Of a DNA stretch of 64,000 bases, positions 1 to 64,000 are shown in pieces. Source of the stretch: an uncultured Alphaproteobacteria bacterium (GTDB lineage Bacteria > Pseudomonadota > Alphaproteobacteria > RF32 > CAG-239); assembly GCA_944391685.1 (NCBI GenBank), contig CALXUM010000009.1, positions 10,034 to 74,033 on the forward strand, given 5' to 3'. Made by a program: the position numbers and the translations under genes. The number at the start of each line of letters is the position of its first letter. The first letter of the stretch is position 1. A model generated the notes under the pieces. That model did not search any database, was not told the origin of the DNA, and was given only the letters and a program-made list of their open reading frames with translations.

Positions 1-653
1 AAACAGTTGATGTAAACCAGGCTTATGCTTTGAAAGATGCTGTTAAAATCGTTAAAGAAAACGCTACTGCAAAATTTGACGAAACAATTGATATCGCCGT
101 TAACTTGGGTGTTGACCCCAAATATGCCGACCAAATGGTTCGCGGTGTTTGTGCTTTGCCTCATGGTAATGGTAAAACTGTTCGTGTTGCTGTTTTGGCT
201 CAGGGTGAAAAAGCCGATCAAGCCAAAGCTGCCGGAGCTGATATTGTCGGTGCCGAAAATTTGATTGATTCAATTTTGGCAGGCAAAATCGAATTCGACA
301 GAATGATTGCCACCCCCGATATGATGGGTATGGCCGGTAAGGTTGCTCGTGTTTTGGGTCCTAAAGGTTTGATGCCAAACCCGAAATTGGGAACGGTTAC
401 AGCCGATGTTGAAAGTGCCGTTAAAAAGGCTAAGGCCGGCGAGGTTCAGTATCGTGTTGAAAAGAACGGTATTGTTCATGCCGGAATCGGCAAAGCCAGT
501 TTCTCTGAAGAGCAGATTTATGACAACGCTAAAGCTTTTATTGAGGCTATCATTAAAGCTAAACCAGCCGGTGCCAAAGGTACTTATATGAAAAAAGTTT
601 CTTTGAGCAGCACTATGGGTGTCGGCGTTAGAGTTGATTCAACAAATCTGTAA
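1..653 (+). CDS. rplA: 50S ribosomal protein L1 (5' end outside window)
   Basis: [31 protein letters not shown] motifs; frame stays open back to the window start. Confidence 0.98.
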
Positions 654-670
654 TGAGATTTTGAAGAATA

Positions 671-706
671 AAAAAAGCTCCGTTTGATGTACGGAGCTTT
701 TTTTTG
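671..706 (+). terminator. Intrinsic terminator after rplA
   Basis: aaaaaagctccgt-loop-acggagc followed by T-tract. Confidence 0.85.
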
Positions 707-774
707 TAAAAAATACTTGACTTTTGGTGTTTTACATATTATTAACCCTTTCACAAGGGCAAAATTTGTTGCCC

Positions 775-835
775 GACCTGTCCAAGACTGCCGGTGGTTT
801 TTTTATGAACCTTAATATCCAGCATAGACGGAGTA
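775..835 (+). promoter_or_regulatory. Ribosomal protein L10 leader (rplJ autoregulatory RNA)
   Basis: ccaagactgccggtg...ttaatatccagcatagacgg upstream of rplJ resembles the proteobacterial L10 leader. Confidence 0.75.
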
Positions 836-998
836 AGTGAGATTTTTTTAATCAATTTTTCTCCTGGACAGTTAGGTCCCGTCAGGGCGGTTTGGGAGAG
901 AAAAAAAGCTTTCCTCCTCAAATTAAGAAGTCTTGGCGGATTTGTTAAAGCTATGCATATTCCGATGTTTCGGCGTATGCTAAATTTGGAGACAACAA

Positions 999-1475
999 GT
1001 GAACCGCGAAGAAAAAGCACAATTGCTCAGCGAGCTTAATGAATTGTTCTCAGGTGCTGAAATCGTTGTAGTTTCTCACTACAAGGGTCTTACCGTTGAG
1101 GAAGTTTCAGAACTCAGAAACAATATCAGAAAAGCCGGTGCTGGCTTTAGAGTTACTAAAAACCGGATTACTCGTCTTGCTCTTAAAGGCACTAAGTTTG
1201 AAAACTTGGCTGATTTGTTCACCGGGCCGACTGCTATTGCATTCGCCAATGATCCGATCTCAGCTTGTAAAGCTTGTGTCGAATTTGCAAAAACCAATGA
1301 AAAACTGATTATTGTCGGTGGTGCTATGGGAACAGGCGTTCTCTCCATCAATGACATTAAAAAGTTGGCTACCATTCCGTCTTTGGACGAGCTCAGAGCC
1401 AAAATCATTGGCCTTTTGCAAGCTCCTGCCGCTCAGTTGGCAAGAGTTACCAAGGCTTATTCAGAAAAAGAATAA
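999..1475 (+). CDS. rplJ: 50S ribosomal protein L10
   Basis: MNREEK...YKGLTV..LR...KNRITRLAL...LATIPSLDELRAKIIG; GTG start after GGAG RBS. Confidence 0.98.
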   Translation: MNREEKAQLLSELNELFSGAEIVVVSHYKGLTVEEVSELRNNIRKAGAGFRVTKNRITRLALKGTKFENLADLFTGPTAIAFANDPISACKACVEFAKTNEKLIIVGGAMGTGVLSINDIKKLATIPSLDELRAKIIGLLQAPAAQLARVTKAYSEKE

Positions 1476-1545
1476 TTTTCTGTTTGTGTGCACAATGTGC
1501 AAGATGAATAAAAAACTGTTTAATTAATTTTATTGGAGAAAAAAA

Positions 1546-1920
1546 ATGGCCGATTTAGCCAAATTAGTAGATGAATTGTCAGCTTTGACCGTTATGGAAG
1601 CTGCTGACTTGTCCAAAATGTTGGAAGAAAAATGGGGCGTTTCTGCCGCTGCTGCCGTTGCCGTTGCTGCCGGTGGTGCTGCCGGGGGTGCTGCTGCCGC
1701 TGAAGAAAAAGATGAATTTGATGTTGTTTTAGCCGAATCCGGCCCGAACAAGATCAATGTTATTAAAGAAGTTCGTGCTATCACCGCTTTGGGCTTGAAA
1801 GAAGCCAAAGATTTGGTTGATGGTGCTCCGAAGACCATTAAAGAAGGTGTTGCTAAAGCCGAAGCCGAAGAAATGAAGAAGAAATTGGAAGAGGCTGGTG
1901 CTAAGGTTGAATTGAAGTAA
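1546..1920 (+). CDS. rplL: 50S ribosomal protein L7/L12
   Basis: [41 protein letters not shown]. Confidence 0.99.
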
Positions 1921-1942
1921 TTCAAATCTTAAATGGACTTGT

Positions 1943-1997
1943 AAAAACGGTCGAAATTTGTGTGCTTCTATGTACATTAGATTTTGGCCGTTTTTTT
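1943..1997 (+). terminator. Long hairpin terminator after rplL
   Basis: aaaacggtcgaaat...attttggccg followed by T-tract. Confidence 0.7.
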
Positions 1998-2194
1998 ATG
2001 CTAGAATTGTTGACTTTGGGGATTTTAGAAGAAGTTCTTGTGGAAATATGACCTAGTGTTGAAAAATTTGACATCTATATAATGCGGTGTAGACTGGAAT
2101 TTGATTTTACTAAATAGCAAAAACATCAGATGATATTTTAAAAATTGCGGGCAAAACTTCTAATGTTAGAGCAATATTCGAAAGAGGACGATAA

Positions 2195-3102
2195 ATGGAA
2201 AAAATGAATGTTGACGGAGCAGTTTTTGAGGTTTGCGAAATTAATTCACACTTGAAAGTGGCGGCTTTTCCCCAAATGGCCCAAAAAATAAAAAAAGGCT
2301 GTGGTGAAAATTTTTTGTCGGTGATGGATGGGTATGCTTGTGATTTGCTAAAGTTGCCGTTGGAATACAAAACGCCACCGATGTTTTCTTTTGTAGTTTT
2401 GCCGAGAGGTGATGTATTTAAGCAATTTAGCGGTTGCCCGTTTCCTCATGGAATGGCGGCGGCAAGGTTTGCGGTTGATGCCAATTATCCGGTGCCGTTG
2501 GCAGTTGATGAGGTTTGGTTTGAGCATGGATTTATGTCTGAGGAAAGTATAGAACGAAAAGTGGGACTTTGTCATGAACTTGCACATACATTGCATAGTG
2601 CATGGTTTGATAATAAAGAGGTTTTATGTGAAGGGTTTGCCGAATTGTTGCCTCATTATCTGATGAACCTTGAAAATCAGAATGCCAGACATCGTCAAGT
2701 GATAGAAGCTTTTACTCAAGATAAAATGCGGACAGTTGCAGATATTGATCAAAATGGAATGTTTTCATCCGAAGATTTAAAGCAAAGAAATAAAAACACA
2801 CAAGAGAGAGAAGGTTATATGTCTGTCTATTTGTGGATGTTGGGGTATACCAAGCGTGTGGAAAAAAGTTTGGTTTTGATAAGTTTGAAGCAGTTAACTT
2901 AATGTTATCTGAGTTTGAAAAATTAAGCAAAAATCCTAATGTTTCGGTCTTTGAGGAAATGGCCAAGTTAGTTGGTTTATCTTCAGATATTTTAACAAAT
3001 ACAATACAAATGCAAAAAGAAGGACAAGCGTATGTGCTTAAACTTGACAAGTCTAAACAAGTTATTTCGCTGAAATATAAAAAAGATTTTTTGAACAGAT
3101 AA
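2195..3102 (+). pseudogene. HExxH zinc-metallopeptidase-like protein split by a frameshift
   Basis: CHELAHTLH then EGFAE; ORFs 2195-2902 and 2833-3102 join if one A is added to the A6 run at ~2862-2867. Confidence 0.6.
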
Positions 3103-3245
3103 AGTTTTATTTAAAAACTTGACAAAAATGTTGCGAGAGTTGTTTTTTTGTGCTATAAATTCAGTAGAAAGAAAAATTATTTTGGAGATATTAATCGCTT
3201 GCAGATTGTTCACTCCATGTTATGTTTAATTTAAAATATAATGAA

Positions 3246-3458
3246 ATGGGACTTTTTAATTTTTTTTCGTCTTCAAAAAATAAGGACGATTATTCCGAAA
3301 TGCGTAGAAGACGCGAATGCAAACATGAACATCTATGAGCCGAAGTTGCTGAGTTTTGTGGTCCGAATCGTCGATATGAGATTTATCAAGAATGTCTTGA
3401 TTGTGGGGCGAGAATTTATGTTGGATGGGAAACTATTGCCGAGCATGAGCAACAATAG
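3246..3458 (+). pseudogene. Small zinc-ribbon-like protein (CKH...CLDCG) with internal TGA at 3336-3338
   Basis: Manual translation MGLFNFFSSSKNKDDYSEMRRRRECKHEHL*AEVAEFCGPNRRYEIYQECLDCGARIYVGWETIAEHEQQ; a terminator follows directly. Confidence 0.5.
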
Positions 3459-3460
3459 GT

Positions 3461-3498
3461 AAAACACCCTTTTGCAGAAAATGCAAAAGGGTGTTTTT
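3461..3498. terminator. Bidirectional intrinsic terminator
   Basis: aaaacacccttttgca-gaaaa-tgcaaaagggtgttttt perfect inverted repeat. Confidence 0.85.
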
Positions 3499-3584
3499 GT
3501 TATTTGCCTGTTTTATGGTTAGGATGATTTTTTACAATCACTACTTGCGTTTTTACAAAATAAGTTGCTATTCCTCTCTTGACT

Positions 3585-4298
3585 GTGTAGCTGATGGTAA
3601 AAAGATAGACACCTATGGAGTTGACCATAGCGGTTTTACAACAAAGGACGAAATAGAATATCAAATGGCTCGGCAAAAAAGAGAAAATAGTTTGATAGAA
3701 GGTTATAACAACCAAGGAATAACAGAAAATTACCCTTTAATCAGGCACCAACTTTTGGGGCAAGGCTGATAATAACTACGGTTTCGGCAGTTCAAATATT
3801 GCCGATAATGTTAAAGTTGTCGCAAATCAACCACTAAATATTTCACAGCATCATGATGATTTGAAAGATGATTCAAAATATATTCCAAAATACTGGGAAA
3901 CGGCTGCTGATGGTGAAAAAGTGTGGAATTATGTACAGCAACAAGAAGGCAATGTCACTCCTAAAAAACAAAATCCTTTAAGTTATGTTTGGTCAGCCGG
4001 TAAAACATTTCCTGATATGCTTATAAATTATTTTGATTTGGCGAATAAAAATTTAACTGATAAATACAAACATGCATATATAAATTGTAGTGCTGCTCAA
4101 AACGGTAAAGGAGGTGCAGATGTTGCAACTGGCATTTCTAATGTTTGAGAATGGTATGATGTAAAGTCAAAAGCCAATACTATTGACAGTAGTGAGGCTG
4201 ATCAGTATGCTAATAAGATAGGAAGGCTTCTTGGGACAAAATATCCAGATGAGGATTGTGATGAAATTGTCAAAAAATACATTAAAAAGTACTATTAA
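3585..4298 (+). pseudogene. Repeat-headed cassette with serum-amyloid-A-like C-terminal domain (+1 frameshift at ~3740, TGA at 4146)
   Basis: DMLINYFDLANKNLTDKYKHAYINCSAAQNGKGG...ISNV*EW...SEADQYANKIGR aligns by eye with SAA DMWRAYSDM...DKYFHARGNYDAAKRGPGG...ISDARE...DSLADQAANEWGR. Confidence 0.65.
3621..3815 (+). repeat. Coding repeat copy A (DHSGF...EIEYQMARQ...GTNFWG...YGFGSSNIADN)
   Basis: 195-bp direct repeat of 5002-5196; 22 mismatches by manual count, mostly synonymous. Confidence 0.95.
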
Positions 4299-4461
4299 AA
4301 TAGCTGGAAAAGCTATTGGAATTGCTTTTTTGTTATATTTGCTTTTCTGTTTTGTTTCTGTTGTTATTTTGATATTTGGGTCCGGCTGGAGCTAAATTAA
4401 TATTACAGTTAAAGATAAGTCCAACAGTTTTTTTGAAACAGATAAACATGTAACTACATAA
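4261..4461 (+). pseudogene. Small single-TM protein overlapping the end of the SAA-like cassette (TAA at 4393; either 44 aa or interrupted)
   Basis: MKLSKNTLKSTIKIAGKAIGIAFLLYLLFCFVSVVILIFGSGWS* followed by 21 more open codons. Confidence 0.35.
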
Positions 4462-4477
4462 TCAACAAATTTAATTC

Positions 4478-4512
4478 AAAACACCGCTGATATTTCATTA
4501 GCGGTGTTTTTT
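4478..4512. terminator. Bidirectional terminator between convergent units
   Basis: aaaacaccgctga-loop-ttagcggtgtttttt. Confidence 0.8.
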
Positions 4513-4519
4513 GTTTTGA

Positions 4520-4759
4520 TTATTTATCAACCAGCAAGATTTCAACCTTTTTGCCGTAGTATTTTGCCAAAAGATGCAAAGCACCTAAGTTGACGCTGCC
4601 GCGGCCGAGTTCCAGATTATCTAAAATTCGTTGCGGGATGCCGGTTTCTTCACACACTTGATTAAAACGTAGTTGTTTGGAAATTCTGATATCGTGTAAT
4701 CTGGCGGCAAGAGTTTTCCTGCGTCGTCTTAAGTCATTTTTATCTTGTTTATAGTTCAT
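4520..4759 (-). CDS. XRE/Cro-C1-type helix-turn-helix protein, copy 1
   Basis: LHDIRISKQLRFNQVCEETGIPQRILDNLELG HTH pattern; GGAG RBS; 74/79 aa identical to 63264-63503. Confidence 0.9.
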   Translation of the reverse strand: MNYKQDKNDLRRRRKTLAARLHDIRISKQLRFNQVCEETGIPQRILDNLELGRGSVNLGALHLLAKYYGKKVEILLVDK

Positions 4760-4787
4760 TTTCTTAACTCCCTGATTTCTTATTTAT

Positions 4788-4820
4788 AAAAAGAAACCGC
4801 CTTAATTTAACTTAAGGCGG
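4788..4820 (-). terminator. Terminator/attenuator between the C4-like RNA and the HTH gene
   Basis: Minus strand ccgccttaa-gttaaa-ttaaggcgg-tttcttttt. Confidence 0.8.
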
Positions 4821-4948
4821 GGAGTTGACAACTGATCCAACTGACAGTCCGGGTTATTCGTGCATAGCCTTATATCCCCGGCTCCCCAAAGGGAAGTGGT
4901 TTGTTGGAGAAGGAGTTGTCACACTCCACAGCCGGAACACCCGACTGC
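4819..4948 (-). ncRNA. C4-antisense-like RNA with upstream a1/b1 target hairpin, copy 1
   Basis: GGGGAG...CTCCCC closing stem; a'=TTGTCA and b'=GTTGGA complementary to upstream a1=TGACAA and b1=TCCAAC; covaries with copy 2. Confidence 0.75.
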
Positions 4949-4955
4949 GAAAGTG

Positions 4956-4984
4956 ATTATAAAAAATATTGCTTAAAATGCAAT
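4956..4984 (-). promoter_or_regulatory. Sigma70-type promoter with overlapping ATTGC-N7-GCAAT palindrome
   Basis: TTGCAT-N16-TATAAT, identical in both module copies. Confidence 0.65.
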
Positions 4985-5001
4985 TAATTTATGAAAGATT
5001 T

Positions 5002-5196
5002 TTGACCATAGCGGTTTTACAACCAAGGATGAAATAGAATATCAAATGGCTCGGCAAAAAAGAGAGAACAGTTTGATAGAAGGCTATAACAACTAGGGAA
5101 TAAGTAAAGACTATCCTTTAATCAGGCACCAACTTCTGGGGTAAGGCTGATAACAATTATGGTTTCGGCTCTTCCAATATTGCCGATAATATTAAA
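5002..5196 (+). repeat. Coding repeat copy B (5'-truncated, TAG at 5094, +1 frameshift at ~5121)
   Basis: Direct repeat of 3621-3815. Confidence 0.95.
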
Positions 5197-5269
5197 AACA
5201 AACAAAACCAAGATATAAGTTCCGCATTATATCCCAAACCAAATAGGAAACGATGCCGCAAGTTATAAA

Positions 5270-5947
5270 TTGGCTCAGAATAATCAAGCTAATATGGTGA
5301 GTGATGCAAATACATTATCTGAAAATAATTTATCTGATGATGAATTAATAGAAACCATGTATCCCATTATAAAAGAGCATGAAAATGCAAAACCTTTTCC
5401 ATATTATGATACAAGGTGGAATAAAACTGTTGGCGTTGGTAATAATATTAACAATAAAAAAGATTTTTACGGCACAAATTGGTCTGCTGACAATATGCCT
5501 GCAAACAAACAAGATATAGACTCTTGTTTAGAAAATCTTGAAAAAGAAAAAAACAGAATACAGAAGGAACGAATTTTAGCAGGACTAAATCCTAATGAAC
5601 ACAATTATAAGGCTGATTATTTTGCTCAATTTTGTAACATAAATATTGATGACGATACAATGCGTCAAATGAGTATTGACCATATGAAAGGTGATTTAAA
5701 AAGTTTACGCAAATTAATTCAAAATTTTGATGAACTGAGTTTAAATAAAAAAATGGTACTCATGGATTACATGTATAATTTAGGACCAAATAAATTTACA
5801 GAAAAGGAATTTTCTAATTTTATTAAAGGTGCAAGAACTAATAATCTTGATTTAATGCTAAAACATGACCATCGTTTAGGTATTGACGAAGGACGTAATA
5901 TCTGGACGGATAAAACTCTTAGAAAAGATTTACCAAATAAAAAATAA
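5270..5947 (+). CDS. T4-lysozyme-like (GH24) muramidase domain, C-terminal part of the repeat-B cassette
   Basis: E-x8-D-x5-T triad (HE-NAKPFPYY-D-TRWNK-T-VGVG) and LMDYMYNLG motif. Confidence 0.75.
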   Translation: MAQNNQANMVSDANTLSENNLSDDELIETMYPIIKEHENAKPFPYYDTRWNKTVGVGNNINNKKDFYGTNWSADNMPANKQDIDSCLENLEKEKNRIQKERILAGLNPNEHNYKADYFAQFCNINIDDDTMRQMSIDHMKGDLKSLRKLIQNFDELSLNKKMVLMDYMYNLGPNKFTEKEFSNFIKGARTNNLDLMLKHDHRLGIDEGRNIWTDKTLRKDLPNKK

Positions 5948-5981
5948 CATAAAATAATATATGGTGTGGAGTTTGGTCTAA

Positions 5982-6437
5982 TTAATCAAGCTCCACAGCA
6001 TATGTACTCTCTCCATAAATTGAAGTATCTGGTTTATAATAATAATACTCTTTCACATAAAGAGAAGTGCATTTTCCTTCATCGTCTGTCGTAAAACATC
6101 TATCAAGTTGATATTTATAAATATCATAATGTGTACCCTTTCCTCGCCAATAAATATCTTTACATTTTAAGACAATATAGTTTTCTTCATTTTTTAATAG
6201 TTTACAAGGAACGACGGTCCACCCGTTTTCATGTTTGTCATCTTTGGTATGAATGATAGAATTTGAATATGTCATTGAGGTTGGGGTTAGATAAGTTTCT
6301 TTGCTGCCAACGGCAAAAGGAGCCAATTGTTTATAAAACAGGGGGTTAACAAATTTTTCTTCTTTATTTTGCGTAAATAAACTACAAGCGGTTGTTATCA
6401 GCAAAACAGCCATACAGGCAAACAAGACTTTTTTCAT
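5982..6437 (-). CDS. Lipoprotein of unknown function (candidate immunity protein)
   Basis: MKKVLFACMAVLLITTAC signal peptide with lipobox; four further Cys; convergent with the lysozyme gene. Confidence 0.7.
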   Translation of the reverse strand: MKKVLFACMAVLLITTACSLFTQNKEEKFVNPLFYKQLAPFAVGSKETYLTPTSMTYSNSIIHTKDDKHENGWTVVPCKLLKNEENYIVLKCKDIYWRGKGTHYDIYKYQLDRCFTTDDEGKCTSLYVKEYYYYKPDTSIYGESTYAVELD

Positions 6438-6785
6438 CACCAAATTCCGATAAAGTTATTTGCCTAAAAGCTTAATCTCAAAAGTTGAAGATATTGTTAA
6501 GTCTAAAAAAGGTTTTTTAGGGAGAAATAAAAAATTTGATTTTGGAGTGATTTTTTACTTGCCAGAATCGAAAAAGTGAGTCTATTATCCCCCCGAATTT
6601 GGTCGCTTATGAGCGATGATTGCATGCAATTATTTTAGGTTTTCTCGCCAAGAGGAGCGGTTTTCCTACGGTTTGGCGGGTTTTTTCTTTTTTTTATATA
6701 TATAAACGTTTAACCTTCTGCGTGCGGGTTTCAAAAATTTTTTGATAGGATGGCCGCAGAATTTAACCACAAGGATTAAAATACA

Positions 6786-9700
6786 ATGAAAGAATCTTAT
6801 ACGAGCAAGAGACGTGTAAGAAGAAACTTCGGTCGAATCGATGCCGTTGCCGACATGCCGAGTTTGATTGAGGTTCAGAAAGGGTCTTATGACAGTTTTA
6901 TTCAGGCTAACGGGGCTGAAAAATGCGAGTTTGGTCTGGAAGAAGTTTTCAAATCAATTTTCCCGATTAAAGATTTTTCCGGAAACGGCGAGTTGGAATT
7001 TGTCAACTATGAATTGGAAGAGCCAAAATATGATGTTGACGAATGTATCAAACGCGATATGACTTATGCCGCTCCGGTTAAGGCTACTTTGCGTTTGGTG
7101 GTTTGGGATACCGATGAGGCTACCGGTGCAAAATCTATTCACGATATTAAAGAACAAGATGTTTATATGGGTGATATTCCATTGATGACGGAAAAAGGCA
7201 CCTTTATTTTTAACGGAACGGAACGCGTTGTGGTTTCTCAAATGCATCGTTCTCCGGGTGTGTTCTTTGATCATGATAAAGGAAAAACCATATCTTCAGG
7301 TAAATATTTGTTTGCCGCCAGAATTATTCCGTATCGCGGTTCTTGGTTGGATTTTGAGTTTGATGCCAAAGATTTGGTTTATGCTCGTATTGATCGCCGC
7401 CGTAAATTGCCGGTAACTTCTCTTTTGTATTCATTGTATTCAAAAGAAACCGAAGAAAAAATTGCCAAGCTTGCCAAACAAGGCAAAAAAATTGATCCGG
7501 CAGAAATTAAAGGTATGGATAAAGAAGAAATTCTTAACTACTTTTATGATGCCGATATTTATGTTGCCGATAAGAAAAACTGGAAAGTTAAGTTTGTTCC
7601 GGAACGCATGAAAGGCGTTAAGTTTGAGTTTGATTTGATTAATGCCAAAGATGGTAAAGTTGTTTTGGAACAGGGTAAAAAACTTTCTCCGCGTGTGGCT
7701 CAAAAATTGGCTGATGACGGTTTGGAGTATTATAAAGTTACTCCCGAGCAGTTAATCGGTAAGTTTTTGGCAAACAATGTTGTGGTTGCAAAAACAGGTG
7801 AAGTTTTGGCTGAAGCTGGTGATGAAATCACTCAGGAAATGTTGGATAAGTTTGCTCAAAACAAGATCGGCGAAATTAAAACCTTGTTTATTGACGGGGT
7901 TAATGTAGGACCGTATATCCGCAACACTTTGGCAGCAGATAAAAACAGCTGTCGTGAAGAGGCTCTCTTGGATATTTATCGTGTTATGCGTCCGGGTGAT
8001 CCTCCGACGTATGAGACTGCCGATCAATTGTTCCATGCTTTGTTCTTTGACAAAGATCGTTACGATTTGTCATCAGTTGGTCGTGTTAAGATTAATGCCG
8101 CATTTGATATTCCTTTTGAGGAAGCTCCGGATACTTGCGGTATTTTGCGTAAAGATGATATTTTGCTTATTGTTAAAAGATTGGTTGAATTGCGTGACGG
8201 CAAAGGTGAGGTTGATGATATTGACCACTTGGGTAACCGTCGTGTTCGTTCAGTTGGTGAGTTGATGGAAAATCAATATCGTATGGGGTTGCTCAGAATG
8301 GAAAGAGCCATTCGTGAAAGAATGAGTTCTGAAAATCTGAACAATGTTAAACCTCAGGATTTGATTAATGCCAAACCGATTGCCTCTGTTATCAGAGAGT
8401 TTTTCGGTTCTTCTCAATTGTCTCAATTTATGGATCAGAACAACCCGTTGTCAGAAATTACACACAAACGTCGTTTGTCTGCATTGGGCCCCGGTGGTTT
8501 GTCTCGTGATCGTGCCGGATTTGAAGTCCGCGACGTGCATCCGACACACTATGGTCGTATCTGCCCGATTGAAACACCGGAAGGTCCGAACATTGGTTTG
8601 ATTAACTCATTGTCAACTTATGCCAGAATCAATAAATACGGCTTTATTGAATGTCCGTATCGTAAGGTTGTTAACGGCGTGGTTACCAATGAGGTTGTTT
8701 ATTTGTCAGCCAATGAAGAAGGTAAGTTCAAAATTGCCGAAGCTAATGCCAAGGTTAAAGAAGACGGTCATTTTGAAGATGACTTGATTGCTTGTCGTAA
8801 GGCCGGTGAATTTGAGTTTGCTCATCCGGAAGAGATCAACTTTATTGACGTTTCGCCAAAACAATTAGTTTCTGTGGCTACGGCATTGATTCCGTTCTTG
8901 GAAAACGATGACGCTAACCGTGCATTGATGGGTTCAAACATGCAACGTCAAGGCGTGCCTTTGTTGCGTTCGGAAGCTCCGTTGGTTGGTACCGGTGTTG
9001 AGGCTGTGGTGGCCAAAGATTCTGGTGCTACGGTTGTTTGTAAGGCAGACGGTATTGTTGACGCCGTTGATGCTAACCGTATTGTGGTTCGCTCAAAAGA
9101 TGAGCATGCCGCCGATGCCGGTGTTGAAATTTATCGTTTGCAGAAGTTCCGTCGTTCAAACCAAAATACCTGCATTAACCAAGTTCCGTTGGTTAAGGTT
9201 GGTGATGAAGTTAAAGCCGGTGATATTATGGCTGACGGACAATGCACCGATATGGGAGAATTGGCCCTTGGTAAAAACGTTTTGGTTGCGTTTATGCCTT
9301 GGAACGGTTTGAACTACGAAGACGCTATTTTGTTATCGGAAAGAATTTCTCGTGATGATGTGTTTACATCTTTGCATATTGAGGAATTTGAAGTTATGGC
9401 CCGTGATACTAAATTGGGTCAGGAAGAAATTACCCGCGATATTCCTAATGTTGGTGAGGAAGCTTTGCGTAACCTTGATGAAGCAGGTATTGTTTACATC
9501 GGTGCCGAGGTTAAGGCCGGTGATATCTTGGTTGGTAAAGTAACTCCTAAGGGAGAGTCTCCGGTTACTCCGGAAGAGAAATTGTTGCGTGCAATCTTTG
9601 GTGAAAAAGCCTCTGATGTTCGTGATACTTCTTTGCGTGTTCAGCCAGGTATTGAAGGTATTGTGGTTGATGTTCACGTGTTCTCTCGCCGCGGTGTTGA

Positions 9701-10961
9701 GAAAGACGAGCGTGCTTTGTCAATTGAGCAGGAAGAAATTTCACAATTGGCTAAAGACCGTGATGACGAAATTGCAATTATTCGCCGTAACGTTGAAGCT
9801 CGTTTGAAATCTATGTTGGTGGGCCAAAAGGTTGTTGATGCTCCAAAGGGAACTTTGGCTAAAAATGCTGAGATAACCGAAGCTAAATTGGCTGAAATTC
9901 CTTCTTCACAATGGCGTAAGATCGTGGTTAAAGACGAAAAGACCATGGCAAACATTGAAGAGTTGCTCAATGCTTTTGATGCTCGTTTGGAAAAGATTCA
10001 AAAACACTTTGACAATAAGGTTGAAAAAGTTCAACGCGGTGATGATTTGTTGCCTGGTGTATTGAAAATGGTTAAAGTATTTATTGCTACCAAACGTAAG
10101 ATTCAATCCGGTGATAAAATTGCCGGACGCCATGGTAACAAAGGTACGATTTCTCGTGTTTTGCCGTTGCAGGATATGCCTTATATGGAAGACGGTACAC
10201 CAGTTGATATCGTGTTGAACCCGTTGGGTGTGCCTTCACGTATGAACGTGGGACAAATTTTGGAAACTCACCTTGGTTGGGCCGCTCAAAAGCTTGGTCA
10301 ACAATTGAACGAGTTGTGGGAGCAAGTTAAAGCCGGTCAAAAGACCGAAAAAGATTTGCGTGCCAAACTTAAAGATATTTATGGTGAAAAACAGTATAAA
10401 CGTGAAATTGCCAATATGAGTATGGATGATTTGGATTTGATGATTCCAAACCTCAAAAACGGTGTGCCGATGGCTACTCCGGTATTTGACGGTGCCTCAG
10501 GCGATGATATTAACGAAATGCTGAGTAAGGCCGGTTTGCCGACATCAGGTCAGATTGACTTGTATGATGGTCGTACTGGTGAAAAGTTTGACCGTAAGGT
10601 TACCGTTGGTATCATTTATATGATTAAACTTCACCACATTGTTGATGAAAAAATGCACGCTCGTTCGGTTGGTCCTTACAGCTTGGTTACTCAACAACCT
10701 TTGGGTGGTAAGGCTCAGTTCGGCGGACAACGTTTCGGTGAAATGGAAGTTTGGGCTTTGCAAGCTTATGGTGCGGCTTATACTTTGCAAGAAATGTTGA
10801 CCGTTAAGTCAGATGATGTGAACGGACGTACCAAGGTTTATGAGGCTATTGTTCGCGGAGAGGATAGCTTTGAGGCCGGTATTCCTGAATCATTCAACGT
10901 TCTGGTTAAGGAAATCAAATCTTTGTGCCTGAACGTAGAACTGTTGAACGAAGAAGTTTAA
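6786..10961 (+). CDS. rpoB: RNA polymerase beta subunit
   Basis: [46 protein letters not shown]. Confidence 0.99.
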
Positions 10962-10977
10962 GCTAAAGGAGTTTTGA

Positions 10978-15126
<4,149 letters not shown>

Positions 15127-15151
15127 GAAATAAAGCTTGTTTTATAGAAAT

Positions 15152-15184
15152 AAAAACTCCAGAGTTTTTACTCTGGAGTTTTTT
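15152..15184. terminator. Terminator after rpoC
   Basis: aaaaactccagagt-loop-actctggagtttttt. Confidence 0.85.
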
Positions 15185-15238
15185 ATTTAATGATTGTATT
15201 ATATATAAAAGGTATCTTTTGTAAGAGAGTTTTGATAA

Positions 15239-17044
15239 GTGATTGATATTAAGCAAGGTTTAGCCAATTTAAGAGAACATATTAAAGTGGCTCCCGAAAA
15301 ACCGGGAGTTTATCGCATGATTAGCGATAATGAAGAGGTTTTATACGTTGGTAAAGCCAAAAATATCAAAAAAAGGATTACGGCTTATTCACATTTAGAT
15401 AAGTTGCCATTGAGATTACAGCAAATGGTGGCTCAAATAAAACGAATGGAGTTTATTGTCGTTGAAAATGAATCCAGAGCTTTATTGGTTGAAAATGAGC
15501 TGATTAAAAAGTTTAAACCTCGTTATAATATTTTATTGAAAGATGATAAGACTTTTCCGCATTTGATGATAGATGTGGAAGCTGACTATCCGAGTTTGCA
15601 TAAATATCGAGGTAGCCGCAAAGACAAGAACAAATATTTTGGGCCGTTTGCCAGCGTTTTGGCGGTAAACAGCGTTATGGATATTTTACAAAAAGTGTTT
15701 TTGTTGCGTTCTTGTCGGGATAATGTGTTTAAAAATAGGCAAAGACCTTGTTTGATGTACCAAATTAAAAGATGTTCGGCTCCTTGTGTGGGAAAAATTT
15801 CGCAAGAAGATTATAAAAAACTGGTGAATGAAGCAATTGCTTTTTTAGAGGGGAAAAATAGCAAGATACAGGCAGAACTTTCAGAAAAAATGAACCAAGC
15901 CAGTGAAAAGCAGGATTATGAAACGGCAATAATGTTAAGGGACAGAATCCGAGCATTAACCAATGTGCAATCAAAACAAAATGTTGAATATGCAGATATA
16001 AAATCAGCTGATTTTATAAGTTTGGTGAGGGATAAAAATGTTGTTTGTATTCAGGTGTTTTTTATTCGTTCAGGGCAAAATTGCGGAAATGTTCCTTATT
16101 TTCCGTCTCAAGCGATTGATGCTTCAAACAATGAAATTTTAGAGGCATTTTTGAGCAGTTTTTATGCCATACATTTGCCGCCGAAAGAAATTATATTATC
16201 TGAAGGAATAGAAAACAAAGCTTTTATGGAAGAGGCTCTGGGAGCAAAAATATCGGTTTATAAAAAAGGTAATAAAGCGGCCATATTAAAAACAGTGAGT
16301 GAAAATGCCAAAGAATCAATCGCACGTAAAATAGCCATGGTTTCAAGCGTGAAAAAGAATTTAACCGATTTTATGGAAAAATTCGGATTACCCAAACTAC
16401 CTAAAAGAATTGAAATTTATGATAATTCTCATAATCAGGGAAGTTATGCGGTTGGAGCAATGGTGGTGGCTACTCCTGAAGGTTTTGATAAAAAAAGTTA
16501 TCGTACATTCAATATAAAAAATCCGCAAATTACCAATGATGATTTTGCGATGATGAAAGAAGTTTTGACCAGACGATTTGAAAAGATGAGTGCTGAAAAT
16601 CGGCCTGATGTGATATTGCTTGACGGAGGGCGCGGACAACTTAATGCAGTGTATGAGTGTTTGCAAGGATTTGATTTAGACAGGATTAGCATTATTGCCA
16701 TATCAAAAGGGCCGGAAAGAAATGCCGGAAAAGAATTTTATCATATGAAAGATAAAGAAAGTTTTGCGTTGGAGTTTCAGTCCCCACTGGCATTTTATTT
16801 GCAAAATTTGAGAGATGAAGCACATCGTTTTGCAATTGGTACACATAGAAAAAAAAGAGCAAAATCAATTTATAAATCATCACTTGACGAAGTAGATGGA
16901 ATCGGAAGTAAAAGAAAGAGAGACCTGCTTAATTATTTTGGATCTGCCGAGGAAGTGGCCCAGGCAGAAGTAAAAGATTTGCAAAAAGTTACAGGAATTA
17001 GCAAAAAAACAGCGGAAAAAATTTATAACTACTTCCATAATTAG
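15239..17044 (+). CDS. uvrC: Excinuclease ABC subunit C
   Basis: GIY-YIG (PGVY..YVGKAKN), IEIYDNSH, LLDGGRGQL, RDEAHRFA, HhH motifs. Confidence 0.98.
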   Translation: MIDIKQGLANLREHIKVAPEKPGVYRMISDNEEVLYVGKAKNIKKRITAYSHLDKLPLRLQQMVAQIKRMEFIVVENESRALLVENELIKKFKPRYNILLKDDKTFPHLMIDVEADYPSLHKYRGSRKDKNKYFGPFASVLAVNSVMDILQKVFLLRSCRDNVFKNRQRPCLMYQIKRCSAPCVGKISQEDYKKLVNEAIAFLEGKNSKIQAELSEKMNQASEKQDYETAIMLRDRIRALTNVQSKQNVEYADIKSADFISLVRDKNVVCIQVFFIRSGQNCGNVPYFPSQAIDASNNEILEAFLSSFYAIHLPPKEIILSEGIENKAFMEEALGAKISVYKKGNKAAILKTVSENAKESIARKIAMVSSVKKNLTDFMEKFGLPKLPKRIEIYDNSHNQGSYAVGAMVVATPEGFDKKSYRTFNIKNPQITNDDFAMMKEVLTRRFEKMSAENRPDVILLDGGRGQLNAVYECLQGFDLDRISIIAISKGPERNAGKEFYHMKDKESFALEFQSPLAFYLQNLRDEAHRFAIGTHRKKRAKSIYKSSLDEVDGIGSKRKRDLLNYFGSAEEVAQAEVKDLQKVTGISKKTAEKIYNYFHN

Positions 17045-17094
17045 ATTTTATCTTTTAGTATGATTGTCAGGTTATTGTTTTTTTATAAAGGGGT

Positions 17095-17796
17095 ATGAAC
17101 GTGTATAGTTTGCCGAATCTTTTAACAATATCCAGAATCGTGGTGATTCCGGTTATATTTTTGTCTGTTTATATTAATTCAACATTATGGTCTTTTTTGG
17201 CAGCAGTGTTGTTTATTATAGCTTCAATTACTGATTATTTTGACGGTTATTTAGCGAGAGCTCGTAATCAGACATCAGCTTTGGGACGTTTGCTGGACCC
17301 GATCGCCGATAAGCTTTTGGTAACATCGGCGTTAGTGGTGTTGTTGGCAAAGCCTGATATGGTGGTTACGAAGCTTAGTTTTATTCCGGTTATCGTTATA
17401 TTGTGTCGTGAATTGTTGGTTTCCGGTTTGCGTGAATTTTTGATGGAAGTAAGGGTGGGGATGCCGGTTACTCGCTTGGCAAAATGGAAAACAGGTTTTC
17501 AAATGACGGCGTTGTCAATGATGCTTCTAAAAGGTTTTTGGTATTGGGGCGGAATTGGCGAAATATTGTTATGGATTGCCGGAGTTTTAACATTTATTAC
17601 CGGTTATCAATATTTTCAGCAAGGTCTTAATTATATTAACAAAATGGATAAAGAAAAGAAAAAAGTTGCTAAAGAAGCTGTTAAGAAAACACCAGCTAAA
17701 AAAGAAGTAAAAAAAACAGGTGCTAAAAAAGCTGCTGCAAATAAAGCAATAAAGGCAACAAAGAAAAATGTAAAGAAACCGACTGTAAAAAAATAA
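17095..17796 (+). CDS. pgsA: CDP-diacylglycerol--glycerol-3-phosphate 3-phosphatidyltransferase with Lys/Ala-rich tail
   Basis: PNLLTISR, TDYFDGYLAR, LDPIADK; follows uvrC. Confidence 0.95.
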   Translation: MNVYSLPNLLTISRIVVIPVIFLSVYINSTLWSFLAAVLFIIASITDYFDGYLARARNQTSALGRLLDPIADKLLVTSALVVLLAKPDMVVTKLSFIPVIVILCRELLVSGLREFLMEVRVGMPVTRLAKWKTGFQMTALSMMLLKGFWYWGGIGEILLWIAGVLTFITGYQYFQQGLNYINKMDKEKKKVAKEAVKKTPAKKEVKKTGAKKAAANKAIKATKKNVKKPTVKK

Positions 17797-17814
17797 GCGG
17801 AGGTTAATGCGCGG

Positions 17815-18507
17815 ATGGATGCCGACGCAAAACATATTTTGGTGGTTGATGATGATACCAGGTTACGTACTCTCCTGCAAAGATTTTTGCGGGAGAGCGG
17901 TTTTTATGTGTCAACGGCAAAAAGAGCAGATGAAGCAAGAAAATTTTTGAAACTATATAATTTTGATTTGTTAATCGTTGATATTATGATGCCGGAGGAA
18001 AGCGGTTTGGAGTTTTTGGATAAACTGAGAAAAGAAAATATAAATATTCCGGTGATTATGTTAACGGCGATGGGAGAGGTGCAAGATAGAATTGTTGGAT
18101 TGGAACAAGGTGCTGATGATTATGTGGCTAAGCCTTTTGAACCTAAAGAATTAGTTTTGAGAATAAAAAATATCTTAAAAAGGACGCCAGATGAGAAGGC
18201 AGATGTTTCTGATCAACTTAATTTGGGCTTGTGCATTTATAATATGCAAACTAAAGAACTGTTTTCTAAAAGCGGAGATTTAATTCATATAACACCTGTA
18301 GAGCAGTCGTTATTAAATATTTTGGGGACAAAGTCCGGACAAATATTTACAAGAGAGAAATTGGCGGAAATTTTAGGTGCAGGGCAGAGTCCTAGATCTA
18401 TAGATGTTCAAATAACAAGATTGCGTAAAAAAATAGAAAAAGATTCAAAAAATCCTCGTTATTTGCAAACTGTGCGAGGAAAAGGATATATGTTGTTGCC
18501 AGAGTGA
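17815..18507 (+). CDS. OmpR-family response regulator
   Basis: VVDDD, DIMMP, GADDYVAKPF, winged helix RSIDVQITRLRKKIE. Confidence 0.95.
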   Translation: MDADAKHILVVDDDTRLRTLLQRFLRESGFYVSTAKRADEARKFLKLYNFDLLIVDIMMPEESGLEFLDKLRKENINIPVIMLTAMGEVQDRIVGLEQGADDYVAKPFEPKELVLRIKNILKRTPDEKADVSDQLNLGLCIYNMQTKELFSKSGDLIHITPVEQSLLNILGTKSGQIFTREKLAEILGAGQSPRSIDVQITRLRKKIEKDSKNPRYLQTVRGKGYMLLPE

Positions 18508-18532
18508 TTATAAAACAAAACGGAGAAATGAA

Positions 18533-19891
18533 ATGCACGTTAAATTACCGTCAAAAATAGATGATACTTTAAGATATTTGCGTTTGAAATTTTTGCCTAG
18601 AACGTTGTTTTTTAGAACTATGTTGTTGATTTTTATTCCGTTGATTGTGGTTCAAGTTGTTTCAGTTGTGGTGTTTTTTGATGGTAGCTGGAGTCGTATG
18701 GGTAGAAGGTTATCGGATAATTTAGCTGCAGATATGAATATGATTATTGAGTTGGTCAAACAAGAACCAAAAAAAATTGTCCAATTTCAAAAAATGGCCG
18801 AACAAACATTTGGTTTAGAGTTTGAACATTATGATAATGACGAAAAGCATCAGGTCATAAAAAAAGAAAACAAGGGAAGTAGGTTGGTAATTGGCTATTT
18901 GGAACAAGCATTGGAAAGAGTTTTTCCGGAAGATGAGGCAGGAATATATCTAGGAAAAGGTGATAAAGATTTGGTGGTAACCATTAATACCGCAGATGGT
19001 TTGTTTAGGTTTGTTACTTCCAAGAAAAAGATTTTCAGCTCGTCAATATTTATGTTTGTGGTTTGGATGGCAGGAACTTCAATATTATTATTTTTGGTAG
19101 CTGTTCTGTTCTTAAGAATTCAGGTGCGTTCAATTGCTGAATTGGCTCAAGTGGCTGAGGATTTTGGTAAGGGAATTGATAATAAAAATTTTAAACCTTA
19201 TGGTTCTTCAGAAGTGCGTAAGGCTGCATTTGCATTTATTAAAATGAAAGAGAGAATTCAAAGACAAATAAGCGAAAGAACACAAATGTTAGCAGGAGTA
19301 TCTCATGATTTGAGAACTCCTTTAACCAGAATGAAACTACAAGTCACCATGATGCCTGAGATTGATGATAAAAAGGATTTTTTGTCTGACATTGATGAGA
19401 TGGAAAAAATGCTGGACGGATATTTGTCTTTTGTTAGCGGGGAAGCGGGAGAAAAATCATCTTTTGTTGATATGAATGAGATGATTTTGAGTATTATCAA
19501 TAAGTTCCGTAATAAAGACGCTCTAATAAAGTATTCAACCAATGATCAGGTTAGTGCTATTCAGGGACGTGAACAGGCACTAAAAAGAGCTTTAACCAAT
19601 ATTATTTCCAATGCTTTTCGTTATGGTAAAACAATTGCAGTTAGTTTGGAAAGTAATAATAAAAAATTATCAATTTGCGTAGAAGATGACGGTCCAGGTA
19701 TACCTGAAGATAAAAGAGATGATGTTTTTAAGGCTTTTTATAGGCTTGAAAACTCTCGTAATAAAGAAACTGGAGGTGTTGGTTTAGGATTGTCAATAGC
19801 AAAAGATGTTATCACATCTCACGGAGGAACAATAGAGCTTGGAGACAGTTCTATGGGTGGTTTGAAAGTTTTGATAAATATCCCTTTGTAA
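18533..19891 (+). CDS. EnvZ-like sensor histidine kinase
   Basis: 2 TM, HAMP, SHDLRTPL, DDGPGIP, GGVGLGL. Confidence 0.95.
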   Translation: MHVKLPSKIDDTLRYLRLKFLPRTLFFRTMLLIFIPLIVVQVVSVVVFFDGSWSRMGRRLSDNLAADMNMIIELVKQEPKKIVQFQKMAEQTFGLEFEHYDNDEKHQVIKKENKGSRLVIGYLEQALERVFPEDEAGIYLGKGDKDLVVTINTADGLFRFVTSKKKIFSSSIFMFVVWMAGTSILLFLVAVLFLRIQVRSIAELAQVAEDFGKGIDNKNFKPYGSSEVRKAAFAFIKMKERIQRQISERTQMLAGVSHDLRTPLTRMKLQVTMMPEIDDKKDFLSDIDEMEKMLDGYLSFVSGEAGEKSSFVDMNEMILSIINKFRNKDALIKYSTNDQVSAIQGREQALKRALTNIISNAFRYGKTIAVSLESNNKKLSICVEDDGPGIPEDKRDDVFKAFYRLENSRNKETGGVGLGLSIAKDVITSHGGTIELGDSSMGGLKVLINIPL

Positions 19892-19904
19892 AAGATGAAA
19901 AGAT

Positions 19905-20876
19905 ATGGAAGATAAGTTTGATTTTTTGAATGATGATGTTAAGGATATAAGTTTGGAACTTGAAGCTGTTTCAGATGATGATGTCGTTGATGATCTTTCT
20001 GTTTTAAAAAATGAAAAAAAACAAACAGAAGATACTGAAAGTGATTTTGATTTAGATTCTATTTTAGGTAAAAGCGATAAAGATGCAGATGCTGAATTAG
20101 ATTTTGAAGATACGAATAATGAAAAATTTTTTTGGGAGAATCCGCAAAAAGAGGATGAGTTAGGTAATAATGATTTATCTGAAGATATAAACGATAATGT
20201 ATCTGGTCAATCGGAAGTAAGTGTGCCTGTTGTTGGTGAACAAGATCGTGCTGAAAATATTGATGTATCTGACGAAAAAAGTAATATTGATTTTGAGCCG
20301 GAAGAAGAATTAAATTTTGAACAAGAGGCTGTTGCCGAAGCAGAACAAAACACGGAAGAAAATTTTGATCTTGAAACAGAAAAAGCGATTAAAGAAGAAA
20401 ATAGTTTGGACGTTTCTTTGTCAGGAGATGAAACTTCGGAAATAGATGAAGCAGAAGTAAATGATTGGCAAGATAGTTCTGATGAAGTTGAAAATGATAA
20501 TATTCCTTATGTGGAAGAAAAGCCGCAACAACCTTATGATATGGTTGAGGAATCTAATTTTGTGCATTGGTACAGCGGAAATTCTTCCGAGCCGTTGTTT
20601 GAAATTACAAAAGATACGGAAAGCAGTATTATAACCGGTTCTGATGAATGTAGGTTAATTCATATAAATGTCGGATATGATACATACGGATGGTTGGTTG
20701 AGTTTGATAACGGTGTTTATATGAGCTTGCCGGATGTAAAAATTTATCAATTACGTAATGGTGCTTTGCCAAGCCAAAATGGCGTAATAACATATGGAGC
20801 AAATAGGTTTGAATTTTCAGGAATAGAGCGAATAGTTGTATATGAGAGTGTTCGCTATTTCAGCTATGGAGTGTAA
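19905..20876 (+). CDS. Hypothetical protein: long acidic N-terminus plus C-terminal globular domain
   Basis: 323-aa ORF, first ~215 aa D/E-rich. Confidence 0.75.
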   Translation: MEDKFDFLNDDVKDISLELEAVSDDDVVDDLSVLKNEKKQTEDTESDFDLDSILGKSDKDADAELDFEDTNNEKFFWENPQKEDELGNNDLSEDINDNVSGQSEVSVPVVGEQDRAENIDVSDEKSNIDFEPEEELNFEQEAVAEAEQNTEENFDLETEKAIKEENSLDVSLSGDETSEIDEAEVNDWQDSSDEVENDNIPYVEEKPQQPYDMVEESNFVHWYSGNSSEPLFEITKDTESSIITGSDECRLIHINVGYDTYGWLVEFDNGVYMSLPDVKIYQLRNGALPSQNGVITYGANRFEFSGIERIVVYESVRYFSYGV

Positions 20877-20909
20877 AAATAAAGTCCCTTTTGAAAAGGG
20901 GCTTTATTT

Positions 20910-21788
20910 TTATTCTTTTTTGTTGATAGGAAATATTTGAACATTTCCAGTTGTTGTGCCGGAGCTGTCATCTATTCCCGTATTTGCGGATGATGAAGTG
21001 CTAAAACCTTTTTTATTTGTGGAAGACGTTTTAGGAGCTTGAAGTTCAGGTGCTAAAGGATATGCATTTTTAGGTAGGCGGATAATCATGTAACCGCTGC
21101 CACCGCCATAAGCCGGTCCTGATAAACCTATTGAATAATATCCTCCGATGTATCCGTAATCTAGGTCTATATAATCAATGGCAAAAACTGTTTTGACTGT
21201 AGTTTGTCCTATGGTTGTCATTTTGCATGTATAGCCGGCATCTTCCAACAAAACATGATTTACATTTTTGGCAAATAAAATCGATTGAGAAGGCGTACAA
21301 TCAGGGGTTTGTCCTCCGTAGGTGAGATTATAATTTAGAATTAATTTGATTTTGTTTGCTCTTTTGCCAATAATTACATCAGTAATTTTTACGTGATCAA
21401 TATATGCGTTTGTCGGAGTTATACCGCTGGTAATCGGCAAAGTAATATAATTTTCCAAACAAGTATGGGAAGCGGCGTCTGCTTGGCAAATCAGGGCTTT
21501 TTGGTAGTTGTTATTATCAAATAAATGTAAAAGACTATTATAGATATATTCTTTTGACATGGATAATTTAGCCGGAGCACATTGATGAGAGCGGCAAACT
21601 ACGATAGAGCTTGGAGAACGTAGTCTTTCAGGTTGATGTTCTTGAGCTTGTTGTTCATATTCCGCCGAGCTGGGAGCAAAAGGATCTGTTAGAATATCTT
21701 TTACCGTGCGTGTACGAAAATATTCACAACCGCTTATTAAAAGCAGGCTGCTTAAAAAGAGAACCTTGTGAGATATTTTATTTAGCAT
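20910..21788 (-). CDS. Hypothetical lipoprotein
   Basis: LLLISGC lipobox; several Cys pairs. Confidence 0.75.
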   Translation of the reverse strand: MLNKISHKVLFLSSLLLISGCEYFRTRTVKDILTDPFAPSSAEYEQQAQEHQPERLRSPSSIVVCRSHQCAPAKLSMSKEYIYNSLLHLFDNNNYQKALICQADAASHTCLENYITLPITSGITPTNAYIDHVKITDVIIGKRANKIKLILNYNLTYGGQTPDCTPSQSILFAKNVNHVLLEDAGYTCKMTTIGQTTVKTVFAIDYIDLDYGYIGGYYSIGLSGPAYGGGSGYMIIRLPKNAYPLAPELQAPKTSSTNKKGFSTSSSANTGIDDSSGTTTGNVQIFPINKKE

Positions 21789-21945
21789 TGTTTAACCTTT
21801 TACGTAAAATTTATTCTATATTAAGACAAAGATTATGAAACAACAAAGTTTTTTTTGCGGTTATTCAATATATTTTATAAAAAAAAGCAAATTGTTGCAT
21901 TTAAGTAATAAAAAAAGCAAAATACCTTAGTTCGGAGGTTAAAAA

Positions 21946-22398
21946 ATGAAATTGTTTATGGTGTTGTTGTTTGTGGTGATCGGTTCTGAAAATGTTTGGG
22001 CTAAGACAAAGATTATTGACGGAGACAGTTTGTTTATTGATGACAGAGAAATTAGATTGTCAGGGATTGATGCTCCGGAGTTTTTACAAGTTTGTTATGA
22101 TAAAAACGGTAAGGAGTATGAATGTGGTCAAAAAGCAAAAGATATGTTGGAAGCTTTAGCTGGAAAAGATATAAAATGCCAGGTTTTAGAGGTCGATCGT
22201 TATAAAAGGGAAGTGGCAATATGTTTTTCAAAGGGCAAAAATATTAATGAGGAAATGGTAAAAAGCGGATGGGCGGTTGCTTATACCGCTTATACGAAAG
22301 ATTATGTAAAAGAGGAAGCTGAAGCTAAATTGGCTAAAAAAGGAATTTGGCAGGGACGTTTTATGAAACCTGAATTGTATAGGGCTTTAAAGCGGTAA
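21946..22398 (+). CDS. Thermonuclease (SNase) family protein
   Basis: IIDGDSL, IRLSGIDAPE, DRYKR, EMVKSGWA, AKKGIW. Confidence 0.93.
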   Translation: MKLFMVLLFVVIGSENVWAKTKIIDGDSLFIDDREIRLSGIDAPEFLQVCYDKNGKEYECGQKAKDMLEALAGKDIKCQVLEVDRYKREVAICFSKGKNINEEMVKSGWAVAYTAYTKDYVKEEAEAKLAKKGIWQGRFMKPELYRALKR

Positions 22399-22503
22399 AA
22401 AAAGAACTTTTTTAAAAAAATACAGAGATTCCTATTGACAGCGGCAAAAACTTATGTATATTGCAAAGCAACGTTTTATGTTTAAAATATAAAGGTGGAA
22501 AAA

Positions 22504-22806
22504 ATGTACGCAGTAATTAAAACCGGCGGCAAGCAGTACAGAGTTACAACTGGTGATGTGCTGAAGATTGAAAAAATTGCCGGTGAAGAAGGTAAAGAAG
22601 TTGTTTTTAATGATGTTTTGGCTTTAGGTGATACCATTGGAAATCCTTTGGTTGCCGGAGCAAGTGTTAAGGCTCAAATCTTAAAGCAGGCTCGCGATGC
22701 CAAAGTTATCATTTTCAAAAAGAAAAGAAGACAAAATTATCGCCGTAAAAATGGTCACAGACAATCAATTACATTAGTAAAAATTACTGATGTTTGCGGT
22801 AAGTAA
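22504..22806 (+). CDS. rplU: 50S ribosomal protein L21
   Basis: MYAVIKTGGKQYRV...KKKRRQNYRRKNGHRQ. Confidence 0.98.
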   Translation: MYAVIKTGGKQYRVTTGDVLKIEKIAGEEGKEVVFNDVLALGDTIGNPLVAGASVKAQILKQARDAKVIIFKKKRRQNYRRKNGHRQSITLVKITDVCGK

Positions 22807-22828
22807 GAAGTTTTAAGGAGAAATAGTC

Positions 22829-23083
22829 ATGGCACATAAAAAATCAGGCGGTAGCTCTGCAAACGGACGCGATTCAATCGGACGTCGTTTAGGACTCAAA
22901 AAATCAGGCGGTCAATGTGTAATTCCTGGTAACATTATTGTTCGTCAACGCGGAACACAATATCATCCTGGTGCAAATGTTGGTATGGGTAAAGATCATA
23001 CTTTGTTTGCTCTTTGTGAAGGAAAAGTTGAGTTTTCAAAGAAGGCAGGCGACAGAACCGTGGTTTCGGTTGTTACCGAATAA
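22829..23083 (+). CDS. rpmA: 50S ribosomal protein L27
   Basis: [20 protein letters not shown]. Confidence 0.98.
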
Positions 23084-23160
23084 GTTCAATATGTTTGAAT
23101 TTTATGCAAAGGGGATGCGAATACATCCCCTTTACTTTTCAAATGAAAGCTTTATCTTAA

Positions 23161-24240
<1,080 letters not shown>

Positions 24241-24260
24241 ATTCATAGGAGTAAATTAAA

Positions 24261-24635
24261 TTGGTTAAAACGGCTAAAAAAGCGGTACAGAGTGAAGAAA
24301 GCGAACGTATTTTAGATATTGCTATTAAGGCGCTTGATGAAGGAAAAGCAGAAAATATTGTGGTTATTGATTTGCAGGGAAAGACTTCTATCGCAAGTTA
24401 TATGGTTGTTGCCAGCGGAACATCGCAAAGACATGTGGCAGCTTTGACCGAACAAGTACAGTTGAAATTAAAATCTGCAGGTTTTAAGTCATCAAGTGAA
24501 GGGGAAGAAAAAGCAGATTGGGTCTTAATAGATGCTTTTGATGTTATAATACATATTTTTAAGCCGGAAGTGAGAGAGTTTTATAGTTTGGAAAAAATGT
24601 GGTCTTCTGTGGCTGAAATAAGAAAATTAAGTTAA
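24261..24635 (+). CDS. rsfS: Ribosome silencing factor
   Basis: KAENIVVIDL, ASGTSQRHV, WVLID, REFYSLEKMW. Confidence 0.95.
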   Translation: MVKTAKKAVQSEESERILDIAIKALDEGKAENIVVIDLQGKTSIASYMVVASGTSQRHVAALTEQVQLKLKSAGFKSSSEGEEKADWVLIDAFDVIIHIFKPEVREFYSLEKMWSSVAEIRKLS

Positions 24636-24671
24636 TAAAATAAAGGCTCTTTTTGAAAAAAGAGCCTTTAT

Positions 24672-25112
24672 TTATTCACGATGATATGGATGACCGTTAA
24701 TTATGGTTTGAATACGATAAATTTGTTCACATAAAACAGCCCTCATTAACATATGAGGTAAAGTTAATTTACCGAAGGAAAGCAAGAGATCAGCTTTATC
24801 GCGAGTGGATTGAATATGTCCATCAGCTCCTCCAATTAAAAAACAAATTTCAGATGTTCCATTATTCAACCAATTTTCAATTTTATGAGCTAATTCTATT
24901 GATTTTAAGTTTTCTCCTCTTTCGTCGAGGACAATAACCTTTGAGCCGTGAGGGATTGATGATTGTAAAAATTTTGCTTCATCTTCTTGGGTAGAATTAT
25001 CTTTTTCTTTGATAGTAATATCCCATCCGGAGCGTTTTATATATTCGGATATAATTGCAGCTTCGGGAGAATTTTTTTTGCATTTACCTATGGCAAGAAT
25101 TGTTATTTTCAT
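24672..25112 (-). CDS. rlmH: 23S rRNA pseudouridine-1915 N3-methyltransferase
   Basis: MKITILAIGK, FLIGGADG, LTLPHMLMR..LCEQIYR, GHPYHRE; ATG overlaps the upstream gene's stop. Confidence 0.95.
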   Translation of the reverse strand: MKITILAIGKCKKNSPEAAIISEYIKRSGWDITIKEKDNSTQEDEAKFLQSSIPHGSKVIVLDERGENLKSIELAHKIENWLNNGTSEICFLIGGADGHIQSTRDKADLLLSFGKLTLPHMLMRAVLCEQIYRIQTIINGHPYHRE

Positions 25113-26161
25113 ATGTATACCACCTGTCCAAATACATTTTGTAAAAAGAATAAAGAGACATAACATATTAAAGCGGCAATGATTGGTGTGGTGATCCAGC
25201 CAATGGCAATCTTAGCAATTAATCCCCAGTTGAGATCATGTCCGCCTTTGGCAATGCCGATACCCATAACGGCACCAATGACGGCTTGTGAACTTGATAC
25301 AGGGACCAACGGCAAAGCCGGAAGATCGTGGGAAAGCAAAAAATGTTGTAATCCTTGAGAAGCAAAAAGGAAAAGCACTATTGATTGAGAAACAACAACA
25401 ACCCACGCCATTAAAGGAGACATTTTCATGATGCCGTTTCCAATAGTATCCATAACCTTTTTAGAATATGTTCCAACACCGATACTTATGGCAACTCCTC
25501 CAATAAAAAATAATACTTGTGTGCTGTTAAGATAGAAAAAACTTCCAAAGTGTATTTCTTTCAGTGGATTTGCTTCAACAAATACACCCATGACATTAGC
25601 AATGTTATTTGCACCAAGAGCGTAAGCTCCAAAGGCTCCGGCAATAATTAAGCCGATACGCGTATAACAATCTTGTCTGATTAGATGCAGATGTGATTTG
25701 CGTATAATGGATTTAATACTCCAATAAATAAAAACGGCAATTATACCTGAAAGAATCGGGCAGAATATCCAAGTTCCGACTATTTGACTAAGAATTGTTA
25801 TGTCGGTGGGTTTTGATGAAAATAAGTTCCAACCAATGATTGCTCCAACGATAGCTTGAGAAGTTGAAATCGGCATTGAAAGTTCTACCATCCAAAAAAT
25901 GGTTATAGCAGCGGCTAGAGCAGCCATAAAAGCTCCCGGAAGAGTGTTTATACTTCCTAAATGACCAAGAGTTTGTGATGCCCCAGATCCAGCATATACA
26001 GCTCCTAAAATTATAAATAAGGATGAAATTATTGTTGCGGTGCGGAACTTGACCATTTTAGTACCGACTGCGGTGCCAAAAATATTAGAGGCGTCGTTGG
26101 CACCTAGGGACCAGCCTAAAAACAAACCAGAACTTAGGAATAAGAAGAATGTTAAATCCAT
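25109..26161 (-). CDS. PiT-family inorganic phosphate transporter
   Basis: GANDASN and GANNIANV signatures; PISTSQA and PVSSSQA. Confidence 0.93.
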   Translation of the reverse strand: MDLTFFLFLSSGLFLGWSLGANDASNIFGTAVGTKMVKFRTATIISSLFIILGAVYAGSGASQTLGHLGSINTLPGAFMAALAAAITIFWMVELSMPISTSQAIVGAIIGWNLFSSKPTDITILSQIVGTWIFCPILSGIIAVFIYWSIKSIIRKSHLHLIRQDCYTRIGLIIAGAFGAYALGANNIANVMGVFVEANPLKEIHFGSFFYLNSTQVLFFIGGVAISIGVGTYSKKVMDTIGNGIMKMSPLMAWVVVVSQSIVLFLFASQGLQHFLLSHDLPALPLVPVSSSQAVIGAVMGIGIAKGGHDLNWGLIAKIAIGWITTPIIAALICYVSLFFLQNVFGQVVYI

Positions 26162-26820
26162 CAGATGTCTCTTTTAATAGTGAAAATAAGCAGTTCATCA
26201 ATAAAGTCTTCGGCAATATCGGCAATGTCGGCAATTTGATTAATGAAAGAACTTAGTTGCATTTTATTGGCAAGAGGAATATCCGATTCAAAAATACTTT
26301 TGCGTAAATTGCCTGAGCTTAAATCCGTTTCATGTTCAATAAAGTATACTTTTTGTGAATAATCACGAACAGAGCTTAAATCACGGAAAAATGCACGAGA
26401 TGCTTTAGCCATATTTTCAGCACATTCGGCAACTTGATCACAGAGTTCATTTATACGATTATGATATTCTTGAGGAATTTCCGGTTGTTCGATAAAAAAC
26501 ATATAGGCAACTTCATCAAATTTGTTGATTACGCGGTCAAGGTTTTCAACCAATTGTAAAACATCGGCCCTTAAATCGGGAATAAGGTTTTGTGAATATA
26601 ATTTATTTTCTATATCACGGCGAAGATTATCTGCATCATGTTCGATTTGTTTTATTTGTTTGGAAATTTTACGATAATCATCACTGCGACCTTCATTTAG
26701 AAAAACTTTTACAGCCTTTTTGAAACTCATCGCAGCATCAAGAAGTTTATCGTGAAAGAGGTCAATTTTGTTTTCTAATGATTTTGTTTTTGAGAATATA
26801 GAAATGTTTAGATGAAACAT
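26161..26820 (-). CDS. DUF47 / PhoU-like phosphate transport regulator
   Basis: IEHDADNLRRDI, IEHETD, IADIAED; directly upstream of PiT. Confidence 0.9.
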   Translation of the reverse strand: MFHLNISIFSKTKSLENKIDLFHDKLLDAAMSFKKAVKVFLNEGRSDDYRKISKQIKQIEHDADNLRRDIENKLYSQNLIPDLRADVLQLVENLDRVINKFDEVAYMFFIEQPEIPQEYHNRINELCDQVAECAENMAKASRAFFRDLSSVRDYSQKVYFIEHETDLSSGNLRKSIFESDIPLANKMQLSSFINQIADIADIAEDFIDELLIFTIKRDI

Positions 26821-26984
26821 TGTTGATGTCCTAGTTAAATTATAAGTTATTTTATTATACATTTTTATTTATGAACAAATAATTTATATATTTTATAAAA
26901 GTTATAATTTTGGGCTTGTAAATTAATATAGTTTCGTTAAATTAATAGCTGTTGATTTATAATTTAACTCGAGGATTTTGTATA

Positions 26985-27710
26985 ATGAATAAAATTAATG
27001 CTGTTTATGTTTCTTTGTTGGCATTGGTTGTTGCCGTTGCCGCATTGATAACGAGTGTTGTTATGGGAAAGAAAAGTGCAGAAACAGTTGACGTTGCTGC
27101 ATCTTTGAAAGCTAATCCAGTTATGGTTGTTGAGGCTTTACAAGCATATGAAACACAAGTACGTGAAGAAGCTCAGAAAAAAGCAGAAGAAATGATTCAA
27201 AGTAAAATTGAAGAATTGAATAATAATGTAAATGACGGTGTTTTGGGTAATCCTGAAGGTGAAGTCGTATTGGTTGAATTCTTTGATTTTTCTTGCGGAT
27301 ATTGTCACAGAGTTTATCCTGTAATCAAAAATTTGATTGCTAAAAATGGTGATTTGAAAGTAGTGGCTAAACCTTTAGCTTTCTTGTCTCCGGTTTCTTC
27401 TTATGCCGCCAAGGCTGCCGTTGCTGCCAAGGAGCAAGGTAAATTTGCTGAAGTTTTCAGTGCTTTGTTTGAAAGCAAGGAGCCTTTAACAGAGGCTAAA
27501 GTTGATGAATTGGCTGTTTTGGCAGGGGTTGATTTGGCCCAACTTAAAACAGATATGAATTCTGAAAAAGTTCAAAAAACTTTGCAAGAAACCAGTGCCT
27601 TGGCCGGTGAGTTGCAAATTAACGGTGTTCCGACTTTAATTGTGAACGGAAAGTTAGTTCAAGCATTGGATGAAGAAATTCTGCAAAATGCCATAGACAA
27701 AGCTAAATAA
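26985..27710 (+). CDS. DsbA-family (Com1/ScsC-like) thiol-disulfide oxidoreductase
   Basis: VEFFDFSCGYC and INGVPT cis-Pro; N-terminal anchor. Confidence 0.92.
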   Translation: MNKINAVYVSLLALVVAVAALITSVVMGKKSAETVDVAASLKANPVMVVEALQAYETQVREEAQKKAEEMIQSKIEELNNNVNDGVLGNPEGEVVLVEFFDFSCGYCHRVYPVIKNLIAKNGDLKVVAKPLAFLSPVSSYAAKAAVAAKEQGKFAEVFSALFESKEPLTEAKVDELAVLAGVDLAQLKTDMNSEKVQKTLQETSALAGELQINGVPTLIVNGKLVQALDEEILQNAIDKAK

Positions 27711-27847
27711 TTTTTTAGAATATTATGTGAAAGAGCGATAGGTTTGGGCTTATCGCTCTTTTTTGTGAACATTTTTTTCTTGGCTTGAGTTTTAGAAATA
27801 AAAACCTTATATATAAAAAAGATGTGTTTGTTGCTAAAAGGAATAAA

Positions 27848-29713
27848 ATGAAAATGGGAAGAAATATTATTATATGGTTGCTGGCGTTGATTTTGTTGTC
27901 CGGAGCCATGAATATGTTTACTTCGGGAGCTGAAAAGGCAAATGCCGAAAAGTTGGCTTTTTCCGAATTCATGAATCATGTTGAAAATAAAAAAGTGGCT
28001 GAAGTTACGATATCCGGAGCAAATATTTCAGGTATATATAATAACGGACAAAAATTTTATACGTATGCTCCATTTGATCCCAATATGGTTGAGTTATTGC
28101 GTAAAAATAATGTAAAAGTTACGGCTCAACCGGAAGATAATACTTCAAACACTTTATGGGGAATGTTAATTTCGTGGTTCCCTATGTTGTTACTTATAGG
28201 AGTTTGGATCTTCTTTATGCGTCAGGCAAATGCCGGGAATAATAAGGCTATGGGGTTTGGAAAATCAAGAGCAAGATTGATTGAAAATACTAAAAAAGTA
28301 ACCTTTGCCGATGTTGCCGGTGCTGATGAGGCAAAGGAAGAGTTAGAAGAAGTTATTGAGTTCTTAAAGGATCCAGAAAAATTCCAACGACTAGGAGGAA
28401 AGATCCCCAAGGGTGTTTTAATGGTTGGTCCTCCGGGGACAGGAAAAACTCTTTTGGCAAAAGCTGTTGCAGGTGAGGCCGATGTCCCGTTTTTCTCAAT
28501 CTCAGGTTCTGATTTTGTGGAGATGTTTGTCGGTGTAGGTGCAAGTCGTGTACGTGATATGTTTGCTCAAGCCAAAAAAAATGCTCCTTGTTTGTTGTTT
28601 ATTGATGAGATTGATGCTGTTGGGCGTCATCGCGGTGCCGGCCTTGGCGGTGGAAATGATGAACGCGAGCAAACGCTTAATCAGTTATTGGTTGAGATGG
28701 ATGGTTTTGAAGCTAATGAAAATGTTATTCTGATTGCAGCAACAAATCGTCCTGACGTATTGGATCCAGCATTGTTGCGTCCGGGAAGATTTGATCGTCA
28801 AGTTACGGTTACGAATCCTGATAAAAAAGGACGAGAGGAAATTTTGAAAGTTCATGTTCGTAAAGTGCCTTTGGCGAAAGATGTTGATCTGTCTGTTATT
28901 GCTCGTGGTACTCCGGGATTTTCTGGTGCAGATTTGGCTAATTTGGTAAATGAAGCGGCTTTATTGGCGGCACGTAAAAATAAGCGTAAGGTAACATCAA
29001 AGGATTTTGATGATGCCAAAGATAAAGTTTTGATGGGTAGTGAACGTCGATCAATGGCAATGGATGAAAATGAGAAAAAATTGACTGCTTATCATGAAGC
29101 GGGACATGCTGTTTGTTCATTGTTTGTTGAAGAAACCGATCCTATTCATAAGGCAACGATTATTCCTCGAGGAAGAGCTTTGGGAATGGTTCAACAATTG
29201 CCGGAAAAAGATCAATATTCTTATTCCAGAGTTAAGATGTTATCAAGATTAGTAATTATGATGGGTGGTCGTGTAGCCGAGGAACTGAAGTTTGGATCCA
29301 AAAAAGTTACGAGCGGAGCGTCCTCAGATATTGCCGCTGCTACCAATTTGGCTCGTTCAATGGTTACGGAATGGGGAATGAGTGATAAGCTGGGGCCTGT
29401 TTTATATGCTGAAAATACGGGAGAAGTATTTCTTGGAAAGTCAGTTACTCAGAGTAAAAATATGAGTGAGGAAACAGCTAAATTGGTTGATGAAGAAATA
29501 AAAAATTTGGTTGTTAATGCTCATGCTGAGGCTACCAAATTGCTTAAAGAACATGAAAAAGATTGGGAAACGATTGCTCAAGCATTGATTGAATATGAGA
29601 CTTTGACTGGAGATGAAATCAAAGATTTGTTAGCAGGAAAACAAATTGATAAATCTTCCGAATCTCCGGTAGGAGAAGAAAAAAGGACTCATTCATCCGT
29701 TCCTGAAGTTTAG
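27848..29713 (+). CDS. ftsH: ATP-dependent zinc metalloprotease FtsH
   Basis: [20 protein letters not shown]; ATG start chosen from the RBS. Confidence 0.99.
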
Positions 29714-29847
29714 AAATATTTTTAATAAACGTAAGCCGCAATGTTGCGGCTTATTTTTTATAATAACTATGATTGGATGCTTGTTTTTTTTATCGAGTCG
29801 TTTATGCTAATAAATTATGGAATGTAATTTAGTAGGGGTTGGGTAAA

Positions 29848-31197
29848 ATGGCAAAAAATAAATGGTTTGGAACAGACGGGGTGCGTGGCGTGGCTAATGT
29901 TTTTCCGATAACAGCTGATTTTGCAATGAAATTGGCGATGGCTGCGGCGGAAAAAATATGCAATAAAAAACACAAGGTAGCAATTGCCAGAGATACCAGA
30001 ATATCAGGTCAAATGTTGGAGGCAGCTTTAAGTGCCGGTTTTGCAGCTAAAGGGGTTGATGTCTTGCTCTTAGGAGTTATCCCTACTCCTGCAGTGACAA
30101 CTGTTACACCAGATTTAGATGTGGATATGTCTGTTATGATTACAGCTTCACATAATCCTTATAAGGATAACGGAATAAAATTGATTGCGGCTGACGGATA
30201 TAAATTTAATGATGATTTAACTGCTGAATTGGAATTTTTAATAGAAAAAGGAGAATTTGTTTTTGACAGTAATAAAATAGGGAGCATTAGAAAAGACAAT
30301 TCAGCTTTGGAAAAATATGAAGCAATTGCATTGTCAACGGCTGGAGAAAAAAATCAGTTACAAGGCCTTAAGATTGTTGTTGATTGTGCAAACGGATGCT
30401 TTGCTGAAATTATGCCAAAGTTATTTTCAGAAATGGGGGCAGATGTTGTTAAAATAGGGTGTGATCCGGATGGATTTAATATTAATCGTGATTGTGGCTC
30501 ACAACATGTTGATGCAATGCTTGATAAAGTTAAAAAAGTTAAGGCTGATATTGGAGTTGCTGTTGATGGTGATGGAGATAGAATTAAAGTTTGTAATGAA
30601 AAAGGGGAATTAATCAGAAGCGAACAATTGATCGCTTTTTTGGCGAAATATTTACAAGAAAGCGGAGAACTAAAGTCTAGTCCGGTAGTGTCAACAGTTT
30701 TATCGAATACCGGTTTGGAGAAGTTTGTTTTAAATAATTTGGGCTTGAAGTATTATTCGACTCCAGTTGGTGAACGTTATGTGGTTGAAAAGATGAGGCA
30801 GGAAAAAGGAGTCGTTGGAGGAGAAGAATCGGGACATATTGTGTTGAGCGACTATAGTCGATCAGGAGATGCAATGATGGTGGCTTTGGTTTTAGCTAAG
30901 GGATTAAAATTTTATAAAAAGAAAATGAGTGAAATTTTTCCTTTGTTTGAATTTGAACCATTGGTATTTGAAAATCCCAGATTTGAAAGCAGAGAAAAAG
31001 TTAGATCAATTGTAGCGAACAGCGAATTACAAAATGTTTTGGCTCAATGTCAGATGCGTTTGCAAGGAGTGGGAAGAGCAGTTATTCATCCGTCAGGAAC
31101 AGAACCTTTAATCAGAGTTTGGGTGTGTGGAAATAATGAATGTTTAGTGAATGAAATCAGCAAGATTCTTTTAGATAAAATTGAAGAATTAAGATAG
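29848..31197 (+). CDS. glmM: Phosphoglucosamine mutase
   Basis: FGTDGVRG, ITASHNP, DGDGDR, GGEESGH; follows ftsH. Confidence 0.93.
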   Translation: MAKNKWFGTDGVRGVANVFPITADFAMKLAMAAAEKICNKKHKVAIARDTRISGQMLEAALSAGFAAKGVDVLLLGVIPTPAVTTVTPDLDVDMSVMITASHNPYKDNGIKLIAADGYKFNDDLTAELEFLIEKGEFVFDSNKIGSIRKDNSALEKYEAIALSTAGEKNQLQGLKIVVDCANGCFAEIMPKLFSEMGADVVKIGCDPDGFNINRDCGSQHVDAMLDKVKKVKADIGVAVDGDGDRIKVCNEKGELIRSEQLIAFLAKYLQESGELKSSPVVSTVLSNTGLEKFVLNNLGLKYYSTPVGERYVVEKMRQEKGVVGGEESGHIVLSDYSRSGDAMMVALVLAKGLKFYKKKMSEIFPLFEFEPLVFENPRFESREKVRSIVANSELQNVLAQCQMRLQGVGRAVIHPSGTEPLIRVWVCGNNECLVNEISKILLDKIEELR

Positions 31198-31291
31198 ATT
31201 AAAAGATTGTAAAGAATATGATTAAAGTTTTGTTTACTAATCAGGGCTAAAATGTGGGTATAGGTTGGTAAATAACGTAAGGGACAAAAAA

Positions 31292-31492
31292 ATGCAAAAG
31301 CAGGTAGAACCACAGGTATTTGATTGGTCTAGAGAAAAAGTGATTCAGGGACGAGGGAATGCTTTGTTGGTTGCTTATGACAAACATACTTTGTCTACAG
31401 GAAATGTTAAGGCTCGTCCACGTTGTGTATGGCCAAGTTTGTTGCAAAATAATTCCTCAAAATATTTGAGCCGCAGAGTTTGGGGGCGTTAG
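31292..31492 (+). CDS. Small hypothetical protein
   Basis: ATG with AAGGGA RBS; 66 aa; overlaps the next ORF. Confidence 0.45.
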   Translation: MQKQVEPQVFDWSREKVIQGRGNALLVAYDKHTLSTGNVKARPRCVWPSLLQNNSSKYLSRRVWGR

Positions 31493-31818
31493 TAGCAAAA
31501 GTGTTAAAAGGGCTTATTTCTCTTTTTACTTCCGGAATAATTTTTAATCCGATGGTTTTGCTTGGAATCGGGTTGGGAATTTTTGTTGAGATAAATTGGG
31601 AAGCAGAGAGAATCTATGCATTACTTAAGAATTATCATCTTTATTTATTAATTTGGCTTATTTCCGGTGCTTATGTTTTTGTTTTTAAAAGAATTTATAA
31701 GGACGGTGGTGTGGATCCTGATTATGCAGCTATGATTTTTGCCAGCATTACAGGAGTTCTGAAGTTTGTTATGGCATTTGTTTTGGCAATGTCATTTATA
31801 ATGATGATAAGTTTTTAG
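31480..31818 (+). CDS. Hypothetical membrane protein (about 3 TM)
   Basis: Three hydrophobic segments. Confidence 0.65.
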   Translation: MGALVAKVLKGLISLFTSGIIFNPMVLLGIGLGIFVEINWEAERIYALLKNYHLYLLIWLISGAYVFVFKRIYKDGGVDPDYAAMIFASITGVLKFVMAFVLAMSFIMMISF

Positions 31819-31988
31819 ATTGAAACGTCAACATTAGTACCAACGTTTTCAGAAACAGGAACTTCTCGACTTGTTTCTAGCAAAACTTCTATAGCTTGTT
31901 GTTGTAATTCAACACTATTTTTAATCAAACTCATTTGAGTTTGTTGGATGGCCAAAGCGTAAGAACTTAAGGCTCCGAGTTCAGACAT
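31815..31988 (-). CDS. YjfB-family (putative motility) small protein, absent from the ORF track
   Basis: 57 aa MSELGALSSYALAIQQTQMSLIKNSVELQQQAIEVLLETSREVPVSENVGTNVDVSI; AGGAG RBS; C-terminal GxNVD motif. Confidence 0.75.
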   Translation of the reverse strand: MSELGALSSYALAIQQTQMSLIKNSVELQQQAIEVLLETSREVPVSENVGTNVDVSI

Positions 31989-32132
31989 TTTTATTCTCCT
32001 ACATTATTTAATTGTATTTAAATATAACACAAAAGCCTTAATAGTTCATTAAAATTTTTGTGGCTTGGTTGTTTTTGAATTTGGATTGATTATTTTATTT
32101 TGATAAGTGGTAAACTTTATAGGAATAATAAA

Positions 32133-32639
32133 ATGAATATAAATATATATAAAAATTTGCTGTTAATTTCTGCATTGAGCTTAGTAAGTTATAATTCTTA
32201 CGGACAAGGAAATATAAATATGGTTGATGAAGCAGCAAATGGTCCCACGGTTGTTTATGGTTCGGCACAGGAATCAGGCGGGGGGAAAGATAGTTTTACC
32301 GTTGAACAACCAGACGGAGCGGCTAATCCTTTGGGAGATCCGATTGTAGTTCCGGCACAATCGGAACAAAGTGAAGAAAATCAGATGCCGTTGTTGCAAA
32401 ATTCACCAAAACAAAATGGAAGTGGAGCCACTGCAAGTTCTGAGTCTAATAATCAATTGCAACAAGTTAATCCCAATACTCCCCAGGGGCAAGAACAGCT
32501 TGGTAATGACTTTCAGAATACTTTGATGGAGGCAAACGGGATGGTTTATGATGTGCAAGCATATCCGGAAGAAGACCTAAACGCAATAGGTAATCCATCA
32601 AATCCGGCAACATTATATTCGCCTAATGTTAATCCTTAG
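32133..32639 (+). CDS. Secreted Q/N/P-rich hypothetical protein
   Basis: Signal peptide plus low-complexity body. Confidence 0.7.
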   Translation: MNINIYKNLLLISALSLVSYNSYGQGNINMVDEAANGPTVVYGSAQESGGGKDSFTVEQPDGAANPLGDPIVVPAQSEQSEENQMPLLQNSPKQNGSGATASSESNNQLQQVNPNTPQGQEQLGNDFQNTLMEANGMVYDVQAYPEEDLNAIGNPSNPATLYSPNVNP

Positions 32640-34363
32640 TTACATTCCATTTGACTGAAAGATAATTCTTTGCACTTCCACTTGTCTTCAATTCTGTTTG
32701 AAGGTTCTATGGTTATAGATTGAACAGAAGTATCTATGGCTGAACCTAAGTGAATGTAGTAAAGATCATCACACTGGGTATCATTATTTTCCGCCAGAGG
32801 AAATATTGTTTGATCATAAGAGCTAAATAACTTAGAATATTTATACAAATGGATTGAAGCAAGAGAGTTAATTATATTAGGGTTATCGGTTAATGATATG
32901 AGTTTTATATTTGGGGTATCAATTTTTGCCCATTGTTTTAGAACTATTGAAGAAGTATCGGCAATAATTCCTCCGGCGATTTTTACTTTGGAATTACATC
33001 CAAAAACCAAGCTTTCAGAATCAATGCTTGTATTGGATGGATCTTTATATTCTAATATTCCTTTAATAAAAATTTCGTTGAAACCTTTAGTCTTCAAATA
33101 ACCATATAGACTTCCTTTCAGACCGAGAGCTGCATCTTTTTCAAGATCGACATTGCCTCGTATACTACCATCAGAAAGAAGTTTACTGTTGGGGCTAATA
33201 TTAATGTTGGCACAAATTTCAGTAATACCTCTGAAACTTACAATGCCTGAAATGTTTATGTTTTGAGCTTGTATAGGGCAAGCAGGAAGGTGGCCTGAAA
33301 ATTTGAAACGGACATTTTTAAAAGATCCGTTAGCAGGTAAGGTCAATTCTTCTTCATAAATTAGATTAAAATCAATATTTTCAATGTTGCGATCAAAAAG
33401 ATGACCATAATTTTCGAGATTTTTTTGGTTTATGTGCAAAGTTATTTGTGGACGAGATTCGTTTTGACAATCTAAGGTAGTCATTCCTACTAAAGAGCGT
33501 AATTCTTTTTTAGTTAAATCAATGGTCGGATTAATTATATCTTCACCAATTACATCAGCGTTCGGATAATCGATTTTAGCTTGTTTTAAACAATTGATTT
33601 GGCAACGTTTGAAACTGGGGTTTTGCGGACAGTCAAAAGAATCTTCGGTAGGAGCACAGCTATTTAATGTAAAACCATTTTCATAACAAACAGTTTCAAC
33701 GGTTTTGCAAGCACTATAAAGTAAGTTTTCTCCTTGTAGGCATGATGGAGTTTGCGGGGACATGGGACCGTATTGACATTTAATAAAACCATCACAAGCT
33801 GCAGGTTTTATGTTAGTTTTAACAATACCATCACAAGTGGTGCAGGTTTCGCCTACGGCAACATATCCGTCAGGAACGGCATCTATTTTATGACTAAAAT
33901 CTGGGCAAGAATCGCAGCATATACCATAATCTTCAGAATAGGGACATTTTTTATCGCTTAGTTGACATTTATCTTTGGAAACGTAACCGCTTTCTTGACA
34001 CGCTTTAATAACATTTTCTGCACAAGCACGGTAAAGAGGAAATTTATTGTCACATATTTTTTGTGGATATAAGGGAAGTTTGCAGTCACTTTTTAAAAAA
34101 CGATAGTTATTGTTGCGACACCATTGTTCCTGTGAACAGCTGCGATAATAAGCATCATGGTGAGGGCAACGATCAGTCGGTGCAGTTTGATTGGTGCAGT
34201 TGGCATAAGTAATTTTGTATCCCTCATCAAGGCACTTCTGTTCGGCACGAGAAAGTTCATGATTCTGATAGCTGTTATTGGCATAGTCAGGGACAACGGC
34301 TGCTCTTGCCATAACAGAAAAATAAAATAAGCTTATAAAAAGTGCTGTATTAAACTTTTTCAT
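32636..34363 (-). CDS. Secreted cysteine-repeat protein with beta-rich C-terminal region
   Basis: Signal peptide; repeated C..GY..C..CP..Y..C units. Confidence 0.8.
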   Translation of the reverse strand: MKKFNTALFISLFYFSVMARAAVVPDYANNSYQNHELSRAEQKCLDEGYKITYANCTNQTAPTDRCPHHDAYYRSCSQEQWCRNNNYRFLKSDCKLPLYPQKICDNKFPLYRACAENVIKACQESGYVSKDKCQLSDKKCPYSEDYGICCDSCPDFSHKIDAVPDGYVAVGETCTTCDGIVKTNIKPAACDGFIKCQYGPMSPQTPSCLQGENLLYSACKTVETVCYENGFTLNSCAPTEDSFDCPQNPSFKRCQINCLKQAKIDYPNADVIGEDIINPTIDLTKKELRSLVGMTTLDCQNESRPQITLHINQKNLENYGHLFDRNIENIDFNLIYEEELTLPANGSFKNVRFKFSGHLPACPIQAQNINISGIVSFRGITEICANINISPNSKLLSDGSIRGNVDLEKDAALGLKGSLYGYLKTKGFNEIFIKGILEYKDPSNTSIDSESLVFGCNSKVKIAGGIIADTSSIVLKQWAKIDTPNIKLISLTDNPNIINSLASIHLYKYSKLFSSYDQTIFPLAENNDTQCDDLYYIHLGSAIDTSVQSITIEPSNRIEDKWKCKELSFSQMECN

Positions 34364-34552
34364 GATTGTACTCACTTATATGAAGGAATTTTGGTTGTAT
34401 TTTAGGTGTTTTGAATTAATTTTGTGTTAAAAAAGTTTAGCTTTTTTGACAAAATTTATTTTTTGACTAGATTTAAACCTTTTTTTGTGGTATGTTAACG
34501 CTGTCATTGAATAAAGATGCATAATAAACAACCTTCAATATGGGAAAATGAT

Positions 34553-35059
34553 ATGAATAAAAAAATCTCAGTTAAAAATCCGTTTTGCTCAGGTGAATAT
34601 GTTGTTTATCCGGCACATGGCGTGGGAAAAGTTGCTGATATCACCAGGCAAAACGTGGCTGGCTCAGAGTTGGAATTGATAGTGGTTAATTTTGATAAGG
34701 ACAAAATGACTTTAAGAATTCCAATGGCTAAAGCTGAGACAACCGGATTACGCAAAATTTCAGGTGCTGATACCATGAACGATGCTTTGGCTACCTTAAA
34801 AGGAAAAGCAAAAGTTAAAAAAGTTATGTGGTCAAGAAGGGCTCAGGAATATGAAAATAAAATCAATTCCGGAAGTCCGGTAGCAATTGCCGAAGTTATT
34901 CGTGATTTGTATCGCAGTGAAAATTTGGCTGAACAGTCTTATAGCGAAAGACAAATTTATGAGCAGGCTCTTGATCGGTTGGCAAATGAATATGCAGTGT
35001 TTGAAAATATATCGCCGGCCGATGCAACGCAAAAGTTGCTTAGTATTTTAGCAAAGTAA
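34553..35059 (+). CDS. carD: CarD/CdnL transcription regulator
   Basis: VVYPAHGVG, MWSRRAQEYENKINSG, SYSERQIYE. Confidence 0.95.
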   Translation: MNKKISVKNPFCSGEYVVYPAHGVGKVADITRQNVAGSELELIVVNFDKDKMTLRIPMAKAETTGLRKISGADTMNDALATLKGKAKVKKVMWSRRAQEYENKINSGSPVAIAEVIRDLYRSENLAEQSYSERQIYEQALDRLANEYAVFENISPADATQKLLSILAK

Positions 35060-35072
35060 ATTTGTTAATCTT

Positions 35073-35106
35073 AAAAAATCCCCTCTTTTTAGAGGGGATT
35101 TTTTTA
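35073..35106. terminator. Terminator after carD
   Basis: aaaaaatcccctct-ttt-agaggggatttttttt. Confidence 0.85.
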
Positions 35107-35231
35107 TAACCGATATAAAGACTATAACCTAATTTATATAAAGAATTTCTGTGGAAAAAGCTTTTATAGTTTGTTGTCATGTGGTAAGATATATCATATA
35201 CAGAAAGTATGAGTATTAAAGAGAGGGTGGT

Positions 35232-37217
35232 ATGGACAAGATCAGCCTGAGTGCCAGTATGCGATCTAATTTATTGAGCTTGCAGAACATCAGCAAGCAG
35301 GTTGATTCTACCCAAAACAAACTCTCCACCGGCAAAAAAGTCAATTCCGCGATAGATAATCCTAGTTCTTATTACACTGCCAGAAGTTTAACCAATCGGG
35401 CTAATGATTTAGATGCCTTGCTTGACAGCATGGGACAGGCGGTATCTACCATCAAGGCAGCAACGGAAGCCTTGGAAAATGCGGCAGATTTTTTGGAGCA
35501 AGCCAAAGCGGTGGCGACCCAAACATTAGAGGACACCTCAGGTTTTCTGTCAGATCAACCGATAGCGGCACGAGTAAGCAATGAAACAGAGCTTTTAGAT
35601 GCTATCAACAGCGGCAAACAAGGGCTGATAGTCATAGAAGGCAGCATAACCTTATCAGAAAATCAGGTGTTAAACTTACAAGACGGCCAGTCATTGGTAG
35701 GAGCCAATTATCTTGATCCCAATAAAGGGGGTAAAGATGAATTAATTTTTAATATGACGGATGGCAGTATAGAAAAAGCCGTCAATATGGCTAATAATTC
35801 ATCGGTGAGCAATTTAAATATTACGTTTAATGCCAGCAGTCGCAGTCATCTTTTTTATGCCAGTAATAAACAAGGTGTAAATTTTTCAAACCTTAATATA
35901 GATTTTGTAGCTGAAAAAGATGATACAATAAATCGCTGGGCTACAGCTTTTTATTTTAACAACGCAGACGCAACGATAAGCGGTAAAGTCAATATAAAAG
36001 CCAAAGGAGATAAACTTTGCGGTATTTGGGGTTACAAAAATGCCAATATTGAGATAAATGAAAACAGTCAAATTAATATAGAAATTGACGGAGATAATGT
36101 AGGCAGCAACAGCCGCTCCATAATGTCATATGATAATTCAGAAATAAATATTCGCAGTGGTTCGGTTATAAACAGTTCTATTAAAAATTCTGAACTAGGT
36201 TTAAACATAATTGTTTATCGAGGCGGAAGATTGAATATAGAAAACGCTATAATGAATGCTACAAATAATTGCAATGATGGTTATGGTTTTGATATAAATG
36301 GAGGAGATGTAAATATAAGCCAAAAATCAATTGTTAACTTTAAATGCGAAGGAAAAAACTTTTACAGCTTTTTTGTTGCTGACAGCTCGCAAGAAAATAA
36401 ATTTAATGTAAAAGATAACAGTGAAATTCATATAGAGCAAAGCGGAACTAATTCAACTGCTTTTACGGTTAGAAAACCCGCCTCAGGAATTAATACCGTA
36501 AATTTTGCGTCAGGGACCAAAATAAGTGTCAAAGATCATAACAATCCGGCAAATGACGGTTATTGGAAATTAGATAAAGATTGGGAAAAAGAGATAGATT
36601 CTACAGGGACTGATTTTTCAATAAATAGTTTTGCATCATTGGATGGTTTTACCTCCACCGGAGAAACGTATCAGATGTTTGATGATTTACCGGAAATAAA
36701 TTTTGATACGGTTGTCTGGGACAGGCCGGAGGTATATGAAGATAGTCTGCAATATGCTTCTATCATCAGCCAATATGATTCACTAATCAAAGATGCATCA
36801 TATAAGGGAGTAAATCTCTTACAAGAACAGGATTTGAAAGTAACATTTAACGAGGGTAGAACCGCATGGCTTGATGTGATAGGTAAAGATGCCTCATCTG
36901 CCGCACTCGGGTTAACCACCTTAGAGTGGAATTCTAAAGCAGATGTTGAAAAATCAATTGAAGAATTAACCAATGCCATGAATCAAATCCGCTCGATGTC
37001 ATCAGAATTGGGAAGTTATTATAATATTGTCCTTACTCGTCAAGATTTTACCGAGAATTTGATAAATGTTTTGGAAGAAGGGGCAGATAAATTAACTCTA
37101 GCCGATATGAACGAAGAAAGTGCTAATATGTTGGCTCTGCAAACCCGCCAACAATTGGCAATCAATTCTTTATCTCTTGCCAGCCAAGCCGCTCAGGGGA
37201 TATTGAGGTTATTTTAG
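35232..37217 (+). CDS. Flagellin with large central insert
   Basis: N-terminal LSTGKKVNSAIDNP and C-terminal LADMNEESANMLALQTRQQLA...ILRLF. Confidence 0.9.
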   Translation: MDKISLSASMRSNLLSLQNISKQVDSTQNKLSTGKKVNSAIDNPSSYYTARSLTNRANDLDALLDSMGQAVSTIKAATEALENAADFLEQAKAVATQTLEDTSGFLSDQPIAARVSNETELLDAINSGKQGLIVIEGSITLSENQVLNLQDGQSLVGANYLDPNKGGKDELIFNMTDGSIEKAVNMANNSSVSNLNITFNASSRSHLFYASNKQGVNFSNLNIDFVAEKDDTINRWATAFYFNNADATISGKVNIKAKGDKLCGIWGYKNANIEINENSQINIEIDGDNVGSNSRSIMSYDNSEINIRSGSVINSSIKNSELGLNIIVYRGGRLNIENAIMNATNNCNDGYGFDINGGDVNISQKSIVNFKCEGKNFYSFFVADSSQENKFNVKDNSEIHIEQSGTNSTAFTVRKPASGINTVNFASGTKISVKDHNNPANDGYWKLDKDWEKEIDSTGTDFSINSFASLDGFTSTGETYQMFDDLPEINFDTVVWDRPEVYEDSLQYASIISQYDSLIKDASYKGVNLLQEQDLKVTFNEGRTAWLDVIGKDASSAALGLTTLEWNSKADVEKSIEELTNAMNQIRSMSSELGSYYNIVLTRQDFTENLINVLEEGADKLTLADMNEESANMLALQTRQQLAINSLSLASQAAQGILRLF

Positions 37218-37283
37218 CGGTTAAATAATTTGTGTTTATAACTCTGGGGATAAAAGAGTCTTTAGCTTGCGAATCAAAAAAAG

Positions 37284-37302
37284 TTAATTAATGGTTAATT
37301 AA
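37284..37302. promoter_or_regulatory. Candidate CtrA-binding site
   Basis: GTTAA-N7-TTAA containing TTAACCAT on the minus strand, upstream of apaG. Confidence 0.45.
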
Positions 37303-37329
37303 AGCAAGTTTTTAGCCTCGGAGGGAATC

Positions 37330-37740
37330 ATGATAGAAGAACCTGAATTTACGGTTAGCCAAACGGATGGTATTGTTGTTTCGGCTTGTCCGGTTTTGGT
37401 TGATGAAAAGCCGGGGAATAATTTTATGTGGGGGTATTATTTGTGTATTGAGAATAATACCGACCATAGAATCCAGTTGGTGGGAAAAGATTGGCGGATT
37501 ACCGATGATTTGGGCAACAGTTATCGCGATACTTCTGCGGGTTTTAAGGGAGAATTGCCAGAGCTTGAGCCGGGGGAGTATTTTGAATTTACCTCAGAGG
37601 CTCCGCTAAAGTCTGCTAACGCTGTGTTTTATGGTTGTTGTAAGGTTTTAAGTGAAGGGCAGGCAAAAGCCCGTGATATTAAGATACCTACCTTCAATTT
37701 ATCAAATAACAAAAGGAATCAAGCTACTGTTTTGAATTAG
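37330..37740 (+). CDS. apaG: ApaG domain protein
   Basis: Y.L.IEN..IQL...W.ITD, G.KGELPELEPGEYFEFTS..PL, IPTFNL. Confidence 0.88.
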   Translation: MIEEPEFTVSQTDGIVVSACPVLVDEKPGNNFMWGYYLCIENNTDHRIQLVGKDWRITDDLGNSYRDTSAGFKGELPELEPGEYFEFTSEAPLKSANAVFYGCCKVLSEGQAKARDIKIPTFNLSNNKRNQATVLN

Positions 37741-38357
37741 TAATATGTGGGTGTCAATGGTTGATTGACAACGTATACGTTCAAGTATTTGTAGATGTTT
37801 GATGTCATTTTGGTGTTGAATTCATCAAAAAGCTTTTTGACCATGCCGTTCCAATATTTTTCTTTTTCGGCAATGTCTGTGTCTGCAGGAATGGCAAGTT
37901 CTCTCCAAGCATCAACCTCCGTAGAGGCCTGAGATATATTGGTGGTATCTATTATTTTGACCGCAACAACCAATTTAGCTCTGTATTTTATGCGGTCTTT
38001 GTAAAACATTTGTTCGCTTTTTTCAATTTCCTCGGTAACGCTGGCATCTTTAATAATGACTTGAGCAACTTTTGGACTTGAAAAATCAACAGCTTTTAAG
38101 CGATCACGAGCCCAAAGTTTGGCCGTTTTCTCGATTGATACCGGAAAGAGATGTTCTACATTTGGACGAGTGAAAGAAGGGGTGAATTCTGAAATTACCT
38201 CAACTTTGCTGACTTTAAGCTGGATTGGCTCATTATTATCATAACGAGGTTCGGTGTAAGTCGGCAATTCTTCCGGTTCAACAAAATAAAGTCTGCCGCA
38301 GCCTGAGATTAAAATGCTGATTAAAAATATGGGAAGAATTTTAGATGATAATTTCAT
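37737..38357 (-). CDS. Conserved alphaproteobacterial-type lipoprotein
   Basis: ILISGC lipobox; PNVEHLFP..WARDRL. Confidence 0.75.
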   Translation of the reverse strand: MKLSSKILPIFLISILISGCGRLYFVEPEELPTYTEPRYDNNEPIQLKVSKVEVISEFTPSFTRPNVEHLFPVSIEKTAKLWARDRLKAVDFSSPKVAQVIIKDASVTEEIEKSEQMFYKDRIKYRAKLVVAVKIIDTTNISQASTEVDAWRELAIPADTDIAEKEKYWNGMVKKLFDEFNTKMTSNIYKYLNVYVVNQPLTPTYY

Positions 38358-38449
38358 GTTTTTTTCCTCTTAGACGTAACATAAAGAAGCCCTTTTTAAA
38401 ACAAGAGCTTCTTTTAACTTATTAGATATTAATTAAAAACTGGTTAAAC

Positions 38450-39376
38450 TTATTGCTTTATTAATTCTCCACGATCAAAAACATATTTTTCGGAGCAGAA
38501 ATTACATGTGGCGGTGATTTTGCCGTTTTCAACCATGGAATTTATATCGTCTTCAGAAAATGTGCTTAATGTGTTGAGCAATTTTTCGCGACTGCAACGA
38601 CATCCAAAACTATAATCACGAGAGGTAGAGATATTAAGATCATTAGAATGAAACAATCTGGTGAGCAAATGCTCTGAAGAAAGTTCGGCATTAAAGACTT
38701 CATCAGCCTGAAGACTTTGCATGAACACTTTGGCTTCATTCCAGCTCTCATTCATTTCTTCTTCAGATTTGGTGTTTCCGCCTTTAAGGGGCATTTTTTG
38801 CAGCATGATACCTGCTGCAAGCCAAGAAGAAGATTCACCTTGAGGTGCTTGTAAAAACAATTTTAAGTCGGTATCAATTTGCTCGGATTGTTTGAAGTAA
38901 CGTAGGGCACACTCGGTTAAATCTTTTCCTTGTAAATCAACAATACCTTGATAAAGCTCCATGTCTTTTCCTTGGTCAACCGTAAAAGCCAAATGTCCTT
39001 TGCCCATGAGGTGGGGAGCAGCCTCAATCTCGCCACTGGTTTTGCGAAGTTTTTGATTTGCTTCAAGGTGTTTTTCATCATATTTGGCACAGGCACGAAT
39101 TTTGCCCTCAGAAGTAACATCAACAACAACCATGGAGATGGCTCCGTTGCTTTGAGTTTGTAGGGTGAACAGACCTTGATATTTGAGCATGCTGGCGAGC
39201 ATGGCTGCCAAAACGATACTTTCGGCAACTACGGCGGCTACCGGTTTGGGGTATTCATGTTTACTTAGAATAGTATCCAATACTTTGTTAAGACGAATTA
39301 ATCGACCTTGATATGCACCATTTTCAATAAAAAAAGATACACAATTATCAAAATTGGAATTATTTTGTTTAGGCAT
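38450..39376 (-). CDS. hslO: Hsp33 redox-regulated chaperone
   Basis: YQGIV, YFKQSEQI, CRCS...CNFC. Confidence 0.96.
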   Translation of the reverse strand: MPKQNNSNFDNCVSFFIENGAYQGRLIRLNKVLDTILSKHEYPKPVAAVVAESIVLAAMLASMLKYQGLFTLQTQSNGAISMVVVDVTSEGKIRACAKYDEKHLEANQKLRKTSGEIEAAPHLMGKGHLAFTVDQGKDMELYQGIVDLQGKDLTECALRYFKQSEQIDTDLKLFLQAPQGESSSWLAAGIMLQKMPLKGGNTKSEEEMNESWNEAKVFMQSLQADEVFNAELSSEHLLTRLFHSNDLNISTSRDYSFGCRCSREKLLNTLSTFSEDDINSMVENGKITATCNFCSEKYVFDRGELIKQ

Positions 39377-39446
39377 TATTTTTTTTCCTTGATATAATAA
39401 AAATTACTTTTAATAGAGGTATAATCTAACTTGGGGGATTTTTCAA

Positions 39447-40004
39447 GTGTCTGAGGGTGAGGTGATTAAAAAAGTTAAGGTATTGCGTAAAATTACCAAA
39501 CAAAGGCTAAAAAATATCGGGCTTTATTACTTGAAACGGTTTGAAAGTTCGGTTGAGAATCTGCGGGGTGTTTTGCGACGCAGAGTTAATGATTATGCCT
39601 ATCAAAATAAAGATTTTAATAAAGAAGAGGCTTTTAATTGGATTGAAGAAATTTTGAGTGATTTTGAGAGATACGGATACTTAGATGATGCTCGTTACAG
39701 CGAAATAAAGATAAAAAATTATATTACAGCCGGAAAATCGCCTCGTTATATTCAGGGAAAATTACGCGAAAAAGGCATTGATGCCTACTTGATTGAAAAG
39801 TTACTGGATGAGCAGGAATATGATCCCTTAGAATCGGCAATAAAATTAGCTCGTAAAAAACATATAGGACCTTTTTGCAAAGATGAAAATTTGCGAAAAG
39901 AACGTCGCTCAAAAGATTTAGCGGTTTTGGTCAGATCCGGTTTTGATTACGATATTGCGTTAAAAGTTTTGGAATCGTCAATAGATGACCTTGCTCAGGT
40001 ATAG
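39447..40004 (+). CDS. recX: RecX regulatory protein
   Basis: YYLKRFESS..LR.VL, GYLDDARY, GKS..I..KL.EKGI, LVRSGF. Confidence 0.88.
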   Translation: MSEGEVIKKVKVLRKITKQRLKNIGLYYLKRFESSVENLRGVLRRRVNDYAYQNKDFNKEEAFNWIEEILSDFERYGYLDDARYSEIKIKNYITAGKSPRYIQGKLREKGIDAYLIEKLLDEQEYDPLESAIKLARKKHIGPFCKDENLRKERRSKDLAVLVRSGFDYDIALKVLESSIDDLAQV

Positions 40005-40724
40005 TCCGCAAGCTGGGGCTGTCGGGCCGGCTTGAGAGCGGTCACAGGCTTCCAGTATGCGTTTAACATCGTCCGGGGTTAAATGTCCGTCACCAACGAG
40101 TTTTAGGGTGCCAACCATGTTGCGAACCTGATGATGCAAAAAAGAACGAGCTTCAACGGTAAAAATAATTTCATCTTCTTGGGTGGTGATGTCTAATTTA
40201 TCAAGGGTTTTTATGGGGGATAGGGCTTGACAGGCGGCCGCACGAAAAGATGTGAAATCATGATGCCCTAGTAAATGTTTGGCTCCGGCACGCATTTTTT
40301 CAACATCAAGCGGAACGGGGACCCACCATAGACGATCTTTTTGTAAAACAGAAGGAGAACGACGGTTTAGAATCCGATAAATATAACCTCTTCCTTTGGC
40401 GGAAAAACGTGCATTAAAATCATCCGGCACGGTTTCAGCATTTAGGATTACAACCGGAGCCTCAGCCTCTCGGAGGTGAAAGTTGAGGGCATCGCGGAGT
40501 TTCCAACCTTCAATCTCACGTTCAAGATCAAAATGAGCGACCTGACCAAGAGCGTGCACACCAGCGTCAGTGCGACCGGCTCCTTGAACAGGAATGGGTT
40601 GGCGAGTTGGCGAAAGATTAGCCAAAGCGTTTTCCAAATATTCTTGCACGGAAGGTCCGTCAAGCTGTCTTTGCCAGCCTAGGGTTTGGGTTCCGTCATA
40701 TTCTATGGTCAGTTTGTATCGCAA
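39978..40724 (-). CDS. truA: tRNA pseudouridine(38-40) synthase
   Basis: IEYDG, AGRTDAGVHALGQ, SFLHHQVRNMVG, APACGLYL. Confidence 0.97.
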   Translation of the reverse strand: MRYKLTIEYDGTQTLGWQRQLDGPSVQEYLENALANLSPTRQPIPVQGAGRTDAGVHALGQVAHFDLEREIEGWKLRDALNFHLREAEAPVVILNAETVPDDFNARFSAKGRGYIYRILNRRSPSVLQKDRLWWVPVPLDVEKMRAGAKHLLGHHDFTSFRAAACQALSPIKTLDKLDITTQEDEIIFTVEARSFLHHQVRNMVGTLKLVGDGHLTPDDVKRILEACDRSQAGPTAPACGLYLSKVIY

Positions 40725-40799
40725 AATTTTGTTTTCCTAAGTTAAAATTAAGGGCACATCATAGATATGCCCTTAAAAAAAGTTTTTGACAAGAGTTAA

Positions 40800-41819
40800 T
40801 TACTCAGCGGCAATCGTTAAACTTTTATTGTCTTGGGTAAAAAAACCGAGTTTCTCCTGAATTGTCCAAATAACTTTTAAGGCTTCAAGAGCGTTTTCAC
40901 CTGTGATGCGAGGTGTTTCTTTGCCACGAACACAATTCATAAAGTGATTTAATTCAGCTTGCAAAGGTTGATTGGTTGGAATAAATAATTGCTCAACACT
41001 ACCTTTAAGACCATAGTGCATCCAATCAGGAATGTCTTCTTGTTTGACATAGGGCATACGTCCTTGAGTGTGGACGTTGATGCTTTGATTGATGAAGTCC
41101 ATGTCAATATAGTTAGTATCCGTGGTTACAGATAAGGTGCGAACACGAGCCTGAGTAATGCGGCTGGCTGTTAGATTAGCCGTAACCCCGTTTTCAAACT
41201 CAATAAGAGCAGTGATATAGTCTTTGCCTTGCGGACTTGATGGTGTTTTTACCGCAGCGGCTTGAACATTAACTACCGGAGATTTTACCAAAGATTGAAT
41301 AACTTCCATGTCATGAATCATCAAATCCATGGAAACATCAACATCGGTAATACGACCACTGGCAGCAGACATACGTTGGGCCGTTAAAGAATAAATTTTT
41401 GAGGTATCAGAAAGAATTTTGTGCATTTGTTCAACCGCAGGGTTGAATTGCTCAATGTGTCCGACAAGGAGAGTAACGTTGTTCTTTTTAGCAGCTTTAA
41501 TTAAGCGTTTGCATTGTGCTTCAGTCGTAGCTAAAGGTTTTTCCATTAAACAGTGTATGCCTTTATTTAAGAAAAATTCACCGACTTCGGCGTGAGTGAC
41601 GGAAGTGGTAACAATGCTTACGGCGTCAACATTAGCGGCAACTTCTTCCATGGAAGAAAAAGCTTTGATGCCGAAAGTTTCGGCAGCGGCTTTGCTGGCT
41701 TCTGGAAAAATGTCATAAACGCCGACCAAATCAACCCCATTTAAGGTTTTATATGTTTTAAGATGGTTCTTGCCCATCATACCGGCACCAATTACGGCAA
41801 CTCTGATATTGTCTGTCAT
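40800..41819 (-). CDS. Gfo/Idh/MocA oxidoreductase (GnnA/WlbA-like)
   Basis: GAGMMG, EKPL, VGHIEQFNP, DLMIHD. Confidence 0.88.
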   Translation of the reverse strand: MTDNIRVAVIGAGMMGKNHLKTYKTLNGVDLVGVYDIFPEASKAAAETFGIKAFSSMEEVAANVDAVSIVTTSVTHAEVGEFFLNKGIHCLMEKPLATTEAQCKRLIKAAKKNNVTLLVGHIEQFNPAVEQMHKILSDTSKIYSLTAQRMSAASGRITDVDVSMDLMIHDMEVIQSLVKSPVVNVQAAAVKTPSSPQGKDYITALIEFENGVTANLTASRITQARVRTLSVTTDTNYIDMDFINQSINVHTQGRMPYVKQEDIPDWMHYGLKGSVEQLFIPTNQPLQAELNHFMNCVRGKETPRITGENALEALKVIWTIQEKLGFFTQDNKSLTIAAE

Positions 41820-41929
41820 AAATTTTATCCTCGGATAGTTCATGAAATTTATTTTAGTTTACATATAGCAATAAATTTGATAAAAAGCTTTTAAATTCTT
41901 GTTACATATTGTTACAAAGGAAAATAGAC

Positions 41930-43699
41930 ATGCCAAACATCAGAATCCTTAAATTTGTTATGTTGTCAGGATTGTTGCTTAATGCAGCATGCAGTATGGA
42001 AGGAACCAATGATAAAGCAAAAATAGAAAAAGATGAGTTGGTTTTTGCTTATGATCCTGAGCCGGTTAAGGGAAAGTTAGATGTTTATGATTCAATGGCA
42101 CGCGGGGCAAAGTACAATGTTGATGTGGCAAGCACTAATTTAAGCAAAAAGATTGATGAACAATCAGCCAAATATAGTCCGCAAAAAATTATTGACGGTT
42201 TAACAAATGTTGATATGAGCGGAGCCGAAAAATTATATCAGGCATCACAAATATTGGAATTTTCAGTAATTTATTCGATGGCAAATTTGAGTGATAGCCA
42301 AGTTTATAAGGAAAATTATTTTTATGAAAAAGCTTCTCAACATTTGGCTTTGGCGGCAATAAGATCTCATCAGAATGCGTTGTTTGCACAAAGAAAGATT
42401 AAAGAATTGCAGCGTTTGATGAGGCAAGAAAAAAAGATTATTGAAAATCTTAATTCGCTTATGGAGAAAAGCGGTTCTCTCAGTGATGATAATTTGCAAT
42501 ATAAAAAACAGCTTGATGTGGCAATGTTGAAGATGGAAGAATTGCAAAAGGCTTTGAATTTTAGTGTGGAAGAATATGCTCGTTTGGTTAAAGCCGATCC
42601 TCAAAAAGTTAGTTTGGAAGGACGACAATTTTATGAATTGGAAGATTTTGATAAAGGTTATGATATAGAAATTTTTCAAGAAGCAGCAGTCAGGAATCGT
42701 AAAGAATTTGCCTTAGCTAAAGAAAAAGTAAAAAGTTATGCGGCAACTGATTTGAGAAGAGACATCTCTAATCATTATCCTTTGGTAAAACGCTTGGATA
42801 TAAATGGTTTGGATATTGAGGACAGTGTCTATGAACAAGAGCTTTATGAAAAGGCGATGAGGGTTGCGTATAATTTGTTGGCGGCTGTGCAAAATTATCG
42901 TCAAGCTAAAGACGGTTCTAATGAAAAGATTGCTTTGCAGCGTAGGCTTTTTGACGAATTGGGAGCGGCAGTGTTAACACAATCTGAAGTAAGTTATCGT
43001 TTAATTGAACAAGCAGATGTCAATTATCAGAATGTTGAAAACGCCATTACGGAGAATAAAAAAGAAATTAAAATTTTAGAGAAAATGCGTTCTTTGAATA
43101 ATATTGAAAAAGCTGAATTGCTTAATCGTAAGATTATGTTATTAAATCAGGAAAAGCAGGCGGCACAAATCAGTGCGGACAGAGCGGTATTTTTGAGAAG
43201 TTTGTATTTTAATGCAGGTTTATCTCCATTAAATAAACAACTTTTAAAAGCGCCGATTAAAGATGTGGCAAATGATTTGAGAAAAGCTTTTAATAAAGAT
43301 TTGATAGATATGCTTTCAGGTGTTGAACTTTCTTTTGAAAACAGAAGCCAAGAACAAAAAGGTTGGGCTCAGAAAGAAAATTGGCTGGAAGAAGTGGTCG
43401 ACGGTAGTCAAATGCCAAAAACACAAAAAACTGTAAGACAAGAGAAAATTTCAGTAAAAGAAGCTGCAAATTACAGCTCTATGCAGTTGGGAGCTTATAC
43501 GCAAAAAGAGAGTGCCGAAAATGATTGGAAAGAGTTGTCGGTAAAGTTTCCGGAACTAAAAAATTATCAAAAAGTTGTTGAAGATGCCGGAGAAGGAGAG
43601 TTTATTCGTTATAGATTGATTGTCAAAGCTGACGGTACAAAGTTAGTTGAAAGTTGTAATAATTTGAAAGCAAGCGGTTTTGAATGTTTGTTGCGTTAA
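41930..43699 (+). CDS. TolC-like lipoprotein with C-terminal SPOR domain
   Basis: LNAAC lipobox; SMARGAKYNVD; coiled coils; C-terminal MQLGAY..A..W..L...C..LK..G.EC. Confidence 0.6.
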   Translation: MPNIRILKFVMLSGLLLNAACSMEGTNDKAKIEKDELVFAYDPEPVKGKLDVYDSMARGAKYNVDVASTNLSKKIDEQSAKYSPQKIIDGLTNVDMSGAEKLYQASQILEFSVIYSMANLSDSQVYKENYFYEKASQHLALAAIRSHQNALFAQRKIKELQRLMRQEKKIIENLNSLMEKSGSLSDDNLQYKKQLDVAMLKMEELQKALNFSVEEYARLVKADPQKVSLEGRQFYELEDFDKGYDIEIFQEAAVRNRKEFALAKEKVKSYAATDLRRDISNHYPLVKRLDINGLDIEDSVYEQELYEKAMRVAYNLLAAVQNYRQAKDGSNEKIALQRRLFDELGAAVLTQSEVSYRLIEQADVNYQNVENAITENKKEIKILEKMRSLNNIEKAELLNRKIMLLNQEKQAAQISADRAVFLRSLYFNAGLSPLNKQLLKAPIKDVANDLRKAFNKDLIDMLSGVELSFENRSQEQKGWAQKENWLEEVVDGSQMPKTQKTVRQEKISVKEAANYSSMQLGAYTQKESAENDWKELSVKFPELKNYQKVVEDAGEGEFIRYRLIVKADGTKLVESCNNLKASGFECLLR

Positions 43700-43767
43700 A
43701 TAATATTTGTCAAAAAACAAAAGATAAGATATGATTTAATCATTAGAGGCAATAAACAGGAATAAAT

Positions 43768-44910
43768 ATGACTGCCGACGACATAAAAACAACATCAAAA
43801 TTTGATAATATTCGTTCTAAGATAAAAGAGAATCAGGATTATTATGATCGTTTTCAAAATGAGAATAATTTTTCTTGGCAAGCAGTTTCACAAAGTGTAC
43901 AGCAAAGCGATCTCTTGGGCGGTGCTGGATCTACAAAAAATATAGATTTTGTTGGTAAAAATTTGGAAAATGGCAAGTTTGCAAAAGAAGATTTGCAAAA
44001 TGCTAATTTTTCGGTGGCTAATTTAACGAAAGTTGATCTTTCCGGGGCTGACCTTCGCGGGGTTGATTTTTCAGGAGCTAATCTTACTGATGCCAATTTA
44101 TCCGGGGCTGATTTGAGCGGTGCTATACTGACTGGTGCGGTGCTGCATCGGACTAATTTTACCGGTGCTAAAATGTATGGAGTTAAACTCCAAGAAGCTG
44201 ATTTGGAAGATGCAATTTTTTTAGATGTTGCAATAGATGAAATCGGTATTGAAGAATTGCAGGCTTTAGTTGAATATTTAGCAAAGTATTATCCGCATAA
44301 ACTTAATTTAACCAGAATGAATTTGACATTACTTGATTTACAAAAAATTGATTTAAGCCAAGTAAATTTGCGAGGGGTTGATTTCACTGGATGTGATTTT
44401 ACCGGTGTTAATATTATGGAACTTGATTTAAGTGAATGTATTATTACTCCACAACAGATTGCACAAGCCTTGGGAAGAGTACCGTCAAAAGAAGAATTAG
44501 CAAAAATTTTGGCTCCGAAAAAGAAAAAAACAAGAGGTGGAGCAGGTATAGATTTGACCGAAATATTTTTAGGTAACGGAAAAACATTTGGTGTTTGGGA
44601 TGTTACAAATGATAAGGGCGTAAGTATAGAGACATTGATGGATGTAGGTAGAAAAGTATTTAGACGAGGAGCGAGAAGGCCTCAGGTTAAAGATGAAGAG
44701 GTTTTAAAAAGCATTAAAACGGAAGAAGAATTGAAAGCCAAATCTCATAATGAAGAATTGCGTAAAATTATTGAAGAACGAAAACGCAAAGAGTTAGAAG
44801 CAAGAATTGCTAAGAAAAAAGAAATAGAACAAGAAGCGGTGAAAGAAAAAACAAAGAAAGAAGTTGATGAAAGAATAATTTCAATGCGTGATGGACGCGG
44901 TGGGCGTTAA
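43768..44910 (+). CDS. Pentapeptide-repeat protein with charged C-terminal tail
   Basis: A(D/N)LxG pentapeptide repeats; ends ISMRDGRGGR. Confidence 0.88.
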   Translation: MTADDIKTTSKFDNIRSKIKENQDYYDRFQNENNFSWQAVSQSVQQSDLLGGAGSTKNIDFVGKNLENGKFAKEDLQNANFSVANLTKVDLSGADLRGVDFSGANLTDANLSGADLSGAILTGAVLHRTNFTGAKMYGVKLQEADLEDAIFLDVAIDEIGIEELQALVEYLAKYYPHKLNLTRMNLTLLDLQKIDLSQVNLRGVDFTGCDFTGVNIMELDLSECIITPQQIAQALGRVPSKEELAKILAPKKKKTRGGAGIDLTEIFLGNGKTFGVWDVTNDKGVSIETLMDVGRKVFRRGARRPQVKDEEVLKSIKTEEELKAKSHNEELRKIIEERKRKELEARIAKKKEIEQEAVKEKTKKEVDERIISMRDGRGGR

Positions 44911-44925
44911 AATTCGGAAGATAAA

Positions 44926-47220
44926 ATGACGGTAAAGCTAAATGTTGATAACAATATTTCTCCGCAAAAAATTATCGGAGGGATGTTATGGGTGTGTTTG
45001 TTATCTTTTATTTGTTTTATTATAATATCTATATTATCTTTTGCTTTAATTTATGTTGTTGATAACGGTATTAATGATGAAAGTTTGGATGTTTTAGCTC
45101 ATTCTGCGCAGAAATTAATTTTTGAACCGTCATATTTTTTTGAAATATATGAAAATTGGTGGAATGATTTTTTAGCTTCTATAGGTAATTGGCAATTTAA
45201 AATATTATTGTCCTTGCCTTTTAGTGCTTTGTTCTTATCGGTTTTTTTGTTAAGTGTCTTATGGTTAAAAAACTCATATTTTTTTAGTCTTTGGTATATA
45301 TTTAATCATCATTTTGCCAAGATTTCTGATGTAAAAAAAATGGGAATTTTAGATGGAATTCAAATGGTTTTAGGACGTTTTCAAGGAAAGCTTTTGGGGT
45401 TAAAACATAGTGCATCGGTATTGTGTTTTGGAGAAGTTGGCTGCGGTAAAACTTCAACAGTGGCAATTCCTTCAATACTGCGTTCAGATACTTTAAGTGT
45501 TTTGGCGGTTGATAATAGCGGTGCTTTAGCAAGGCATACAAGTGGATATAGAGCAAAACTTGGGAAAGTTTTTTATTTTAATTGGGATTTGAAAGATGAT
45601 ATTGAAAAAGGGATATTTTATCCAAGGTGGAATCCTTTATCTGAAGGGAACTTGCCAATTAAAGGATTAAAAAGGGATGAATATTTAGGTTTTGTTACAT
45701 CATATTTGGTAGCAAATGAAAAGAAAACTGATAAAAGTAATTATTGGGAGATGTTGGCGTATTATACTATATATTCAATGTTGCATTTTATGGTATGTAA
45801 AATAGAGCAGGCAGAAGCAAATGATTATTTTTTGAATAAAATTTTGGAAAACGGTACTTTGAATAAGTATGATAGAGATGTTTTGTTAAGTTATTATGTT
45901 TTAATGCCTAAAAATTATGCTGAAAAAGCAATAAGATCCATAAAAAAGGATAAGTTAAGTGCTGAAGATTTTTATCCTGTAGGCAGTTGGGCGGGAATTC
46001 CATCTTTATGGCAAGGAAAAAATTTGTGTATTGCCATGATTGTTGATTGGTTTGTTAAAAATTATTTAGGTTCTCGTGATAACGGAGAGTTTGGAGATTG
46101 GTTAAATTGGCTACAATCTTTAAAAACAGAAGCGGGATTATTTAATTATCATAGTGCAGCGGTAGAGGGATTAGATAAACTTTTGGGGCTTTCTAAACAG
46201 CAAAGAGAAATTATATTTGCTTTTATTTTGAGACCATTTAAAATTTTTTTGAACCAATCAGTAAGAGAGCGTACAAGCGGTAATGATTTTTGTTTATGGC
46301 AATTACGTGGAATAAAAAATTTGGAAACAAAAAAATATGAACCTGTAACCATATATTCAACGGCAAATACCAAAAGTTCTAAGTTCGTTGGTCGAATGTT
46401 TGTGGAGATGTTACTGAAATATAATTTAGAGCAACATAAAAATAAAGGAGCATTGCCTATTTTAACGGTGATTGATGATGTCGGGCAAATGCTTAAAATT
46501 AGAGATTTGGTCGAGTGTGTGGCAAAAGGACCAAATATGAAAATGTCTTTTTTAATGTTGTGTAATAGTTTGCACAATGTGGAGAGTACTTACAGCAAAG
46601 AAGCTTTGGAAGATTTGGTGGTTAATACAAATTATAAAATTGTGATGGCTGAAGATACAATAAAACTTAGTAGACAATTAAATAAATTGGCTGTTTTTGC
46701 CAGCAAATCTGTTCAAATTCCGGTGGATGGCGTAAAGCATAAATTTAAACATAAAATTTTTGCCGATTCAAATTATTATCATTATCTGGCTAAGGAACTA
46801 AGGGCTAGAAAAAATTTGAAAATAATTACTAAAGGATATCAAATTTTATTAGTTGAGGGGTTTTATCATCGTCCGGTTTTAACAAAGCATGTACACTTTT
46901 TGAAAGATGAAAAATTTAGACCAAAGGCAGTAATTCCATCGTATTATTTTTTATCTTCTGAGATGGTAAGTGAACGGAATGTTTATGATCTGTATATACC
47001 AACAATTACGGAAGTTTTAGGTGATATGGGGGGAAAAATAGATGATGAAATAGAACTTAATCAATATATGGATATGGTTTATGATGAAATGAAAAATATT
47101 GCACCGGTAACAAAACCGATGGATGATTATAATAATGCAGGAGCGGATTGGTGGTTGCAAGAGGGTGCTTTTGAGGCAGAAAAAAGCTTGCAAAGCAGGA
47201 ATCCGTTTGAAAAAAAATAA
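44926..47220 (+). CDS. VirD4/TraG-like type IV coupling protein (divergent)
   Basis: 2 N-terminal TM, GEVGCGKT..AIPSIL, TSGYR..LGKVF, RWNPL, YW, VIDDVGQM. Confidence 0.82.
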   Translation: MTVKLNVDNNISPQKIIGGMLWVCLLSFICFIIISILSFALIYVVDNGINDESLDVLAHSAQKLIFEPSYFFEIYENWWNDFLASIGNWQFKILLSLPFSALFLSVFLLSVLWLKNSYFFSLWYIFNHHFAKISDVKKMGILDGIQMVLGRFQGKLLGLKHSASVLCFGEVGCGKTSTVAIPSILRSDTLSVLAVDNSGALARHTSGYRAKLGKVFYFNWDLKDDIEKGIFYPRWNPLSEGNLPIKGLKRDEYLGFVTSYLVANEKKTDKSNYWEMLAYYTIYSMLHFMVCKIEQAEANDYFLNKILENGTLNKYDRDVLLSYYVLMPKNYAEKAIRSIKKDKLSAEDFYPVGSWAGIPSLWQGKNLCIAMIVDWFVKNYLGSRDNGEFGDWLNWLQSLKTEAGLFNYHSAAVEGLDKLLGLSKQQREIIFAFILRPFKIFLNQSVRERTSGNDFCLWQLRGIKNLETKKYEPVTIYSTANTKSSKFVGRMFVEMLLKYNLEQHKNKGALPILTVIDDVGQMLKIRDLVECVAKGPNMKMSFLMLCNSLHNVESTYSKEALEDLVVNTNYKIVMAEDTIKLSRQLNKLAVFASKSVQIPVDGVKHKFKHKIFADSNYYHYLAKELRARKNLKIITKGYQILLVEGFYHRPVLTKHVHFLKDEKFRPKAVIPSYYFLSSEMVSERNVYDLYIPTITEVLGDMGGKIDDEIELNQYMDMVYDEMKNIAPVTKPMDDYNNAGADWWLQEGAFEAEKSLQSRNPFEKK

Positions 47221-47280
47221 CTGTAAATTTCCAATAAAATCTGGTATCTTAAAGTAAAATTATAGCGAATCGACAATAAT

Positions 47281-48600
47281 ATGGAAGAAACTTTATTTTC
47301 AACACAGGTTAAGAGGCCTTTGGCCGACAGATTACGTCCTAAAAGTCTTGATGAGGTAGTAGGACAGGATCATGTTGTGAGTGAAAATGCTCCGTTAGGA
47401 AGAATGGTTAGATCGGGGAAGATTTCTTCATTTATTTTGTGGGGACCTCCAGGATGCGGAAAAACTACGATTGCCAGATTGATTGCTGAAAATACTAAGC
47501 TCTATTTTGAACAAATATCAGCTGTTTTTTCCGGTGTGGCGGATTTAAAACGGGTTTTTTCTTATGCTCAGGAACGCAGAGCGAGTCAAGGGCAAGGAAC
47601 ATTGTTATTTGTTGATGAAATTCATCGTTTTAATAAATCACAGCAAGATGGTTTTTTGCCATATGTAGAAGATGGCACGATAATTCTTGTCGGTGCAACT
47701 ACGGAAAATCCTTCATTTGAATTAAATGCGGCTTTGTTGTCAAGATGTCAAGTGTTTATGCTGAATCGTTTGAGCGAAGAAAATTTTGAAGAACTTTTGC
47801 AAAGAGCTGAAAGAGAAATCGGTAAAAATTTGCCAGTTGATGATGAAGCACGTACTTTTATGAAAGAAGTGGCTGACGGAGACGGAAGATATATTTTGAA
47901 TCTGGCAGAGAGTGTTTGGAATTATGCCCAAAACGGTGAAATTTTTGATAAAGAAAGTATTATGAAAATTATTCGTTCGCGAGCTCCTATATATGATAAG
48001 GGGCGCGACGGACATTATAATTTGATTTCGGCCGTGCATAAATCTTTGCGAGGGTCAGACGTGGATGCTGCTTTATACTGGGTAGCGAGAATGTTGGAAT
48101 CGGGAGAAGATCCGAAGTATTTATTAAGAAGAATGACGCGTTTTGCAATAGAAGATGTTTCTTTGGCTGATCCTAACGCGATTACGCAAGCAATAGCTTG
48201 TTGGGAGACTTATGATCGCTTGGGCTCGCCGGAAGGAGATTTGGCAATTATGCAGTTGGCGGCATATTTGGCAACAGCACCAAAGTCGGTCGGGGTATAT
48301 AAGGCAATGTATGCGGCAAGGGATTTGGCCAGAAAAACAGGATCATTAATGCCGCCTAAGAATATTTTGAATGCACCTACAAAATTGATGAAACAGCTTG
48401 GATATGGTGAAGATTATGAATATGATCCAGATTGTGAAGATGGTTTTTCAGGAGCAAATTATTTTCCGGACGGAATGAAAAGGGTTAAGCTTTATTATCC
48501 GGTTGACAGGGGTTTTGAGCGAGAGGTGAAAAAAAGGGTGGAATATTTTGACCGCCTGAGAGCTGAAAAACAAGCCATGAAAAAGAAAAAGGAAGAGTGA
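47281..48600 (+). CDS. rarA: Replication-associated recombination protein A
   Basis: PLADRLRP, WGPPGCGKTT, DEIHRFNKSQQD, ISAVHKSLRGSD. Confidence 0.97.
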   Translation: MEETLFSTQVKRPLADRLRPKSLDEVVGQDHVVSENAPLGRMVRSGKISSFILWGPPGCGKTTIARLIAENTKLYFEQISAVFSGVADLKRVFSYAQERRASQGQGTLLFVDEIHRFNKSQQDGFLPYVEDGTIILVGATTENPSFELNAALLSRCQVFMLNRLSEENFEELLQRAEREIGKNLPVDDEARTFMKEVADGDGRYILNLAESVWNYAQNGEIFDKESIMKIIRSRAPIYDKGRDGHYNLISAVHKSLRGSDVDAALYWVARMLESGEDPKYLLRRMTRFAIEDVSLADPNAITQAIACWETYDRLGSPEGDLAIMQLAAYLATAPKSVGVYKAMYAARDLARKTGSLMPPKNILNAPTKLMKQLGYGEDYEYDPDCEDGFSGANYFPDGMKRVKLYYPVDRGFEREVKKRVEYFDRLRAEKQAMKKKKEE

Positions 48601-48603
48601 TAG

Positions 48604-49443
48604 ATGAAGAATGATAACCTAAAACCTTTATTTATTTTTGTTATAGGAAATCGTGGAGCCGGTAAATCTTTTTTAGCAAAAAAAATACAAAAAAATAGCA
48701 ATAAAGAAATGATATTAATTTGTGCAGATGAAATTCATAGTAAAATATTGGGATATGATAGATGTTCTTGTCAGGGTTTAGAAAAGGGAACGGTTTATTT
48801 TCCTAAAGATTTTCAGGCGGAAGGGACAAAAAAAGTTAATGAGTTGTTATTAAAAAATATAAAAGAAAGAAAAAATATTATTTTAGATGCGTCTTTTTCT
48901 AAAAATCATAAAAAATTTATTAAGCAAATTAAAGATTTTGGGTATGATGTTGAAGTTCAAGGGATTGTTGTTAATAAATATGTTGCAGCTTATAATGTAG
49001 AGAAAAGGATTGTTGATTTTTTTGATGAGTGTGAAAATGTAAAATTAGGTTTAAAAAAAGAACCTGAAAATTTTAATGCAGTAGATGTAGGATATAAAAA
49101 AGTTTTAGAACAAAATGATAAGATTGCCGATATAATAGAGGAAATTGAGAAATGGGGAGTGAAATTGTTTTTGTTTGTATATAAAAAGGAAAACCCGGAA
49201 TATGTTAGTGAAAATGGTAAATGTATTATTGGAAAAAGCAAAAATGGAGTAGATTTTTATTATGATAATCAAGAAACAGATTATTCTATTTTATATTCTA
49301 AAATACTAAAATTAGAAAAAAGAAGTAAAAAATACAATAGGGATATTTTAGGATTAAAGAAAGAAACTTCGATTTTGGCGGCTGAACAAAGAAAAATTTC
49401 TTTTAAAAAAGTATATAAAAAAGATGGTTGTGGAATTAATTAA
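48604..49443 (+). CDS. P-loop kinase, zeta-toxin/AAA_33-like
   Basis: GNRGAGKS Walker A, ICADEI, NIILDAS, GYDVE; visibly more AT-rich than its neighbours. Confidence 0.65.
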   Translation: MKNDNLKPLFIFVIGNRGAGKSFLAKKIQKNSNKEMILICADEIHSKILGYDRCSCQGLEKGTVYFPKDFQAEGTKKVNELLLKNIKERKNIILDASFSKNHKKFIKQIKDFGYDVEVQGIVVNKYVAAYNVEKRIVDFFDECENVKLGLKKEPENFNAVDVGYKKVLEQNDKIADIIEEIEKWGVKLFLFVYKKENPEYVSENGKCIIGKSKNGVDFYYDNQETDYSILYSKILKLEKRSKKYNRDILGLKKETSILAAEQRKISFKKVYKKDGCGIN

Positions 49444-50353
49444 AGTTAAAGATATTGATGATGGGATAAGGCTTAACCGTTGGTTTTTAAAGTATTATCC
49501 GGATTTGAGTTTGGGGCATTTACAAAAACTTTTACGAACCAAGCAAATTAAAGTTGATGGAAAAAGAGCAGAAACTTCTTTGAAGTTGGTTGCGGGACAA
49601 GAAATCAGAATTCCTCCACTGAAGGAAGAAAAATCTATAAACTTATCTAAGAATATTATAGCCCAAAAGGATGCTGAATTTATAAAGTCATTAGTGATTT
49701 ATAAGGATCAGAACATTATTGTGCTAAATAAACCATCTGGAATTGCCGTACAAGGAGGAACTAATACCAAACGCCATATAGACGGGATGTTGGATGCTTT
49801 AAAATTTGATTTGGAAGAAGCCCCAAAATTAGTACATAGAATAGATAAAGAAACCAGCGGGGTTTTAGTTTTGGCAAGAACGAGAAAAAATGCAGAGCTG
49901 TTGACAAAAGCTTTTAGAGAAAGAGATTTGCATAAAATTTATTTGGCTCTGGTGAGAGGTAATCCACCTAAAGATGAAGGAGAGATTAAACTTTCGTTGG
50001 AAAAAATTGGGGAAAAGTCAATCGTGAGTGATGAGGGTAAAAAAGCAATTACCCATTATAGAGTATTGGAAAAAGTCGGGGATAAGTTTGCTTTGGTTGA
50101 GGCAAGTCCTTTAAGCGGAAGGACGCATCAAATAAGAGCTCATTTGGAAGCAATAGGTTGTCCGATTGTTGGCGATGATAAATATTTTGGTAAAAGTAGG
50201 GCACATTTTACTCAATTGAAAGATAAACTTTATTTGCATGCATACAAAATAGATTTATCGGAAATATATAATAAGATAAAAGAAATAAAAGCTCCATTGC
50301 CGGAGCATTTTAGGCAAGCGTTTGATTGTTTGGGAATTGAGTTTAAGGAGTAA
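49424..50353 (+). CDS. rluC: RluA-family pseudouridine synthase (RluC-like)
   Basis: S4 domain, NKPSG, VHRIDKETSG, GRTHQIR. Confidence 0.88.
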   Translation: MVVELIKVKDIDDGIRLNRWFLKYYPDLSLGHLQKLLRTKQIKVDGKRAETSLKLVAGQEIRIPPLKEEKSINLSKNIIAQKDAEFIKSLVIYKDQNIIVLNKPSGIAVQGGTNTKRHIDGMLDALKFDLEEAPKLVHRIDKETSGVLVLARTRKNAELLTKAFRERDLHKIYLALVRGNPPKDEGEIKLSLEKIGEKSIVSDEGKKAITHYRVLEKVGDKFALVEASPLSGRTHQIRAHLEAIGCPIVGDDKYFGKSRAHFTQLKDKLYLHAYKIDLSEIYNKIKEIKAPLPEHFRQAFDCLGIEFKE

Positions 50354-50356
50354 TAA

Positions 50357-52459
50357 ATGAGAGTTGTAAAAGTTTTGGCATCGGTTGTCTTCAGTATAAT
50401 TATAATTATTGCAATCGTGGGCTATTTTGCCGTTCGTAATTTTGATCTGAATCAATATAAAGCTTATGCGGCAGATATAGTAGAAAAACAAATCGGCCGA
50501 AAGTTGGTTATTAACGGAGATGCAAGTTTAGGTATTTCTTTGGTGCCAACAATTATTATTAATGATGTCGAACTCTCAAATCCCGAATGGGCGGTTAATC
50601 CGCAAATGGTTGAGTTAAGCCAGATAGAGGTCAAATTTGCAATTTTACCGTTGTTTAAAAAACAGGTGGTGATTGATAAAATTGCTTTGATAGGGCCCAA
50701 AGTTTATCTTGAAAAAAATGCAAATGGTGATGCCAGTTGGGAATTTAAAACCGCATTAGTATCACCTACTATGGCACAAAAAGCGTCAACTAAATCAGTA
50801 GCCGAAGCTAATCCGGCAGCGGTTTTATTGGCGGGATTTGTGGCTAAAAACGTATCAATTGAAAACGGGTTGGTAGAGTATTATGATGCTAAAACAGATA
50901 AAAAAACAAGTGCCAATATTAACAGCTTTTCAATGCAAATTCCCAGCCTTGATGATAAAATTAACTTATCTTTTGATGTTAATGTGAATGGTCAAGCTGT
51001 TAAAGGTGAGGCAAATGTAGGCTCAATTAATTCGTTTTTACAGGGTAAAGAGCCGTATCCGTTTGTATTAACGGCTGAGGCTTTAGGAATTGATTTGGAG
51101 GCAAACGGTTCGGTAGCTGATGTTATGACATCTCCCAGTTATGCTGCAGCAATAAATTTATATAATCCGGCCGGAAACATGAATGCTCCGGAAACTACTC
51201 TTAAAACCAGAATCGACGGTGATATAAATGAGTTGACGGCACATATTGAAACTTTGAATATTGTTAATAATGTAATTACGGGAAGTGCCAAAATTAATTG
51301 GAGTGGAAAACTACCAGATATTGTTGCCGATTTGCAAAGTGCAAAGATTAATTTGCTAAATTTTAGCCAGAACAGTAATTTTGCTTTTGTTTTACCAACT
51401 ATAATCAGTGAAGCACAGGCAATAGAGGCGGTTCCTGATGAAAAAATTCCATTTGAGGCTTTGGAATATGTCAACGCTGATGCAAAAGTTAGGATCGGAC
51501 AGTTAATTATAGCTGACGGAATGCAAGCCGATAATGTGTCGATGGCTGCGGTTTTAAATAACGGGGTGCTTAATGTCAGCAAGTTAGATTTTGATTTTGG
51601 CGGCGGAAGTATTAATACAACGTTGTCTGCTAATGCCAAAACGCAAAATGTGGCTTTAACCGCGGTGAGCAAAAATATGTTGTTGCAAAATATTCATAAA
51701 GAATTCCAAATATCGGGAAACAATGACTTTGGTGTTATAAGCGGCGGAAAGTTGGATTTGGATGTTAATGTGTCAGGCAAAGGTGCAACTTGGAGGCAAT
51801 TAGTGCAAAATATGAAAGGAACAACCATTGCAATAGTTGATAAATCTGTTTTGCAAACCGGATCATTACGGTTCTTGACAGGAAATTTTGTAACTCAGCT
51901 TCTGTCTACATTGAATATAGATACTAAAAAATCAAGAGAGCTTGATTTGACTTGTGCAGTGGTAAGAGCTGATATCAGTGGTGGAAAAGCTGTATTTCCG
52001 AATGGTATTGCCATTAGCTCAAAACAATTAACTTTGGTAAGTGACGGAAATGTTAATTTAATAAATGAGGGTATTGATTTTACCATACAGCCGGCGATGA
52101 ATAAATTGGCCGATGCAAATATTACGCAAGCCTTGGCATCTTTTATTAAAATTGTCGGAACCATAAATGATCCAAAAATCAGAATAGATGATAAAGAGGC
52201 TATTAAAACTCTTATCGGAGTAGCTGCAACAGGAGGAGCTACTTATATAGGTTCTCAAATGTTGTTAGATGGGGATGGAAGTCCTTGCTATACGGCTTTG
52301 CAAGGAACATCTTATGCATCTCGTTTTCCCAAACCTACAGGAGTTAAGGCTACGACTCAGGAAGTTTATAAGGATACGACTAAAAGAATAAATAATGATC
52401 TTACGGATTTAAAAAATGCGGCACAAGGTTTTTTGAGAGCATTAAAAAACAGCAAATAA
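50357..52459 (+). CDS. AsmA family protein
   Basis: N-terminal TM, DLNQYK...GR.L.I.G; conserved rluC-asmA-ATP12 order. Confidence 0.88.
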   Translation: MRVVKVLASVVFSIIIIIAIVGYFAVRNFDLNQYKAYAADIVEKQIGRKLVINGDASLGISLVPTIIINDVELSNPEWAVNPQMVELSQIEVKFAILPLFKKQVVIDKIALIGPKVYLEKNANGDASWEFKTALVSPTMAQKASTKSVAEANPAAVLLAGFVAKNVSIENGLVEYYDAKTDKKTSANINSFSMQIPSLDDKINLSFDVNVNGQAVKGEANVGSINSFLQGKEPYPFVLTAEALGIDLEANGSVADVMTSPSYAAAINLYNPAGNMNAPETTLKTRIDGDINELTAHIETLNIVNNVITGSAKINWSGKLPDIVADLQSAKINLLNFSQNSNFAFVLPTIISEAQAIEAVPDEKIPFEALEYVNADAKVRIGQLIIADGMQADNVSMAAVLNNGVLNVSKLDFDFGGGSINTTLSANAKTQNVALTAVSKNMLLQNIHKEFQISGNNDFGVISGGKLDLDVNVSGKGATWRQLVQNMKGTTIAIVDKSVLQTGSLRFLTGNFVTQLLSTLNIDTKKSRELDLTCAVVRADISGGKAVFPNGIAISSKQLTLVSDGNVNLINEGIDFTIQPAMNKLADANITQALASFIKIVGTINDPKIRIDDKEAIKTLIGVAATGGATYIGSQMLLDGDGSPCYTALQGTSYASRFPKPTGVKATTQEVYKDTTKRINNDLTDLKNAAQGFLRALKNSK

Positions 52460-52480
52460 TATTTGAACGGAGAGGGACTA

Positions 52481-52978
52481 ATGAGTAAAAGACTTGAGAA
52501 AGTAACACTTGAGATTGCCAAATATCGGGAAGATATTATTAAGCGGTTGATGAAGTATATAGAAACCGATGTGTTGTTGTTTTGGGGCGAAGATAAGGAT
52601 TTAATAGCCTGTCAAGAGCAAAAATGGAAACCTTTGCTTGAATGGGCTAAAAAAGAGTTTGGGGCTAATTTTAAAGTTAGTCATGATTTGGAAGTTAAAG
52701 AAGAAAATCAAAAAAGCGGATATCGTTTGAGAAACTTTTTGGAGCATTTATCAGACAAGGAATTAGCAGCATTTTATTTGGCGGCTTTGAATATGCGTTC
52801 GGTATTGATGGCAGCAGCTTTAGTAAAAGGGAAAATAACAGCCAAGCAAGCATATGAGGCTGCTTATTTGGAGGAGTTGTGGCAGGCTGAAAAATGGGGT
52901 GTTGATGATGAAGCGGAGAAAAAACGCCAAGAACGTTACAAAGAACTAAAGGAAGTTGAAGATTTTTTGAAAAAATGA
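52481..52978 (+). CDS. ATP12 family chaperone (short form)
   Basis: Y.ETDVLLF, Q.QKW.PLL.W, LEELWQAEKWG.D.EA. Confidence 0.85.
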   Translation: MSKRLEKVTLEIAKYREDIIKRLMKYIETDVLLFWGEDKDLIACQEQKWKPLLEWAKKEFGANFKVSHDLEVKEENQKSGYRLRNFLEHLSDKELAAFYLAALNMRSVLMAAALVKGKITAKQAYEAAYLEELWQAEKWGVDDEAEKKRQERYKELKEVEDFLKK

Positions 52979-53265
52979 AAAAAGAAGTTTTGATAAAGAT
53001 TAAAGGTCGAGTTCAGGGAATCGGTTTTAGATACTGGGCAATAAAAAAAGCAAATGAGATAGGAGATATTTCCGGTTGGGTGCATAATGAGGCTGACGGA
53101 AGTGTTGAAATTATGATGCGAGGGGAAGAAGATAATATTGATAAGATGATTTTGGCTTGTCAAAAAGGTCCGATGTTGGCCCGGGTTGATAGTGTGGAAT
53201 TTGTGGTCGGACGTATAAGCAGTTTTTTGCCGGAAATTGAAGAGGGAGTTTTTAAGAGGGTTTAA
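52975..53265 (+). CDS. acyP: Acylphosphatase
   Basis: GRVQGIGFR, GWVHN..DGSVE, GP..ARV. Confidence 0.93.
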   Translation: MKKEVLIKIKGRVQGIGFRYWAIKKANEIGDISGWVHNEADGSVEIMMRGEEDNIDKMILACQKGPMLARVDSVEFVVGRISSFLPEIEEGVFKRV

Positions 53266-53285
53266 AAACTCCCTTTTTAGATTTT

Positions 53286-54686
53286 TTAATTTTGAGAACA
53301 AAGCTGTTTAAATTCATCCTTTTTATGCTGAAGCAGCTCTTTATTTTGCGGCTGCAAATCAGCCGGTTTGCGAGCAACCGAGTATTGAGGAAGTTGTTTT
53401 TTTATTTCAGAGACAGGCCTTTCCCACACAGAAGGACGAAGGCGAATTTTTTTGCCTTGTCCGGCAGAAACACGAGGGGTTATTTCGCCGGTGTCTGCAT
53501 CTTCAAACTCGGTCAAAGTAAGACGGATGTTTTGCAAGCTTCCGGGAATAAGAAAATCAATAAACTCTCCGCTATTGATATAATTACGGATTTCAAAGAT
53601 GGCATCATCACCTTGCCACTCGACAATTGAGCCGGCAAAAAGCCAATCACCCAAGGTGCGGGTATATTCGTAGTTTTGGCTGATGTTGGTAAGTTTGCCA
53701 TCATGGAAACCAAGACAATAACCACGATTTTGTAATGTGTTTAATTCATCCATATAGTCTTGCCAGTTCCAACTCCCGGGATTTTTATACCAGTCATCAA
53801 TAGCTTTACGATATGCTCTGGCAACAATGGCTGCATAGTATTCAGTTTTGTTACGTCCTTCGACTTTGAGAGAATCAATGCCGATTTTTAGTAAATCATC
53901 AAGTCTGGGAAGCAGGCACATATCCTTAGAATTTAGAATATAACCACCATTTTCGTCTTCTACGATTTCAAAATATTCACCGGGGCGAAACTCTTCTTCC
54001 AGTAAAAATTCAAAGGCATTTTTGTTTTGATCATTGATTTCGATTTCTTTAATATTACCATCTTTAAGACGAAGGTGCAATTTGTAATGCCAACGGCAAC
54101 AATGAGCACATTTGCCTTGGTTGGCACTGCGGTCAGCAAGATAATTTGAAATAAGGCAACGACCGGAATATGACATGCACATAGCTCCATGCATGAAAGT
54201 TTCAAGCAAAATATCAGGGCATTTTTGACGAATTTCACAGGCTTCTTCAAAAGTAACTTCTCGTCCCAAAACGCACAATTTTGCTCCTTGAGCCTGCCAA
54301 AATTTGACAGCTTGCCAAGAGCAAATATTAGCTTGAGTGGAAACAAAAAGATTAAGTTCGGGAGCATGCTCTTTAACGAATTGAAAAACTCCGGGATCAG
54401 CAATTAAAACACCGTCAGGTTTCAGTTGTTGCAGGGTTTCAACAAAGGTTGGCAGTTTTTCAACATCACGATTATGCATGAAAAGATTTAGGGTTAGATA
54501 AATTTTTTTGCCATGTTCATGAACGAATTTGATGCCTTCTTCAAGCTCAGGTAATGAAAATTTTGATTGAGCTCTTAAGCACATGTCGGGGGTTCCGGCA
54601 TAAACGGCATCAGCTCCGTATAAAATAGCTGTTTTTAATTTTACTAATGAACCAGCTGGTAGTAAAAGTTCAGCACGAGGTAACAT
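53286..54686 (-). CDS. U32 peptidase family tRNA hydroxylation protein (TrhP/YegQ-like)
   Basis: ELLLPAG, GADAVY, HGAMCMSYSGRC, SLKVEGR. Confidence 0.9.
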   Translation of the reverse strand: MLPRAELLLPAGSLVKLKTAILYGADAVYAGTPDMCLRAQSKFSLPELEEGIKFVHEHGKKIYLTLNLFMHNRDVEKLPTFVETLQQLKPDGVLIADPGVFQFVKEHAPELNLFVSTQANICSWQAVKFWQAQGAKLCVLGREVTFEEACEIRQKCPDILLETFMHGAMCMSYSGRCLISNYLADRSANQGKCAHCCRWHYKLHLRLKDGNIKEIEINDQNKNAFEFLLEEEFRPGEYFEIVEDENGGYILNSKDMCLLPRLDDLLKIGIDSLKVEGRNKTEYYAAIVARAYRKAIDDWYKNPGSWNWQDYMDELNTLQNRGYCLGFHDGKLTNISQNYEYTRTLGDWLFAGSIVEWQGDDAIFEIRNYINSGEFIDFLIPGSLQNIRLTLTEFEDADTGEITPRVSAGQGKKIRLRPSVWERPVSEIKKQLPQYSVARKPADLQPQNKELLQHKKDEFKQLCSQN

Positions 54687-54689
54687 ATT

Positions 54690-55466
54690 TTAATCCTTTA
54701 TTTTAACTTCGGTGGTATAAACATCAAGTGGGCCGAGAGGCGTCTTTTCAAGAGATATTCTGGCAATAAAAGGTTTTTGTTTTGCATCTTCCATAAGCCA
54801 AAAATAAACAGGACGATCAGAAGTGACTTTCCATAATAAGTCATCTCCTTTTGAATCCAATTTATCAATATGAAAAGAACATTTGGTCGCTTTGCCGGAT
54901 ATGTTTGAGTATTGATTAGGAATAAGCTCTTCTTGGCCTTCATCACGGAAAATTACATCAAAGCGACGTTTGCCGTCAAAAACACGCATACGAGAATCGC
55001 AAAATTTATAAATGCTGTATTGGCGGGCAAGTTCGGCAAAAACTGTTTGTAAATCTGTAGTATCCTGGTTTTCCGGTTTGTCAACTATAGTAACTTTTTT
55101 TTGATTGTCATTTTTACTACTGATGCGTTGGGTCGGTAAACCTTTTTCATTATAAATCAATTTTTTGGTACGGGTATTAAAACGTGATTTGGAAATGTAA
55201 TGATAATCAGAGGTTATAAAATCCTGTTGGTTGATTTTTCCTGATGTAAAGTAGTTAGCACGAAAAGGATAAAGAGTATCAAAAATACCAAAAGTTTCAG
55301 CTACAGATTCAACCTTATAGGAATCAGGAGAAAGTGTATATGTAAATCCGGTTTTACTAGCTTCGAAAGGTCCTATTGTAACCATAAATTTGTGCTCAAC
55401 GCTATAACTAAAAGCATTGCTTACAAATGATAGGCAGAATAAAGGTAAAAGGTATAAAATTTTCAT
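54690..55466 (-). CDS. DUF3108-like secreted protein
   Basis: Signal peptide; C...VFDGKRRF motif. Confidence 0.7.
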   Translation of the reverse strand: MKILYLLPLFCLSFVSNAFSYSVEHKFMVTIGPFEASKTGFTYTLSPDSYKVESVAETFGIFDTLYPFRANYFTSGKINQQDFITSDYHYISKSRFNTRTKKLIYNEKGLPTQRISSKNDNQKKVTIVDKPENQDTTDLQTVFAELARQYSIYKFCDSRMRVFDGKRRFDVIFRDEGQEELIPNQYSNISGKATKCSFHIDKLDSKGDDLLWKVTSDRPVYFWLMEDAKQKPFIARISLEKTPLGPLDVYTTEVKIKD

Positions 55467-55535
55467 GTTGTTTATTCTTTCTTTAAACTTTTGCCATACA
55501 ATAGCATAAAAAATTATAATTTAAAGGGTTTAATC

Positions 55536-56444
55536 ATGTCTAAAAAAGTTTTGGTTTTAATGGGTGGACTTTCAGCGGAAAGAGATGTTAGTTTAAGCTC
55601 GGGAAAAGATATTGTAAATGCTTTAAAATCTAAGGGATATAGGACGGTCGTCCATGATTTTAAAGATGTTTGGGAGCTTATAGATGTTATAAAGAAAGAA
55701 AAACCTGATGTTATCTTTAACGGCTTATATGGAAACTGGGGAGAAGACGGAGAAATTCAAGGCATGCTTGATTTAATGCAAATTCCGTATACTCACTCTG
55801 GTCTGAAGGCGTCGGCTATAGGTATGGATAAATATATTACTAAAATGGTTGCCAAAAGTTGTGGTATCAGAGTTGCTCCAAGTCAAAAAATGACAGCCAA
55901 AGAATTTTTACAACATGGAACAGTTATTCCAATGCCGTTTGTTGTTAAACCTGTTTGTGACGGTTCAAGCGTCGGGGTTTTTATAGTAAATAACCAAGAA
56001 GATTTGTTGAAAGTTAAATATAGAGATTTGGATAGAGAAATATTGGTGGAAAAATATATTCCTGGTCGAGAGCTGACGGTTATGTGTTTGGAAGATAAGG
56101 CTTATGTGGTTACAGAACTTAAAGCTAATGATGAATTTTATGATTATAAAGCCAAATATACCGATGGAGTTACTAAACATGTGTTGCCGGCAGAAATTCC
56201 TTATGAAGTTTCTGAAATTTGTAAAGCATATGCCGAAAAACTGCATCAACGCTTAGGATGCAATACAGTTTCAAGGGTTGATCTGCGTTATAATCCTGAA
56301 GATGGAGTAGTGTTGTTGGAAATTAATACTAATCCGGGAATGACTGCATTATCATTGGTGCCTGAACAAGCAAAATATGCCGGTATAAGTTATGAAGATT
56401 TGTGTGCAAAATTGGTTGAAAATGCAAAATGCAGGAAGATTTAG
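55536..56444 (+). CDS. ddl: D-alanine--D-alanine ligase
   Basis: GGLSAERDVSLSSG, GEDG, GSSVG, FYDYKAKY, EINTNPGMT. Confidence 0.97.
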   Translation: MSKKVLVLMGGLSAERDVSLSSGKDIVNALKSKGYRTVVHDFKDVWELIDVIKKEKPDVIFNGLYGNWGEDGEIQGMLDLMQIPYTHSGLKASAIGMDKYITKMVAKSCGIRVAPSQKMTAKEFLQHGTVIPMPFVVKPVCDGSSVGVFIVNNQEDLLKVKYRDLDREILVEKYIPGRELTVMCLEDKAYVVTELKANDEFYDYKAKYTDGVTKHVLPAEIPYEVSEICKAYAEKLHQRLGCNTVSRVDLRYNPEDGVVLLEINTNPGMTALSLVPEQAKYAGISYEDLCAKLVENAKCRKI

Positions 56445-56456
56445 TAAAAAGGTAAA

Positions 56457-57353
56457 ATGGCGGAAGTAAATAGAAATTCGGTAGTTGTTATTGCAGGGCC
56501 GACAGCATCTGGAAAGTCGGCTTTGGCTTTGGACTGGGCTAAAAGGCAAAACGGAGTGATTATTAATGCCGATTCAATGCAGATTTATCAAAATTTAAAG
56601 ATTTTATCCGCAGCACCAACGGAAGAAGAAAAAAAACAAGTTGAGCATAAGTTATATGAAATTTATCCTCCTTCAAAAAGGGGAACAGTAGTTGATTGGC
56701 TCGATTTAGCAGAAAAAGAAATCAGAAAATGTTGGGAGGAAACAAAATTACCTATTGTTGTAGGTGGTACAGGGTTATATTTAGATAATCTTATTAACGG
56801 GACAACCCCAATTCCTATGGTATCTTCTGAAATTCGAAAAGAAGTGGAAAAAGAAGCGGAAGCAGGGGTGAAAGAGCTATATGCGGTTTTACAAAAAGAA
56901 GATGGATTAGCAGCAGCAATGTTGAATGCGGCAGATGTTACAAGGATTAAAAGGGCATTAGAAATTTTTAGGCAAACAGGAAAATCAATTGCAGAATGGT
57001 ATAAAATGCCGATGGTTAAAAAATTGCCGGAAGCAAAATTTTATGTGGTTAAAATTTTGCCTCCAGTAGATGAATTGGATGAGAAATGTTATGAACGTTT
57101 TGATAAAATGATTGCTTTAGGGGCTGAAGATGAGGTTAGAAATTTATTAGAACTTAAATTAGACAAACGTTTACCGGTAATGAAAATGCTTGGAGTACCT
57201 GAGTTGTCTGAATTTATAGAAGGAAAGTGTTATCTCGATGAGGCTGTAAATAAAGCCAAACTTCATACTCGTCAGTATGCTAAAAGACAGAGGACATGGT
57301 TTAGAAATAAATTGAAGGCAGATAGAATTATTGATAAATGTTATGGTATATAA
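56457..57353 (+). CDS. miaA: tRNA dimethylallyltransferase
   Basis: GPTASGKS, NADSMQIY, VGGTGLY, TRQYAKRQRTWFR. Confidence 0.97.
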   Translation: MAEVNRNSVVVIAGPTASGKSALALDWAKRQNGVIINADSMQIYQNLKILSAAPTEEEKKQVEHKLYEIYPPSKRGTVVDWLDLAEKEIRKCWEETKLPIVVGGTGLYLDNLINGTTPIPMVSSEIRKEVEKEAEAGVKELYAVLQKEDGLAAAMLNAADVTRIKRALEIFRQTGKSIAEWYKMPMVKKLPEAKFYVVKILPPVDELDEKCYERFDKMIALGAEDEVRNLLELKLDKRLPVMKMLGVPELSEFIEGKCYLDEAVNKAKLHTRQYAKRQRTWFRNKLKADRIIDKCYGI

Positions 57354-57447
57354 TTTTTGATGTTAACAAAGTAATTAATTGTTGCACATCAGAGCAGAAG
57401 GTTATAAAAATCAAGTAATAACCAGTTTATTTTTTGTTGGAGATTAA

Positions 57448-58491
<1,044 letters not shown>

Positions 58492-58588
58492 ACATGGAAA
58501 TAAGTTTGAGGGTAAACCGCAACGGTTATGATCTTAGCTCTTGCGGTTTGCTTTTTAAAGTTATCTTCTTTAAGCAGTCGGAGTTTTT

Positions 58589-59458
58589 ATGAAACGGCGG
58601 AGAAGTTTATATATTCATTTAAGTCATATAAGATTACTGGCCAAAAAATTTGCGCTGGTAATTTTGTTTATATCTGCATTTGCATTAATGCTTGTGAATA
58701 AAACCGATACGATGATTATTGAAAAGACTTCTTCGGTTGCGACAGATGTTGTCTCGCCGGTGATTGATGTATTGGTAGTGCCGGCAAAATTAATTGCTAA
58801 AGTTTATGATTATTTTCGTGATTTGAAACAAATTCATAAAGATAATATTCGCTTAAGAGAAGAAAATCGCAAACTTAATTTATTGTATGATAAATTTAAA
58901 TCTTTGGAAATAGAGAATAAACTTTTAAGTGATTTACTTAATTATGTCACACCAAAAGAATCAGAATTTATTACAGCCAGAGTTATTGCTGAGGAAGGAG
59001 ATGCTTTTTCTCATTCTATGATTGCGTATACCGGTGATAAAAAAGTGAAAAAAGGGCAGGTAGCTCTTTCGGATAAGGGAGTTGTCGGAAGGGTTGAAAA
59101 TGTGGGTAAAGCTTATGCCAGAATTATACTGATTACGGATATTAACTCGAAGATTCCGGTAATGGTTGAAAAAACGAGAATTAGGGGAATTTTATCTGGT
59201 GATAACACTACAATGCCAAGGTTGGTCTTTATTCCTTTAGATGCAGCGATAAATGTGGGTGACAGGATTGTTACTTCCGGTGTTGCAGGTGTTTTTCCTG
59301 CCGGTTTGCCTATAGGAAAAGTTGTCAGTGTTAAGAAAAATGAGATAAGAGTTAAACCTTTTAGCTCTTTGGGACAATTAGAATATATTAAATTGGTTAA
59401 TTACGGATTGTCGGGTATTTTGGAAAATGATGAAGAAATATCAGAGGGCGGAAATTAG
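58589..59458 (+). CDS. mreC: Rod shape-determining protein MreC
   Basis: TM, coiled coil, LITDINSKIPV, VTSG..GVFP.GLPIG. Confidence 0.95.
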   Translation: MKRRRSLYIHLSHIRLLAKKFALVILFISAFALMLVNKTDTMIIEKTSSVATDVVSPVIDVLVVPAKLIAKVYDYFRDLKQIHKDNIRLREENRKLNLLYDKFKSLEIENKLLSDLLNYVTPKESEFITARVIAEEGDAFSHSMIAYTGDKKVKKGQVALSDKGVVGRVENVGKAYARIILITDINSKIPVMVEKTRIRGILSGDNTTMPRLVFIPLDAAINVGDRIVTSGVAGVFPAGLPIGKVVSVKKNEIRVKPFSSLGQLEYIKLVNYGLSGILENDEEISEGGN

Positions 59459-59977
59459 ATGAGTGAAGATTTAGATGAAAATATCACTTCCGTATTTCAG
59501 CGGACGCTGCCTTTGTTATCATCATTACTTTTGTTATTATTTTCTTATGTGCCGCTGGATTTTTCATTGTTAAATAATGTTAGGCCGGTTATAGGAATAA
59601 GTTGTGTCTATTTTTGGTTGATTCATCGTCCTGATTTGTTTAACTTGTGGTCAATTTATTTTTATGGCATGATTGATGATATAATAAGTGCATCACCGTT
59701 CGGTTCAAATATTTTGGCGATGTTGATTTTATATTTGTTAATCACTAATTTATCAAAATTTTTCAATGCCAAACCTTTTGTTGTTATGTGGTATGGTTTT
59801 GCGGCAATAGCTTTAATTACAATGTTGTGTCGTTGGTTGGTGGTTTCTATTTATTATAGTCAATTTTTGCCTTTATCAATGCTGTTTTTCAGTTATATGG
59901 TAACGGTAGCGGCATATCCTTTTGTTTCTTTGTTGTTGGCGTTTGTACAAAATAATTTTATAGCGGATGATGACTGA
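59459..59977 (+). CDS. mreD: Rod shape-determining protein MreD
   Basis: Multi-TM, YFW..HRP motif, operon position. Confidence 0.88.
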   Translation: MSEDLDENITSVFQRTLPLLSSLLLLLFSYVPLDFSLLNNVRPVIGISCVYFWLIHRPDLFNLWSIYFYGMIDDIISASPFGSNILAMLILYLLITNLSKFFNAKPFVVMWYGFAAIALITMLCRWLVVSIYYSQFLPLSMLFFSYMVTVAAYPFVSLLLAFVQNNFIADDD

Positions 59978-61800
59978 TGAATCGTGATAATGATAAAGGA
60001 AAAGTTCTGATAAATCGTTCGCTGATTTTGGCGGCAGCACAGTTTTTGTTTTTATTGGTGATTATTGTGCGTTTATATTATCTGCAGGTTTATCAGGCCG
60101 ATAAATATAAAACATTAGCTGATGAAAACAGAATTTCCACACGCTTGTTAGTTCCACCAAGAGGAGTGATTTATGATCGACATGGAAAAGAATTAGCAAC
60201 CAACAGACAAAACTTTCAGGTTATGATTGTGGCAGAGCAAACAACTGATGTACAAGATACTTTGAATGCTTTGAAAAAAATTATGCCAATCAGTAAAGAA
60301 GAGGAAGAAAAAGTCAAAAAAGATTTGAAAAAGAATCGTAGTTTTGTGCCAATTAAAATTAAAGATAATCTGACTTGGGAAGAAGTGGCAAAAATTCAAC
60401 TTAATGCACCTGATTTGCCAGGGATTATTATTGATGAGGGATTGTCAAGATATTATCCTTATGGAGAAAAAATGGCTCATGTCTTAGGTTATGTATCTTC
60501 CGTTTCGGAAAATGATGTTAAAGATGATCCATTGTTGGAAGTTCCGGGATTTAAAATCGGTAAAGCAGGAATAGAAAAACTTTTTGAAAAGAAACTACGC
60601 GGTAAAGGCGGAAACTTGAAGTTGGAAGTTAATGCTTACGGCAGAGTTATGAAAGAGATTGAACGTGTTGACGGAATTGCCGGTGAAAAAATTGATTTGA
60701 GTTTAGATGCAAGATTGCAAACCAAAGCTTATGATTTGTTTGGGGAAGAAAGCGGAGCGGCGATTTTGTTAAATGTTCACACCGGAGAGATTTTGGCTTT
60801 TGTTTCAACGCCGGCTTATGATCCTAATTTATTGACGCAAGGATTGAGCAGCAAGGAGTGGAAAGAGTTAAACAGTAATGAAAAAAATCCGATGGTGAAT
60901 AAAGCTTTGGCCGGACAATATTCTCCGGGGTCAACTTTTAAGATGGTAGTGGCTTTGGCTGCTTTGGAGAACGGAACCATAACTCCACAAACCAGAGCAT
61001 TTTGTGCCGGTAAAATGTTTTTAGGCTCGCATGCTTTCCACTGTTGGAAAAAAGAAGGGCACGGTTATTTGGACGTGGTTCAGGCTTTGCAGCATTCTTG
61101 TGATATTTTCTTTTATGAAACGGCACAAAAATTAGGCATTAATAAAATAAGCGAAATGGCAAGACGTTTCAGCATGGGAGAAAAAGTAAATATTGGTTTG
61201 GAGAATGAAAAACCTGGATTGTTACCTACAACGGAGTGGAAACAACGTCGTTTTGGAGAACCTTGGCAACAGGGAGAAAGCCTTATTTCCGGTATTGGGC
61301 AAGGATATATTTTAACAACGCCGATCCAACTTGCGACCATGACGGCAAGGATTGCCAACGGAGGATATGAAATTGTACCGACATTTAAAAAATTTAATGT
61401 CGGTGATAAAATTGATGCCAAAAAAATGAGCTTGAATCCTTTGCATATTGAACTGGTAAAACAGGGAATGTTTGATGTGATGAATATTCCGGGCGGAACG
61501 GCTTTTGGTTCAAGGTTTGATTTTAAGGGGCAAAAATTAGCCGGAAAGACCGGAACAACTCAGGTTCGTCGTATTACCATGAAAGAACGGCAATCAGGTA
61601 TTGTCAGACAGGAAGATTTGCCATGGAAATTCAGAAACCATGCATTGTTTGTGGGTTATGCTCCGCATGATAATCCTAAATATGCAGTGGCGGTTTTGGT
61701 AGAACACGGGCGTGGTGGTTCTTCGGTAGCAGCACCTATTGGCAGTAAGCTTTTGTTGGAAGCTTTGAAATTAGACGCAACATCTCAACCGGTGGAATAA
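59977..61800 (+). CDS. mrdA: Penicillin-binding protein 2
   Basis: PGSTFK, SCD, KTGT motifs. Confidence 0.96.
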   Translation: MNRDNDKGKVLINRSLILAAAQFLFLLVIIVRLYYLQVYQADKYKTLADENRISTRLLVPPRGVIYDRHGKELATNRQNFQVMIVAEQTTDVQDTLNALKKIMPISKEEEEKVKKDLKKNRSFVPIKIKDNLTWEEVAKIQLNAPDLPGIIIDEGLSRYYPYGEKMAHVLGYVSSVSENDVKDDPLLEVPGFKIGKAGIEKLFEKKLRGKGGNLKLEVNAYGRVMKEIERVDGIAGEKIDLSLDARLQTKAYDLFGEESGAAILLNVHTGEILAFVSTPAYDPNLLTQGLSSKEWKELNSNEKNPMVNKALAGQYSPGSTFKMVVALAALENGTITPQTRAFCAGKMFLGSHAFHCWKKEGHGYLDVVQALQHSCDIFFYETAQKLGINKISEMARRFSMGEKVNIGLENEKPGLLPTTEWKQRRFGEPWQQGESLISGIGQGYILTTPIQLATMTARIANGGYEIVPTFKKFNVGDKIDAKKMSLNPLHIELVKQGMFDVMNIPGGTAFGSRFDFKGQKLAGKTGTTQVRRITMKERQSGIVRQEDLPWKFRNHALFVGYAPHDNPKYAVAVLVEHGRGGSSVAAPIGSKLLLEALKLDATSQPVE

Positions 61801-61805
61801 GAAGA

Positions 61806-62945
61806 ATGTATAAATTTTATGAAACAGGTTTTAAAAGTCAGAATTTATCTTTGAAGGAAAAGTTTCAAAATTTGAGCTTTGCTTATATTTTGTTCATTAT
61901 GTTGTTGGCGGCTGTCGGTGTAACAATGCTTTATTCGGCGGCGAACGGCAGTTGGAAACCATGGGCTTTAAATCAGCTGGTGCGTTTCGGTTTGGGATTT
62001 GGAGTAATGATTACCTTAGCCATGATTAATGTGCGGGTATTTTTGCGTTATGCTTATGTGTTTTATTTTATTGCATTAATATTGCTGATTATTGTGGAGG
62101 TTACCGGTCATATCGGAATGGGAGCTCAGAGGTGGATTAATTTGGGCTTTATCAAGCTACAGCCTTCAGAGTTGATGAAAATTGCTTTAGTTTTGGCTTT
62201 GGCAAGGTACTTCCATGCTTCTTCTTTGCAGAGTATTGAAAGTACTCGCGGTATAATTATTCCGGTTTTGATGGTTTTGTTTCCGGCTTTTTTGGTGATG
62301 ACACAGCCCGATTTGGGAACGGCTTTGATGTTGTTATTTTCAGCAGGAGCCATCTTTTTTGCAGTTGGTGTGCAGTTGTGGAAGTTTGGGGTTGTTTTGT
62401 TGGGGGCAATTATAACCATGCCCATAGCTTGGCATTTTTTGCATGACTATCAACAAAATCGTGTGTTGACATTTTTAAATCCGGAAAGAGATCCTTTGGG
62501 AGCAGGGTATCACATTATTCAGTCAAAGATTGCTTTGGGCTCAGGCGGTGTGTTTGGTAAGGGCTTTTTGAAGGGAACGCAAAGCCACTTAAACTTTTTG
62601 CCGGAGAAACATACGGACTTTATTTTTACGATGCTTTCTGAAGAGTTTGGTTTGATTGGAGCGGTGGCAATAGTTATACTTAACTTTTTGATTATTGCTT
62701 ACAGTTTTATGTTTGCATTAAGAAGCAGTAGCTATTTTGGTAAGCTTTTGGCGATTGGTTTGGCTACTAACTATTTCTTGTATGTTTCCATTAATATGGC
62801 AATGGTTTTAGGCTTGATTCCGGTGGTGGGGATTCCTTTGCCTTTAATTTCTTATGGCGGAACGGTTATTCTTTCGGTTATGGCGGGGTTTGGTATAATT
62901 TTGTCAGTGAATATTAACCGAAACATAAATATAGGTAAAGATTAA
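61806..62945 (+). CDS. rodA: Rod shape-determining protein RodA
   Basis: GAQRWI, QPSE, QPDLGT, PEKHTDF, SYGG. Confidence 0.96.
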   Translation: MYKFYETGFKSQNLSLKEKFQNLSFAYILFIMLLAAVGVTMLYSAANGSWKPWALNQLVRFGLGFGVMITLAMINVRVFLRYAYVFYFIALILLIIVEVTGHIGMGAQRWINLGFIKLQPSELMKIALVLALARYFHASSLQSIESTRGIIIPVLMVLFPAFLVMTQPDLGTALMLLFSAGAIFFAVGVQLWKFGVVLLGAIITMPIAWHFLHDYQQNRVLTFLNPERDPLGAGYHIIQSKIALGSGGVFGKGFLKGTQSHLNFLPEKHTDFIFTMLSEEFGLIGAVAIVILNFLIIAYSFMFALRSSSYFGKLLAIGLATNYFLYVSINMAMVLGLIPVVGIPLPLISYGGTVILSVMAGFGIILSVNINRNINIGKD

Positions 62946-62965
62946 GAAAAGCTTTAGCTGGAGTC

Positions 62966-63022
62966 TTGCCGAGCCATTTGATATTCTATCTCGTCAATGG
63001 AAAGAGAAGCCATTATACTCAA
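62966..63022 (-). repeat. Degenerate third copy (C) of the coding repeat
   Basis: Minus strand gacgagatagaatatcaaatggctcggcaa (DEIEYQMARQ) matches repeats A/B and abuts the module at the same junction as copy B. Confidence 0.85.
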
Positions 63023-63039
63023 AAATCTTTCATAAATTA

Positions 63040-63068
63040 ATTGCATTTTAAGCAATATTTTTTATAAT
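63040..63068 (+). promoter_or_regulatory. Sigma70-type promoter with ATTGC-N7-GCAAT palindrome
   Basis: TTGCAT 63041-46, TATAAT 63063-68. Confidence 0.65.
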
Positions 63069-63075
63069 CACTTTC

Positions 63076-63202
63076 GCAGTCGGGGGTTCCGGCTGCGGAG
63101 TGTCGAAACTCCTTATAGGTTAATACTCCTCTTTTGGGGAGCCGGGGATATAAGGCTATGCACGAATAACCCGGACTGTACCTATACAGTTTCGAACTCC
63201 CC
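63076..63202 (+). ncRNA. C4-antisense-like RNA with upstream a1/b1 target, copy 2
   Basis: a1 TCGAAA (63103-08) with a' TTTCGA (63190-95); b1 TATAGGT (63114-20) with b' ACCTATA (63180-86); GGGGAG/CTCCCC stem. Confidence 0.75.
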
Positions 63203-63234
63203 GCCTTAATTTGTTTTTAAGGCGGTTTCTTTTT
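63201..63234 (+). terminator. Terminator/attenuator upstream of the HTH gene
   Basis: ccgccttaa-loop-ttaaggcgg-tttcttttt; only the loop differs from copy 1. Confidence 0.8.
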
Positions 63235-63263
63235 ATAAATAAAGAAATCAGGGAGTTAAGAAA

Positions 63264-63503
63264 ATGGACTATAAACAAGACAAAAATGACTTAAGACGAC
63301 GCAGAAAAACTCTTGCCACCAGATTACACGATATCAGAATTTCCAAACAACTACGTTTTAATAAGGTATGTGAAGAAACCGGCATTCCGCAAGGACTTTT
63401 AGATAATCTGGAACTCGGCCGCGGCAGCGTCAACTTAGGTGCTTTGCACCTTTTGGCAAAATACTACGGCAAAAAGGTTGAAATCTTGCTGGTTGATAAA
63501 TAA
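63264..63503 (+). CDS. XRE/Cro-C1-type helix-turn-helix protein, copy 2
   Basis: 74/79 aa identical to 4520-4759. Confidence 0.9.
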   Translation: MDYKQDKNDLRRRRKTLATRLHDIRISKQLRFNKVCEETGIPQGLLDNLELGRGSVNLGALHLLAKYYGKKVEILLVDK

Positions 63504-63510
63504 TCAAAAC

Positions 63511-63548
63511 AAAAAATGGCGGCTTTAATTTCTAAGCCGCCATAAAAT
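63511..63548. terminator. Terminator between HTH copy 2 and the convergent gene
   Basis: atggcggctt-loop-aagccgccat. Confidence 0.75.
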
Positions 63549-64000
63549 TTAGATATCTGTGTTAAAATCATCAGGTAAATCAGACATATCCACACATTGT
63601 GATTTCATTTCTTGTAAATATTCTTGTACAATTTCTTTAACCTTTAAACTTGCATTGGTATTAACCTGAATCTCGTACATTGTACCGGTGTATAATTTCT
63701 TAGCCAGATCACTATTTTTAATCAAATTTTGATAATGCATATAGGTTGCCTCAATAACCTTATTAAAATCATTTTTGATATCCTCATTTTTATTTTTATA
63801 GAAAGAATCAAAAATTTGATATGCAACATCTTTTGAACATTTTGTTAAATTGTTATAAGCGTTAATCATTTCAATATCTGTTGCGTTATCAGGCATGTCA
63901 ATCTTGCAATTATCTAATTTATTTTCTAGTTGTTTTATCAATTTAGCATTTTCTCCAACACATTCAGATGCACAGATTAATGACGGACAAAACAATATAC
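63549..64000 (-). CDS. Secreted helical hypothetical protein (5' end outside window)
   Basis: Frame open to the window edge; end of signal peptide ILFCPSLICA; Cys-spaced helical body. Confidence 0.65.
   Translation of the reverse strand, partial: ILFCPSLICASECVGENAKLIKQLENKLDNCKIDMPDNATDIEMINAYNNLTKCSKDVAYQIFDSFYKNKNEDIKNDFNKVIEATYMHYQNLIKNSDLAKKLYTGTMYEIQVNTNASLKVKEIVQEYLQEMKSQCVDMSDLPDDFNTDI

Follow-up and report, generated by a model that had tools for sequence, protein, structure and literature searches.

The window analysed here, a stretch of 64,000 nt of genomic DNA, carries two degraded orphan cassettes of what we take, with a probability of about 80%, to be a polymorphic antibacterial effector-immunity system. 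The repeated coding block that heads both cassettes belongs to a new head domain, here called N-dom, which is part of a real polymorphic toxin-immunity system: varied tails stand on one head, a neighbouring gene changes together with the tail, and orphan cassettes lie apart from the intact genes, as in polymorphic toxins generally.

Two broken copies of one coding block

A repeat search of the window found one direct-repeat family, with two 195-nt copies (3621-3815 and 5002-5196) that are 89% identical, a match far beyond chance. When the copies were aligned together with their flanks, identity set in at the same base in copy A and copy B (TTGACCATAGC) and ended directly after the NIADN(V/I)K codons, and the flanks were unrelated, which confirms the repeat and the abrupt end of identity reported in the preliminary description. 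The repeat peptide quoted there had been spliced from two reading frames across a 1-nt insertion. The features are as follows (coordinates here and below are positions within the window unless a locus label is given):

3525..3582, plus strand: degenerate left part of the head-gene promoter block, upstream of copy A (alignment with flanks against the ~130-nt block of five head copies)
3583..3815, plus strand: copy A of the N-dom block, no start codon (repeat search, alignment, translation)
3741..4298, plus strand: copy A tail, a linker and an SAA-like (prok-SAA/lipocone) domain broken by a TGA (Pfam SAA, translation)
4231/4249-4395, plus strand: small hydrophobic single-TM ORF, candidate immunity gene, which follows the SAA-like tail in the same orientation
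4459..5005, minus strand: 545-nt repeat unit with four genome copies (blastn, 91-93% identity at three other places)
5002..5196, plus strand: copy B of the N-dom block, 5'-truncated (repeat search, alignment, frame comparison)
5197..5947, plus strand: copy B linker and T4-lysozyme/pesticin-like tail (open frame 5270-5947, 225 aa)
5982..6443, minus strand: intact lipoprotein gene of family I4, candidate cognate immunity protein (signal peptide and lipobox; convergent with the lysozyme-like tail)
6324..6519, minus strand: conserved 5' block of immunity genes, comprising the upstream region, signal peptide and first ~40 codons (blastn)

As had been noted before, an in-register start codon is missing from both copies. 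The stretch upstream of copy A (3525..3582) lacks the ribosome-binding site and the ATG together with roughly the first 10 codons, and copy B begins only at about residue 24 of N-dom. Both copies share a 1-nt insertion relative to the intact paralogs (CCTTTAATCAGG vs CC-GCAATATGG). In copy A the insertion falls in 3731-3740; the first frame runs into a stop at 3767-3769, and the second frame opens at 3741. A further in-frame TGA (4146-4148) falls inside the SAA-like domain. In copy B an in-frame TAG (5094-5096) precedes the insertion, which lies near 5114; the second frame begins at 5122, and the linker has a further 1-nt insertion near 5232. With no start, a frameshift and stop codons, both toxin copies in the window are dead, broken spare copies, whereas the lysozyme tail and the lipoprotein gene each retain an open frame. 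Since the copies are frameshifted and carry stop codons, they could contribute only via recombination of those of their tail and immunity parts that are intact. Two short sequencing-run unitigs (X1 and X2), which may include the source sample, span 3716-3851 without a difference. An Rfam scan of 1900-6900 gave two matches only, both far under their gathering scores.

The shared insertion could alternatively mark a programmed +1 ribosomal frameshift, so that the window copies would be expressed genes and not pseudogenes. Of 13 genome copies covering the site, 5 have the same 1-nt insertion variant, and in one of these (C17:3815(-)) the start is intact and we saw no further lesion; in other genomes, split matches occur at similar positions. 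In addition, the codon differences between copies A and B are mostly synonymous in both frames (13 synonymous vs 5 non-synonymous) despite the shared frameshift, but gene conversion from live copies explains this bias equally well. We rejected a programmed frameshift, which is highly improbable, because both window copies carry further lesions (no start codon in either, the TAG and the second insertion in copy B, the TGA in copy A), the candidate slip site differs between them (CTT TTG vs CTT CTG), and most homologs read through the site in a single frame.

Tails and neighbours in the window

The preliminary description had proposed an SAA-like domain and a small TM gene behind copy A, and a T4-lysozyme-like domain beside a lipoprotein behind copy B, and both proposals held. 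Pfam SAA matches 3771-4145 of copy A (E 6.1e-8, 33.4 bits vs a cut-off of 30.8), and past the TGA an ANKIGR stretch fits sNxxGR, which the text sections of PMC12419801 give as the active-site motif of the prok-SAA clade. The copy A tail has an intact twin elsewhere in the genome (L012:11980-12540(-)), and the C3 copy of the genome also matches Pfam SAA (E 1.4e-16). The hydrophobic TM ORF that follows (4249-4395) is shorter than its relatives and is without their Cys-containing tail. The 225-aa frame of copy B is 36% identical to the tail of an intact paralog (E 1e-40) and retains Glu, Asp and Thr residues that align with E147, D156 and T162 of that paralog; the neighbouring lipoprotein gene encodes a signal peptide and a lipobox. 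The 545-nt unit between the cassettes abuts the 5' break of copy B and contains a 79-aa XRE-type HTH gene (4520-4759, minus strand; Pfam HTH_31 E 1.6e-5, under its cut-off) and a G+C-richer upstream stretch of ~245 nt. The conserved immunity-gene block recurs at 10 other places in the genome with 85-92% identity by blastn, with 78-201 nt covered at nine of them.

A new head domain on small proteins

The repeat is part of a ~90-residue N-terminal domain of small proteins (~200-770 aa). A phmmer search with 90 aa of N-dom against 1.84 billion representatives returned 214 proteins at E<=0.001, and the match lay at the N-terminal end of the protein in 150/150 matches listed (numbering offset <=19; proteins of 53-740 aa). 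A further search gave at least 433 clusters (177-566 aa, E<=1e-10), for which the sole source-given name was "hypothetical protein". Across genera, N-dom keeps 60-75% identity. Conserved aromatic, Gly and Asn residues abound in it, and it is modelled as a confidently folded unit of ~85 residues. The family members are small and soluble, have no signal peptide, and are laid out as a head, a linker and a putative killing domain. Because the N-dom block starts at residue 1, full-length genes are only ~300-770 aa, unlike those of the giant Rhs and CdiA proteins. The earlier reading of the repeat as a homology block stands in that it heads orphan CT/immunity cassettes, but it is an N-terminal domain and not an internal pre-toxin region.

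No match to N-dom was found in Pfam or NCBIfam and no fold match in the PDB; Foldseek gave nothing at E<=0.001 (best VIA Z 4.4), nor was there a usable match in the ESM Atlas. Literature searches found no description of the head, and a head of this type is not mentioned in the text sections of the prok-SAA paper (PMC12419801). These results agree with the earlier view of a toxin family with an unrecognised N-terminal domain and do not point to a known domain unrelated to toxins. Since N-dom matches no known trafficking domain, it is its position and its conservation alone that suggest a role in delivery.

N-dom occurs in 78/201 genomes of the order, with up to 20 matches per genome when whole and fragmentary copies are counted. 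Frameshifts are present in many of the copies in the window's own genome and in its relatives, and some of the family may thus be in decay and not in use. The host lineage consists of uncultured, small-genome (1.2-2.0 Mb) gut Alphaproteobacteria of animals and humans.

Intact paralogs, a common promoter and arrays

The window's own genome (1.57 Mb, 100% complete by marker genes) holds 18 matches to the 195-nt block at E<=0.001, both window copies counted. The intact full-length copy that the preliminary description expected elsewhere was found in this same genome, as complete frames of 323 aa (lysozyme-like), 402 aa (SLT-like), 768 aa and 306 aa (GH108). These intact paralogs begin with an ATG behind a ribosome-binding site and a promoter block of ~130 nt common to five head copies, which includes TTGCAT, a 17-nt spacer, TATATT, palindromes and GGAGAA; the palindromes are two operator-like AACAATT(T)GTT elements. 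Copies that lack a start or a promoter stand behind or apart from the intact heads. The orphan or displaced cassettes include both window copies, the C3 array (L011), the C9-end array (L012), and a lysozyme-tail remnant (L012:8554-9522) that is fused behind a different cassette and lies beside its old lipoprotein gene (8070-8528). The suggestion that silent cassettes could recombine into a full-length gene fits the presence of both orphans and intact copies; the window copies, though, are frameshifted with stops and not just silent. An HTH regulator was the sole recurrent extra neighbour, at 21/76 related loci. No secretion genes linked to the cassettes were found, and no holin, lysis or release gene was seen beside them.

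One head carries many tails

Tabulating the C-termini in this genome and its relatives showed that the head is not tied to one fixed C-terminus. Representatives in which 60 aa or more follow N-dom (92 in all) were scanned against Pfam at E<=0.001, a threshold at which several matches fall under Pfam's own cut-off. Eight different families were assigned to 29/92 tails (GH108, 11; Tlde1/YkuD, 5; SAA, 4; VgrG3-like_C, 4; SLT, 2; Phage_lysozyme, Pesticin and PBECR2, 1 each), and 63/92 had no Pfam family. Clustering on the last 130 residues sorted 80 tails (from 76 related loci and 6 own loci) into 18 clusters; single-linkage clustering chained unrelated tails through the linker. The recognisable tails are, as predicted from their sequences, antibacterial effector domains (Tlde1, VgrG3-C-like, pesticin-like, GH108, SLT and prok-SAA), and nearly all are of envelope-acting families, the exception being one weak PBECR2 nuclease-like match. 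Some further tails are glycine-rich, of predicted membrane-active type, and paired with multi-TM proteins.

The lysozyme and pesticin matches of the copy B tail family are weak but consistent, all pointing in one direction: Phage_lysozyme at 5e-4 (Pfam, under cut-off), Pesticin at 2.9e-6 for homolog P0054, and T4 lysozyme at E 0.0013. In a Foldseek search with a lysozyme-type member, pesticin structures came top (probability 0.99, E 0.023), none of the matches reached E<=0.001, and T4 lysozyme-spackle entries were among the matches. The putative catalytic residues E147, D156 and T162 are conserved across the lysozyme-type alignments, and we take their spacing to resemble that of the catalytic Glu/Asp/Thr of T4 lysozyme.

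The tail predicts its neighbour

Among the 80 tails, the tail type predicts the type of the neighbouring gene. SAA-like tails stand with same-strand TM families in 21/27 pairs (I9, 8; I3, 8; I13, 5), GH108 tails with convergent secreted families (I6, 9; I18, 3), and lysozyme-type tails with the convergent lipoprotein family I4 in 5/6 scored pairs (4, plus 1); T5 tails are paired with I8 (4/4) and T6 tails with I16 (3/3). Every neighbour family examined, except I78 and the mixed cluster I2, has a signal peptide, a lipobox or TM helices, and the candidate immunity proteins had no match in NCBIfam. A single-protein query for related loci found no relative; the alignment-based scan did.

We modelled the complex of the lysozyme tail (residues 126-323) with the mature lipoprotein, using an intact paralogous pair. 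The pair scored 0.81, vs 0.00 for the best of three controls, and passed a mark that 58/80 solved complexes and 2/110 mismatched pairs reach, counts that hold only roughly here because our own alignments were used for the model. The runs share at least 81% of contacts, the partner pLDDT is at least 80, and the modelled interface covers residues 144-157, among them the putative catalytic E147 and D156. The pass could partly reflect solved lysozyme-inhibitor complexes. For the SAA-like tails, the text sections of PMC12419801 describe prok-SAA domains at the tips of polymorphic toxins whose immunity proteins are TM proteins or lipoproteins.

Proposed system

In the system that we propose, the product of an intact gene would be made in the cytoplasm as N-dom (~85-90 residues), a disordered N/Q/P-rich linker and a swappable C-terminal toxin that attacks the cell envelope from the periplasmic side. 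The repertoire would include muramidases (GH108, T4-lysozyme/pesticin-like and VgrG3-C-like), a lytic transglycosylase, the L,D-transpeptidase-like Tlde1, glycine-rich membrane-active tails and the SAA-like lipocone domain, which is predicted to cut lipid-linked head groups (PMC12419801, text sections). Each tail would be encoded beside its own envelope-located immunity protein, presumably a convergent lipoprotein or secreted protein for muramidase tails and a same-strand TM protein for SAA-like and membrane-active tails. The N-dom coding block, and for convergent pairs also the immunity-gene 5' block, would supply homology for recombination that swaps or displaces tail-plus-immunity units. 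Its outcome would be arrays in which a head gene with a promoter precedes copies that have no start, and the rplL-rpoB island in the window may be such an array without a live head. With such a system, the catalogue of polymorphic toxins would gain a new head domain and probably also a new logic of delivery; about two thirds of the system's tails have no known family and could be a source of new envelope-targeting enzymes with matching inhibitors, and its compact layout (head, linker, tail, and a conserved block on either side of the variable unit) would make it a simple natural cassette-exchange system.

Delivery route

Our best guess for the route, a tentative one, is contact-dependent export via a T4SS that is nearly universal in the order. 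The window's own genome encodes VirB2, VirB4, VirB8, VirB9 and VirB10 at C11 and two PF02534 (VirD4) proteins. VirB4 is present in 56/56 genomes of the genus and 197/201 of the order, and both VirD4 paralogs, including the VirD4-like paralog in the window, are near-universal in the genus; co-occurrence of VirB4 and the window's paralog does not separate genomes with N-dom from those without it. It is doubtful whether N-dom serves as a new type of N-terminal recognition domain by which toxins that attack the envelope are loaded onto this chromosomal T4SS. To our knowledge, known T4SS signals are C-terminal. If true, the T4SS would be an interbacterial weapon, its effector signal would be N-terminal and not C-terminal, and the proteins would be the first class of antibacterial T4SS effectors beyond the Xanthomonadales type. 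As for other machines, TssC (PF05943) and Hcp (PF05638) of a T6SS had no matches in the complete own genome, and the E. coli control matched. A contractile injection or phage tail route was set aside: a sheath gene is present in the own genome, but such genes occur in only 6/56 genomes of the genus, a distribution that does not match that of N-dom. We also dropped a Tol-box-like reading of the conserved D-H-x-x-F stretch, as its middle positions vary among homologs and it is modelled within the fold.

Alternatively, the proteins could be diffusible bacteriocins of the colicin or pesticin kind, a reading that concerns the route only and leaves toxin and immunity unchanged. N-dom would then be a receptor-binding or outer-membrane translocation domain, and the proteins would be released under HTH control from a fraction of producers, taken up by relatives and active in the periplasm. 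Such an origin would suit small soluble proteins without a signal peptide, the Pesticin match of one tail family and the pesticin structures that head its Foldseek list, tails that act nearly all on the envelope, operator-like palindromes in the head promoter with HTH genes beside the arrays, and a genome in which Tol-Pal is present (TolB, Pal) and neither a T6SS nor linked secretion genes were found. However, a search of the own genome for a TonB-dependent receptor barrel (PF00593) gave nothing, genes for lysis or release were not seen beside the cassettes, N-dom is a folded 85-residue unit and not a long disordered translocation region with a separate receptor domain, and its 60-75% identity across genera is unusually high for a receptor-binding part; we consider this route unlikely. 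A different view would make N-dom a cell-wall or substrate-targeting module of autolysin- or endolysin-like proteins, with the neighbours as regulators of self-lysis. Most recognised tails target peptidoglycan or its precursors, a GH108 member resembles a holin-associated N-acetylmuramidase (NCBIfam, E 6.6e-14, far under cut-off), and the aromatic, Gly and Asn richness of N-dom would fit. Yet up to 20 matches per genome, with varied tails and matching envelope proteins, are unlike housekeeping autolysins, the glycine-rich tails with multi-TM partners and the PBECR2-like tail are not wall enzymes, the phage sheath genes do not follow N-dom through the genus, and no holin accompanies the cassettes, which makes a role in self-lysis quite improbable.

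Comparison with known systems

The polymorphic effector-immunity system proposed here shares parts with several known ones. As in T6SS effectors (Tlde1, the VgrG3 C-terminal domain and Tge-type muramidases), catalytic tails of these same families, as called by Pfam in homologs, are paired with envelope immunity candidates, but there is no PAAR, VgrG or MIX-type head here, and TssC and Hcp were not found. Pesticin and colicin M-type proteins are small and combine an N-terminal uptake part with a T4-lysozyme-like muramidase tail active in the periplasm, and have a periplasmic immunity protein, according to the parts of PMC3390615 used here. The lysozyme-type members share with pesticin a T4-lysozyme-like tail with putative catalytic Glu/Asp/Thr and find it at the top of their Foldseek list, whereas N-dom has no similarity to pesticin N-terminal domains in the searches run, one head serves many different killing domains, and a TonB-dependent receptor was not found in the genome. 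The X-Tfe/X-Tfi pairs of Xanthomonadales are antibacterial T4SS effectors with periplasmic lipoprotein immunity proteins, as given in the parts of PMC6759196 and PMC8740702 drawn on. Sec-independent peptidoglycan hydrolases and the like, here predicted ones, and a chromosomal T4SS with VirD4 are common to both systems, but the conserved recognition domain of the X-Tfes (XVIPCD) is C-terminal and N-dom is N-terminal, and no XVIPCD entries appeared in the fold searches of N-dom.

With the prok-SAA lipocone toxins (Burroughs et al., eLife 2025, PMC12419801), as described in the text sections, the SAA-like members share an sNxxGR-type motif, use as a toxin tip, and TM or Cys-containing immunity proteins; the heads given there for prok-SAA are PAAR, WXG/LXG, VirD4-binding, T9SS, MuF and cystatin-like. 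RHS/YD repeats, PAAR, TPS/FHA, DUF1020 and a signal peptide had no Pfam match in 4 own members and 92 homologs. The Rhs/CdiA/MafB-type polymorphic toxins (Zhang, Aravind) share a conserved N-terminal part with hypervariable C-terminal toxins, an adjacent candidate immunity gene, and displaced start-less cassettes that keep a stretch of the conserved block as homology for recombination. In the system described here, by contrast, the conserved N-terminal part consists of one ~90-residue domain, which starts at residue 1 of proteins of 200-770 aa, not thousands. In convergent pairs the variable unit is also bracketed by a second conserved block, at the immunity gene's 5' end.

Two disrupted copies of a conserved domain lie between rplL and rpoB

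We found that the window carries two cassettes, both orphaned and dead, that belong to a large polymorphic family of predicted toxins and immunity proteins whose N-terminal domain (N-dom, ~90 residues) is undescribed. A literature search returned no account of this domain, which the supplements of PMC12419801 might list. The genome comprises 1.57 Mb in 25 contigs (G+C ~36%). A repeat search of the window identified a 195-nt direct repeat with 89% identity, and alignment with the flanks showed that identity both starts and ends abruptly, as a preliminary description from sequence alone had claimed for its end.

Features of the window repeat and its setting
1546-1920: rplL
1546-1920 to 6786-10961, between these genes: 4.9-kb island with both cassettes
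3621-3815: copy A, N-dom repeat followed by an SAA-like tail
5002-5196: copy B, N-dom repeat followed by a T4-lysozyme/pesticin-like tail
6786-10961: rpoB

The peptide described for this repeat is real but had been spliced from two frames, since each copy has one extra base compared to the intact paralogs (CCTTTAATCAGG vs CC-GCAATATGG in the alignment of genome copies). Because of this base the reading frame shifts by +1 in both copies, and the second frame opens at 3741 in copy A and at 5122 in copy B. The copies indeed lack an obvious start, as had been noticed: copy A has lost its ribosome-binding site, ATG and about ten codons, and copy B begins at about residue 24. Copy A is also interrupted by a TGA (4146-4148) inside the SAA-like domain. 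In copy B a TAG lies at 5094-5096, and one more 1-nt insertion is found near 5232. Positions 3716-3851 are matched without difference by contigs from two public runs, which do not provide independent support because they may include the source sample.

The island also contains an ORF (2195-3102) that is present once in the genome and encodes an HExxH motif (HELAH). It had no match in Pfam or NCBIfam and looks split by a frameshift, its two frames (235 aa and 89 aa) overlapping at 2833-2902. At the other end of the window, an ORF that encodes a signal peptide and numerous cysteines (63549-63995, minus strand, running off the end) belongs to neighbour family I26, which is seen beside GH108-type tails. 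It starts a second cassette array that reaches the end of contig 9 and contains an intact twin of the SAA-like tail of copy A.

The repeat is the N-terminal domain of complete genes

The genome carries the N-dom block at 18 places. Several aligned copies start ~40-60 nt upstream of the start first described, with GGAGAA, a spacer and ATG, which identifies the block as a protein's N-terminal domain. The intact full-length copies sought elsewhere were found as four complete frames, and the five copies whose start is intact have ~130 nt of upstream sequence in common.

Complete N-dom genes and copies with the head promoter block upstream
C3:53385 (+): complete gene, 323 aa; promoter block
C9:78744 (-): complete gene, 402 aa; promoter block
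C17:36369 (-): complete gene, 768 aa; promoter block
C19:26045 (+): complete gene, 306 aa; TTG start, without promoter block
C17:3815 (-): promoter block
C13:137 (-): promoter block

Within the promoter block, a sigma-70-like TTGCAT is separated from TATATT by a 17-nt spacer. The block also contains the palindrome AACAATT(T)GTT twice, first between the -35 and -10 elements and again immediately before the ribosome-binding site. These palindromes look like operators for HTH proteins encoded nearby. Start-less copies have lost the block from differing points, and the live "head" of an array is its first gene alone, as in the contig 3 array that separates smpB from tadA. Across genomes, frame breaks in N-dom recur at about profile positions 32/33 and 65-70; these could be mutational hot spots or broken patches spread by gene conversion.

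Pfam gave nothing in the first ~100 residues of the N-dom proteins of this genome, and their tails matched GH108 (1.1e-15, C3 copy), SAA (1.4e-16), PBECR2 (weakly, 5.5e-5), Phage_lysozyme (5e-4, below the cut-off) and SLT (1.2e-3). An AlphaFold2 model of N-dom from an alignment of 78 sequences (pLDDT ~90 over residues 20-80, pTM 0.70) shows an N-terminal part in extended conformation, then a long helix (30-53) and loops, and after these a disordered linker; the linker (91-124) is likewise disordered in the full-length model. Among solved structures Foldseek found none at E<=0.001 for N-dom (best VIA Z 4.4), and the ESM Atlas gave no usable match.

N-dom is joined to many unrelated tails in gut Alphaproteobacteria

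With the 90-aa N-dom as query, a profile-free search across 1.84 billion representatives returned 214 proteins at E<=0.001, and the domain is N-terminal in all 150 matches listed (53-740 aa). A word-indexed search returned 433 clusters (177-566 aa, E<=1e-10), to which no name other than "hypothetical protein" is attached. We scanned the 92 representatives whose tails extend to 60 aa or more against Pfam at E<=0.001.

Pfam families among the 92 tails
GH108: 11
Tlde1/YkuD: 5
SAA: 4
VgrG3-like_C: 4
SLT: 2
Phage_lysozyme: 1
Pesticin: 1
PBECR2: 1
No Pfam family at E<=0.001: 63

Thus, the tails vary and include several Pfam families, where a single fixed C-terminus would have spoken against a polymorphic family. 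Across N-dom genomes the N-dom itself is 60-75% identical and the tails are mutually unrelated. According to record titles and run labels, the carriers are MAGs of uncultured Alphaproteobacteria obtained from the guts of humans, ruminants and birds. N-dom was present in 33/56 genomes of the genus and 78/201 of the order (6/22 genera), and in none of 16 single genomes representing other families of the class.

A second conserved N-terminus, unrelated to N-dom and starting MTNLKSHPVPTYAAYGG, occurs at L013:1330-1908 (-) on C17 and L018:2564-3055 (+) on C14. One copy is fused to an SAA domain (Pfam 1.5e-14) and the other to a different tail, and this is possibly a second polymorphic head family.

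Tail type predicts the neighbouring candidate immunity gene

The tails (last 130 residues) and downstream neighbours of 76 related loci and six loci of this genome were clustered. The 80 tails formed 18 clusters, and the neighbour is predictable from the tail type.

Tail types and their neighbour families
SAA-like: TM families I9 (8 pairs), I3 (8) and I13 (5); same strand
GH108: secreted families I6 (9 pairs) and I18 (3); convergent
Lysozyme: lipoprotein family I4 (4 pairs, plus 1); convergent
T5 (glycine-rich): multi-TM family I8 (4/4); same strand
T6: family I16 (3/3); same strand

Every neighbour family examined has a signal peptide, lipobox or TM helices, except I78 and the mixed cluster I2. 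According to PMC12419801, prok-SAA domains are polymorphic-toxin tips predicted to target lipid-linked head groups outside the cytoplasm, with predicted TM or lipoprotein immunity proteins.

Foldseek ranked pesticin and T4 lysozyme highest for the lysozyme-type tail (probability up to 0.99, E only 0.02), and a profile search of PDB sequences gave T4 lysozyme at E 0.0013. E147, D156 and T162, with what we take to be the spacing of the T4 lysozyme catalytic residues, are retained in the tail of copy B. The intact tail (residues 126-323) was modelled with its mature lipoprotein, which has no family in Pfam or NCBIfam. The complex scored 0.81 compared to 0.00 for the best of three controls, a score to be read with the existence of solved lysozyme-inhibitor complexes such as T4 lysozyme-spackle in mind. 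This mark was reached by 58/80 solved complexes and 2/110 mismatched pairs, which are rough counts obtained with our own alignments. The runs had at least 81% of contacts in common, with a partner pLDDT of at least 80. The modelled interface includes effector residues 144-157 and 217-226. Since E147 and D156 fall in the first of these stretches, the model places the lipoprotein across the active-site cleft, and it supports binding of the tail by the lipoprotein. Taken together, the shared N-dom, the unrelated tails and the tail-matched neighbour families bear out the polymorphic-toxin cassettes proposed in the preliminary description.

Traces of recombination and repeated HTH units

Immunity genes of the lipoprotein/secreted kind have a second conserved block (6324-6519 in the window), which spans their upstream region and roughly 40 initial codons and occurs at 10 other places in the genome with 85-92% identity. 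Because this block and N-dom both recur, convergent toxin-immunity pairs are flanked by two inverted conserved blocks. An SLT-type gene at the end of contig 9 has a multi-TM ORF (L012:8554-9522) behind it. The final 25 residues of this ORF correspond to the C-terminus of a lysozyme tail, and the ORF adjoins the usual lipoprotein of that tail (L012:8070-8528). This arrangement marks a displacement by insertion. Between the window copies, 13 synonymous vs 5 non-synonymous codon differences were counted although the frameshift is common to both, which we attribute to gene conversion between live and dead copies.

A 545-nt unit has four copies with 91-93% identity, each with a 79-aa XRE-type HTH gene and a G+C-richer stretch of ~245 nt upstream of it that had no match in Rfam.

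Copies of the 545-nt unit
Window 4459-5005: ends against an N-dom fragment
Window 63019-63516: ends against an N-dom fragment
C14:22894-23434: immediately precedes a gene with the second conserved N-terminus
C17:369-914

A 30-nt fragment of the unit is at window 62966-62995. A larger XRE-type HTH gene lies directly upstream of the head gene in 21/76 related loci; its sole copy in this genome (C1:41835-42553) looks frameshifted and adjoins no cassette.

Possible routes of delivery and relation to known systems

The N-dom proteins are without a signal peptide, and TssC and Hcp were not found in the genome. A chromosomal T4SS locus outside the window (C11:20237-48067, L107/L108) encodes two VirB2, VirB4, two VirB8, VirB9/CagX and a giant VirB10, and the genome has two VirD4-family proteins. 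VirB4 is present in 56/56 genomes of the genus and 197/201 of the order, and both VirD4 paralogs are near-universal in the genus, so a T4SS is available wherever N-dom occurs; its presence shows no co-variation with N-dom. We rank export by the T4SS first, as a tentative route held at rather less than even odds. Bacteriocin-like release and uptake ranks second and is unlikely. Tol-Pal is present, and a TonB-dependent receptor barrel was not found in the genome. A phage sheath gene is sporadic (6/56 genomes of the genus).

The T4SS locus also encodes proteins of 1146 and 1521 aa full of beta-flower/RHS-like repeats, the larger with a TrbI/VirB10 domain. The second VirD4-family protein is encoded in the window (44926-47220, 764 aa) and is fast-evolving, with 40-70% identity within the genus.

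The N-dom family works like the orphan arrays of the Rhs, CDI and Maf systems, but it is not a member of any of these families.

What the first reader, a model, noticed from the sequence alone, without database searches (positions are those of the whole stretch)
4788..4948. Duplicated C4-like antisense RNA switch with reprogrammed, covarying specificity sequences
Seen: the scaffold is almost invariant between the two copies, but the pairing segments differ and stay complementary. Copy 1: a1 TGACAA / a' TTGTCA and b1 TCCAAC / b' GTTGGA. Copy 2: a1 TCGAAA / a' TTTCGA and b1 TATAGGT / b' ACCTATA. a1 lies in a GGAGT/ACTCC hairpin loop, b' in a CTG..CAG loop, and a' beside a GGGGAG/CTCCCC stem whose 3' arm overlaps a terminator ahead of the HTH gene. 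Other changes are confined mostly to loops and a linker. Established: this is the layout of phage P1/P7 C4 RNA and resembles P4 CI RNA immunity. Inference: orthogonal RNA switches in a minimal chromosomal cassette with no antirepressor or phage genes nearby; no downstream a2/b2 site was seen.
Basis: partly seen in the sequence, partly recalled or inferred. Interest (0 to 1): 0.9.

Follow-up and report, generated by a model that had tools for sequence, protein, structure and literature searches.

The report
Multi-copy C4-like leader RNA before HTH genes
A ~165-base structured RNA sits in front of a small DNA-binding regulator gene, resembles the phage P1 C4 antisense RNA, and exists in many copies whose two short "address" helices differ from copy to copy yet always stay complementary.

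Summary
A ~163-nt structured leader lies on the minus strand (4788-4950) upstream of a 79-aa XRE-type HTH gene. An inverted second copy lies at 63074-63234 (+). Outside the a/b segments the two copies agree at 120/135 aligned columns. Inside a1/a' and b1/b' they agree at 7/29, yet both helices stay complementary.

It is more than a duplication. The genome holds 4 close copies and 3 divergent ones. A covariance model finds the element in 129 of 151 sampled genomes of the same family, often with 10 or more copies.

Covariation is very strong: 40 of 43 pairs show double-sided changes. In 7 genomes (80 elements), no two elements share both a and b.

The 3' domain has the C4/sRNA-Xcc1 topology: a closing stem, two hairpins, b' in a loop, single-stranded a', and a 3' RCC. 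No Rfam family is reached at its threshold; only sub-threshold hits were found. No a2/b2 site exists. Instead, the 3' arm of the closing stem is an anti-Shine-Dalgarno sequence.

Best reading: a new alphaproteobacterial variant of C4-type riboregulators, in which each copy targets itself through its own address. Trans action and the sign of regulation are inferred, not shown.

The parts
4956..4983 (-). Copy 1 promoter-like site: -35 TTGCAT (4978-4983), 16-nt spacer, -10 TATAAT (4956-4961)
   Evidence: Read from the sequence. Identical in all 4 genome copies and in L030. Not called by the consensus scan, because the -35 matches 3 of 6 positions.
4927..4949 (-). Copy 1 P1: 5' hairpin (CGCAGUCGG / CCGGCUGUG)
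   Evidence: Present in the MFE fold. 7 of 9 pairs show double-sided changes across 95 distinct relatives (helix 1).
4912..4927 (-). Copy 1 P2: hairpin GGAGU/ACUCC presenting a1 in its loop
   Evidence: Read from the sequence. Pair 37:53 switches AU (67 sequences) to UA (16 sequences) across relatives.
4916..4921 (-). Copy 1 a1 (TGACAA), complementary to a'
   Evidence: The a1:a' helix is 98.8% paired, and 7 of 7 pairs show double-sided changes (helix 2).
4903..4908 (-). Copy 1 b1 (TCCAAC), complementary to b'
   Evidence: The b1:b' helices are 94-95% paired, and 7 of 7 pairs show double-sided changes (helices 3 and 4).
4882..4896 (-). Copy 1 P3: local hairpin CUUCCC-UUU-GGGGAG (relay regions 1:2)
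   Evidence: Present in the MFE fold. A helix of 5 bp or more is possible in 85 of 95 relatives.
4816..4887 (-). Copy 1 C4-like domain: closing stem GGGGAG/CUCCCC, hairpin P4, hairpin P5 with the b' loop, single-stranded a', 3' GCC
   Evidence: Folds into this shape on its own. The matching domain of copy 2 is where RF02221 aligns, at a sub-threshold score.
4849..4881 (-). Copy 1 P4: hairpin with conserved internal loops GAUAUAAG / CGAAUAA
   Evidence: 5 of 5 stem pairs show double-sided changes (helix 6). The loop motifs are conserved family-wide.
4832..4847 (-). Copy 1 P5: hairpin CUG..CAG with b' (GTTGGA, 4836-4841) in the loop
   Evidence: The stem is almost invariant, so covariation is uninformative here.
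4826..4831 (-). Copy 1 a' (TTGTCA), between P5 and the 3' arm of the closing stem
4819..4825 (-). Copy 1 3' arm of the closing stem, which doubles as the anti-SD (ACUCCCC). It is complementary to GGGGAG, to the SD GGGAGUU and to the P2 5' arm.
   Evidence: The MFE pairs it with the SD. A helix of 6-9 bp with the SD region is possible in 82 of 86 relatives. Covarying examples in distant members: CAUCC/GGAUG and CUUCC/GGAAG.
4788..4820 (-). Copy 1 intrinsic terminator (CCGCCUUAA...UUAAGGCGG followed by UUUCUUUUU)
   Evidence: Called by the terminator scan. 9 of 9 pairs show double-sided changes across relatives (helix 7).
4768..4772 (-). Copy 1 Shine-Dalgarno GGGAG of the HTH gene
   Evidence: Read from the sequence, 8 nt upstream of the ATG.
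4520..4759 (-). Copy 1 79-aa XRE-type HTH gene
   Evidence: ORF list. Pfam HTH_31 E=1.6e-5 at 25.5 bits, below the 27-bit cut-off. Best solved structure is an XRE-family regulator, 6jq1, E=0.0029.
4478..4510 (.). Hairpin terminator after the HTH gene (flanked by A/T runs on both strands)
   Evidence: Terminator scan. Conserved in copies c1, c3 and c4.
63041..63068 (+). Copy 2 promoter-like site (TTGCAT, 16 nt, TATAAT)
63075..63112 (+). Copy 2 P1 hairpin (63075-63097) and P2 hairpin (63097-63112) with a1 TCGAAA (63103-63108)
63114..63120 (+). Copy 2 b1 (TATAGGT)
63136..63205 (+). Copy 2 C4-like domain, with b' ACCTATA (63180-63186), a' TTTCGA (63190-63195) and anti-SD ACUCCCC (63196-63202)
   Evidence: Folds alone into closing stem plus two hairpins: -24.1 kcal/mol, z -2.7. 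RF02221 aligns to G000:C9:73169-73243, which is window 63136-63210, at 21.2 bits and E=0.26.
63201..63234 (+). Copy 2 intrinsic terminator
63264..63503 (+). Copy 2 79-aa HTH gene (SD at 63251-63255)
   Evidence: 94% identical to the copy 1 protein.

Best explanation
Each copy is a compact cassette: promoter, ~163-nt leader RNA, intrinsic terminator, SD, and a small XRE-type HTH gene.

The leader belongs to a large, uncatalogued alphaproteobacterial branch of the C4 / sRNA-Xcc1 / IsrK kind of phage-type antisense RNAs. Its 3' ~70 nt form the C4 fold: a closing stem that starts with GG and is followed by RCC, two hairpins, b' in the second hairpin loop, and single-stranded a'. Its 5' part carries the matching sites: a1 in a hairpin loop and b1 in a linker.

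Shown by covariation:
- a1:a' and b1:b' pair.
- They are the only hypervariable parts of the element.
- They act as a two-part address that is unique to each cassette within a genome.

Also readable from the sequences is a four-segment relay: region 1 (P3 5' arm), region 2 (GGNGGAG), region 3 (CUCCNCC, the anti-SD) and region 4 (the SD). Pairing 1:2 together with 3:4 hides the ribosome-binding site. Pairing 2:3 gives the C4 fold and frees it.

Inferred mechanism:
- Most transcripts stop at the terminator and are trimmed to the C4-like RNA, probably by RNase P at the GG, as in P1.
- This RNA then pairs in trans, through a' and b', with a1/b1 on read-through transcripts of the same address only.
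- That displaces the cis a1:a' pairing, leaves the anti-SD free to close the SD, and so represses HTH translation.

The result would be address-specific negative feedback, or 'immunity'. The missing a2/b2 site of P1 is replaced by the relay. The sign of the effect is the least certain step.
For: Anatomy and identity of the two copies.

Folds are far better than shuffles.

Covariation on 98 matches (95 distinct rows):
- 96.9% of cells are paired, against 69.2% after shuffling and 37-47% after sliding the partner.
- 40 of 43 pairs show changes on both sides.
- The a and b helices score 7 of 7 each.

Address behaviour:
- The 4 own copies all have different b helices.
- a/b columns are 7/29 identical against 120/135 for the rest.
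- In 7 genomes and 80 elements, 67 element pairs share a and 20 share b, but 0 share both. Shuffling expects 3.0 (P=0.034). Allowing one mismatch in b, it expects 5.0 (P=0.004).
- Tandem arrays share a or b but never both.

C4 kinship:
- The layout matches the annotated P1 record, and the excised domain folds like P1 C4.
- RCC follows the closing helix in 71 of 95 sequences, and the helix starts with GG in 83 of 95.
- Genome-wide, RF02221 gives 6 matches. Three are exactly the domains of 3 of the 4 copies, and three are divergent members.
- RF01695 hits one divergent member at 30.8 bits, E=4.4e-4. R1 also detects that member.
- RF02221 sub-threshold hits fall in 4 of 20 family loci (6 hits in all). 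In 3 of those loci the hit lies inside an R1 match.

Link to the gene:
- 63 of 82 elements found by RNA search alone have an ORF directly downstream. At least 33 of those 63 score as Pfam HTH_31.

Relay:
- A closing helix of 6-7 bp is possible in 90 of 95 sequences, with class covariation: GGGGAG/CUCCCC, GGUGGAG/CUCCACC, GGCGGAG/CUCCGCC, GGAGGA/UCCUCC.
- An anti-SD:SD helix of 6 bp or more is possible in 82 of 86. It covaries in distant members.

Direction of the effect:
- In a partition-function model of 75 leaders, blocking a1/b1 lowers the mean P(SD unpaired) from 0.33 to 0.12. Sequences above 0.5 fall from 19 of 75 to 0 of 75.
- Anti-SD:SD pairing rises from 3.0 to 4.6 expected bp.

Precedents (passages read):
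- The P1 C4 RNA is cut out by RNase P at a GG motif, as described in PMC5320573.
- IsrK short RNA acts in trans on its own read-through mRNA (PMC4825925, abstract and sections 12-13).

Hfq is encoded in the genome.
Against: - No Rfam family reaches its gathering score on any copy. Copy 1 has no C4-clan hit even at E<=10.
- My model R1 does not find P1 c4.
- No expression data exist: no run on record as RNA was listed. Transcript ends, processing and trans action are therefore unshown.
- a1:a' and b1:b' are nested, so the minimum-energy fold explains them as ordinary cis helices.
- Covariation cannot tell cis pairing from trans pairing.
- The alignments used for the counts were fitted to the model structure, which favours that structure.
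- P5 and most of the closing stem are invariant, so they are not supported by covariation.
- Own versus cross-paired anti-SD:SD helices barely differ (6.34 against 6.05 bp).
- The model-predicted competition of the P2 5' arm for the anti-SD holds for the GGAGU class (52 sequences) but not for the GGUGU class (15 sequences).
- The thermodynamic model predicts a closed SD in nearly all states, including the 'processed' one. It therefore offers no clear ON state.
- The orthogonality count may be biased, because short-read assemblies collapse or break identical repeats. Many elements sit at contig ends.
- The terminator looks strong, and nothing shows that read-through occurs.
Confidence: 0.55

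Rival explanations
1. Purely cis-acting structured leader. a1:a' and b1:b' are ordinary long-range helices of one fold. The leader controls termination and SD access in response to some other input: a protein (perhaps the HTH itself or Hfq), a ligand bound at the conserved P4 internal loops, or temperature. No RNA acts in trans, and the variability only reflects that these helices need pairing, not a particular sequence.
For: - The helices are nested and belong to the minimum-energy fold of every copy examined.
- The conserved, apparently unpaired motifs GAUAUAAG and CGAAUAA in P4 look like a binding site.
- No second target with the same address exists in the genome. The 13-nt address of copy 2 occurs only in the element itself.
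Against: - Neutral compensatory drift does not explain complete replacement of 6-7 consecutive pairs between copies that are 87-96% identical elsewhere.
- It does not explain the combinatorial reuse of a limited set of a and b types.
- It does not explain the absence of shared (a,b) pairs within genomes.
- Presenting a1 and b' in hairpin loops opposite single-stranded partners is typical of fast antisense recognition.
- The relatives with this fold (C4, IsrK) act in trans (PMC5320573 and PMC4825925, passages read).
Confidence: 0.22
2. Same parts but the opposite sign, as in IsrK. The short terminated or processed RNA binds read-through transcripts of its own cassette and ACTIVATES HTH translation by breaking the inhibitory cis fold. 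This would be positive feedback, or a threshold switch.
For: - The architecture promoter, sRNA, terminator, ORF, with the cis copy of the sRNA paired inside an inactive mRNA, is that of isrK-orf45 (PMC4825925, abstract and sections 12-13 read).
- The default fold of the full leader hides the SD: median P(SD free) is 0.29.
Against: - In the equilibrium model, blocking either a1/b1 or a'/b' closes the SD further. Mean P(SD free) falls to 0.12 and 0.10, with 0 of 75 sequences above 0.5.
- In P1, C4 is a repressor (record annotation).
- This evidence is modelling only.
Confidence: 0.15
3. A library of 'immunity' RNAs directed at invaders. The a'/b' addresses target a/b sites on incoming phages or mobile elements that carry C4-type immunity regions. 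The cis a1/b1 sites only keep the RNA inert, or are relics.
For: - C4 is a superinfection-immunity RNA in P1/P7, and a similar idea was raised for the multi-copy C4-like sRNAs of Acinetobacter (PMC5320573, discussion passages read).
- Addresses are diverse and non-redundant.
Against: - a1/b1 complementarity is kept in about 95-99% of cells. Relics would not be maintained this way.
- A motif scan of 2.9 million viral contigs gave 17 loci, and none matched R1. The pattern covers only part of the family.
- The cassettes lie among housekeeping genes, not in prophages.
- The RNA is physically coupled to an SD and an ORF in 63 of 82 cases.
Confidence: 0.05
4. A non-functional dispersed repeat (MITE-like DNA) whose palindromic parts only look like RNA helices.
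For: - It is multi-copy and often sits at contig ends.
- It is inserted between unrelated housekeeping genes.
Against: - The element has a fixed orientation relative to a promoter-like site, a terminator, an SD and an ORF.
- G-U pairs are tolerated on the sense strand only. For example, 35 AU-to-GU changes occur at pair 49:228.
- The element is conserved across at least 21 of 23 sampled genera, with compensatory changes in every helix.
Confidence: 0.03

Closest known systems
Phage P1/P7 C4 antisense RNA and its immI leader (Rfam RF01695; record AF234172)
   Same: - Same order along one transcript: promoter, a1, b1, then a domain with b' in a hairpin loop and a' single-stranded next to the closing stem.
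- Same three-way fold of the excised domain, with a GG 5' start and ACC/GCC after the stem.
- a1 and b1 lie at similar distances from the -10 box.
- The a' of copy 1 (UUGUCAAC) differs from the P1 a' region (CUGUCAAC) at one base.
- Specificity changes through a few bases in a/b.
   Different: - There is no a2/b2 site overlapping the RBS. A terminator directly follows the domain, and the 3' arm of the closing stem itself is the anti-SD.
- The closing stem is 6-7 bp, against 17 bp in P1.
- The regulated gene is an XRE-type HTH, not icd/ant.
- The context is chromosomal and housekeeping, with many copies per genome.
- RF01695 scores 68.8 bits on P1, gives no hit on the window copies, and gives 30.8 bits on a divergent copy.
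sRNA-Xcc1 (Rfam RF02221) of Xanthomonas/Xylella integron cassettes and islands
   Same: - It is the best-matching Rfam model. It aligns end to end with the C4-like domain, including the AAUA / GAAUAA loops of P4 and the trailing ACC.
- Known homologues occur in several copies and in tandem clusters (PMC12189769, passages read).
- Known homologues sit upstream of, and co-oriented with, a small gene, symE (bioRxiv 10.1101/2025.06.18.660453, passages read).
- Tandem arrays also occur in this family.
   Different: - All scores are below the 53-bit cut-off. The best in this genome is 37.2; copy 2 scores 21.2; copy 1 has no hit.
- The host class is Alphaproteobacteria.
- The downstream genes differ: HTH genes, lipoprotein genes and others.
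- I could not check whether sRNA-Xcc1 loci carry a1/b1 sites.
IsrK of Salmonella Gifsy-1 (C4-related sRNA with sRNA and mRNA isoforms)
   Same: - The architecture is promoter, sRNA, terminator, ORF.
- The read-through mRNA is translationally silent because the cis sRNA sequence is paired within it.
- The short RNA acts in trans on its own long isoform (PMC4825925, abstract and sections 12-13 read).
   Different: - IsrK pairs with about 30 nt inside the downstream ORF and activates translation.
- Here the partner sites lie upstream in the leader.
- No isrK hit was obtained.
- The sign of regulation here is unknown.
Multi-copy C4-like 'Group 1' sRNAs of Acinetobacter baumannii
   Same: - It is a large set of C4-fold RNAs in one genome that differ mainly in the specificity loop.
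- They carry extended 5' regions and show apparent processing at a GGW motif (PMC5320573, passages read).
   Different: - Those RNAs are recognised by the Rfam C4 motif and are described as phage-derived.
- No covarying cis a1/b1 partner, two-part address or coupling to a downstream HTH ORF is described in the passages I read.
c4-a1b1 motif (Weinberg et al. 2010 candidate RNA list)
   Same: By its name and table row, it is a conserved RNA element that holds the a1/b1 sites upstream of c4 in gamma-proteobacteria and phages (PMC2864571, table row read).
   Different: - No Rfam accession is given in that table.
- Its description is in Additional File 1, which I could not open.
- No comparison of sequence or structure was therefore possible.

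Membership tests
Rfam C4 antisense RNA (RF01695) | Covariance-model score at or above the 45-bit gathering threshold | tested here: not met
   - The window scan at gathering thresholds gave 0 matches.
- Region 4400-5200 gave no C4 hit at E<=10.
- The whole own genome gave one match of 30.8 bits, at a divergent copy on another contig.
- Positive control: P1 c4 scores 68.8 bits.
Rfam sRNA-Xcc1 (RF02221) | Covariance-model score at or above the 53-bit gathering threshold | tested here: not met
   The own genome gave 6 matches of 17.8-37.2 bits, all below the cut-off. Copy 2 scores 21.2 bits (E=0.26). Copy 1 is not listed.
C4-type antisense RNA (architecture) | Closing stem enclosing two hairpins, b' in the loop of the second hairpin, and a' single-stranded between that hairpin and the closing stem | tested here: met
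   The isolated domains of both copies fold this way, as does P1 C4. The sRNA-Xcc1 and C4 model alignments use the same helices.
C4-type antisense RNA (architecture) | Upstream a1/b1 sites in the same transcript, complementary to a'/b' | tested here: met
   for the window. The helices are 94-99% paired, with double-sided changes at 14 of 14 pairs across 95 distinct relatives. P1 annotation is given for comparison.
C4-type antisense RNA (P1 mechanism) | Downstream a2/b2 target overlapping the RBS of the regulated gene | tested here: not met
   Nothing downstream of the terminator matches a or b. The genome-wide search for a..b within 25 nt finds only the element itself for copies 2 and 4. For the 12-nt addresses it finds chance-level numbers.
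C4-type antisense RNA (P1 mechanism) | Excision of a ~77-nt RNA by RNase P at a GG motif, with a 3' NCC after the stem | not testable with these tools
   Only sequence hallmarks could be examined. The closing helix starts with GG in 83 of 95 sequences and is followed by GCC or ACC in 71 of 95. No run on record as RNA was listed.
C4-type antisense RNA (context) | Phage or prophage immunity region with an antirepressor downstream | tested here: not met
   - Neighbouring genes are rplJ, rplL, rpoB, mrdA-like and rodA-like genes, plus ORFs of unknown function.
- The 8 neighbour ORFs scanned against PHROGs gave no phage-function hit. The only hits were to L10 and L7/L12 (families of unknown function) and to the HTH itself.
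- The gene downstream of the RNA is an HTH regulator.
IsrK-type dual-isoform riboregulator | The sRNA ends at its own terminator, the read-through mRNA is translationally silent, and the short RNA acts on it in trans | tested here: inconclusive
   The architecture is present: the terminator was called, the SD lies about 16-20 nt after the U-tract, and the SD is predicted to be sequestered. Read-through and trans action cannot be tested here.
XRE-family HTH (Pfam HTH_31 / HTH_3) | Pfam score at or above the curated cut-off | tested here: inconclusive
   - HTH_31 scores 25.5 bits against a 27-bit cut-off (E=1.6e-5). HTH_3 scores 20.1 against 23.
- The nearest solved structure is an XRE-family regulator, 6jq1, at E=0.0029.
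- 33 of 63 downstream ORFs of relatives match HTH_31 at E<=0.01.
P4 CI RNA immunity | A processed leader RNA whose seqB pairs with seqA/seqC to cause premature termination | not tested
No P4 sequence or model was examined.

The most novel reading that the evidence does not exclude
Gut-type reduced-genome Alphaproteobacteria run a genome-wide set of up to about 20 mutually orthogonal, self-addressed riboregulators.

Each cassette encodes a C4-like RNA whose two-part (a x b) address lets it recognise only its own leader. That gives every paralogous XRE regulator a private RNA feedback channel. New channels arise when a and b modules recombine.

This would be a natural combinatorial library of orthogonal RNA switches. 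It could double as copy control or exclusion for a tiny self-spreading RNA+HTH cassette.
Probability: 0.3. Interest if true: 0.85.

Novelty: new variant of a known kind. Interest (0 to 1): 0.68.

Why it matters
- **An uncatalogued RNA family.** No Rfam 15 family detects it at threshold.
- **C4-type RNAs outside phages.** It extends C4/sRNA-Xcc1-type RNAs, known from phages and from beta- and gamma-proteobacterial mobile DNA, to chromosomal housekeeping contexts in Alphaproteobacteria.
- **A different wiring.** Address helices are paired with an anti-SD relay in place of a direct a2/b2 block of the ribosome-binding site.
- **A natural experiment on specificity.** There are dozens of near-identical scaffolds per genome, a limited a alphabet, a larger b alphabet, and no repeated (a,b) combination. 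This makes the question of how antisense specificity is re-programmed without cross-talk directly testable with reporters. It also offers ready-made parts for orthogonal riboregulators.
- **An open biological question.** It is unclear what roughly 10-20 paralogous small XRE regulators do in a 1.5-Mb genome.

Tried and rejected
Approaches that led nowhere or were set aside:

- **Second copy at the 1381-nt repeat offset (3621-3815 versus 5002-5196).** That repeat covers only the sequence upstream of the promoter, not the RNA. The true second copy was found with a scaffold pattern.
- **Rfam at gathering and at E<=10.** Nothing was found on the window copies.
- **Model R1 against the P1 immI region with filters off.** There was no hit at c4.
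- **A domain-only covariance model.** The MAFFT alignment of 59 domains put the 3' arm of the closing stem out of register, because a' varies in length. I did not build the model.
- **Viral contigs.** A motif pattern gave 17 loci and none matched R1. The pattern requires exact GATATAAG, CGAATAA and CAGTT, so it covers only part of the family. This is weak evidence.
- **Expression.** The look-up of sequencing runs listed no run on record as RNA. It listed one low-share run whose RNA label is a guess and which is kept as contigs. I did not lay it. This says nothing about expression.
- **Antiterminator idea.** P4 UAAGGC pairing with the terminator 5' arm is present in copy 1 but not conserved in relatives. 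This was judged by eye, and I rejected it.
- **Extension of a1:a' into GGAGU:ACUCC as a universal feature.** It holds for the GGAGU class only.
- **Conserved neighbouring genes.** None were found. The genes upstream of the element and downstream of the HTH gene are unrelated housekeeping genes.
- **Hartmann 1995 (PMC41593).** The paper is not held. Statements on RNase P processing come from passages of PMC5320573.
- **Supplements.** Supplements are closed. Additional File 1 of PMC2864571, which describes c4-a1b1, could bear on novelty and was not seen.
Full report
**1. What is at the coordinates**

The element reads on the minus strand. From 5' to 3' it contains:
- a promoter-like TTGCAT, 16 nt, TATAAT (4956-4983);
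- a 5' hairpin P1 (4927-4949);
- a short hairpin P2, GGAGU/ACUCC, whose loop holds a1 (4912-4927);
- a linker holding b1 (4903-4908);
- a local hairpin P3, CUUCCC-UUU-GGGGAG (4882-4896);
- a hairpin P4 with the internal loops GAUAUAAG and CGAAUAA (4849-4881);
- a hairpin P5, CUG..CAG, with b' in its loop (4832-4847);
- a' (4826-4831), followed directly by ACUCCCC (4819-4825);
- an intrinsic terminator (4788-4820), which the scan called;
- an SD, GGGAG (4768-4772);
- a 79-aa ORF (4520-4759).

The consensus promoter scan did not call the promoter, because its -35 hexamer matches 3 of 6 positions. The hexamers are identical in all close copies. The ORF is an XRE-like helix-turn-helix protein. HTH_31 gives E=1.6e-5 but 25.5 bits, below the 27-bit cut-off. 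The nearest solved structure is an XRE-family regulator at E=0.0029.

**2.

A 23-nt scaffold stretch occurs exactly twice in the window, with 0 matches expected by chance. The second copy is inverted, at 63074-63234 (+), in front of ORF 63264-63503. The two ~600-nt cassettes have 92% mean column identity.

Within the RNA, the a/b segments are identical at 7 of 29 columns. The rest is identical at 120 of 135. Both helices remain perfectly complementary in both copies. The full leaders fold far better than shuffles: z-scores of -4.8 and -6.0, with none of 200 shuffles as good.

**3. It is a family, not a duplication**

- The own genome (1.57 Mb, 25 contigs) has four close copies. All four have different b helices: CCAAC/GTTGG, TATAGGT/ACCTATA, TACAAG/CTTGTA and GCTAGA/TCTAGC. 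They carry two a variants.
- A covariance model built from these four and one relative (R1) finds a fifth, divergent copy on another contig.
- The Rfam sRNA-Xcc1 model points to two more.
- The three divergent copies have the same parts, each with its own a/b. Two of them also carry a covarying anti-SD/SD pair (AACAUCC / GGAUGUU). One precedes a PEGA-domain lipoprotein gene rather than an HTH gene, and the other two have non-HTH ORFs as the nearest downstream reading frames.
- In a sample of the same taxonomic family, R1 matches 129 of 151 genomes (21 of 23 genera) at E<=1e-5. There are at least 887 matches, although only 19 candidates per genome were scored.
- In an order-level sample it matches 127 of 151 genomes.
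- In a class-level sample it matches 7 of 149 genomes of other families, all with small genomes. There the element precedes lipoprotein or outer-membrane-like genes, a pilin-like gene, an HTH gene and others.
- The one named relative is a MAG titled 'uncultured Alphaproteobacteria bacterium'.

**4. Link to the HTH gene and context**

- HTH homologues occur in 84 of 201 family genomes, often in many copies. Nearly all the homologue copies I examined from 29 of those genomes, in loci L030-L080, carry the leader upstream.
- Conversely, of 82 elements chosen by RNA search alone, 63 have an SD-preceded ORF directly downstream. Of the other 19, six are upstream members of tandem arrays and three are cut by contig ends.
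- At least 33 of those 63 ORFs match HTH_31 at E<=0.01.
- Genes upstream of the element and downstream of the HTH gene are unrelated housekeeping genes, usually convergent or divergent.
- In the window, copy 1 lies in about 4.8 kb of accessory DNA between rplL and rpoB. Copy 2 lies after a rodA-like gene.
- PHROGs gave no phage-function hit among the 8 neighbour ORFs. The only neighbour hits were to the ribosomal proteins L10 and L7/L12.
- The unit is therefore a stand-alone ~0.5-kb RNA+HTH cassette.

**5. Covariation**

On 98 matches (95 distinct rows) aligned to R1, the nested structure is P1, a1:a', b1:b', P3, P4 and the terminator.
- It is paired in 96.9% of cells. Column shuffling gives 69.2% (0 of 500 shuffles reach the observed value). 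Sliding the partner gives 37-47%.
- 40 of 43 pairs show changes on both sides.
- The a helix is 98.8% paired and the b helices are 94-95% paired. All 14 of their pairs show double-sided changes.

Caveats: the alignment is fitted to this structure, and related sequences inflate such counts.

For the alternative helices:
- P2 has one covarying pair (AU in 67 sequences, UA in 16).
- P5 and the core of the closing stem hardly vary, so covariation says nothing about them.
- At class level the closing stem does covary: GGGGAG/CUCCCC, GGUGGAG/CUCCACC, GGCGGAG/CUCCGCC and GGAGGA/UCCUCC. A helix of 6-7 bp is possible in 90 of 95 sequences.

**6. The address behaviour**

Within genomes the a segment is drawn from a small alphabet and the b segment from a larger one, and they recombine freely.
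- Over 7 genomes and 80 elements, 67 element pairs share a and 20 share b. None shares both.
- Shuffling b within genomes expects 3.0 such pairs (P=0.034). Allowing one mismatch in b, it expects 5.0 (P=0.004).
- Tandem arrays of two or three leaders in relatives share a or b, but not both.
- A few elements are hybrids whose 5' and 3' halves do not match (L065, L078 and L095). This indicates recombination between halves.
- Assembly collapse of identical repeats could bias the uniqueness count, and many elements lie at contig ends.
- In the own genome no other place carries a matching a..b pair beyond chance. The 13-nt address of copy 2 is unique to the element.

The only partner of a'/b' is therefore a1/b1 of the same address.

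**7. Relation to C4**

- The P1 record annotates a1, b1, the 77-nt C4 RNA, a2, b2 and icd in that order.
- Rfam C4 finds P1 c4 at 68.8 bits.
- The excised domains of both window copies fold, like P1 C4, into a closing stem enclosing two hairpins, with b' in the second loop and a' single-stranded before the 3' arm.
- The closing helix begins with GG in 83 of 95 sequences and is followed by GCC or ACC in 71 of 95. In P1 the corresponding features are the RNase P site and the trailing ACC (PMC5320573, passages read).
- No Rfam model reaches its threshold. The window gave 0 matches at gathering scores, and copy 1 has no C4-clan hit at E<=10.
- Genome-wide, RF01695 gives one hit of 30.8 bits (E=4.4e-4) on a divergent member.
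- RF02221 gives six hits of 17.8-37.2 bits. Three are exactly the domains of three of the four close copies, and three are the divergent members.
- In 20 family loci, RF02221 gave 6 sub-threshold hits in 4 loci. In 3 of those loci the hit lay inside an R1 match.
- R1 does not detect P1 c4.

I therefore file the element as working like, and probably distantly related to, C4/sRNA-Xcc1. It is not a member by Rfam's criteria.

**8. What replaces a2/b2**

Four segments can pair in a chain:
- region 1: the P3 5' arm;
- region 2: GGNGGAG;
- region 3: CUCCNCC, directly after a';
- region 4: the SD.

In the minimum-energy fold, 1:2 (P3) and 3:4 (anti-SD with SD) form together with a1:a' and b1:b'. In the C4 fold, 2:3 forms. 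An anti-SD:SD helix of 6 bp or more is possible in 82 of 86 leaders. Own and cross-paired values are nearly equal (6.34 against 6.05 bp), because both partners are almost invariant within the order. The informative cases are the distant members: CAUCC/GGAUG and CUUCC/GGAAG.

**9. Likely mechanism and its uncertainty**

I infer the following by analogy with P1 C4 (a repressor, excised by RNase P) and IsrK (a short terminated RNA that acts in trans on its own read-through mRNA; PMC4825925).
- Most transcripts end at the terminator and are processed to the C4-like RNA.
- This RNA recognises a1/b1 on read-through transcripts of the same address.

A partition-function model of 75 leaders gives a direction:
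- Blocking a1/b1 lowers mean SD accessibility from 0.33 to 0.12. Sequences above 0.5 fall from 19 of 75 to 0 of 75.
- The reason is that, in the GGAGU class, the cis a1:a' helix can extend into GGAGU:ACUCC and compete for the anti-SD.
- That suggests address-specific repression.

The effect is absent in the GGUGU class. The model never predicts a clearly open state, and it ignores kinetics and the terminator. The IsrK-like activating version and a purely cis structure therefore remain live rivals. No run on record as RNA could be found. Hfq is encoded in the genome.

**10. Novelty**

Multi-copy C4-like sRNAs with variable specificity loops are described in Acinetobacter (PMC5320573). Tandem and cassette-borne sRNA-Xcc1 copies upstream of small genes are described in Xylella and Xanthomonas (PMC12189769; bioRxiv 10.1101/2025.06.18.660453). 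A c4-a1b1 motif is listed for gamma-proteobacteria and phages (PMC2864571, table row only; its description is in a supplement I could not open).

In my four answered paper searches and the passages I read, I found no description of the following:
- this alphaproteobacterial subfamily;
- its coupling to XRE genes;
- the covarying two-part cis address with no repeated combination per genome;
- the anti-SD relay.

I rate it a new variant of a known kind.

Noticed in passing
G000:C1:95224-95409 (+), locus L081 1423-1608: A divergent fifth copy of the leader. It scores 25.1 bits with R1, 30.8 bits with Rfam C4 and 33.8 bits with sRNA-Xcc1, all below the Rfam cut-offs. It has its own a/b address and an anti-SD/SD pair AACAUCC/GGAUGUU. 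It lies upstream of a PEGA-domain lipoprotein gene instead of an HTH gene.
   Followed up: yes
G000:C15:18662-18745 (+) and G000:C2:131554-131626 (+): Two further divergent members, found only through sub-threshold sRNA-Xcc1 hits (37.2 and 35.6 bits). Both have a hairpin-presented a1, a matching a', a matching b1/b', and a closing stem followed by GCC or ACC. The C15 copy has the same a as the C1 copy but a different b.
   Followed up: partly
window 4507-5057 (-) and 62966-63516 (+): The two cassettes form a ~550-bp inverted repeat with 58 kb between the arms (arm segments 89-100% complementary). They flank rpoB, rpoC and many other genes up to mrdA/rodA-like genes. Such repeats could mediate a large inversion.
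   Followed up: no
window 1977-6780: About 4.8 kb of accessory DNA is inserted between rplL (1546-1920) and rpoB (6786-10961), which are normally adjacent. In the relative L030 the cassette also lies next to rpoB.
   Followed up: partly
window 3449-4148 (+) and 4995-5947 (+): A repeated gene head, 89% identical over 195 nt (3621-3815 versus 5002-5196). It encodes ...DHSGFTTKDEIEYQMARQKRENSLIEGYNN in one frame, then SGTNFWGKADNNYGFGSSNIADN in another frame, followed by different C-terminal parts. This looks like frameshifted or modular gene fragments with variable tails. One tail (3861-4148) gives a Pfam Serum amyloid A hit (PF00277, 34 bits).
   Followed up: no
relatives: L098 (3 copies), L096, L097, L099/L056, L100: Tandem arrays of two or three complete leaders, about 215-260 nt apart, ahead of a single HTH gene. 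Neighbouring leaders share a or b in four of the five arrays (neither in L100), and never both.
   Followed up: partly
relatives: L065:590-759, L095:1501-1662, L078:343-504: 'Hybrid' elements in which a1/b1 do not match a'/b' of the same element. In L065, b' matches the b1 of another element of the same genome (L066). This suggests recombination between halves and possible cross-regulation.
   Followed up: no
window 4824-4831 versus P1 record AF234172 (L124 ~246-253): The a' region of copy 1 (UUGUCAAC) differs at one base from the a' region of the phage P1 C4 RNA (CUGUCAAC). In both, it follows the CAG(U) that ends the second hairpin.
   Followed up: no
relatives G127, G071, G211, G210 and others: Many cassettes lie within a few hundred bases of contig ends. 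The repeat probably breaks short-read assemblies, so copy numbers are lower bounds.
   Followed up: no

Follow-up and report, generated by a model that had tools for sequence, protein, structure and literature searches.

A leader RNA and helix-turn-helix gene module joined to a polymorphic effector repeat at one shared nucleotide in an uncultured alphaproteobacterium

INTRODUCTION

Small regulator genes preceded by a structured RNA have been described in Bartonella, where each Brt/Trp pair consists of a highly structured RNA of ~200 nt, terminator-like at its 3′ end, in front of a small XRE HTH gene; copy numbers range from 0 to 34 across Bartonella species and the copies lie in plastic regions, according to the published account (PMC5387305). 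The same account proposes two roles for Brt, termination/read-through in cis and action as an sRNA in trans, and it describes Brt as confined to Bartonella, with one Brt carried by plasmid pBGR3 of B. grahamii (PMC5387305). Among the titles of the later Brt literature none suggests a distribution beyond Bartonella.

Orphan toxin arrays contain promoter-less, 5′-truncated copies that keep part of a conserved region, and recombination in this region shuffles the cassettes. Orphan cassettes of polymorphic toxins are treated for Rhs (PMC3967940) and for Neisseria MafB (PMC4287609).

Here we describe a regulator module and an effector repeat in a 64,000-nt stretch of DNA (C9:10034-74033, referred to as the window) of a 1.57-Mb genome in 25 contigs from an uncultured alphaproteobacterium. 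Like Brt/Trp, the module has an RNA (~160 nt) with a terminator at its 3′ end and a small XRE HTH gene directly downstream, and it is a multi-copy unit, with 0–27 copies per genome in our set. In contrast to Brt/Trp, its carriers are uncultured Alphaproteobacteria/Azospirillaceae bins, the genome studied here encodes MreBCD-PBP2-RodA, and the HTH protein bears a distinct C-terminal YGKK.EI.L.D motif. Bartonella Brt/Trp appears to be the closest analogue of the module, with a functional and architectural likeness and no homology detected on plasmid pBGR3. The effectors beside the module resemble Rhs and MafB in their conserved N-terminal region, their variable C-terminal domain and the small immunity-like genes next to them. 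They differ from both in that they are short (~160–400 aa), that their N-terminal region belongs to no Pfam family and that three of the orphans are bounded by the regulator module instead of a preceding cassette.

RESULTS

Four copies of the module and one shared junction

The window begins with rplA-rplJ-rplL, a gap of ~4.5 kb and rpoB, and it ends with mreB-mreC-mreD-mrdA-rodA; a tRNA/tmRNA scan of the window detected neither type of gene. Features are listed in Table 1. A preliminary description, made from the window alone, had taken the RNA and the HTH gene as a discrete repeated module that is tied to a toxin repeat and sits in variable gaps beside core operons. This view holds, and the genome-wide BLAST search that it had proposed yielded four module copies (M1–M4), not two, as well as ~16 copies of the repeat (query: repeat A). 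The span that it had given for one copy, 62966–63516, has to be divided: its part from 63021 on is the module, and the nucleotides before it are a remnant of the repeat.

Table 1. Positions of the module copies, effector genes and neighbouring features (window coordinates unless a contig is named)
Feature	Position	Strand	Remarks
45-nt conserved element upstream of effector genes	3527..3571	+	includes effector promoter -35 region
'Repeat A' effector copy	3583..4300	+	junction point intact; +1 frameshift; serum-amyloid-A-like C-terminal part
M2	4507-5003	-	HTH ORF 4520-4759; RNA ~4787-4948; promoter end 5003
Orphan family-1 effector gene B	5004..5947	+	cut at codon ~21; in-frame stop, +1 base
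153-aa lipoprotein-like ORF	5982..6443	-	immunity candidate by position
Effector-gene remnant, 55 nt	62966..63020	-	between rodA stop codon and M1
M1 (promoter, leader RNA, HTH gene)	63021-63516	+	91-94% identical to other copies
Putative sigma-70-like promoter	63041..63068	+	TTGCAT-16 nt-TATAAT; by eye
Structured leader RNA, ~160 nt	63075..63236	+	covariation, fold energy, terminator scan
Intrinsic terminator	63201-63225	+	9-bp GC-rich hairpin, then U tract; terminator scan
79-aa XRE/Cro-C1-type HTH protein	63264..63503	+	30 nt past RNA
M1 convergent-gene terminator ('type 1')	63516..63543	-	found in copy M1 alone
Convergent 158-aa signal-peptide/lipoprotein-like ORF	63549..64000	-	right of M1; extends to ~64025, past window end
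M3	C14:22942-23434		
M4	C17:371-866		

Three of the four copies (M1, M2 and M4) meet the effector repeat at the same nucleotide. This had been stated for the two copies in the window; both strings are present there, and the third copy on contig C17 agrees. At M2, where the module lies on the minus strand, the text reads ...atgaaagattttt/gaccatagcggtttt..., with the slash marking the break between positions 5003 and 5004. At M1 the minus strand from 63033 down to 62966 reads ...atgaaagattttt/gagtataatggcttc...gaatatcaaatggctcggcaa, and the break falls between 63021 and 63020. The 21-mer gaatatcaaatggctcggcaa occurs three times in the window (at 3656, at 5037 and, on the minus strand, at 62966) compared to no occurrence in 100 shuffles. 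As described before, repeat A has in-frame KIDTYGV directly in front of the junction point. The joint contains a 2-nt microhomology (TT).

The remnant at M1 comes from the conserved 5′ part of a polymorphic effector gene of family 1; it starts at codon ~21 and carries a +1 indel. Within its first 15 nt, nearest to the joint, six positions depart from all remaining repeat copies of the genome; beyond these, a stretch of 40 nt has exactly the sequence of the neighbouring copy at C9:75905, 2.9 kb away. Past the joint M2 agrees with M4 at every position for ~14 nt and at nearly every position for ~25 nt, after which the M4 remnant carries an internal deletion. The module end of M3 is the same; next to it stand tcat and aacttttccaca..., the sequence normally present in front of effector genes, and then an intact 163-aa family-2 effector gene. 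The upstream end of the module lies at the identical base in all five close copies, with two types of flank. At the other end, pairwise alignment of M1 and M2 gives ~91% identity between the junction and a point 14 nt beyond the stop codon of the HTH gene and agrees with the earlier observation that identity ceases before different terminators, which are followed by different convergent genes.

Parts of the window were found in 13 sequencing runs, all of them DNA and labelled chicken gut, feces or gut metagenome; X1–X3 (chicken gut) and X5 (feces) were compared at the level of Logan contigs. A 539-nt contig of X3 (record 20) spans 62615–63153, a 119-nt contig of X2 (record 11) spans 62966–63084 with 0 differences, and record 1 of X1 covers 62300–62995, also with 0 differences. 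The M4-type joint and the intact-gene continuations are present as loose contig ends, the former separately in X1. In the strain of X3 an identical remnant and module adjoin a rodA end with 8 differences over ~110 positions. The exact 24-mer of the module's upstream end had 0 matches in the metagenome contig collection.

The gaps that hold the module vary between genomes. Downstream of rodA, the sister genome G006 and G004 have no island, the contig of G024 ends 78 nt beyond the match, and in G031 the content is another one, with a distinct RNA copy in reverse orientation. Among the genus genomes we found no effector gene interrupted by the module alone. The orthologous module of G006, 84% identical, sits in the rplL-rpoB gap; it has the same end, here beside effector-upstream-like/rpoB-upstream sequence, and carries the right-flank genes of M1, which indicates that flanks were exchanged between module copies relative to G006. 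A homologue of the 158-aa ORF to the right of M1 adjoins the G006 module, and we regard this ORF as a candidate immunity gene of the next effector cassette.

The leader RNA is a structured family

The putative promoter of the module follows a conserved AAATTAATTGCA box that is common to paralogues in other genomes. A consensus promoter scan missed this promoter because its -35 hexamer matches at only 3 of 6 positions. The leader RNA consists of a hairpin P1, a long closing helix P2, a variable helix P3, a hairpin P4 (CUCC/GGGGAG) and a helix P5 with an AUAAG/GAAUA internal loop. Its minimum free energy is -70.5 kcal/mol (z -5.93). In a MAFFT alignment of 38 distinct copies RNAalifold predicted 46 pairs, of which 23 were compensatory. 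An alignment of 48 copies made with a covariance model (R1), which is thus fitted to that model, had 96.6% of cells paired and compensatory changes in 43 of the 46 pairs, a result reached by 0 of 500 shuffles; when the structure was slid by 1–3 columns, at most 52% were paired.

GGAG/CUCC segments are repeated in the RNA and change together in distant members (GAAG/CUUC, GGUG/CACC), which hints at possible alternative pairings. These segments, as candidates for alternative pairing, are a point of likeness to riboswitches and attenuators, as are the multi-helix fold with an intrinsic terminator directly before an ORF and the varied downstream genes in other families. The module differs from such elements in that competition between its terminator and the main fold is not evident and that Rfam has no match. 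With Rfam 15 at the gathering threshold the 64-kb window gave 0 matches, and at E≤10 the interval 62900–63600 gave chance-level matches only; U4, DdR10 and similar matches in this interval were far below threshold and were rejected. Thirteen related loci yielded only tRNAs with Rfam. We also ran R1 with filters off on pBGR3 (NC_012847), where the position of the Brt is unconfirmed: the best match (12.2 bits, E 0.04) was not upstream of the plasmid's HTH gene.

A BLAST search with the module recovered its RNA part from 23 of the 36 further genus genomes. R1 at E≤1e-5 detected the RNA in 43 of 56 genus genomes, with 0–27 copies each; some genomes of 1.4–1.7 Mb carry 20–27 copies, often at contig ends. 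In the rest of the alphaproteobacterial class, sampled as one genome per family, the RNA occurs in 12 of 149 genomes (~8%). By eye, the loci in other families precede HTH-like ORFs in two cases, signal-peptide/lipoprotein-like ORFs in ~7 and other genes in the rest. The RNA is a widespread, well-supported structured family absent from Rfam, and the module is a genus-wide regulatory gene pair whose four paralogues in this genome are recently related.

The HTH protein

An HTH-like ORF of 71–120 aa follows the RNA in 26 of 29 loci; the likeness was assessed from an alignment in 18 cases and on inspection by eye in the others. Of the three remaining loci, two stop ahead of the ORF and one is ambiguous. 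The protein of the window matches Pfam HTH_31 with 24.3 bits, below the 27-bit cut-off, and 15 of the 18 aligned family members match HTH_31 at E≤0.01. A profile of the family matches the structures of DdrO, C.BclI and HipB with E values from 5e-8 to 2e-7. The C-terminus is specific to the family and ends in ...LAKYYGKKVEILLVDK. A tblastn search with the protein against all PLSDB plasmids gave no match. Between the U tract and the RBS we found a palindrome whose two arms change in concert across paralogues (TTTCTTT..AAAGAAA vs TTTTGTT..AACAAAA).

The effector family

At least five copies of the effector repeat have an RBS and an ATG ~60 nt upstream of the junction point, with the product MLNDYKSPLGYIADGKKIDTYGV/DHSGFTTKDEIEYQMARQ... 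(slash at the junction point). The repeat is thus the conserved N-terminal part (~100 codons) of a family of genes, whose full-length members have 258–402 aa and differ in their C-terminal parts, which include a GH108 lysozyme domain (E 1e-15), SAA-like (serum amyloid A) domains (E 1e-10 to 1e-16) and weak Phage_lysozyme/SLT matches. Six copies are internally 5′-truncated and promoter-less, at four points: three of them at the joint with the module, and the other three at positions 368, 384 and 423 of the repeat A query, beside other sequences. In the window, repeat A is followed by a small membrane ORF (4231–4395). The lysozyme-like C-terminal ORF of gene B (5270–5947) is intact, and an intact homologue of this gene on contig C3 has a weak Phage_lysozyme match. 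The 45-nt element upstream of effector genes recurs at C14, C21, C4 and C9:78837. Lipoprotein-like ORFs beside the effectors are immunity candidates by position; paralogues of the 153-aa ORF, with the same signal peptide, adjoin other effector copies. No T6SS sheath gene was found in the genome, and a VirB4 homologue is present. In anatomy the islands correspond to polymorphic effector loci that contain orphan cassettes, with toxicity and immunity as putative functions.

Among 60 module loci of other genomes a member of the effector family lies within 1.5 kb at one (in G006, listed twice). A 17-mer of the module promoter, with up to 4 mismatches, matched at least 10 effector promoters, and the genome contained 268 matches compared to 60–237 for shuffled queries. 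This likeness is suggestive only of an operator that the module and effector promoters might share, and we leave it out of the evidence.

Origin of the junction

The junction is probably an inherited rearrangement that was copied within recombining effector islands. We favour, at a probability of roughly 0.6, a single deletion that fused the module to a divergent effector gene, followed by recombination between islands that copied the joint. In the native layout, as kept at M3 and in G006, module and effector gene would diverge from neighbouring promoters. One deletion or illegitimate join would then have taken away the effector promoter and the first ~20 codons and left an orphan effector fused to the upstream end of the module; a single deletion of ~230 nt with TT microhomology could produce the M2-type joint from such a parental layout. 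Homologous recombination or gene conversion may have spread the joint to two further islands, with the module and the effector repeat serving as portable homology. If one joint was copied between islands, three copies are expected to share one nucleotide, and we infer a single origin.

The copies are mosaics, which places recombination break points inside the module. M3 and M4 have identical HTH genes (0 differences in 240 nt) and M1 differs from both at 17 positions. In the P3-P4 segment of the RNA, M1, M3 and G006 differ from each other by 3–5 positions and from M2/M4 by 10–16, and in the terminator segment M2 and M4 show 0 differences. The right-hand ends are nested: counted from the stop codon, divergence sets in at 14 nt for M1 and at ~60 nt for M2, M3 and M4 have >170 nt in common, and the terminator retained in G006 is of the M2 type. 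When the genus was searched with a 141-nt query that runs across the joint, only this one of 56 species-level genomes matched on both sides of it; in the other 55 the effector half or the module half was matched, never the two joined. Three observations speak against a single copied joint. The first 15 nt of the remnant at M1 do not look like a recent copy of the M2/M4 joint, the upstream end of the module is at the same base in all close copies, and the remnant and module beside a diverged rodA in X3 fit recent lateral spread of the island as well as they fit recombination. At M1 the neighbouring copy could have converted the distal part of an old joint at a later time, with conversion stopping short of the edge of homology.

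The fixed upstream end, the 15-nt variant at M1 and the rodA differences in X3 are the reasons why we keep two other explanations at a low probability. The module could be a small non-autonomous mobile cassette with defined ends, inserted or joined at TT/GAC in the effector 5′ region by a recombinase acting in trans, an insertion that would silence or re-wire effector genes. We consider this unlikely. In its favour are the upstream end itself, at one base in five close copies with two flank types, a variant at M1 that is distinct from M2/M4 and yet joined at the same base, the identical island edge beside a diverged rodA in another strain, and the 20–27 copies in some genomes, often at contig ends. 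The module also recalls MITEs and integron cassettes in being short, repeated in several genomic gaps and sharply bounded upstream. It differs from these elements, however: terminal inverted repeats, a target duplication and an attC-like site are missing, neither an integrase nor a transposase lies nearby, and the downstream ends are nested. Similarity between its left and right flanks was not above that of shuffles, and two candidate flank duplications noticed by eye, CATAGCGGT near M2 and AAGCC..CAT near M1, were rejected since local alignments did not exceed shuffles (207/500 and 489/500). ORF listings of the four islands, with Pfam searches of selected ORFs, revealed no recombinase or transposase. 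The effector 5′ half is found at the other end of no copy. The joint is missing from 55 other species that hold both parts, and outside this genome only the G006 locus, of 60, has an effector within 1.5 kb. The contig comparison reported no joints either, although contigs are poor for rare, excised forms and several stretches had no cover in X2, X3 and X5. Site-specific insertion at TTGA, as proposed in the preliminary description, is therefore not supported: the 5′ half, terminal repeats and a recombinase are missing, as is the joint in the other species. Its second proposal, a composite unit, comes closer to the data: a short composite of up to 55 nt of repeat plus the module is shared between copies and was most simply spread from island to island by homologous recombination, the copies being mosaics with nested right-hand break points. 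A phage or satellite remnant finds no support; the module is a genus-wide gene pair, near an effector at 1 of 60 loci elsewhere. We hold it to be rather doubtful that the RNA and HTH gene form a self-contained recombination cassette whose upstream end is joined to a fixed effector 5′ site by a mechanism depending on the RNA or on the HTH protein.

It is more improbable still that the joint arose repeatedly, by microhomology-mediated deletions (TT) at fragile break points. The 2-nt microhomology would fit such events, the effector sequence contains an imperfect palindrome, ACCTATGG-AGTTGA-CCATAGCGGT (found by eye), with the break in its loop, the module ends in a T run, and the variant at M1 differs from M2/M4. 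On the other hand the same two end points would be needed twice, the three other orphans are cut elsewhere, M2 and M4 clearly have one origin, and the 55 other genomes contain no further joint of this kind. Finally, a chimeric contig of the metagenome bin could mimic a shared junction, a concern raised by a bin of 25 contigs in which C9 ends inside the effector repeat and by depth that rises over the repeat in all runs. Contigs of X1, X2 and X3 nevertheless bridge the joints, and X1 has a separate loose end with the joint of the M4 type. Because rodA, remnant and module are linked in contigs of other runs, we regard an artefact as scarcely credible, and the misassembly that the preliminary description had named as a possible refutation falls away.

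DISCUSSION

The anatomy of the module, its RNA structure, the copy numbers, the mosaicism and the lack of mobile-element hallmarks are results of the analysis. From them we infer control by termination and read-through and DNA binding by the HTH protein, which might also regulate effector promoters. The promoter of the module looks constitutive and would drive the leader RNA; most transcription may stop at the terminator and leave a stable structured RNA, so that only read-through transcripts would reach the HTH gene, in response to some signal. Likely binding sites of the HTH protein would then be the conserved box at the promoter or the palindromic stretch that lies between the U tract and the RBS.

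If the module were indeed a recombination cassette, it would be a small element of a new kind, able to capture and silence effector cassettes and to redistribute them between islands. Under the favoured reading of a single, copied joint, recombination in toxin islands most likely produced the junction as an ordinary by-product, and the regulator module, together with the toxin repeat, provides portable homology by which effector cassettes are shuffled. The RNA, a strongly covarying leader that reaches 27 copies in genomes of 1.4–1.5 Mb, is the more valuable result. With it the Brt/Trp architecture of Bartonella gains a structural counterpart outside this genus, and the RNA is a candidate for a new class of attenuator or riboswitch in host-associated Alphaproteobacteria.

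Sequence features of the module and its leader RNA

A search of the whole window (1-64000) against Rfam yielded no family at gathering score, and no ribosomal-protein leader was detected at this score in the long intergenic region upstream of rplJ. Using the covariance model of the module's leader RNA, we found distant members of the fold scoring 30-85 bits in other alphaproteobacterial families (L092-L102) and at two loci of genome G000. These are followed by lipoprotein-like, outer-membrane-like and pilin-like ORFs instead of HTH genes. One locus (L094) carries two tandem copies with a glutamyl-tRNA-synthetase-like gene downstream, and a serine-recombinase-like ORF adjoins the copy on contig C16.

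In the module, the terminator U tract and an A-rich stretch directly 5′ of the RBS form a palindrome, with an equivalent site in the paralogues. Its arms covary among them (TTTCTTT/AAAGAAA versus TTTTGTT/AACAAAA), and the element is either a helix in the read-through RNA or a paralogue-specific operator.

Coordinates of the features described
Feature	Position
Region upstream of rplJ	window 660-998
Distant RNA-fold copies, G000	C16:2170-2359; C15:18567-18765
Palindrome	window 63226-63256
rodA end compared with run X3	window 62780-62888
In-frame TGA, effector A	window 4141-4150
Split effector, G006	L005 (G006:C25) 2908-3496
Extra base in effector copies	window 3725-3745, 5105-5125; C3:56428, C3:57525, C17:3786, C17:404
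VirB4-family ATPase	C11:26702-27223

Island edge and effector decay

The strain in chicken gut run X3, another sample, differs at 8 positions within the final ~110 nt of rodA, yet its effector remnant and module start are identical to the window. Such a pattern points to recombination at the island edge or to its recent spread.

Effector A is probably a decaying copy: an in-frame TGA (ISNV*EWYD) breaks its serum-amyloid-A-like C-terminal ORF, in addition to a frameshift further upstream. In the sister genome G006 the family-1 effector adjoining the module is broken up into two ORFs that overlap, an open-ended one of 115 aa and another of 91 aa; decay of effectors next to modules is therefore not confined to the window's genome. 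Six effector copies have one extra base in common (cctttaatcagg versus ccc-gcaatatgg in the remaining copies), and with it the conserved segment YPQYGTNFWGKADNNYGFG falls out of frame. These copies could belong to a single pseudogene lineage, or the +1 shift could be programmed.

Secretion route

Whole-genome searches gave no match to the T6SS sheath (VipB/TssC) but did reveal a VirB4-family ATPase, so that a type IV or another route may export those cell-wall-degrading effectors that have lipoprotein-like neighbours.
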